Part shown: positions 1-29,441 of the stretch, piece after piece
How the letters are laid out: each line of letters opens with the position of its first letter
How positions within the stretch are numbered: position 1 is the first letter of the stretch
Virus record (IMG/VR): IMGVR_UViG_3300030010_000014
Span: 1 to 29,441 of that record
Reading direction: 5' to 3' (one strand)
Source of the DNA: a virus
Taxonomy: Duplodnaviria; Caudoviricetes
Length of the DNA: 29,441 bases
Position numbers and translations under genes: made by a program
The notes under the pieces: model-generated
Told to the model about the DNA's origin: nothing
Databases searched by the model: none
Seen by the model: only the letters and a program-made list of their open reading frames with translations

Positions 1-347
1 GCGTGGGCGAACACGAAGTCCACCTGCGCCTTGATCAGCGCCGGAAGCTCGACCTTGACGCCGATCTTGATGACCCGGGCTGCGACTTTCGAGTCGTCGC
101 CGTCAGGACCGACGGTCTCCTCGAGGTCGACCTCGTGGTAGATCGATCGGGTGGGCGGGTAGTAGCGGAGCACGTCGATCGGCTGGGTGACCGCGTGGAA
201 GCCCGAGTGGCACAGGCTCACCGGTCCGTCGTGCTCGTAGGTCTGGCCCTCGGCGAACTGGAAGCCGCGGCAGGTCAGGTCCGGGTTGAAGCCCTTGATG
301 GCGTGGACGGTGGTTGCGGCCGGCTCGGCGGCCTTCTTGGTGGTCAT
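1..347 (-). CDS. Conserved phage protein (DUF7666-like), runs off window edge
   Basis: Not in ORF track. Manual translation from ATG 347: MTTKKAAEPAATTVHAIKGFNPDLTCRGFQFAEGQTYEHDGPVSLCHSGFHAVTQPIDVLRYYPP...; KGF..DL.CRGFQ and C.SGFHA...P.DV..YY motifs recalled from this family. Confidence 0.75.
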   Translation of the reverse strand, partial: MTTKKAAEPAATTVHAIKGFNPDLTCRGFQFAEGQTYEHDGPVSLCHSGFHAVTQPIDVLRYYPPTRSIYHEVDLEETVGPDGDDSKVAARVIKIGVKVELPALIKAQVDFVFAH

Positions 348-359
348 GGCACAGGCCTT

Positions 360-494
360 TCAGTCGCAGGGTCGGGTCAGGTGGGACGTAGCCATCACGA
401 GGAGGTAGAGGCGCGGGTCGTCGTAGCCCGCCAGGTTTCCGATCTGCACGGTCTCCTCGTGTCCGAGCGCAGCGCACCGGATCTCCGTGCTCAT
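360..494 (-). CDS. Small hypothetical protein (44 aa)
   Basis: MSTEIRCAALGHEETVQIGNLAGYDDPRLYLLVMATSHLTRPCD; ATGA overlap with stop of 491..766. Confidence 0.55.
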   Translation of the reverse strand: MSTEIRCAALGHEETVQIGNLAGYDDPRLYLLVMATSHLTRPCD

Positions 495-766
495 GCCGGC
501 ACCCCCCACACGGACTCACGCCACCGCGTCAAGACCAGCCGCACCGAATCCACCGCCACCACAGCCGTCACGGCGTCACCGCAGAACTGCTCCAACGCCC
601 GCTCCAGCTGGTCACGCTCGGACTCGGCGTCGCGACGCTTCTCCGCCTCGGCCTTCACCTCGCTTCGAGCCGTGTCGAGGTCGTCGCGCAGGTCCGCCAT
701 CTGCCGGGCCCACGTGTTCCGCTCACGACCCAGGGCCTCGAAGGCCGCACGCTCCTCGTCGGTCAT
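491..766 (-). CDS. Hypothetical coiled-coil protein (91 aa)
   Basis: Charged heptad-like sequence; ATGA-coupled at both ends. Confidence 0.75.
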   Translation of the reverse strand: MTDEERAAFEALGRERNTWARQMADLRDDLDTARSEVKAEAEKRRDAESERDQLERALEQFCGDAVTAVVAVDSVRLVLTRWRESVWGVPA

Positions 767-840
767 GGGGTCACCGCGGCGACCCGGCCGCCAGCGACCG
801 CCTCATCCAGCTGCGTCCGCACCATCACGTCCTGCGTCAT
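763..840 (-). CDS. Very small hypothetical protein (25 aa)
   Basis: MTQDVMVRTQLDEAVAGGRVAAVTP; purine-rich RBS upstream; ATGA overlap with next gene; first ORF after operator/promoter at 873-897. Confidence 0.5.
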   Translation of the reverse strand: MTQDVMVRTQLDEAVAGGRVAAVTP

Positions 841-872
841 GTCCCCAACCCCTTCTCGATCCCAGTCCAACC

Positions 873-897
873 AGTGTAACGCGGAAGCGTGTTACAC
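873..897 (-). promoter_or_regulatory. Operator palindrome overlapping a leftward promoter (-10 TACACT)
   Basis: TGTAACGCG-GAAG-CGTGTTACA (875-896), one mismatch from the copy at 6561-6582; minus-strand TACACT at 878-873. Confidence 0.75.
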
Positions 898-902
898 AAC
901 AG

Positions 903-1103
903 TCACGGAAGCGACTTCGGCGTGCCGTCCCGACACGTCTTCGAGTTCGCGCCCGTCGCGTCGTTCGTCGCCCCACACACAGGGCACACCCACCAGTGAC
1001 ACGTCGGCGACGCACAGTGCCTACGCACCAGCGGCATGACCGCACGAGGCCGGTTGCACGCCGTGCACAGGGAACCCGCCCTCGGGTCGTTCGGTCGCTT
1101 CAT
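903..1103 (-). CDS. Small Cys-rich putative zinc-binding protein
   Basis: CxxC...CxxxxC...CxxC in 66 aa; ATGA overlap with HNH stop. Confidence 0.65.
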   Translation of the reverse strand: MKRPNDPRAGSLCTACNRPRAVMPLVRRHCASPTCHWWVCPVCGATNDATGANSKTCRDGTPKSLP

Positions 1104-1615
1104 GCTGTCCTCCTGACATCGCCGGCCATCACTGCGAACAGGTCGGACGCCGCCACCGAGAGACGCTGCACGCCGTCCACGTCGTCATCCGGGATGCCAC
1201 TGGACCGCAGCTCGTCGGCCAGCCACTGACCAGCCAGCAGCCACCGCTCCGCGGTCGTGCACGCCCGGTACCCAGCGGGCGTGATCCACACCCACCCCTG
1301 GCTGTGATGCAGCACCGGCACGTCAGCCGGGTCACGCCACTGCGGCACCAGCCACCCATGAGTGCGCGCCTCAGCCCGGTGCGTCTCCACCCAGCCGTGG
1401 CACAACGTCGTCGCCGAGCCGCACAAGATGACCGCGTTGACGGGGGAGGCCGTGACAGGGTCCTTCGACCCGCCCATCCCACGCGGCCGCCGATGCTGCA
1501 CAGACCAGCCGCGTCCACGGTCCTCGACCCGCACGGGCCGGCCGCAGCGCGCGCACCGGTTGTCGTCGCGCGCGAGGATGAGCCGCACCGTGGCCGGCGT
1601 GAACGCCCCGCTCAC
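1100..1615 (-). CDS. HNH endonuclease
   Basis: RD..RCARCG...HRRPRGMGG...NAVILC...CHGWVE pattern typical of actinophage HNH proteins. Confidence 0.88.
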   Translation of the reverse strand: MSGAFTPATVRLILARDDNRCARCGRPVRVEDRGRGWSVQHRRPRGMGGSKDPVTASPVNAVILCGSATTLCHGWVETHRAEARTHGWLVPQWRDPADVPVLHHSQGWVWITPAGYRACTTAERWLLAGQWLADELRSSGIPDDDVDGVQRLSVAASDLFAVMAGDVRRTA

Positions 1616-1986
1616 GCCGAGCCTCCATAGCCGCCGGCCTGCAGAAGATCAGCAGCCCGCTCCGTAGCGATCAGGGACCGGCCGTAGCCGATCCGCTCCC
1701 GAAGCGCCCAGATCGACTTCTGCGCAGCGTCGACCATCGCGTCCGCGATCAGCGACTGACGCCACAGCGTCTCGAGCGCCGGATCAGCGGCGGCGATCGT
1801 CTCAGCCTCCGCGATGGACTTCGAACCCTCCGCGCGGGCCCGCAGGATCCGCCGGGCCCGCGCCGACTTGTAGTCGACCTCCGCGTTCGCACGCGCCTGC
1901 GCGAGCTGGTCGTACTCGCGGGTCTTCATCTCCAGATCGCGGCACAGGGACGCGACCTGAGTGCCCGTCGATGGGCCGGCGGTCAC
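1612..1986 (-). CDS. Hypothetical helical protein (124 aa)
   Basis: Normal codon use; GTGA overlaps at both ends. Confidence 0.75.
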   Translation of the reverse strand: MTAGPSTGTQVASLCRDLEMKTREYDQLAQARANAEVDYKSARARRILRARAEGSKSIAEAETIAAADPALETLWRQSLIADAMVDAAQKSIWALRERIGYGRSLIATERAADLLQAGGYGGSA

Positions 1987-2117
1987 TGGTCCAGCCGCCG
2001 CTCATGCCACTCGGTGTCGGCGGCCTCCATCGCGGCCTCCCACGCCGGGTCCGCGACGGCGGCAGCCTCACGGTCGTGGCGCTCAACGGCCAGGACGTCA
2101 CGGAAGGTGTCACTCAT
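1983..2117 (-). CDS. Small acidic hypothetical protein (44 aa)
   Basis: MSDTFRDVLAVERHDREAAAVADPAWEAAMEAADTEWHERRLDQ; ATGA and GTGA coupling at its two ends. Confidence 0.6.
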   Translation of the reverse strand: MSDTFRDVLAVERHDREAAAVADPAWEAAMEAADTEWHERRLDQ

Positions 2118-2587
2118 TGGTCAGCCCTCCTGAGCGCGCGGCGTTGATCTATGATCGAACTGCGGGTCCGCCCCAGGATCAGCGCGATTTCTACCAGTGT
2201 GAGATCGGAACGCGCAGCTATTTCGCGCTCAGATGGCGTCCATCGAGCCCGTGCTCGGTAAGCATTGGCCCGGGTGTAGGCGGCGAGGTCCGCATTCCGA
2301 GTCCGGCGAGCGGACGCAACCTCAGGTCTCTGATCCCGTGCGGCAGCGGCGGCGAGGAACGCCGCACGGTTCCGCTCTCGGTAGGTACGTTGCGCGAGCC
2401 TCTCTCGTTCGGGGTCCTCAGCCCGCCTCTTGGCGGCGCTCTTGCGCTTCAACTCGCGCGCCTGCGTCGGGTGTGCTAACTTCCACTCCCTGACGCGCGC
2501 GCGGGCGCGCTCTAGTTGCTCTGCGCGCCTTTCAGGACTCATCCGCGCGCGGTATCGACGGTTTCTCTCAGCGCTAGAAAGTGCCAT
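2114..2587 (-). CDS. Arg-rich protein with C-terminal Myb/HTH-like motif (putative DNA-binding)
   Basis: Start ATG 2587 (MALSSAERNRRY); C-terminus RWTPSE...LTLVEIALILGRTRSSI..QR. Confidence 0.65.
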   Translation of the reverse strand: MALSSAERNRRYRARMSPERRAEQLERARARVREWKLAHPTQARELKRKSAAKRRAEDPERERLAQRTYRERNRAAFLAAAAARDQRPEVASARRTRNADLAAYTRANAYRARARWTPSEREIAARSDLTLVEIALILGRTRSSIIDQRRALRRADQ

Positions 2588-3179
2588 CGACCCGCTCCAA
2601 CCGGCCAAACCAGGCGCGGATTGCCTTCGCGCCCTCGGTGGTCAGGTCAAGACCGCGACCCTCAGCCACGGCCCGAAAGTGCACGTACTCGTCCTCGGTC
2701 AGCTCGACGTGCACGAATCGCGGCGCGCTCGGGGACTCCCGTGTGTGCTCACGGACGATGGTCGGCCCATCGGCGCGAGGGGCAACCCTCGTCGGCTCGG
2801 GATCGAGAGACAAAGGACGAGGCCGTGGGGCCACGGTCGTCACGAACCGTGGCGGCACACCGTTGTCGATCTGGCGGGCGATAAGCACGGCCCGCTCCGG
2901 TCCCACACCAGATCCAGCACCCAGCACAGTGACCATGTCCGTCGGCGCCATGCCCTCGGCGCGCATCGCCGCGACGGCCCACCCCTGCGCCTCGGCGGTC
3001 AGCAGCCGGGTTCCGCGCATCCGGTCCTGCCACGCCTCGGAGAACGACGCGTAACCCAGCGGCTCCCACGCCCTCGTCTCCACAATGCGGCGGAGCGCCC
3101 GCTCGAAGTTCCCCAAGGTCGTTCGGAGGTCGATCCAGAGAGCATCCGCTTCGCTCACGGTGATCAAGTCCGCGGACAT
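2574..3179 (-). CDS. Putative phage DNA-binding protein (201 aa)
   Basis: Start ATG 3179 (TGATG overlap); RAWEPLGYASFSEAW motif seen in actinophage early proteins; C-terminal ribbon-helix-helix-like segment. Confidence 0.65.
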   Translation of the reverse strand: MSADLITVSEADALWIDLRTTLGNFERALRRIVETRAWEPLGYASFSEAWQDRMRGTRLLTAEAQGWAVAAMRAEGMAPTDMVTVLGAGSGVGPERAVLIARQIDNGVPPRFVTTVAPRPRPLSLDPEPTRVAPRADGPTIVREHTRESPSAPRFVHVELTEDEYVHFRAVAEGRGLDLTTEGAKAIRAWFGRLERVDGTF

Positions 3180-3598
3180 CAGGCAGCACCGCCCGACTCG
3201 AACTCGACCCGGCTCACGGGCCGCCAACCCGGGAGGACGCCGCCGCAGGCCGTTCCCGGCTTGGGCATGGCGGCGGCGTGCCGACCGGACAGGACGTTGC
3301 GGACCCGCGGGCCCATGGCGGCCCGGCCGGGCGCCCGATGGCTTGGCACCGGCATGTCCACCCGGAACTCGATCACCACGCCCGGCAGCGGGTACGCCAC
3401 GTACGCGGTCGGGGTGACATAGGCGGGCTTCTTGCCACCGAACGCGAGGGCCGCGGTGTGCGCGTGCGGTGCCGTCCGGTACGTCGCCGTCAACGTCAGG
3501 ACGTTGAGGAGGTCGACGGAGCGGGTGACCACGCGCGGCTCGGTCGCTTCCAGGCGGAGCTCGACCTCCTCCATCGGGGTCAGGAGACGCGTGACCAT
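3179..3598 (-). CDS. Hypothetical protein (139 aa)
   Basis: TGATG coupling at both ends within the early operon. Confidence 0.65.
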   Translation of the reverse strand: MVTRLLTPMEEVELRLEATEPRVVTRSVDLLNVLTLTATYRTAPHAHTAALAFGGKKPAYVTPTAYVAYPLPGVVIEFRVDMPVPSHRAPGRAAMGPRVRNVLSGRHAAAMPKPGTACGGVLPGWRPVSRVEFESGGAA

Positions 3599-3873
3599 CA
3601 GGGCTCCCGGCGGTAGGTGACGAGCGCCGATGGCGGCGTCGGGATGTGGTGGGCGCGCCCGTAGGCGCGACGCTCCGCGCGGCCCATGTACTCGATGCGG
3701 GGCTTGACCGGCTGCCCGATGCTGTCGAGCTTGCCGTCGGCGAGCGGGTCAGCGTGCCGCACCAGGGTCTCGGTGGTGCGGTGGGGGATCTGCGCGAGCC
3801 AGGCCGTGACACCGTGGGCTGGGCGACCCGACGGGCTCTGCGTGCGCCGCCGGCGGATGCTGATGGGGGTCAT
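3598..3873 (-). CDS. Hypothetical basic protein (91 aa)
   Basis: RBS GAAGGAG upstream of ATG; coupled to downstream gene. Confidence 0.65.
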   Translation of the reverse strand: MTPISIRRRRTQSPSGRPAHGVTAWLAQIPHRTTETLVRHADPLADGKLDSIGQPVKPRIEYMGRAERRAYGRAHHIPTPPSALVTYRREP

Positions 3874-3912
3874 CGTGATGCTCCTTCGATAGGGGGGGAG
3901 AGGTGCGGAGGC

Positions 3913-4818
3913 TCAGTCCTCGACGACCTCCGCGTCCACGACATCGCCGGAGTCGCCGTGCTGCTGGGGCTGCGCGACAGCAGCCGCACGGTCAGTGATC
4001 GCCGCCTGCACACGCGTGCGCTCCGGGCCCTTCGGGATCGACGCGACGGCCTCCGTGTAGAGCGCACGCAGCGCATCGGCATCCGTGAGAGCAGCCACCT
4101 CGGCAAGCCAGTCGCGGCCCGGTGAGGCGGCCGGGACGACCTGAGGCGCAGCCACCGGCGCCGGCGCCTCGACGTCGACCTGGGACATCTCCTCAGCCGT
4201 GTAGAGGCCCGACAGATCCATGGGGAACGCCTTGCGCAGCGCCAACGCCTCCGCGCACTTCGCGATCATCACCGCAGGCTTCGACGCCCACAGCCCCGTC
4301 AGGACCTGCCCACGGGACTCCCTGTCCCACCGAGTCGACGCGTACTCCCGGAACAACGCGACCGCGTACAGCGGCTGCGCGAAGCCCCTCCGCAGCACAC
4401 CGACGCGGGCCGCGGTCGGCGGTTCCGCCTCCAACCAGACGTCCCGCCACGCCCCGTCCGGGCCGCACCACTCGGGGCCGACCTGACCGGTGTACTCCCC
4501 GGACCGCTGCGCGACGATCCGCAGTCCGTCGATCGACGCCTGGATCGTCCACTTCGTCGTTCCCGTCGACCTGTCGTTGCGGCCGATCATGTAGATCTGC
4601 CGCGCGAACGGGTCCAGGCCGGTGCGCTGCGCGAAGTTCAGGAACACCAGCTGGTCACCCGGAGGGGCCGCGCCGACGCCGATCTGTGCGAGCGCGGCCA
4701 CCTGTGCCGCCGTCCACTCCGCCTGCCCCGGCACGACGGCCAGCGCCGACGAGGCGGGATGCTGGATCACCTGCGCGCCCTCGTCCAGACGCGTCACCGC
4801 TGCTGCCCGTGCGTTCAC
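3913..4818 (-). CDS. bet: Phage single-strand annealing recombinase (Bet/RecT family)
   Basis: RTGLDPFARQIY...IQASIDGLRIVAQRSGEY...W.SKPAVMIAKCAEALALRKAFP; GTG start overlaps YqaJ stop. Confidence 0.93.
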   Translation of the reverse strand: MNARAAAVTRLDEGAQVIQHPASSALAVVPGQAEWTAAQVAALAQIGVGAAPPGDQLVFLNFAQRTGLDPFARQIYMIGRNDRSTGTTKWTIQASIDGLRIVAQRSGEYTGQVGPEWCGPDGAWRDVWLEAEPPTAARVGVLRRGFAQPLYAVALFREYASTRWDRESRGQVLTGLWASKPAVMIAKCAEALALRKAFPMDLSGLYTAEEMSQVDVEAPAPVAAPQVVPAASPGRDWLAEVAALTDADALRALYTEAVASIPKGPERTRVQAAITDRAAAVAQPQQHGDSGDVVDAEVVED

Positions 4819-5831
4819 GCCACCTTCTCCTTCGACTCGACCGGAGCGAACCGGCGCGTGGGAGACCCCTGCACCGTGAGCTCCGCCTCCACCTCGACCC
4901 GCGGGCGGCCCGTCAGCTCCGCGAGCCGACCCACCGCCGCGGCCTTGTCGAACTGCCGCCGGCCCGCGACCTGCTGCCACCGGAGCACCGGACGCCCGTG
5001 CACGGTCAGGAACTCCCGTTCCCCGATCCGCGCCTTCAGTCGCGTCTCGATCGCCTCCCGCTCGGCCGCGTACTGCACACCGAGGTCCCGGATCTCCGCG
5101 AGGCGGTCAAGGTCATCGAGCACCATGTCCGGGATCGGCAGGTCGTAGACCTCCGCCGCGGACTCGGGCGTGACCGTGGGGAACCGGGCCGCGACCTCGT
5201 CAGCGGTCACCGACGCGTAGTCCACCGGCGGGGGAGTGCGGGACTCCACCAGCGCCCAGAACTCGTCCGCCGCTGCCACCAGGTGCGCGATCACGGCCTC
5301 ATCGGCGGGGAACGGGCCCAGCACGCGCGTCTGCTTGCCGACCTTCGCGGCGAACCATCCGTGCGTGCGGCCCGTCACGTGGCACGCCCACATCAGCTGC
5401 ACGTACGCGTGGTCGGTGATGTCGCCCCGCAGGACCGTCTTGCCTGCGTCGGACAGCGACTCGTGGTCCTTGACCTCGAGCACGCCGCCGTCGGCGGTGA
5501 ACCGGTCCGGGTTGACCATGTGGTGCGGGTGCACCCGGTGGGCGTAGGTGCCGGCGCGGCGCGTAGCGATCCCCGTGATGGCCTCGAAGCGTTCCGTGGT
5601 CAGGGCCTCGGTCTGCTGGCCCCACCACTGCGCCTCCGACGGCTCCTCCACGATCCGCGGGTCGGTCTTGTCCTGCCACACCCCGAACGCGTTGCCGTAC
5701 TTGTTGTGGCCCAGGATCGTGGCGATGTCCGACCCGCCGATCCCCCGGGTGCGGACCCGGAGCCACTCGGCCCGGTCCGCTCCGACGGGCAGGACCAGGC
5801 GGCCGGCGGGCGCCGACCAGGGGCCGCTCAC
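4815..5831 (-). CDS. YqaJ-like viral exonuclease
   Basis: EWLRVRTRGIGGSDIATILG...WG...E, NPDR....VLEVK (PD-(D/E)xK), YVQLMW; adjacent to bet; GTG start 5831. Confidence 0.92.
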   Translation of the reverse strand: MSGPWSAPAGRLVLPVGADRAEWLRVRTRGIGGSDIATILGHNKYGNAFGVWQDKTDPRIVEEPSEAQWWGQQTEALTTERFEAITGIATRRAGTYAHRVHPHHMVNPDRFTADGGVLEVKDHESLSDAGKTVLRGDITDHAYVQLMWACHVTGRTHGWFAAKVGKQTRVLGPFPADEAVIAHLVAAADEFWALVESRTPPPVDYASVTADEVAARFPTVTPESAAEVYDLPIPDMVLDDLDRLAEIRDLGVQYAAEREAIETRLKARIGEREFLTVHGRPVLRWQQVAGRRQFDKAAAVGRLAELTGRPRVEVEAELTVQGSPTRRFAPVESKEKVA

Positions 5832-5995
5832 CGCAGGCCTCCACGGGTGCCCTGGGTCGCGTCCACGAGGGCGCGCAGGTCGTCGTAGTCGACGTCGTCG
5901 CTGCGGCACTCACGCACCACCGCTGACGCAGCCGCGTCGAGCAGCCCCGCGTCCTCCTCGCCGCTGCTGCGGCGCTTCCTCCACCCGAACATCAC
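5828..5995 (-). CDS. Small hypothetical protein (about 55 aa)
   Basis: RBS GAGGGAG then GTG/ATG (MFGWRKRRSS...); GTGA overlap with yqaJ. Confidence 0.6.
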   Translation of the reverse strand: MMFGWRKRRSSGEEDAGLLDAAASAVVRECRSDDVDYDDLRALVDATQGTRGGLR

Positions 5996-6031
5996 GTGCG
6001 CTCCCTCATCTCGGTACGGCTTTTGCTGAGT

Positions 6032-6061
6032 GCCCCGGTGGGCTTCGACACCCGCCGGGGC
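6032..6061. terminator. GC-rich hairpin downstream of xis (possible attenuator/terminator)
   Basis: GCCCCGGTGGG-CTTCGACA-CCCGCCGGGGC; no U-tract on the minus strand. Confidence 0.4.
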
Positions 6062-6087
6062 TCCCGGGTCAGGCCCCCGGGTGGGCC

Positions 6088-6109
6088 GGTAACGCCCGGT
6101 CGCGTTACA
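6088..6109. promoter_or_regulatory. Degenerate third copy of operator palindrome
   Basis: GGTAACGCC-CGGT-CGCGTTACA, same 9-4-9 geometry, just past the xis stop. Confidence 0.6.
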
Positions 6110-6111
6110 CG

Positions 6112-6306
6112 TCATGCCGTCTGCTGCTGGCGCTTCAGACGTGCGATGTACTCCTCGATGTCGGCGGGGTCGTACCGGTACGCGCACGTCCGACCCGACC
6201 CGGTCTTCATGGCCGGGATCTCCTTGCGGCGCGTCTTCGTGCGCACCGTCTCGGGGTTCAGCCGGAGCCTGTCGGCCACGTCCCAGACCGTCATGAGCGC
6301 CTTCAC
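6112..6306 (-). CDS. xis: Excisionase / HTH_17 DNA-binding protein
   Basis: LMTVWDVADRLRLNPETVR....EIPAMKTG...YRY, MerR-like Xis pattern; second gene of early operon. Confidence 0.8.
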   Translation of the reverse strand: MKALMTVWDVADRLRLNPETVRTKTRRKEIPAMKTGSGRTCAYRYDPADIEEYIARLKRQQQTA

Positions 6307-6551
6307 GCCGCCTCCTTCGTCAGGACCGACACCGGCACCCGCAGCGCCTTCGCCAGGCGAGCGGTGATCTCCGGCGACGGCTCACGGCGCCCGTTCTCCA
6401 GGTCACACAGGTACCCGAGCGACATCCCCGGCGGCCTCTTCTGTCCGGGCGCCGGCGGGACGACCCGCGCGAGCGAGGTCAGCGAGTGCCCGTCCTTCTC
6501 CCGGATCACCCGCAGCTCCCACCAGACGACCGGCTGCTTCGGCTGCTTCAT
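6303..6551 (-). CDS. cro: Cro-like XRE HTH regulator
   Basis: ELRVIREKDGHSLTSLAR...MSLGYLCDLENGRREPS...LAKALRVPV; divergent from repressor; ATG 6551. Confidence 0.85.
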   Translation of the reverse strand: MKQPKQPVVWWELRVIREKDGHSLTSLARVVPPAPGQKRPPGMSLGYLCDLENGRREPSPEITARLAKALRVPVSVLTKEAA

Positions 6552-6558
6552 GGATCTG

Positions 6559-6587
6559 ACTGTAACGCGGAAGCGCGTTACACGCAA
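6559..6587 (-). promoter_or_regulatory. Early lytic promoter with operator between -35 and -10; leaderless cro
   Basis: Minus strand TTGCGT-17 bp-TACAGT-7 nt-ATG; perfect palindrome TGTAACGCG-GAAG-CGCGTTACA at 6561-6582. Confidence 0.8.
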
Positions 6588-6733
6588 CAGCGAATCTCAG
6601 CGAAGTCCCCCGGCCGGACGAGTCGGACGCGCGTCCACGTCACTGACCTGCGATGTTCGACAACTACAGCCGTGTGATTGCGAAAGGTCGAGCCTGCACG
6701 CGGACTAGCGTTCGCAGCCCTACGCTGGGCAGG

Positions 6734-7360
6734 GTGGGCGACATGACGAGACCGAATCCGCCACCAGTGGTCCGGGCCATCGAAGCCCGGCGAGACCTCC
6801 TCGGCATCACGATCGCCGAGGCAGCCCGCCGAGCCGGCATCGGCCCCGACCAATGGCGCCTCTACACCCGCGGTTGGCGTGAGACCCGCGGCCAGATCAC
6901 CCCGACCCGCTACAAGACCGACACGATCGCGTGGATGGCGTTCGCCGCCCAGATGAAGCCCACCGAGATCACCGGTGGGCGGCTGGAGGAGGAAGTCGCC
7001 GCACGGCTCGAGGTGCTACGCGGTCAGGGCCTGGCGGCCGTCTCCGACTCGACCCTGGTCGACGAGCTGCGGCAGCGCCTCGAAGGGAGGACGAGCTCAA
7101 CGACCTCCGGGATGTCGATGGCGCAGTCGGCGGTCCTCGCGTTGCTGATGGACGCGCCGGACACGACCACCGTGGGGGACGTGAAGACCAACGCGCGAGT
7201 GATCACCGGAGACTCCGACGACCCGCTGCTGCAGCCGAAGCCCCGACGCCGGCAGGACCAGTCGACGCTGAGGCTGGCTGCTCGATCTGGTGAACCCCGC
7301 CCGGGCCCGAAGCAGCCAGGGGAGGAGTCCCAGGACGACGGGGGCTTCGACCCGGCCTGA
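6734..7360 (+). CDS. Immunity repressor (XRE HTH)
   Basis: IEARRDLLGITIAEAARRAGIGPDQWRLYTRG HTH; divergent from cro; followed by ImmA. Start GTG 6734 (7 nt after TACGCT) or ATG 6743. Confidence 0.85.
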   Translation: MGDMTRPNPPPVVRAIEARRDLLGITIAEAARRAGIGPDQWRLYTRGWRETRGQITPTRYKTDTIAWMAFAAQMKPTEITGGRLEEEVAARLEVLRGQGLAAVSDSTLVDELRQRLEGRTSSTTSGMSMAQSAVLALLMDAPDTTTVGDVKTNARVITGDSDDPLLQPKPRRRQDQSTLRLAARSGEPRPGPKQPGEESQDDGGFDPA

Positions 7361-7390
7361 GTGTCCGAGGCGGCCGCTACCGTCCTGGCC

Positions 7391-7828
7391 ATGACACAGC
7401 AGGGGGCGCAGGGGTCGGTCTTCCATCCGTGGCATCGACTGAGGTCGCTGTCGAACATCGACTTGTCGTGGCGGCGCACACCCGGCCGGCTGGGGGAGAC
7501 CGACGGGGCGCAGGTGATCCGCCTGCACCCCGACCAGCTGCAGGTGCAGCGCCGCTGCACCCTCGCGCACGAACTGGCGCACGTGGAGCTCGGGCACACC
7601 GATGGCGCGTCGCCGGCGCAGGAGCGGGCGGCACGGATGCTGGCGGCCCGGTGGCTCGTTGACCTGGACCAGCTCCTGGCGGCGCTGCGGTGGGCTGACG
7701 ACCTGGCGACCGTTGCGGACGAGTGCTGGGTTGACGAGGAGACGCTCATGGCGCGTCTTGACGGACTGACCGATGGGGAGCGGGCACAGATCGCTGCGCT
7801 GCACGCGGAGGTGGAGTGGGGATGCTGA
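7391..7828 (+). CDS. immA: ImmA/IrrE-family metallopeptidase (anti-repressor)
   Basis: RRCTLAHELAHVELGH (HExxH)...QERAARMLAARWL; follows repressor. ATG 7391 lies 7 nt after TACCGT; GTG 7361 is an alternative start. Confidence 0.9.
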   Translation: MTQQGAQGSVFHPWHRLRSLSNIDLSWRRTPGRLGETDGAQVIRLHPDQLQVQRRCTLAHELAHVELGHTDGASPAQERAARMLAARWLVDLDQLLAALRWADDLATVADECWVDEETLMARLDGLTDGERAQIAALHAEVEWGC

Positions 7829-8037
7829 CCGACGCCGAGAGGGCGGTCCTGGGTGTGGAGCGGCGCCTGTGGGTGCACCAGGGGGCGAAGGTCGGGGCGA
7901 TCCGCGCGGAGACGGGTCTGTCGCCGACCCGCTACTACCAGATGCTGAACGCGCTGCTCGACCGAGCGGACGCGTTGGAGTACGACCCGGTGACGGTCAA
8001 CCGACTGCGCCGGATCCGAGGGAGGGGCACACGATGA
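7822..8037 (+). CDS. DUF3263 domain protein
   Basis: LTDAERAVL..ERRLW...GAK..AIR...GLSPTRYYQMLNALLD...ALEYDPVTVNRLRRIR matches recalled family consensus. Confidence 0.85.
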   Translation: MLTDAERAVLGVERRLWVHQGAKVGAIRAETGLSPTRYYQMLNALLDRADALEYDPVTVNRLRRIRGRGTR

Positions 8038-8372
8038 ACGCCGGACGAAGCATCGCCACCGTGGCTGTCGTAGCGGCGGTCGCGATGGGGTTCGGCGCCT
8101 GCAGCAGCCCGCGGCCCGAGTCGCCGCAGAAGCCGGCGATCCTCCAGGCCCTCGACCCGTGGGCCGAGTTCATCACCGACGTGACGCAGCAGAGCGAGAT
8201 CACGGCTGTCGTCGAGACGACCCTCAGCAGCACTGACGACCTCGACTACGGGCCGGCCATCGGAATGTGCGACACGATCGCGATCACCGACGACCTCGAC
8301 CCGGTGGAGGTCGTCATCATCGAGTCCGCTGGCGGGAAGACGATGCGCTCCTGCCTCGTCGGCCTGGACTGA
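8034..8372 (+). CDS. Lipoprotein, putative superinfection exclusion
   Basis: MNAGRSIATVAVVAAVAMGFGAC: basic N-region, hydrophobic core, lipobox Cys; located between immA and int. Confidence 0.7.
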   Translation: MNAGRSIATVAVVAAVAMGFGACSSPRPESPQKPAILQALDPWAEFITDVTQQSEITAVVETTLSSTDDLDYGPAIGMCDTIAITDDLDPVEVVIIESAGGKTMRSCLVGLD

Positions 8373-8377
8373 CGTCG

Positions 8378-9541
8378 ATGGCGCATGTTGAGGACCGATG
8401 GACCACGCCGAGCCCCGCCGGGAACGGACGCACCCGCACCGACCGCTACGGCGTGGGCAAGCGGTGGCTGGCGACGTGGGCCGAAGCCGACGGCGTCCGC
8501 CGGCGCAAGGCCTTCACCACGAAGAACGCCGCTCTTGCATGGCTCGAAGACGTCGGTGTTCAGCAGCGGACCGGCACCTACATCTCCCCGGCGGCCAGCT
8601 CGACCACGGTCCGCGCGGTGGCGGAACGCTGGTACCTCGAGCAGGTGCACCAGCGGGCGACGTCACTGCGGCAAGTCCGGGGCCGGCTCGACCGGTACAT
8701 CCTGCCGACGCTCGGCGATGTGCCCTGGTCGGCGATGACCCGGGGCCGCGTGCAGGCCGCTGTCACGGTGTGGGCGGGCAAGCTCGCGCCGTCGACCGTG
8801 CGCGTGACCTACGTCTACCTGGCGGGGATCTGCACTCTGGCTGTCGAGGAGCGGCGCATCCACACCAGCCCGTGCCGGCGGATCAACCTGCCGCCGGTGG
8901 AAGCCGGGCCGATCGTCCCGCTCAGCGTGTCGACCGTGCAGAAGGTCGTGGACGGGGCTGACCCGCGCTACCGGCCGCTGTTCATCCTCGCGGCGGCGTC
9001 GGGCCTGCGGATCGGCGAGCTCGTCGGGCTCACCTGGGACCGGGTCGTCGATGGCGAAGACGGCACCGCGGCGCTGCGCGTCGACCGGCAGCTGCTGCGT
9101 TCAGGGTCGGCCACGGCGCCGAAGTGGGGGCCGCCCAAGACCCCCGGGAGCGTGCGGACGGTGCCCATCGGCAAGACCACCCGCGCCGTGTTGGGTGACC
9201 GTGGCGAGGGCCTGGTGTTCACCACCCGCCGCGGCGGGGCCATGATGCCGAAGGTCACGTGGCAGGTCTGGCACGCTGCGGCGGACCCGGCCGGGATACC
9301 CGCGGGAGAGGCGTGGCATGCGCTGCGGCACTTCCACGCGTCGCTCCTCATCGCCGGCGGCGCCTCCCCGGTCGCTGTGGCGCATCGCCTCGGCCACCGG
9401 AATCCGGCGGAGACGCTGCAGACCTACGCCCACCTGTGGCCCGACGACGATGAGCGCATGCGTGACACGGCGGACGGCGTCGTGCTCCTACCCAGGTCTG
9501 AGGACGATCTCGCAGCCTCCGCAGAGCCACCGGCGGCGTAG
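8378..9541 (+). CDS. int: Tyrosine integrase
   Basis: Catalytic set GLRIGE (R), KTPG (K), HALRH (HxxR), LGH, TYAH (Y); N-terminal arm-binding region. Confidence 0.96.
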   Translation: MAHVEDRWTTPSPAGNGRTRTDRYGVGKRWLATWAEADGVRRRKAFTTKNAALAWLEDVGVQQRTGTYISPAASSTTVRAVAERWYLEQVHQRATSLRQVRGRLDRYILPTLGDVPWSAMTRGRVQAAVTVWAGKLAPSTVRVTYVYLAGICTLAVEERRIHTSPCRRINLPPVEAGPIVPLSVSTVQKVVDGADPRYRPLFILAAASGLRIGELVGLTWDRVVDGEDGTAALRVDRQLLRSGSATAPKWGPPKTPGSVRTVPIGKTTRAVLGDRGEGLVFTTRRGGAMMPKVTWQVWHAAADPAGIPAGEAWHALRHFHASLLIAGGASPVAVAHRLGHRNPAETLQTYAHLWPDDDERMRDTADGVVLLPRSEDDLAASAEPPAA

Positions 9542-9543
9542 AG

Positions 9544-9687
9544 GCGCAGGTCAGAGGCCGTTCGCGCAGAACCCGGCGTATCGACTGACTCATCCGCACC
9601 ATAGGGGCCCGGACCTGCACATTCACCGCCGCGCGCGCCGGGTGATGGGGGCTGGTCGAACATCTGTCCGTAGCCGCTGACCTGGGC
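9544..9687. repeat. Inverted repeat pair flanking candidate attP
   Basis: GCGCAGGTCAGAGGC (9544-9558) and GCCGCTGACCTGGGC (9673-9687), 13/15 complementary, immediately after int. Confidence 0.5.
9656..9671. promoter_or_regulatory. Candidate LexA (SOS) box
   Basis: TCGAAC-ATCT-GTCCGT versus actinobacterial consensus TCGAAC-N4-GTTCGA; upstream of ORF 9730. Confidence 0.45.
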
Positions 9688-9729
9688 TTTCTGTCTCTTG
9701 CTGTGTCTTCTAGCCTCCGTGGAGCCACC

Positions 9730-9978
9730 ATGATGAGCGCCCCCGACAGGCCCGCCGAGCAGGTTCTCTCCGCTGCGGCGGCGATGGACCGGGCCCGCGC
9801 CGAGGGCCTGCCGGACGAACTGCTGGCGACGATGCTCGCAGCACGGGACGCCTGGTGGGAGCAGGGCCCCTGGCCGGACCGGATGGACCTGGCGGCGGTG
9901 CTGGCGCATCCGGCGTCGCGGATGGTCGACGAGGTGCTGTGGCGGGCCATCCGCCGGCGGGTCGCACCCCGTCCGTAG
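9730..9978 (+). CDS. Hypothetical protein (82 aa)
   Basis: RBS GGAG at 9721, candidate -10 TAGCCT at 9711; helical protein with high-GC codon use. Confidence 0.65.
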   Translation: MMSAPDRPAEQVLSAAAAMDRARAEGLPDELLATMLAARDAWWEQGPWPDRMDLAAVLAHPASRMVDEVLWRAIRRRVAPRP

Positions 9979-9992
9979 AGTCGGGTCAGCGA

Positions 9993-10071
9993 GGGGCTGG
10001 ACGGTTTCGACGGTCACCGACAACCGCATGCGGACGTGGGCCGGACTCGGGTTCGACTCCCGGCAGCTCCA
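9993..10071 (+). ncRNA. Mini-tmRNA: tRNA-like domain only, no tag reading frame
   Basis: GGGGCTG/CAGCTCC acceptor stem with G3.U70 and A discriminator; unpaired tmRNA-type D-loop GACGGTTTCGAC; helix CGGTCAC/GTGGGCCG; GAC linker; T-arm TCGGG-TTCGACT-CCCGG; -10 TAGAGT at 9976-9981. Confidence 0.85.
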
Positions 10072-10072
10072 C

Positions 10073-11254
10073 TCACTCGGTGATGAGCCGCAGCCCGTCC
10101 CAACGGCCCTGGTCGTCGACCGTGAACGTCAGTAGGCCGGCCTCCACGTCGGCGCCGCCTTGTCCGTTCGCCCACCAGGCTGAGCCGTTGTCCAGGGTGG
10201 GGGCCTGCATCCACCATCGGGCCTTGCCGTCGATCGCTCCGGACGGCTGCACGCGCAGATGATGGAAGTGCCCGGAGACGAGGATGCTGGCGGCGGCGAG
10301 GGGCCCACCGCCGTGCGTCTGCTTGGCCCACCAGTCGGGCAGCCGGTCCGGGGTGTTGGCCTGGTGGCCGTGCGCCATGCCCACGACCGCGCCGCGGACC
10401 TGCAGGGCCAGAGACTCCACCCACGGGTCCGGGATGACGAACGTCACGTCATCACGGCCGGCCATGCGCATGGCGCGGGCGACGGTCTTGTGGGTGAGGA
10501 TCCCGAAGTCGTCGCCCGGGCGCCCCAATCGGTCCTTCCCGCGTCGCCAGGCACCGTGGTTCGACGGCACCGTGGCCACACGGGTCCAGGTGTGCTTGGC
10601 CGCGACCATGGAGACGATCTCGGTGAGGACGACCTGTGCGAGGTCCAGCTGATCCGGCAGGGACAAGTCGTCGGTGTGCAGCTGGCTCCCGGTGTTCTCG
10701 AAGCCCTCCGTCAGATCGCCCGGGTCAAGCACCAGCGCGTCCTCGCACCGCTCCTGCCGCATCACGACCTCGAGCCCAGCCAGCAGCTGCTCGACGCGGG
10801 CGAGGAACGCCGGAGTCCCGCCCCGATGGTCGACCTTCCCGACCTGCGCATCCGACACCACGACCACCCGGGTCCTGCTGGCCGTGGCCTTGGTGGGGCG
10901 CCGGCGGTTGCCGCGCACGACCCGGACGAGGCCAGGCAGGTCACCGTCAGCCCGGACGGACTCACGGTCACGGATGCCGAACCGCACGTACACCAGCGGC
11001 TGCTCAGGGTTGCCCCAGTAGCGGACCTGCTGGATCTCCACCCGCCGCGCCTCGGGGATGTCCAGGGTGGTGACGCGCTTGATCTCGGCCCGCCACGCGG
11101 CCTCATCCTCGGGGATCTCCGTGACCTGCACGGTGACCTCGACGGGCTCACCAGCCTCATACCGCACCCCCGGCTCGAAGCCCGAGGGGGCGGAGCGGAT
11201 CGGGCTGATGTGGGGTGCGACCTGCGCGGCCCGGACGTCGTCAGCGAGTCCCAC
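10073..11254 (-). CDS. Calcineurin-like metallophosphoesterase
   Basis: Motifs SDAQ (DxH variant), GDLTE, SNHG, AHGH, GHFH. Confidence 0.88.
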   Translation of the reverse strand: MGLADDVRAAQVAPHISPIRSAPSGFEPGVRYEAGEPVEVTVQVTEIPEDEAAWRAEIKRVTTLDIPEARRVEIQQVRYWGNPEQPLVYVRFGIRDRESVRADGDLPGLVRVVRGNRRRPTKATASRTRVVVVSDAQVGKVDHRGGTPAFLARVEQLLAGLEVVMRQERCEDALVLDPGDLTEGFENTGSQLHTDDLSLPDQLDLAQVVLTEIVSMVAAKHTWTRVATVPSNHGAWRRGKDRLGRPGDDFGILTHKTVARAMRMAGRDDVTFVIPDPWVESLALQVRGAVVGMAHGHQANTPDRLPDWWAKQTHGGGPLAAASILVSGHFHHLRVQPSGAIDGKARWWMQAPTLDNGSAWWANGQGGADVEAGLLTFTVDDQGRWDGLRLITE

Positions 11255-11477
11255 AGGAGCAGTCCCCCCTGCGGTGACGCGCGACGGTCTGCTGTCGCAC
11301 CACGTGGCCCTCAGCTGTCAGAACCCGCGCGATCGCCGCCGCTGAGAGCGCGCGATCCGCGAGGACAGTGTCGAGCTCAGCCCGGTCGGACCCGCTCAGC
11401 TGGTCCTGGATGAGCGCGATCGAACAGGCGAAGCCAGGGTCTCTCTGCGCCGACTGGACGCGATCTCGCAGGCTCAC
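11241..11477 (-). CDS. Small HTH-like protein ending HRRGDCSC
   Basis: GTG 11477 with RBS GGAGG; SAAAIARVL..EG.VVRQQTVARHRRGDCSC; overlaps phosphoesterase start. Confidence 0.7.
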   Translation of the reverse strand: MSLRDRVQSAQRDPGFACSIALIQDQLSGSDRAELDTVLADRALSAAAIARVLTAEGHVVRQQTVARHRRGDCSCGTR

Positions 11478-11590
11478 GAGTCCTCCCTCATCAAGGGCAA
11501 CCCCACCGTCAACCGCACCACACTGGCCGGCAGGCCCGTGAGCCTGCACACCCACGCCACCAGGGCCTCGATCGTCTCCTCGGCGTTCAC
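11474..11590 (-). CDS. Small hypothetical protein (38 aa)
   Basis: MNAEETIEALVAWVCRLTGLPASVVRLTVGLPLMREDS; GTGA overlaps at both ends. Confidence 0.5.
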   Translation of the reverse strand: MNAEETIEALVAWVCRLTGLPASVVRLTVGLPLMREDS

Positions 11591-11967
11591 TTCCCCGAGG
11601 CAGCGGAGCGGGCCTCATCGAGCGCAGCCCGCAGAGTCGTCACCTGCTCGGACAGGAGCTCCGCGTAGGCGGCCCAGTCGACGACCGTGGTCGGCTTGTC
11701 GCGGCCCTCGATCAGGTTCTGCAGCTTCGACACCAGGGCCACCGTCGCGGCGCCCACGACGCCGATCGCAGCCACCAGGCCAGCCGGCAGGGACATGCCT
11801 GGGTTGATCTGCGTGAGCCACGCGTTCACCGCGGACTCCACCGGTGGGATCGCCAGCACGGTCACCGCCAGGGCGGTCGCGGTCAGGCCCTGCAGACCGG
11901 TGCGCAGAGCACGCTTGGTCGACTCCCGGATGGTCTTCCACCGGTCGGTGACGGCGATGTGGGACAT
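11587..11967 (-). CDS. Holin
   Basis: KRALRTGLQ motif, two hydrophobic helices, SKLQNLIE; RBS GAGGAGG; in lysis cassette. Confidence 0.75.
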   Translation of the reverse strand: MSHIAVTDRWKTIRESTKRALRTGLQGLTATALAVTVLAIPPVESAVNAWLTQINPGMSLPAGLVAAIGVVGAATVALVSKLQNLIEGRDKPTTVVDWAAYAELLSEQVTTLRAALDEARSAASGK

Positions 11968-11982
11968 GGTGACCTCCTCAGG

Positions 11983-12339
11983 TCAGTCGGTGAGGGTGTG
12001 ACGGTCGGGTGGGGGCGGGGGCTTGCCCGCCCAGATGTGCGCGCGGAGTTCGTCGATGTACACGCGGTCGGCCTCCCGCTGCCGCTCAAGCGCATCCACA
12101 CGCACGGCCAGCGCCTCGCGCGCGGTGCGCTCATCGGCCAGGCCATCGCTCAGCTGGTCGATCAGTGCGTCGCGGTCGGCGATGGTGTCGCGGCGTCCCG
12201 ACGCCTCGTCCTGGCGTGCGCCCCGCTCATCGGCGCGGACCCCAAGGCGGTACGAGACGCCGGCGGTGATCGCGGCGGCGAGGACCGTCGAACCGAGGAG
12301 CGCGGCGAGGGCCGCGAGGGCGATCTGGACGCCGCTCAC
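11983..12339 (-). CDS. Membrane-anchored coiled-coil protein (lysis cassette)
   Basis: GTG start VSGVQIALAAL...; N-terminal TM, coiled coil, YIDELRAHIW..KPPPPP. Confidence 0.75.
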   Translation of the reverse strand: MSGVQIALAALAALLGSTVLAAAITAGVSYRLGVRADERGARQDEASGRRDTIADRDALIDQLSDGLADERTAREALAVRVDALERQREADRVYIDELRAHIWAGKPPPPPDRHTLTD

Positions 12340-12776
12340 GATCGAGCTCGTCGGCGGACTCGGATCGCCATCGCTGAGGTGCGGCTGGCGAAGACGCTCA
12401 GGTCCAGGGCGCGCAGCAGGCAGGACAGCGCGGCGATGGTCATGACGGCCGCGGGGGCGATGCGACTCGGCAGGTCGTCCACGGTGGCCCACACGCCGAC
12501 GGCTCGGGCCGCGAACGCGAACGCCAGCGCGGCGGAGGCGACGAGTTCCCAGCGCCAGCGCCACGCGATGACGGCCAGGGCCCCGATCGTCCCGGAAGCG
12601 AGCGCGAGCCAACCCCACACCAGCACCCACGGCACACCCACGGCGTCCGCGATGACGTCGGAGCGGACCCACACGTCACCGATGCCCACGACCACACCGA
12701 GGGCGTAGATCGCGACACGGGCGAGCCGGCCCGCGACCTGAGCCCAGCGGGGCAGCCCCGAGTCGGGCATGGTCAC
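12336..12776 (-). CDS. Multi-pass membrane protein (lysis cassette)
   Basis: About four hydrophobic segments; GTGA-coupled at both ends. Confidence 0.75.
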   Translation of the reverse strand: MTMPDSGLPRWAQVAGRLARVAIYALGVVVGIGDVWVRSDVIADAVGVPWVLVWGWLALASGTIGALAVIAWRWRWELVASAALAFAFAARAVGVWATVDDLPSRIAPAAVMTIAALSCLLRALDLSVFASRTSAMAIRVRRRARS

Positions 12777-12913
12777 GGGCACCCCCATCCCCAGCTGATG
12801 GTTGCGTCACGGATCGGGTCCAGCACCAGCCAGACCACGCCCGCGAGCGCCACCGCGGACAGCAGGGCGCCGAGCAGTACGCCGGCGGCGATGGCGGCCA
12901 TGTCGCGGATCAC
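12773..12913 (-). CDS. Small single-TM protein (46 aa)
   Basis: MIRDMAAIAAGVLLGALLSAVALAGVVWLVLDPIRDATISWGWGCP; GTGA overlaps with endolysin stop and next start. Confidence 0.55.
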   Translation of the reverse strand: MIRDMAAIAAGVLLGALLSAVALAGVVWLVLDPIRDATISWGWGCP

Positions 12914-14052
12914 GAGATGCCCAGAGCGCGACGCGTCTTGGGTCCGCAGATGCCGTCGACCTCGAGAACGGCGCGGCGCTGGAACTCGCGGACGACGGCC
13001 TCGGTCGCCGGTCCGTAGAGACCGTCGACCGTGAGGCGGGAGTAGGCGGGGTAGTTCTTGTTGAGGACCCGCTGGAGCGCCGACACCTCGGCGCCGCTGG
13101 ATCCGCGTCGCAGCACGGCACCGGAAGCAGCGGGGGCCGGCGCGGGCTTGTTGGCGGCGAGGTCGCGTGCGAGCTCGGTCTGGGTTGCGGGCCCGGCGAG
13201 GCCGTCGATGACGAGGCCGTTGGCGAGCTGGAAGGCGCGCACCGCGGCGAGAGTCGCCGGGCCGAAGGAACTGTCGAGCGCGCCCGTGTAGTAGCCGAGC
13301 GTCTTGAGGCCGGTCTGGAGCGCCAGGACCGCGGGACCGGTGTCGCCCTGCTGGAGCCAGTTCTTGACGCCGCCACCGTTGCCGACGGGGGCCGTGGTAG
13401 CGGGTGTGGTGGTGACAGGGGTCGTCGTCCCACCTGCGAGCGCCAGCGCCAACTCCAGGACGCGCGGCATCTGCCCGATCTTCGCGTTCCCGGGGCAGAT
13501 CTTCCCGGCCGACTTCGAGTAGCGCATCCCGCCGCCACGCTGCTCACGACCGGCGAGGATGGACGGCAGGGCCGGGAAGTTGCCGTTGATGCCGAGGCGG
13601 TGCCAGGACAGGCCCTTCGACTCCTCGCCGACCTTCGAGGACGTGGCGAGCCGGAGCGGCACCTGCGGGGTCTGCTGGTGGACCCACCAGGCGATGTACG
13701 CGAGGGCGCGGAGCTGGCCGTCGTCCCACGGCTCAGCCTGGGCGTTGTTCACGCCGCCCTGGGTCTCGACCGAGAACGTCCCGTCGTTGCCGTCCAGGTC
13801 GGCTGCGGAGTAGTTGTCCAGCGGGAGGTACTGCTCGATGGTCGCCATCGCGCCGGCGGCGAGCTGCTCAGCGGTGCTCTTGCGGACGTAGGCGTGGGAG
13901 CAGACGCCGGCGCCGGAGAAGTAGCCGAACAGGCTGGACGCCTCGGACACGGCGACGTGGTCGTTGACCCGGTTGTGGAAGGGCCGCGGGCCACGGTGGT
14001 GCTTGGGGATCTCCTTGCGGATGGCCTCTGGCATCCAGAGCAAGTACGTCAC
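12910..14052 (-). CDS. Endolysin: amidase domain plus two PG-binding domains
   Basis: NDHVAV, SHAYV, SVETQG, SWH, KICPG amidase motifs; two LxxG..G..V.ALQ...DG..GP.T repeats; GTG 14052 with RBS GGAGG. Confidence 0.92.
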   Translation of the reverse strand: MTYLLWMPEAIRKEIPKHHRGPRPFHNRVNDHVAVSEASSLFGYFSGAGVCSHAYVRKSTAEQLAAGAMATIEQYLPLDNYSAADLDGNDGTFSVETQGGVNNAQAEPWDDGQLRALAYIAWWVHQQTPQVPLRLATSSKVGEESKGLSWHRLGINGNFPALPSILAGREQRGGGMRYSKSAGKICPGNAKIGQMPRVLELALALAGGTTTPVTTTPATTAPVGNGGGVKNWLQQGDTGPAVLALQTGLKTLGYYTGALDSSFGPATLAAVRAFQLANGLVIDGLAGPATQTELARDLAANKPAPAPAASGAVLRRGSSGAEVSALQRVLNKNYPAYSRLTVDGLYGPATEAVVREFQRRAVLEVDGICGPKTRRALGIS

Positions 14053-14088
14053 GGTGGCCCTCCACATGCTGTGTGCTTCCTGACGCAC

Positions 14089-14110
14089 ACCATGTGGGGG
14101 TGGGTGTCAC
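14089..14110 (-). promoter_or_regulatory. Late promoter-like motif upstream of endolysin
   Basis: GTGACA-CCCACCCCCA-CATGGT. Confidence 0.55.
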
Positions 14111-15069
14111 ACGCCCCCTTGCCGCTGCCGCAGTGGCCACGAGCCACCATGGCCACCGGCCTGACGCTGCCGCAGCGGCCACCCATCCGCACCGGACAGG
14201 GACTGACGCTGCCGCAGCCGCCACTGCCCTCCACCCGGTGTCACGACCCGGTACCGGGGTGGCCGGTACACCGCCGACGCCTCAACGACGGCGAACTCCA
14301 CGATCGTCTGATACGCCGTGACGGCGCGATCCCCGGACTCCGGCGCCGGATACTCAAACAGCGCCGGCGGCCCCCCACCCTCCCAGGCGGACGACACCGT
14401 GAACGCCGACGGCTGCCCCAACGGCAGCACGCACTCACCGCTGGCGACATCACTGCCGTCGCTGATCACGCTGGCCTGAGCGATCAGCGACCCACCCAGC
14501 AGGGTCCCGACATCCGGGAACGACCCCACCCCGATCGACCCCGGGTCGGCCCCATCCAGGCTGGCCACACGCCGCACTGACCCGGTGATGGCGAAGCTGC
14601 TCAAGATCCCCGACACCCAGGTCTCCTGGACCTCAGCGATCGTCTCGCAGGAGACCACCACGGTCGCATCCGACACGTACTGGCCGTCACCCTCGAACTC
14701 GACGGTCGCCCCGTCAGGAGCCGTATCGGGTCCGACCTGCGGATAGGAGGCGGGTGAGGCTGTGACCCAGCCGATCCCGCGGTGGAGCTCATACCACGGC
14801 GGACCATCCCCGGTCAGGCCACCCGACGTGGCGCGCGTCAACCCGGCCCGGCCGAACCACGCCAGAGTCGACGCGGGAATGACACCTTCCACCGACCCGG
14901 CGGCCCCGGAGCGGACCTGCGACCACGACAGCATCATCGGGTTGTACAGGCCAACCCAGCCGCCCGGGAAGGTGTCTCCGGAGAACAGTCTCTGCTCGAC
15001 ACCAGCCGTGAGCGCAGCGTCCACCGGCAGCGTCTGATCCGGGGGCTGCACCCATGGGCCCTTGCCCAT
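14107..15069 (-). CDS. Minor tail protein with three C-terminal WxLRQRQ repeats
   Basis: ATG 15069 (TGATG overlap); beta-rich; last gene of tail block. Confidence 0.75.
   Translation of the reverse strand: MGKGPWVQPPDQTLPVDAALTAGVEQRLFSGDTFPGGWVGLYNPMMLSWSQVRSGAAGSVEGVIPASTLAWFGRAGLTRATSGGLTGDGPPWYELHRGIGWVTASPASYPQVGPDTAPDGATVEFEGDGQYVSDATVVVSCETIAEVQETWVSGILSSFAITGSVRRVASLDGADPGSIGVGSFPDVGTLLGGSLIAQASVISDGSDVASGECVLPLGQPSAFTVSSAWEGGGPPALFEYPAPESGDRAVTAYQTIVEFAVVEASAVYRPPRYRVVTPGGGQWRLRQRQSLSGADGWPLRQRQAGGHGGSWPLRQRQGGV
14119..14223 (-). repeat. Three 21-nt repeats at 42-nt period encoding WxLRQRQ
   Basis: Units start at 14119, 14161 and 14203 (core CGCTGCCGCAG..GCCA), in frame. Confidence 0.85.
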
Positions 15070-17831
15070 CAGTCCACCCCGGGCCAGAACCGGCCCTGCA
15101 CGTAGCAGCCGCCCGCAGCGATGAACGCCACCCACAACCACGGCGGCTGCGTGGACGCGAAGTCCCACCCGGAATCGTCGACCAGGCGCCCAGTGACGGG
15201 CGCCTCAGTCTCACCGTCGGGGCTCGTAGCCTCACCGGGGTAGTAGCCGGCGGGCTGCGTCGCCCACCCCCACGACATGAGCAGACCAGCCTGATCAACC
15301 TCGTCAGTCGACCAGGGGTTGTTCGACGCCGTCAACGGGTTCCCCACCACGCTCAGCAGCCGGGCCGCGGTGATTGGTCGGTCGAACACCGCGGCGGAGA
15401 ACTGGCGGGCCGGCCCCGACGTGGTCAGCTCGGTGCGCGACACGGACCCGTAGGCGCCGAACGGGATCCGCACCACGCTCCACAGGTTGGAGAACAGGGC
15501 GAACCGGGGTACCTGCCCGGCGGGAGACTCCGCGTCGAACGTCGACCTGGCCTCCGTGATCGATCCCTGGTTGAGGCGCTTCTGGTACGCCTTCGCCGGG
15601 TCTGTCGCGTTACGCTCCCGCTCCCGGATCGCATCCAGGCGGGGGAAGTCCCGCGCGTTCGTGTCGACCGTCGCCGTGACCTGATCGGGGCCGTAGTCGA
15701 CCTGCGCGACATGCACCAGCAGGTCCTCCCCGCGGAACCCCCGGATGATCCCGTTCGTGCCCTCGTCGATCAGGTAGCGGCTGTGCTCCTGCGGGTCGGT
15801 CTCGAACGCGACCGTCCCGACCCAGCCGGGGTTGATCTCCCGCGCCAGGTAGTCCGATGCGCCCTGCCGGCCCTCCGCCTTCGTCACGCCCTGCCCGAAG
15901 TCGATCTTCTCCTCCACCCGCAGCACGCTCGGGTCGTAGGCCGGGTTGGGGCCCAGGTCGTCACCGTCGGGGCCGTACCGGCGGGGCATGACGTTCGACG
16001 CCCACGCCAACGGCAGGTAGAAGCAGTCCAGGGTGCCCGTGTTCGACCCGGTGCCGAACGTCGCCGCCCACGTCTGCGGCCCCACGTAGCCGTCACGCTG
16101 GATGCCCGCGGCGGTCTGAACCTCCAGGCAGCGAGCCCGGTCGGCCCGGCCGTACACGCCAGTGACCGGCAGCCCGACCTTCCGCTGCCAATCCGACACA
16201 CCACTACCGGTCGTGGTCGAAGCATCCCGGGTGCCGAGCCCGATCGACGCTGACGGAGCCAGCGGATACGGCGGCGTGTCGTCCGGCCGCCAGTTCGGGA
16301 ACATGGCGTTGCGCCACCGGCCCCCATCCGGGGAGATGCCCTCCCCGAAGATCACGTTCGGCGCCTGCGAGTAGTCGCGGGTCAGGTCGATGGTCACGCC
16401 ACGCTGCCCGTTGTGCGTCGACCACGACACCGTCGTCGTGTCCTTCTGCTCGAGCACGGGTGCGCGGTCCGCGCACTTCACGGTCCACTGACGGCCACCG
16501 GTGACGGCCGTCGCCAGGAGCTGCTGGACGAAGCCGGTGATCCTGGGCTCCCAACCGCCCAGGACTGACGTCACACAGCCCATGTTCACCGACGGCACTT
16601 CGGTGTGGCGTCGGGAGACCGCCGAGTTCATGGTGTCGGCGATGACCACCCCGACGTCCCGGGGGCTGGTCAGGAACGCGGGGGTACGCAGTTGCCAGTC
16701 GGACACGTACACGACGCCGGCGCACTCCACGGTGAACACGCCAGCGTCGGCGCGATGCCCGAACGAGCTGACGACACCGGAGAACCTCTGCACCACGGCC
16801 CCACCGGTCACGGCCAGGCGGATGTCGACGTTCGCGCCGGCGACACACCACGCAGGCAGCAGATGGAACGGTGTGATCTGCGGCAGTTGGATGACCGCAG
16901 TCTGGGAACCGAAAGGCTCGGTCCGGGTCCACGTCGGCACCGGCGTCGGAGCCCCGTCCCAGTAGGTGATGTCGACGCCCTCGACGACGATCTGAAGGCG
17001 CCCCACCTCCTCACGGACCACCTCGTCGGGCAGCCAGTCGATGGGGTTCCCGTGCGCATCCAGGACGGGGGAGGGCATGATCTCCGACACCCTCCACAGC
17101 ACCGGGTCGGGCACACCGGCGGGCGGGAGCGCCGGCTCAGGCGGCTCCGGTGGGATCACGGACCCGCCCGGGGTGCCCTCCGGCACGTCCGGGATGTCCG
17201 GCTCACCCTCACTGACCATGGCGGCGCCGTGCAGCGCCCACGAGCCGACAGCAGTGAGCGCCGGTGCACCTAGCCAGTCCGCGCGCAACTGCGCCGACAC
17301 AGCAGCCCAGTCCGCGTCACCCGTCCACACACCCGCCCACATCAGCGCGTCGCCCGGGTTGAGCACCAGCTGGAACATCTGCGTCTGGTCGACCATGTCC
17401 GTCCACGAACCGGCCAAGACACCGTCGAGGTACAGGGTCAGGTCGGCGCCGTCGAACGCGAGGACGCCCGCCAGCCACTCCCCACCCGGCCGCGACACGG
17501 TCTGGAACTCGGCGCCGATCACCGACAGGGCGGAGGTCGTGAAGCCCGCGGCACGCCCATGGCAGAACACCCACTGCTGCAACCCGGTCGCTGCGCGCAA
17601 CACGAACCCGGCCGCACCCTGCACTGGTGCGGGCGTCCCCGCGTCGGTGTACGTGTAGCTCACGATGTCGCTGCCGGCCGGGACCGTCAGGATCTGATGG
17701 GACCCGGACGCGGCCACCTGCCCGGCATCGACGCTGTCCCGGGACAGGTTGGTGTCGACGGCCAGGGGGATCGTCTCGACGGCGCCGAGGGGCAGGTCGT
17801 CCAGGGCGGTCGACCAGACCAGGTCAGCCAC
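15069..17831 (-). CDS. Large minor tail/baseplate hub protein with N-terminal LamG-like and internal PG-binding domains
   Basis: W.AGVLAFDGADLTLYLDG (LamG-like), Pro-rich linker, VSDWQ...TGVYG...VQ..AGIQRDGYVGPQTW (PG-binding); downstream of TMP. Confidence 0.8.
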   Translation of the reverse strand: MADLVWSTALDDLPLGAVETIPLAVDTNLSRDSVDAGQVAASGSHQILTVPAGSDIVSYTYTDAGTPAPVQGAAGFVLRAATGLQQWVFCHGRAAGFTTSALSVIGAEFQTVSRPGGEWLAGVLAFDGADLTLYLDGVLAGSWTDMVDQTQMFQLVLNPGDALMWAGVWTGDADWAAVSAQLRADWLGAPALTAVGSWALHGAAMVSEGEPDIPDVPEGTPGGSVIPPEPPEPALPPAGVPDPVLWRVSEIMPSPVLDAHGNPIDWLPDEVVREEVGRLQIVVEGVDITYWDGAPTPVPTWTRTEPFGSQTAVIQLPQITPFHLLPAWCVAGANVDIRLAVTGGAVVQRFSGVVSSFGHRADAGVFTVECAGVVYVSDWQLRTPAFLTSPRDVGVVIADTMNSAVSRRHTEVPSVNMGCVTSVLGGWEPRITGFVQQLLATAVTGGRQWTVKCADRAPVLEQKDTTTVSWSTHNGQRGVTIDLTRDYSQAPNVIFGEGISPDGGRWRNAMFPNWRPDDTPPYPLAPSASIGLGTRDASTTTGSGVSDWQRKVGLPVTGVYGRADRARCLEVQTAAGIQRDGYVGPQTWAATFGTGSNTGTLDCFYLPLAWASNVMPRRYGPDGDDLGPNPAYDPSVLRVEEKIDFGQGVTKAEGRQGASDYLAREINPGWVGTVAFETDPQEHSRYLIDEGTNGIIRGFRGEDLLVHVAQVDYGPDQVTATVDTNARDFPRLDAIRERERNATDPAKAYQKRLNQGSITEARSTFDAESPAGQVPRFALFSNLWSVVRIPFGAYGSVSRTELTTSGPARQFSAAVFDRPITAARLLSVVGNPLTASNNPWSTDEVDQAGLLMSWGWATQPAGYYPGEATSPDGETEAPVTGRLVDDSGWDFASTQPPWLWVAFIAAGGCYVQGRFWPGVD

Positions 17832-18210
17832 TGGTCGTCCTGAACGTCACGGCGCCCGGCTCAAGGCTCAGCGGCGTGTCCACGTCGGGGCTGATGATCG
17901 TGGGATCCCCGGACGTGTCGACGAGGCCGGCGGAGATGATGACCTGTCCGTCCGTGGCGGCGTCGAGCAGGGCCAGGGCTGCGATGTGCCAGCCGTCGCC
18001 GGCGACACCGGCGTCGAGCTCGACGAGGGTCGTCACCCCGTCCGTGGCCGGCCCGAACACCGCATGGGTGACTGAGGTGCCGGTGGTGGCGATCAGGGCG
18101 CCAGCATCATCGAGCCAGCCCAGCCACAGCACGGACGGCACGAGGTCACTATGCGACGGCCCCAGGATCGCCTGAGCCGCGACGGAGAGGTACCCAGCAC
18201 CTATGGTCAC
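17824..18210 (-). CDS. Minor tail protein (128 aa)
   Basis: W.I.ALALLDAATDG pattern of small tail beta-sandwich proteins; position in tail block. Confidence 0.7.
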   Translation of the reverse strand: MTIGAGYLSVAAQAILGPSHSDLVPSVLWLGWLDDAGALIATTGTSVTHAVFGPATDGVTTLVELDAGVAGDGWHIAALALLDAATDGQVIISAGLVDTSGDPTIISPDVDTPLSLEPGAVTFRTTSG

Positions 18211-18216
18211 CTGCCC

Positions 18217-18238
18217 AGGGTCGGTCTGGGCGTGTCAC
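18217..18238 (-). promoter_or_regulatory. Late promoter-like motif (leaderless GTG 18210)
   Basis: GTGACA-CGCCCAGACC-GACCCT-6 nt-GTG. Confidence 0.6.
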
Positions 18239-18248
18239 CCGGTTCGTG

Positions 18249-18665
18249 TCACGCGACGAGGGGGGACACCGGGATCGTCAAGGTCACGTCCAGCAGCTTG
18301 GCCATGGCCGAGAACTTCTCGAGCGGGGCCTCCACGTCGGCCGGCTCGCACGTGTACGTGGTCGCCACGCCCTCGATGGTCACCGTCACCTCATAGGACA
18401 GTGGCGTGACGTAGGGCAGCAGCTCCTGGTAGCGGTTCGCCGTCGACACCCACGAGTCGCCCTTGCATCGGACCTGCACCGTCAGGGTGCCGGCGTCGAG
18501 GACCGCACCGAGCAGCGCCCGGCCGTGCATGTAGGTGCCCTCGACGGTGCGGCGCCGCCAGGAACGGCCGGTGGCGACGACCGACACAAGCTCGTAGTCG
18601 TCGCCGTCGGTGATCGTCAGATCCGTGTCACCGCTGAACGTCACCTGTGCGTCGAGATCAGCCAT
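18249..18665 (-). CDS. Distal tail (Dit-like) protein
   Basis: Immediately after tape measure; ATG 18665; beta-rich, 138 aa. Confidence 0.65.
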   Translation of the reverse strand: MADLDAQVTFSGDTDLTITDGDDYELVSVVATGRSWRRRTVEGTYMHGRALLGAVLDAGTLTVQVRCKGDSWVSTANRYQELLPYVTPLSYEVTVTIEGVATTYTCEPADVEAPLEKFSAMAKLLDVTLTIPVSPLVA

Positions 18666-21600
18666 GAGAGCCTCCGCCGAGTCGCCGCATCTGCTTCGTC
18701 CGGTCCCCGTACACACCCAAGGACTCCGCGTTCACCACGTACGCGCGCTGCACCGTCACCGGCGAGTACCGCTCGTTCGTGGAGTGCACCGGCACTGTGA
18801 CGACCTGCGGCACCGTCCCACCACCGGCGAAGCCGCCGAGGTAGCGGCCCATCTCAGCGCGCACCCCACCCACCCCGAGGGTCCGGGCGATGCGGTTCAT
18901 GTGGTCCACGAAGCCCTTCCCGACAGCGACGGTCCACTCGGGCCGCATGATGGCCTCACCACCAGACACCCCGATGTGCCCGATGTCACGACCCGGCGTG
19001 TACCCCGGGTAGACCCCACCGGACGCGTACGCGGTCAAGCCACCGCCGCCGCCCATGCCGGTCGCCCACCGCTCCTGCTTCGTCAGGTCGAACTTCGACG
19101 CGTCGTTGAAGCCCTGCAGGAACTGCAGACCCAGGGATTGGCCCACGTTGTAGATCTGGTAACCGCTCACGCCCAGGCTGTCGGCGATCTCCTGGATGGT
19201 GTTCGCGGAGCCCTCCTGCAGGGCGATCTGGATGCCCAAGCCCAGGTTCCCGCCGATGGCCTTCCCGGACAGCACACCGGCCTGCGTGACCTCCGCCTGC
19301 GTGGTCAGCGTGCCCGTGAGGTTGTCGATGGTGACGCGGGCGTCGTTCGTGAAGTCGATCGCCGTGGGGTCGCCGAGGAGGGCCTTGCGGGTGTCCGCGG
19401 AGGCCTCCGGGCCCTGCGCGATGAGCTGCGACAGGTCGGTAGCGTTCAAGCCCTTGGATGCGAGAGTCTGGATGTCCGATACGAACGTGCTGGTGGTGTC
19501 GATGATCCCCTGCACCTTGGCGCGGTACTGCGCCACCGGGTCCGACCGGGTTTCGGTGTCCGTGAGGGACTCTGTGGCGTCCTGCAGGGCCTTGCGGGCA
19601 TCAGCGACGGACTCCTCAGCACGGACCTTGTCGTTGACGCTCACACCCTTCCGGGCGTACGTGTCCTCCCGGTCGGCTTCCGCGTCCCGCAGGGACTTCG
19701 TCGCGTCGGTCACCTTGTCCCGCGCTGAGGCGACCTCATCAGCGGAGGCAATGTCGAGCTTCTGCGTCGTGAACGACGCGTCGGCGGCCTTCCGTGCCGC
19801 CTCACCAGCCTCGTCGATGGCCTTCTGCTGATCCTCCGACCAGGTGACCCACGCGTTCGCGTTCGCGGACACAGCGGACGTCTGCAGCGTCAACGCGTCG
19901 GTGCCCTGATTGTCGGCGGCAGCCTTCTGCTTCCCGACCCGGATCGCTTCCTCGATGGTCCCGTTCGAGCCGGCGACCCGCTGGCTGACGATGTCGGCTG
20001 CTGCCGCGTACTCGGCCTCCGAGATGCCGAGCGCCTTCAGCCGGGTCTGCAGTTGCTCGTAGTCGGAGTCGGTCTGCCACCGCTTCGTCGCGTCCTGCAC
20101 CTTCTCCAGTGCGGCGACATTCCCGAGGGCGGCGTCCGTGACGACATCGAGGCCCAGGCCGAGCTTCGTGGCTTGGTCGTACGCCGACTCGGAGGGTCCG
20201 ATCCCAGTCTGCTTCTCCGACAGCTGGTTCTTCACCCATTCGCGGGTGTTGTCGGTCACGGCACCCGTCTGCTCGTCCAGGGTGGCGGAGACCTCCTGGA
20301 TGGCCGCCTGCGCTTGCGCCTGCGCGGAGGAGAACGCCGCGATCGCCATCGTCACACCGGTGATGGCCAGGCCCCAGCCGCCACCGAACGCGCCCAGCAG
20401 ACCAGACCCGATCGACGACGCTGCCGTACGGGTCACAGAACCCGCGGTGGTAATCGCGGTGCTGAACCGTCCGACCCGACTGTAGGCGCGATCTGAGGAG
20501 ACGCTCATCGCGGCGAGGGTCCGCTGGTAGCGCACCTGTTCGGAGATGGCCGTCGTGGTGCTCGAGGCGACGGACTCGAGCCGTGGGCCCAGGAAGTGCG
20601 CTGCCGCGCCAGCGGCGAGCATCGCGATCGCCGCCGACTGCACCGGCGCCGGCAGAGCACCGAACGTCTGCGCGCCCGACTTCACGACGCCCATCAGGTC
20701 CTGCAGGCCACGCAGCCCCGACAGGGCCGCCGGCACGAGGTTCTCGGTGATGGCGCCCGCCATGTTGCGGAACGCGGTGCGCGTGGAGTCCAGGGTCGCG
20801 GTGATGCCGCCGGCGCCCTTGATCTGCGCCATCATCCCACCGAACGCCACCGTGGCGCCGTTCACACCGTCGGTGCCGTTGTTGATGCCGTTGACCAGGC
20901 CCTCCACAGCGACGTCCGCCGGGATCAGGCCCTTCTCGATGAGCTTCTGGTACTCACCGGTCGTCATGCCCGCCTGGTTGGCGAGGATCTTCAAGCCGTT
21001 GACGCCGATCTCCGAGAGCTGCATCAGCTCCTGGCTGCTCAGGCGGCCCTTCGCGTTGATCTGCCCCAGTGCGCGGACGAGGCTGCTCACACCCTCCTGA
21101 CCCTTGCCCATCGCAGTCGCGGCGTCACCCACACTGCGCAGGATCGGGATGACGTCCTTCGTGGCGAAGCCGTAGGTGACGAGCTTCTGCGCCTGATCCG
21201 TCAGGTCCGTGAACGCGTACGGCGTCTCCTTCGCGAACTCGAGGATGTCGGCGAGGAACGACTTCGCCGCCCCCTGCGAGCCCAGGAGAGTCGTCAGGGC
21301 GATCTGCGTGTTCTGCGTGAACGTGTTGAAGCCGAAGCCGACATCCCAGACCTGCTTGACCAGCAGCGCCAGGCCGGCGTACCCGGTGAGCTGGCCGAGG
21401 GTGGCCATGATCGACGACCCCGACGACCTCACGGCCGCGGTGGTCTGCTCGGTGGACGACTGGGCGCGGCGCTGCGCCTCCACCCACCGGGTGGCCATGG
21501 CCTGCTGATCGGCGGCGATCTGCCGGGAGGAGGCCGTGACCTGGGTCTGCTGTGTCTTCGTGCCCGTGGTACTGCGGTTGGCGGCGCGCTGCATGGTCGC

Positions 21601-21759
21601 CGCGGACTGCTCCATCGCCGCCGCAGCACGCGCCATGCTCGACGCGCTCTGGTTCGCGAAGTCGGCGATGACCTTGTTGCCTGCGGCGAGCTCCGCGCGC
21701 AGGGACGCGATGTCACCGGTGACCTGGACGCCGAGGGTGTACGCCTCACCGAGGGACAC
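18658..21759 (-). CDS. Tape measure protein (1033 aa)
   Basis: Ala/Gly-rich; tape-measure domain (ALTTLLGS..AAK..LADILEFAKETPY...LGQINAKGRLSSQELMQL); follows chaperones. Confidence 0.96.
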   Translation of the reverse strand: MSLGEAYTLGVQVTGDIASLRAELAAGNKVIADFANQSASSMARAAAAMEQSAATMQRAANRSTTGTKTQQTQVTASSRQIAADQQAMATRWVEAQRRAQSSTEQTTAAVRSSGSSIMATLGQLTGYAGLALLVKQVWDVGFGFNTFTQNTQIALTTLLGSQGAAKSFLADILEFAKETPYAFTDLTDQAQKLVTYGFATKDVIPILRSVGDAATAMGKGQEGVSSLVRALGQINAKGRLSSQELMQLSEIGVNGLKILANQAGMTTGEYQKLIEKGLIPADVAVEGLVNGINNGTDGVNGATVAFGGMMAQIKGAGGITATLDSTRTAFRNMAGAITENLVPAALSGLRGLQDLMGVVKSGAQTFGALPAPVQSAAIAMLAAGAAAHFLGPRLESVASSTTTAISEQVRYQRTLAAMSVSSDRAYSRVGRFSTAITTAGSVTRTAASSIGSGLLGAFGGGWGLAITGVTMAIAAFSSAQAQAQAAIQEVSATLDEQTGAVTDNTREWVKNQLSEKQTGIGPSESAYDQATKLGLGLDVVTDAALGNVAALEKVQDATKRWQTDSDYEQLQTRLKALGISEAEYAAAADIVSQRVAGSNGTIEEAIRVGKQKAAADNQGTDALTLQTSAVSANANAWVTWSEDQQKAIDEAGEAARKAADASFTTQKLDIASADEVASARDKVTDATKSLRDAEADREDTYARKGVSVNDKVRAEESVADARKALQDATESLTDTETRSDPVAQYRAKVQGIIDTTSTFVSDIQTLASKGLNATDLSQLIAQGPEASADTRKALLGDPTAIDFTNDARVTIDNLTGTLTTQAEVTQAGVLSGKAIGGNLGLGIQIALQEGSANTIQEIADSLGVSGYQIYNVGQSLGLQFLQGFNDASKFDLTKQERWATGMGGGGGLTAYASGGVYPGYTPGRDIGHIGVSGGEAIMRPEWTVAVGKGFVDHMNRIARTLGVGGVRAEMGRYLGGFAGGGTVPQVVTVPVHSTNERYSPVTVQRAYVVNAESLGVYGDRTKQMRRLGGGSHG

Positions 21760-22267
21760 GCGTCACCTCCAACGCCCAGCCGACACGCAGGTCCGGGGGG
21801 GCGTCGTGGTACTGCTCCTCGAGGTGGTGTTCGTGGGCGCAGGCCGCGCAGTACGCGCGGGTGATGGTCACGGCGTCCGGGTCAGTCATGGCAGCCCGGG
21901 GGTGCTTCCCGGCGGGGCACAGGTCGCGGCGGGCCAGGACGGTAGCGATCGCGAGATCCTGCGACGCTTCCGGCCACGTCAGGAACTGCGCGTGCGAGAT
22001 GCCCATGTCGACGCACACCGAGGCCTCGACGGCGATGACCGGGTCCTGGTCGATCAGGTCAGCAGCCCACGTGTGATCGGGGAGCACGACGGTCAGGGCC
22101 CGGTTGTAGGCGCGCAGCGCCTCAGTCTCCGTGCCGGTCTCCCACACGAGCGGGTCCATGCCGGCTGCGGCCAGGACGGCCTGCGCGAAGTCGTCGCTGG
22201 GGTCCTTGGGGTCGACGGCGGGGTGGTCCTGGCGGAGCCTGAACCACACCGCGCGTCGAGGCTCCAC
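21746..22267 (-). CDS. Tail assembly chaperone, second (T-like) ORF
   Basis: Precedes TMP; VCVDMGISHAQFLTW...DLAIA...RRDLCP...CAAC resembles post-frameshift chaperone domains; probable GTG 22267, frame open to 22474. Confidence 0.7.
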   Translation of the reverse strand: MEPRRAVWFRLRQDHPAVDPKDPSDDFAQAVLAAAGMDPLVWETGTETEALRAYNRALTVVLPDHTWAADLIDQDPVIAVEASVCVDMGISHAQFLTWPEASQDLAIATVLARRDLCPAGKHPRAAMTDPDAVTITRAYCAACAHEHHLEEQYHDAPPDLRVGWALEVTRVPR

Positions 22268-22269
22268 GA

Positions 22270-22776
22270 TCAGACCTGGACTCTGATCGCGGCGTTCACC
22301 AGCATCTCGATCTCCCCGGCCGACCACGCCGGGTCGTTGAGCATGTCCTCCACGACCGCGGCGGACATCTTCGGCTCGTGGGATGCGTCGCGCAGGATCG
22401 TGGGCGTCATGGCGTCCACGTCGAAGAGCAGATCCTTGTCCTTCGACGGGTACGCGGCCTTCAGCGCCTTCCACGCCTTCCAGCCGAGGGGCCGGAACGA
22501 GTACACCTGGCAGCCGTCCGTGAGGGCCTGGTTGGCGTGGTCGACCTGGGCCTTCAGCGCCTCAAGGTCGGCCTCGTCCGCGGCGGCGACTTGGGCGGCG
22601 ACGTCGTCAGCCGGGATGCCGGAGTGGAGGGCCTGCTGCTGACGCACCCGGGCGGTGAACGACTCGAGCAGCTGGTGCGCGGTGTGGTCCAGGGCGATCT
22701 TCGCCGCGGCGACCGTGTCCTCCAGGGTCGCGTCCAGGCAGATCGGGACTTCGATGAGGCGGGGCTTCTTGTCCAC
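22270..22776 (-). CDS. Tail assembly chaperone (G-like)
   Basis: Follows major tail gene; VPICLD...FRPLG.KAWKALKAAYP motif. Confidence 0.75.
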   Translation of the reverse strand: MDKKPRLIEVPICLDATLEDTVAAAKIALDHTAHQLLESFTARVRQQQALHSGIPADDVAAQVAAADEADLEALKAQVDHANQALTDGCQVYSFRPLGWKAWKALKAAYPSKDKDLLFDVDAMTPTILRDASHEPKMSAAVVEDMLNDPAWSAGEIEMLVNAAIRVQV

Positions 22777-22805
22777 GGGTGAGCGTTCCCTTCCCTACAG
22801 GTGGA

Positions 22806-22852
22806 GGCGCCCACCCCACCCGGGGTGGGGGTTTACGGGTGGGGTGGGCGCC
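22806..22852 (-). terminator. Perfect 17-bp hairpin after major tail gene
   Basis: GGCGCCCACCCCACCCG-13 nt-CGGGTGGGGTGGGCGCC. Confidence 0.7.
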
Positions 22853-22874
22853 GGTTTGGGGGACTCCCGACGGG

Positions 22875-23381
22875 TCAGGAGGTGGCTGCGCTGAGCACGC
22901 CCTTCCTGAGGGGGTGCTGCGCCGCGAACGTGATGCCGACGGTCGACGCCGCGGCGTCCAGCGACAGGGTCGGCATCTGCGCCGAGACCTTCTCCCGCTG
23001 CCAGTAGCACTTCGCGCCCGGCTCCGGGTCCTGCGTGTGCAGGAAGAACACCAGCGTGCCCTCCTCGTCGGCGACCAGGTTGTCGATGACGAGCTGCCGC
23101 AGCTCCGCGATGGAGTCGGTGCCGTCGTCGTCGACCACGGTCAGGACGGGGGTGCCCATCGTCGACTCGCCGGCGATCTGGTACGACGTGCGGCTGCGGA
23201 GGATCGGGACGTTGATGTTGTTCGGCGTGGTGTCCAGGCCGGTCAGGCCCGTGGTGGAGTCCGTCAGGTCCAGGACTCCGTCAGCGGTCAGCTGGTCGTA
23301 GGTGGGGCCGGCGGCGTCGACCTCGATGGTTCCGGGCAGCCAGTACGCGCTCCCCGTGCCGCGCCACATGTAGAGAGCCAT
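22875..23381 (-). CDS. Major tail (tube) protein
   Basis: RBS AAGGAG; WLPGTI....GPT..L...GVLDLT motif; between tail terminator and chaperones; followed by hairpin. Confidence 0.8.
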   Translation of the reverse strand: MALYMWRGTGSAYWLPGTIEVDAAGPTYDQLTADGVLDLTDSTTGLTGLDTTPNNINVPILRSRTSYQIAGESTMGTPVLTVVDDDGTDSIAELRQLVIDNLVADEEGTLVFFLHTQDPEPGAKCYWQREKVSAQMPTLSLDAAASTVGITFAAQHPLRKGVLSAATS

Positions 23382-23430
23382 GTGCTTGTCTCCTTGATCG
23401 GTCAGGCAGCGGGGGTGCTGCGCTCGACCG

Positions 23431-23865
23431 TCAGGGTGCGTCTGGGGGTGTCACTCGGTGCTGCCAGCCGATGCGGTAGGTCTCGACCCAGGTGTGCACG
23501 CCGTCGAGGGTGTCGCCGTGGCCGTCGCGCTGGCTGGTCACCGGGTCGAACCGGTAGTCCTCAGCGGTCAAGGGGTTGGTGGGGCCACCGCGGGCGCGGG
23601 CGGACAGGATGTCGCGGACCGCGTCTCCGGCGAGGCGCGCATGCGTGCGGTCGTGGCCACGGATCGTCACCTGCATGAGGAAGTCCGCGCGCTCCGGCGC
23701 GCCCATCGTCACCGCGACCGGGATCGGGGTGGTGACGGGCGTCAGGGACACCGTGCCGACGGTGATGGTGTCGGCGTCAATGCTGACCGTCAGGCCCTGA
23801 GGAAGCATGGAGGCCAGGAGGGTCTTGGCGGCTTCGAGCGGTACCGCGGTGCGGGTCAAGGACAC
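23431..23865 (-). CDS. Tail terminator / tail completion protein
   Basis: Position; QVTIRG.DR..AR..GDAVRDIL motif. Confidence 0.7.
   Translation of the reverse strand: MSLTRTAVPLEAAKTLLASMLPQGLTVSIDADTITVGTVSLTPVTTPIPVAVTMGAPERADFLMQVTIRGHDRTHARLAGDAVRDILSARARGGPTNPLTAEDYRFDPVTSQRDGHGDTLDGVHTWVETYRIGWQHRVTPPDAP
23433..23454 (-). promoter_or_regulatory. Late promoter-like motif upstream of major tail
   Basis: GTGACA-CCCCCAGACG-CACCCT. Confidence 0.6.
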
Positions 23866-23866
23866 G

Positions 23867-24307
23867 TCAAGCCCCCCTGGTCAGGCGCAGAACAGCGACC
23901 CGGAGGTCGGCGATCAGCTCGGGTCGGGTCGCATCCACCGCGGGCCGCACATGCGGGTACGGCGGCTGCGTGAACGCCCGACCCAGGGAGTCGACGTCCG
24001 TGAACCCGTACTCGAGGCGACGTGCCTGCGGACTGTTCGTCGACACCACCGCGGAGGCGTTGCCGGCCGCGTCCCTGCCGGTGGCTAGAGCCCAGGTGCG
24101 CCGGTAGTCGCCTGTGGCGACGTTCGGGCCCGGACCGGTGCCGGGGATGTGCGGCAGGCCCCGCCGGTGGAACCCCGTTGACGCGTTCGCGCGGATCCGC
24201 GTCAGGAGCGTCGCTCCGGCGTCGTACACGACCCGGCTCACGGCGTCCTGCGCCCGGTCCGCGAGGGCCGTCAAGGTGGGTGGCGTCGAGACGTGGATCT
24301 GGATCAT
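23867..24307 (-). CDS. HK97 gp10-like neck protein
   Basis: PNVATGDYRRTW...TNSPQARRLEYG...QPPYPHVRPA; ATG 24307. Confidence 0.85.
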   Translation of the reverse strand: MIQIHVSTPPTLTALADRAQDAVSRVVYDAGATLLTRIRANASTGFHRRGLPHIPGTGPGPNVATGDYRRTWALATGRDAAGNASAVVSTNSPQARRLEYGFTDVDSLGRAFTQPPYPHVRPAVDATRPELIADLRVAVLRLTRGA

Positions 24308-24702
24308 CGGGTCGGCCTCGCGTACACGGTGAGCACCGCGCCGGCGGACGAGACGACAGCGCCCAGGACCCGCGCGTCCGCGCCGGACAGGTGCGGGTCG
24401 AGGGAGGCCTCGCAGACGATCCACGACCCCACCGGCGGCATGGGGGTGTCGGGCAGGAGCACGACCCTCCAGTCCGTGGCGTGCACTTCCACCCCGGGCA
24501 GGAGCTCGTGCATGACGTTCATGCCGGCGGGTGCGACGATCGCCGCGTACGAGCCCAGTGGTGTCGCGGTCGTGGAGGGTGCGAGCGTGTCGGGGTCGGT
24601 GGCGGTGACGCGGGTCTCCACGCGCACCGTCGTCCCCGACGTCGTGATGGCCGACGCGGCCAGGCTCTGCCCCAGGGCGAACAGGGGTCCGAGGTCAGGC
24701 AC
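24304..24702 (-). CDS. Head-to-tail stopper-like protein
   Basis: GTG 24702; position between adaptor and gp10-like genes; beta-rich. Confidence 0.6.
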   Translation of the reverse strand: MPDLGPLFALGQSLAASAITTSGTTVRVETRVTATDPDTLAPSTTATPLGSYAAIVAPAGMNVMHELLPGVEVHATDWRVVLLPDTPMPPVGSWIVCEASLDPHLSGADARVLGAVVSSAGAVLTVYARPTR

Positions 24703-25033
24703 GGGCCATCTCCGCGATCTGCTGCAGCACCACCGCGTACACGTCTCGGCGCGCGCTCGCGCGCAGCACACGGGCGCAGCGCGCCTCCAACGCGGCGGGG
24801 CTGATGGCGGCCACGGCGGCGATCGCGGCCTCGTCGACCTCAGCTGGTGTGGGCTCACGCACCACGTGGACGATGCCCTCACCGGTCACGTCCCCGGAGC
24901 CGCACGTCCACACGGTCAGCACCGCAGGCTCACCCGGGATGACGTCCAGGGCGATGCGCGACGCGTCGATGTGGACGCCGTTGACGCGCACACTCGACCG
25001 GCCAGAATGCACCTCGACCGCGAACAGGCTCAT
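24695..25033 (-). CDS. Hypothetical protein (112 aa)
   Basis: ATG 25033 (MSLFAVEV), preceded by late promoter-like motif. Confidence 0.7.
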   Translation of the reverse strand: MSLFAVEVHSGRSSVRVNGVHIDASRIALDVIPGEPAVLTVWTCGSGDVTGEGIVHVVREPTPAEVDEAAIAAVAAISPAALEARCARVLRASARRDVYAVVLQQIAEMARA

Positions 25034-25040
25034 GCCGGTC

Positions 25041-25062
25041 AGGGTGCGGCGGGGTGTGTCAC
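25041..25062 (-). promoter_or_regulatory. Late promoter-like motif (leaderless ATG 25033)
   Basis: GTGACA-CACCCCGCCG-CACCCT-7 nt-ATG. Confidence 0.6.
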
Positions 25063-26045
25063 GCGGAGTGCCGCGCCAGGGTCGCGGCGTGGCGGCGGCC
25101 GGCCGCCGTGTTCGGCAGCGTGCCCGTACTGGTCGACACTGCCGCGGTGGTGCGTGCTGCTGTGGTGCTGGCGGTGACGGGGTAGCCGACGTACTGACGG
25201 GCCGCCGCATCCCACACGGCCTCCGTGGCCTTCGGGCCCACCGGGGAAGCCCCAGCTGCGTCCTCAGCGGACTGGATGTCCGGGCGGGGCGTGGTCACGC
25301 GTCGGCAATGGGGATGGCTGAGGGGATGCTCTCGCGCATCGGCGAGGTTCACGATCTTCCCGTTCGCCAGGTCGGGGTCGGTGTGGCTCAGCCAGCCACA
25401 CCCAGGTCCATCCATGACCTCCCACCACTCGATGCCGAGACGGGCGCCCTGGTTGAGGCCGCCCTCCTGGTAGGTGGTGGCGCTCTTCGTGCGGACCACC
25501 ATCTCCGCGTACGCGGGCAGGGGCATGCGGGCGCCGTTGACATAGGTGATGGCGGTGATGCCGCGAGCCTGGAGCTCACGGGTCAGGTCGGCGGCGGCCT
25601 GCATGGCGGTCTGCCCGGTGATGATCTTGTCGCGCACATGCTGACGGGTCAGGTCCCGGATCAGGGCTTTCACGTCGAGGCGGACGCCCTTCGTGGCGGT
25701 GAGGAGGTCGCTCATCATGTCCGCGGCGAGGGCGGTCACCGCGGACGTGTCGACGGCGGTGAAGCCCACACCAGCCCCCACGGTCAGGGCGGTGACGGTG
25801 GCGCCCATCTGGTAGACCGCCGCGGTGGCGGTCATGACGTGGCGGGCAGCGAGGGCGTCAGCGTTGGCCATGAGGGTCCGCACCTGCGCGTCCAGGGCCG
25901 TGAGGCGTGCGCGTCGGGCGGTCACGGACAGGCCGGGCCATGCCTGGGCGAGGTCGTCGAGGAGGGTCAGGATGCGCTGGTGTGCCGCGGTCAGGTCCGT
26001 CAGGAGTTGCGCGGTCAGGGCTTCGATCTGGGGGGGCTGGGTCAC
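25059..26045 (-). CDS. Minor capsid / MuF-like head morphogenesis protein
   Basis: GAR.PL.AYAEMVVRT...EVMDG.GC...NGKIV...HPLSHPHCRR; GTG 26045. Confidence 0.8.
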   Translation of the reverse strand: MTQPPQIEALTAQLLTDLTAAHQRILTLLDDLAQAWPGLSVTARRARLTALDAQVRTLMANADALAARHVMTATAAVYQMGATVTALTVGAGVGFTAVDTSAVTALAADMMSDLLTATKGVRLDVKALIRDLTRQHVRDKIITGQTAMQAAADLTRELQARGITAITYVNGARMPLPAYAEMVVRTKSATTYQEGGLNQGARLGIEWWEVMDGPGCGWLSHTDPDLANGKIVNLADAREHPLSHPHCRRVTTPRPDIQSAEDAAGASPVGPKATEAVWDAAARQYVGYPVTASTTAARTTAAVSTSTGTLPNTAAGRRHAATLARHSA

Positions 26046-26374
26046 CGGGGCCGGTCCGGGCGTCGCATGACCCGCACGGTCGCCCCCGTGGGGGTGCCGG
26101 TGAGGGCGGCGATCTGTGCTTGCAGGTCCGTGATGAGGGCGTCGAGGCCTGCGAGGTCGGCCTTGCTCATGCCGACGGACAGGACGCCTTCGAGGCTGAA
26201 GCTGGTGGTCTGCTGGCCACCAGCGGTGGCGTCGGCGCGGCGCCGCATGAGCACCCGGAGTGCGATCTGCTGCCACCAGGTGGCTTCGTCGGCGAGGGTG
26301 TAGAGGGCCGAGTCGTCGGGGGTGGTGCCGACGTAGTCCCGCACGTGGGCGAGGTCGCGGTCGGTCAGGTCCAT
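26042..26374 (-). CDS. Head-tail adaptor-like protein
   Basis: Helical 110 aa; first gene of head-completion block; IALRVL.RR.AD...SFSLEG. Confidence 0.65.
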   Translation of the reverse strand: MDLTDRDLAHVRDYVGTTPDDSALYTLADEATWWQQIALRVLMRRRADATAGGQQTTSFSLEGVLSVGMSKADLAGLDALITDLQAQIAALTGTPTGATVRVMRRPDRPR

Positions 26375-26380
26375 GCGGTC

Positions 26381-26402
26381 ATGGTGTGGTGCGGGGTGCC
26401 AT
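26381..26402 (-). promoter_or_regulatory. Late promoter-like motif variant (leaderless ATG 26374)
   Basis: ATGGCA-CCCCGCACCA-CACCAT-6 nt-ATG. Confidence 0.5.
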
Positions 26403-26440
26403 GCGACCTGGGTCAGATGCGGGGGTCTAGCCCGGATCCG

Positions 26441-26986
26441 TCACATGTCGATGACGGTCAGACGGATCGGCATACCCCAACCCGTCACGTACCCTGCGGC
26501 ACTCGTCAGGTAGCCGTCCTGGTTCGGGGACCAACGCCACACCACGATCCCCACGGTGTGCGTCCCGGCAGGGATCAGCCGGGGCGAGGAGTCCAGGTAG
26601 TCCCGCAGGTTGATCGGCCAGAAGTCGTTGTTCGTGCTGTGCGTTCCGGCCATACTCATCCGCTCCATGCGGACGCCGTCGATCACGAGGTCGAACCCGA
26701 TCCCGTTCAACTGCGTCCCGGCAGCGGGCAGGTGGTTGAGGTAGGAGGCGTCGAACTCGACGACCGTCGGGCCACCGTCGAAGCACGCCGGAACGGTGGT
26801 CATGAGGGTCTGCGGCGCAGACGTGGTGCCCGTGATCTGCACGTCGGTGGTCAGGTTGACGTGGGCGATGACCTGCCCCGGGGTGGTGGCGCAGGTGGTG
26901 ACGCTCGCAGCGTCCGCGACGCCCTGCCCGATGGCGAGCACTGCGGCGATTCCGACGGCCGCGAGAACGCTCTGGCGTTTGTTCAT
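26441..26986 (-). CDS. Secreted beta-sandwich protein with Sec signal peptide
   Basis: MNKRQSVLAAVGIAAVLAIGQGVADA/A (AxA cleavage site); beta-rich mature domain with two Cys. Confidence 0.75.
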   Translation of the reverse strand: MNKRQSVLAAVGIAAVLAIGQGVADAASVTTCATTPGQVIAHVNLTTDVQITGTTSAPQTLMTTVPACFDGGPTVVEFDASYLNHLPAAGTQLNGIGFDLVIDGVRMERMSMAGTHSTNNDFWPINLRDYLDSSPRLIPAGTHTVGIVVWRWSPNQDGYLTSAAGYVTGWGMPIRLTVIDM

Positions 26987-27017
26987 TCTGGGGTCCTTAC
27001 CCGAGGCGGGTGACTTT

Positions 27018-27039
27018 CTGACGCCACCTATGGCGTCAG
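27018..27039. terminator. Perfect 9-bp inverted repeat between collar gene and secreted-protein gene
   Basis: CTGACGCCA-CCTA-TGGCGTCAG; T-run follows on the plus strand only. Confidence 0.45.
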
Positions 27040-27590
27040 GTTTTGATGATCTTGGTGACGGTGAGGAACGGGGGGAGGTTGTTGTGCGCCGTGCCGGAGC
27101 CCATCGGCTCGGTGAGAAGCGCGGGGCCGGTGGTGGCGGAGTTGATGCCGAACTTTCCGACCCCGGAGGCCACGTTGTCGAGGTAGAGGGCGTCTGGGGT
27201 GGGGTTCACCATCACGTTCAGGCGGCTGGCCGGGAGTTCCGCCTTCGTCAGAACGTGGGTCTCTTCGCCGCCCGAAGATGCGAGCGTGTGGCTGGTGTGT
27301 CCTGCCGCGGTGGAGTCACCGACGCCGAGAGCGACACGCCCCTTGAAGTTCGGCAGGTTGAACGTGGACGAGCCGTCCCCTGCCCCGTACGTCGTCGAGA
27401 TGACGGCGTACAGGGCCGCGTACGTCGCGCGGGAGACAGCCGTTCCGTCGCACAGCAGCCACCCTGTCGGCGCCGCACTCCCAGCGAAGTCGAGGATGGC
27501 GCCAGAGGGGACGGCACGTCCGTCCACGTACCCCTTAGTCGCGGCGTCGGTGGACCCAGAGGGCGCTGCGCCGAGTTGCTTGCGCGCCAT
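27036..27590 (-). CDS. Tail collar domain protein (short fibre)
   Basis: VPSGAILDFAGSAAPTGWLLCDGTAVSRATYAALYAVI.TTYGAGDGSSTFNLPNFKGR; GGEETHVLT..ELP; AHNNLPPF; ATG 27590. Confidence 0.92.
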   Translation of the reverse strand: MARKQLGAAPSGSTDAATKGYVDGRAVPSGAILDFAGSAAPTGWLLCDGTAVSRATYAALYAVISTTYGAGDGSSTFNLPNFKGRVALGVGDSTAAGHTSHTLASSGGEETHVLTKAELPASRLNVMVNPTPDALYLDNVASGVGKFGINSATTGPALLTEPMGSGTAHNNLPPFLTVTKIIKT

Positions 27591-28852
27591 CAGCCGACCA
27601 CGGCAACACGGTATGCACTGGCCGCAGGAGCAGTGGCGAACCTGACTGTCACGGTGTTGACCGACGTCCTCTCGATGTCCACCTCGACCTCTTCGTACGT
27701 GCCTGAGTTCAGGTAGACCTGGACCATCACGTCTCTGGTGTTGAGGCTGTGGGTCACGACGAACGAGGTAGCCGCACCATCGCCGATCAGCGCCCCGAAC
27801 TTGCGAGCCACCACAGCCGTGTCCACGCCAACAGAGTCCGCGGCGACGGTGATGCCAGTCCCTGCGCCGACATCGAACGTCGTCCCGCTCTGGGTCAGAC
27901 CGGCGCCGGCCACGTACGCGCCAGCTCCGGAGAACTGCGTCCAGACGTGAGCGGTGGTGCCGGGGGTGATCGCACCGTTGGTCGTGATGACCCACCCCGT
28001 GTCGGACTGGGTAGACCCCTCCTCCACGAAGACGAACGTGCCACCGGTCAGTTCCCCTGCGGCGTCAGCGTCGGCCGACCGCGCCCAGGCAGCGGCAGCT
28101 GCGACGTAGATGCCGTTCTGCGAGGCCGTGGTCTGGTTCTTGAGCAGGACACGGTCGCCCGCCACCGTGGTCACGCCATCAACCACCAGTAGGCCCGTGA
28201 TCGAGGCGACGTTGGCGGTCGAGGCGACTCGAACGGACGCCTTGACCTCCAGCCCCTGCGCGGTCGCATCGACGTACGCCTTGGTCGCCGCGTCCGTTGC
28301 CGACGTGGGAGTGCCGAGACCCGTGATCTTCTGGTTGTTCAGGGGGACGGACGCCGTAGGAGCGGCGAACTCGTCCAGGCGGTATGCCTTGACGACGGCG
28401 GCGAGGTCGGTGATGGTCGAAGAGGTCTGCGTGTGGTTGACCGCAGCCTTCTTGTCCAACTCGACCTTCAGCCCAGCCGGGTGGACCGCACGCGTGTTGT
28501 CCGTACCCGTGGTCGTCTCTGCCGCCGTAGCCAGTTCGACGCTTCCCACCACGGTCTCGGACGCCGCCGGGACGGCGAAGGTCAGTGTGCCTGCCACGTC
28601 GTCGTAGGCGACCGTGATGCCGGTCTGCGTGCCGACCATCGCCCCCACGATGTCCTGAAGGGCCTCTGTGCTCAGCGACGAGCCACCAGCGTCCACCCAG
28701 GAGGTTCCGTCGTAGAAGCGGACCTTCTTCAGCACCGTGTCGTAGTAGATGCGACCCTCTGTCGCAGCAGGGGCGGTCGCCAGGTTCTGAAGACGGACGT
28801 TGAGGAGTTCGTTGCCAGCCAGGTCTACTGCGGTCAGGAACGTCTTCGCCAT
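27590..28852 (-). CDS. Virion fibre protein (420 aa)
   Basis: ASETV.G.VELAT.AE, NNQKITGLGTPTSATDAATKAYVD, GDRVLLKNQT.ASQNGIY fibre motifs. Confidence 0.8.
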   Translation of the reverse strand: MAKTFLTAVDLAGNELLNVRLQNLATAPAATEGRIYYDTVLKKVRFYDGTSWVDAGGSSLSTEALQDIVGAMVGTQTGITVAYDDVAGTLTFAVPAASETVVGSVELATAAETTTGTDNTRAVHPAGLKVELDKKAAVNHTQTSSTITDLAAVVKAYRLDEFAAPTASVPLNNQKITGLGTPTSATDAATKAYVDATAQGLEVKASVRVASTANVASITGLLVVDGVTTVAGDRVLLKNQTTASQNGIYVAAAAAWARSADADAAGELTGGTFVFVEEGSTQSDTGWVITTNGAITPGTTAHVWTQFSGAGAYVAGAGLTQSGTTFDVGAGTGITVAADSVGVDTAVVARKFGALIGDGAATSFVVTHSLNTRDVMVQVYLNSGTYEEVEVDIERTSVNTVTVRFATAPAASAYRVAVVG

Positions 28853-28865
28853 GACTGCGGGCCTC

Positions 28866-29303
28866 TCAACTCAGGTAGGCGGTGCCCGAGAAGGCACCGG
28901 AGAACGTGACCATGACGGTGGACATGCTGGGGTAGGTGACGTCGCCTTCGACCACGCTTCCTGCCGAATCCACGACCGTGATGGACGGGAAGAACTCCAA
29001 GGGGTGCGTGATCGTCCACGTCTGCTGTGGTGTGGGCTCGTGGTGGACATAGGCCACGGTGCCGACGTCCCCGCCGTTCAACCCCCTCGGACCGATCAAC
29101 CCCTGAGGACCGACGGGGCCGACCGCGCGGACGACCTCGACCACTCTGGATGCGGGCGCGATGACCTGGACCACAGGGACTGGGGCCGCGACGACCTCCA
29201 CGACCCTGAGTTCGGGCGCGACGATCTGGACGACCGGGACTGGGGTCGCGACGATCTGGACCACCGGAACGCTGGTGGCGACGACTTCGACGACCTCAGT
29301 CAT
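28866..29303 (-). CDS. Virion protein with 10-aa Val-rich repeats, short collagen segment and C-terminal beta domain
   Basis: VV(Q/E)(I/V)VAxPVP x6, GPVGPQGLIGPRG, TWTITHPL.FFPSITVVDSAG. Confidence 0.8.
   Translation of the reverse strand: MTEVVEVVATSVPVVQIVATPVPVVQIVAPELRVVEVVAAPVPVVQVIAPASRVVEVVRAVGPVGPQGLIGPRGLNGGDVGTVAYVHHEPTPQQTWTITHPLEFFPSITVVDSAGSVVEGDVTYPSMSTVMVTFSGAFSGTAYLS
29127..29297 (-). repeat. About six degenerate 30-nt coding tandem repeats
   Basis: Recurring GCGACGA(C/T)CT(G/C)GAC core at 30-nt period, in frame. Confidence 0.8.
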
Positions 29304-29441
29304 CGCGCGTCACGTCCGCGGACACGAGCACGGCGCCCATGACGAGACGGATGACCTCACCGCCCGGGTTGACGAGCTCGAGGTCCCACACACCCTGCGC
29401 GCGCGCCGGACTGTTCCATTCGGGCGCCTCGGTCGTGGTGT
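29300..29441 (-). CDS. C-terminal part of a BppU-N-like fibre-anchoring protein (partial)
   Basis: ...QGVWDLELVNPGGEVIRLVMGAVLVSADVTRD*; ATGA overlap with next gene. Confidence 0.65.

Follow-up and report, generated by a model that had tools for sequence, protein, structure and literature searches.

A 79-nucleotide phage mini-tmRNA: its anatomy, its relatives and its possible roles

The locus described here raises the question of why a phage would carry the two ends of a transfer-messenger RNA (tmRNA) with nearly everything between them gone, and whether such a stretch is a gene at all. It lies in a window of 29,441 nucleotides, the whole stretch of DNA that was analysed, from the IMG/VR virus record IMGVR_UViG_3300030010_000014. 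An earlier note, made from the sequence alone, had proposed that the phage has a gene whose product keeps the alanyl tRNA-like domain (TLD) intact and is without the mRNA domain, and which could titrate the protein SmpB, and had left the novelty of this to be checked. Parts of a complete virus record (G001, 58,389 bp) match the window with 100% identity, and the phage is temperate and tailed, with a tyrosine integrase, repressor-type genes, RecE/RecT and lysis, tail, capsid, terminase and WhiB genes. Its host is likely an actinobacterium of the Litorihabitans/Cellulomonas/Georgenia group, because the closest named relatives of the integrase come from these. ARAGORN finds no tRNA or tmRNA in the remainder of the phage. 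As a separate observation, the terminase large subunit ORF (L261:430-2895, G001) contains a LAGLIDADG or homing-endonuclease-like stretch, which is probably an intein.

Anatomy of the window RNA

Direct reading and cmscan agree that both tmRNA ends are joined within 79 nt. The Rfam tmRNA model RF00023 matches the two ends with 59.3 bits (gathering 47, E 5e-21), values that speak against a chance match, and about 303 of its positions are swapped for 17-18 nt in the window copy. This is the single Rfam match that cmscan gives across the whole window. The 5' and 3' ends strongly resemble those of two actinobacterial ssrA genes, and all the parts that the earlier note had listed, namely the acceptor stem with G3.U70 and A73, the unpaired D-loop, helix 2a, the GAC linker and the T-arm, can be read directly (Table 1). 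Recognition by alanyl-tRNA synthetase (AlaRS) is set by G3.U70 and the discriminator A, while SmpB binds the elbow (PMC3968760). Residues A15, U17, C18, G19 and A334 of the E. coli RNA lie at the SmpB interface (PMC8363625); the counterparts of U17, C18, G19 and A334 are present in the window copy and that of A15 is a U, as it is in two actinobacterial ssrA genes.

Table 1. Features around the mini-tmRNA and the basis on which each was assigned
Feature	Coordinates	Strand	Basis and remarks
Tyrosine integrase	8378..9541	+	closest named relatives 58-61%: Litorihabitans, Cellulomonas, Georgenia
attP core, identical to the final 30 nt of host rnpB (RNase P RNA gene)	9567..9596	+	shared motif, blastn, contig breaks
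81-aa ORF, no assigned function, 14 nt upstream of mini-tmRNA	9733..9978	+	no PHROG or Pfam match
Candidate -10 hexamer TAGAGT	9976..9981	+	its TAG also serves the upstream ORF as stop codon
Mini-tmRNA, tRNA-like domain only, G1 to discriminator A73	9993..10071	+	sequence read, cmscan; family model R1 86.5 bits, with the window sequence in the R1 training set
Acceptor stem, 5' strand, pairing with 10064-10070; G3.U70 is 9995.10068	9993..9999	+	sequence read; relatives
Stemless D-loop; counterparts of E. coli U17, C18, G19 at 10007-10009	10000..10010	+	sequence read; SmpB contacts per PMC8363625
Helix 2a (10011-10017 with 10036-10043) enclosing A-rich joint and inner hairpin	10011..10043	+	sequence read, cmscan, covariation
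Inner hairpin, 3 bp, 4-nt CAUG loop	10024..10033	+	kept across family; DS6A loop is CACG
GAC linker 10044-10046 (A10045 is the E. coli A334 counterpart) and T-arm 10047-10063	10044..10063	+	sequence read, cmscan, covariation
Convergent gene, phrog_284 'exonuclease', metallophosphoesterase-like motifs	10073..11254	-	profile match

Helix 2a of the window copy has five contiguous pairs, one bulge and then two more pairs, and the region from 10011 to 10043 takes the place of the pseudoknots, the tag ORF and what else helix 2 contains in a full tmRNA. The 18-nt insert (10018-10035) that had been proposed as this replacement is there, but the palindrome described within it is a 3-bp hairpin with a 4-nt loop, and the loops of most relatives are non-palindromic. 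A dimerisation or operator site was considered for this palindrome and rejected because the hairpin loops vary among relatives. CCA is unencoded, as had been noted: after the discriminator A at 10071 the next three nucleotides (10072-10074) are CTC, and the stop codon of the phrog_284 gene (10073-10075) overlaps the place where CCA would stand. A host enzyme would add the CCA.

Other assignments fit less well. The RNA lacks the D-stem and anticodon arm of a tRNA-Ala (RF00005), and cmscan assigns it to tmRNA; ARAGORN makes no call for it. It is not a two-piece permuted tmRNA either, as the order here is 5' part then 3' part and not the 3' acceptor part first. No further tmRNA-type match was found in the window with cmscan, nor with model R1 in L260 and in L261, the latter from G001. 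An mRNA-like domain with resume codon, tag and stop codon is absent. Judged by its sequence, the mini-tmRNA resembles tmRNA's tRNA-like domain but fails as a functional tmRNA for want of a tag frame. The window RNA on its own folds no better than its own shuffles (z -0.3 to -0.4) and its minimum-energy fold misses the T-arm, so the structure needed comparative proof; the proposed structure thus rests on covariation.

Relatives, selection and the attachment site

Relatives were collected with two pattern searches, which pooled give 105 distinct sequences, nearly all of them viral. The first pattern fixed only the D-loop end, the linker and the T-arm; run over 48 of the 64 parts of IMG/VR it gave 119 loci, from which a total of about 160 was estimated. 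Together with the window and the cultured phage Shaeky this makes 121 matches examined, of which 110 with a 7-bp acceptor stem were kept and 11 dropped; the 110 comprise 72 distinct sequences, the window's included. G1-C72, G2-C71, G3.U70 and A73, which this pattern did not specify, occur in all 72, and acceptor pairs 4-6 covary among them. CCA is encoded in 16 of the 72, the window copy being outside those 16. The 71 distinct sequences with sufficient flank fall into 55 clusters at 90%.

The pairing itself appears to be maintained. Helix 2a positions 1-6 are 89.6% paired versus 43% when shuffled (maximum 51%). In an alignment of 28 members, hand-selected for near-equal length, 98.5% of cells pair versus 79.4% in shuffles that ignore relatedness and 41-53% in slid controls, and both-side changes are seen in 12 of 19 pairs. 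The inner hairpin has 92.9% of its cells paired and both-side changes in all three of its pairs. The insert of the family is usually an A-rich joint followed by a 3-bp hairpin with a 4-nt loop, and the loops among the 72 sequences include CACG (15), CAUG (12) and several of GNRA type. There are also longer variants of 89-95 nt (L023:2484-2581, L034:2484-2581, L083:2485-2578 and L114:288-379), in which one extended stem replaces joint and hairpin.

The earlier note would have given up its reading had homologues kept only an att-like 3' segment while the 5' half decayed. The second pattern bears on this, as it fixed only the inner hairpin, linker and T-arm, all in the 3' half. It returned 96 loci with 59 distinct sequences, and 58 of these have the full acceptor stem with G3.U70 and A73, so the 5' half does not decay. 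The D-loop TCGAC, also unspecified, is present in 54 of 58 relatives, and 33 of the sequences were new, which brings the total to 105. The proposed collection of homologues has thus been made, their stems covary, and the claim of a phage gene for an intact alanyl TLD without its mRNA domain is borne out by the invariant G3.U70 and A73 and by the covariation. From this comparative record we conclude that the mini-tmRNA is a real gene, selected along its entire length.

The same family could in principle be one of bacterial chromosomes. A search of GTDB gave 120 loci from 57 of 64 parts, but the 7-bp acceptor stem is present in only 10 of the 118 parsed matches, and a chromosomal bacterial family was rejected on this count. 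The other 108 read as ordinary ssrA 3' ends, and for two of them alone, L137 and L167, was this reading checked with cmscan. Most of the family is thus found in viruses. Four of the five mini-bearing bacterial genomes tested keep a full ssrA, so the mini copy supplements rather than replaces it. Several bacterial loci are worth recording individually. L138 may be another mini form. In Streptomyces sp. NPDC056835 (L199:2654-4609, on a 323-kb contig) a mini-tmRNA lies within an array of 16 tRNA matches, with a full ssrA elsewhere in the genome. In a Saccharibacteria bin of 0.5 Mb the sole tmRNA match above the cut-off is a 73-nt mini form near tRNA genes (L251, G007:C12:3324-3396), and this could mean that the bin is incomplete, that the contig is from a phage or that the cell itself has a tag-less tmRNA. 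In an Achromobacter bin (L190:3823-3902) there is a tmRNA of 80 nt whose ends are host-like and which is without the inner hairpin; it looks like an internal deletion or misassembly of ssrA and not like a family member.

Only 450 nt separate the window copy from the gene of the tyrosine integrase, and integration into ssrA is common (PMC11915505), so one might take this copy for an integration scar or a decaying piece of host ssrA with no RNA function. The attachment site was located separately. A motif beginning at 9567 is common to Arthrobacter phage TripleJ and three related contigs, where it stands directly after their integrases, and TripleJ has the same first 17 nt of the attP core. A blastn search with 9552-9612 against 401 genomes gave weak matches, of which three of the best eight loci are rnpB 3' ends; where the Rfam model stops in the alignment examined, the letters agree with the end of 9567-9596. 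In two of four DNA runs contigs break exactly at 9567 and 9596, with a foreign 64-nt hairpin-like piece joining before 9567, and in the other two contigs cross the region unbroken. The breaks show 30-nt identity with a host locus, which would be seen equally at a prophage junction and at an empty host site. Within the mini-tmRNA there is no contig branch of this sort, and it is touched only by a 93%-alike tmRNA end from another organism. Arm-like repeats flank the core (9493-9515, 9547-9569 and 9673-9687, and also 9514-9531 and 9712-9729).

One result counts against rnpB as the target. Among 11 bacterial loci with 39-43% identical integrases, eight are without rnpB within about 1.5 kb, and in the three that do lie beside it the integrase faces rnpB from downstream, opposite to the arrangement in the window. 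Separately, a 26-nt degenerate att pattern was found in 0 of the 401 genomes, for which the blastn search was the informative one, and we found no description of rnpB integration in the literature searched. If integration takes place as inferred, the prophage would carry its mini-tmRNA on the strand of rnpB, about 400 nt downstream of it.

The mini-tmRNA is independent of the attachment site. It was rejected as an attP fragment of ssrA, since its 5' half is intact and the core at 9567-9596 copies rnpB. The idea of a scar meets further difficulties in the 58 of 59 3'-anchored sequences with an intact 5' half, in the both-side changes at 12 of 19 pairs, in the presence of a recombinase near only 2 of 42 loci scanned and in the copy of Mycobacterium phage DS6A, which is about 10 kb from the integrase. 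We regard that idea as largely refuted already and as very improbable.

The genes next to the window copy show how its place varies. Homologues of the 81-aa ORF adjoin the integrase in the contigs L283 and L285, and no mini-tmRNA was found in either. L283 shares with the window the integrase, the att site, the small ORF and the phrog_284 gene, and because it carries different genes in between with no R1 match, the slot next to attP is variable. A PDB search with the phrog_284 gene gave nothing useful. Genes of this group are near the mini-tmRNA in the window and at L074:2758-3924 and L079:1108-2346; they are 28-36% identical and their orientations differ.

Carriers, expression and proposed function

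The promoter proposed in the earlier note is a candidate at most. The hexamer TAGAGT is where it was said to be, but the upstream ORF uses its TAG as stop codon, the distance to G1 is 11 nt as against 5-8 nt in relatives that have a TANNNT box, and a scan of 9500-10300 for sigma-70 promoters and terminators gave nothing. TANNNT is rare in the window (0.0003 per position). Among 71 relatives, 21 have a TANNNT box 5-8 nt before G1 (shuffled mean 4.0, maximum 12 in 1000 shuffles), several of these loci being related; at 9-13 nt, the range of the window box, there are 6 versus 5.0 expected from shuffling, which is no excess. The box is at exactly 6 nt in 14 relatives, boxes 5-8 nt before G1 are found in L004, L012, L025, L111 and others, and the related ones among these loci lie between head protease and major capsid genes. 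The boxes in these 21 relatives suggest that transcription may start at or beside G1. Four metatranscriptomes gave only scattered contigs of depth 2-8, none over the 5' half of the RNA; these reveal neither its ends nor its level and speak neither for nor against expression. High-depth 31-mers at 10043-10072 have 3 mismatches and are the tmRNA ends of other organisms.

From 42 of the 48 distinct-sequence loci having flanks, 116 neighbouring ORFs were scanned, and no common neighbour gene stands out. Neighbours are head protease or capsid genes at six loci, where the copies lie between the head protease and major capsid genes, and a DnaB-like helicase at seven, where they stand before the helicase gene; lysis-type enzymes occur at four, and terminase or portal, phrog_284 and recombinase genes at two each. 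Five cultured phages, pSt2308, Shaeky, GiJojo, LuckySocke and Starbow, have unannotated copies within their tRNA arrays, and the mini-tmRNA is annotated in none of the GenBank phage records examined. GiJojo gene 44 (L288:2499-2741), annotated as a 'hypothetical protein' across the mini-tmRNA, may be a miscall.

SmpB was found in 0 of 50 carriers tested and not in the complete 58-kb window phage, so the SmpB partner must be the host's. A full tmRNA accompanies the mini form in two of the 50 carriers, and no match to a full-length one was found in the other 48, many of which are fragments (23 of the 44 IMG/VR carrier records are at least 90% complete). The two are the Streptomyces phage Starbow, with the mini form at 85900-85980 (L287:2901-2981) and the full tmRNA at 97120-97400 (L287:14121-14401), and G413, with the two at 46486-46567 and 77588-77979. 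In 71 phage records there are matches that cover at least 80% of the Starbow-type mini gene, and many of the named phages with it also have an annotated tmRNA. In the five copies of this type that were read, all from Stanwilliamsviridae, G3.U70 and the hairpin are kept, the D-loop is altered and the linker is changed in all five; the G19 counterpart is lost in three (EGole, Jay2Jay and NootNoot).

Given these observations, the reading that we favour, at about even odds, is that the mini-tmRNA is charged with alanine and competes with host tmRNA for SmpB and stalled ribosomes. The RNA would be transcribed from its own start or together with the upstream ORF, host enzymes would trim its ends and add CCA, and AlaRS would charge it, whereupon SmpB and EF-Tu of the host could bind. 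The charged RNA would then divert SmpB from host tmRNA and, on entering non-stop ribosomes, would add alanine and no tag; tagging would fall and the phage may profit from less of it. Such competition is supported by the published inhibition, the conserved SmpB elbow and the lack of a phage SmpB. Expressed in E. coli, the DS6A form is reported to inhibit the cell's own tmRNA (PMC11915505), and a molecule similar to the DS6A RNA strongly inhibits tmRNA, perhaps by titrating SmpB, with alanine charging not needed (PMC4131195). SmpB titration is thus already a published hypothesis for DS6A, the same as the idea in the earlier note, and according to the review literature a TLD fragment suffices for SmpB binding and for ribosome entry with EF-Tu. 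However, pure titration does not explain the invariant alanine identity, as the reported inhibition needed no charging; because this identity is invariant, the charged form should matter beyond simple titration. It would also be awkward for a phage to block trans-translation while carrying a tmRNA, as in Starbow and G413. Two other points are against competition: lambda-immP22 needs charged tmRNA and rescue by host trans-translation (PMC2862035), and the G19 counterpart is lost in three of five Starbow-type copies. The inner hairpin is left unexplained.

The invariance of G3.U70 and A73 also supports the thought that the RNA helps rescue without tagging, in that the charged RNA and host SmpB take over the stalled peptide, eject the broken mRNA and add one or more alanines, after which a host factor frees the ribosome, with a net gain in recycling during heavy phage translation. 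In vitro a TLD fragment and SmpB make polyalanine without mRNA (PMC3929946), and tag-less tmRNAs are described as persisting together with SmpB in mitochondria and some plastids. The positions near head protease and capsid genes (6 of 42), before helicase genes (7 of 42) and in tRNA arrays would suit such help, as would the co-existence of the mini form with a full phage tmRNA. But without a stop codon release needs another factor, and Pth and Pth2 were each found in 0 of 51 carriers, so no release helper of those two families accompanies the mini-tmRNA. Moreover, the effect reported in E. coli is inhibition. We take this rescue role to be possible but doubtful.

That the window copy occupies a variable slot beside attP, with other genes there in L283, would also be in keeping with a decoy for host defences that sense or cut tRNA or tmRNA, absorbing nucleases or sensor domains that resemble SmpB. 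A prediction gives such SmpB-like domains to the CoCoNuT defence systems (PMC11090510), and an anti-CRISPR co-purifies with tRNA and tmRNA fragments (PMC11662646). The CoCoNuT link is itself a prediction, though, and a decoy has no obvious need for strict alanine identity, which makes a decoy unlikely in our estimate. Finally, the RNA could carry alanine to, or be a ligand of, some other partner than SmpB, one that recognises the A-rich joint and inner hairpin. The hairpin is conserved family-wide, and the five Stanwilliamsviridae copies that were read, divergent in D-loop and linker, retain it together with G3.U70; yet the SmpB-type D-loop is kept in 54 of 58 relatives and no neighbour gene is shared among the 42 loci, and we think such a partner quite improbable.

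Returning to an RNA that works through SmpB, there is a bolder reading, which we take to be possible but doubtful. This could be a widespread and mobile phage RNA that shifts host rescue from 'tag and destroy' to template-free alanine addition, with a conserved hairpin of its own, and that some phages pair with a full tmRNA, tuning the fate of stalled proteins.

Comparison with known systems

The kind of RNA found in the window proved not to be new. DS6A is listed as having a 'TLD only' tmRNA (PMC4131195), for which both PMC4131195 and PMC11915505 cite Mao et al. 2009, and the window copy is an ordinary member of a kind already published. What goes beyond it is how broad the family is, its conserved inner hairpin, the strictness of its alanine identity and the existence of cultured phages that carry both forms. 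In the literature searched this was the curiosity of one phage, and it is now a conserved family of at least 105 distinct sequences, common in phages yet missed by ARAGORN and unannotated in the GenBank phage records examined. We found no survey of the family in that literature, and subscription journals, supplements and tmRNA databases may list more members. Since cultured Streptomyces phages with laboratory hosts (Starbow, LuckySocke and GiJojo) carry the mini form, two questions become directly testable: whether phages inhibit or repurpose trans-translation, and how a tag-less tmRNA acts on the ribosome in vivo, which bears on the tag-less tmRNAs of organelles.

The DS6A gene was located at JN698994.1 28478-28560 (tmRNA Website tmID 11587), and its RNA scores 59.5 bits with model R1, which was built without DS6A. 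It is about 67% alike to the window RNA and shares its length class, G3.U70, A73, unencoded CCA, short helix 2a, and A-rich joint with 3-bp hairpin. Its D-loop and linker show small departures, whereas the D-loop and GAC linker of the window copy are canonical, and it stands after gene 33 while the window copy lies between attP and the late-gene end. With the standard one-piece tmRNA (RF00023, 59.3 bits) both ends are alike, but about 303 model positions have no counterpart in the window RNA: helix 2 beyond 2a, every pseudoknot, the resume codon and the tag ORF. Because these are absent it cannot template a tag or terminate. A conceivable origin is a deletion between motifs repeated in helix 2 of a full tmRNA.

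The tag-less tmRNAs of organelles, mitochondrial or from the plastid genes of about 65 nt in Mallomonadaceae, likewise consist of the tRNA-like domain without a tag frame (PMC11915505). Those of mitochondria are reported to co-occur with a dedicated nucleus-encoded SmpB, whereas the phage form goes with an intact host ssrA and with no SmpB in the carriers tested. Full-length phage tmRNAs, such as those of the mycobacteriophages Bxz1 and Wildcat and Starbow gene 190, are phage-borne and use host SmpB, as would the mini form. Unlike the mini form they keep the tag ORF, and Starbow has both, about 11 kb apart.
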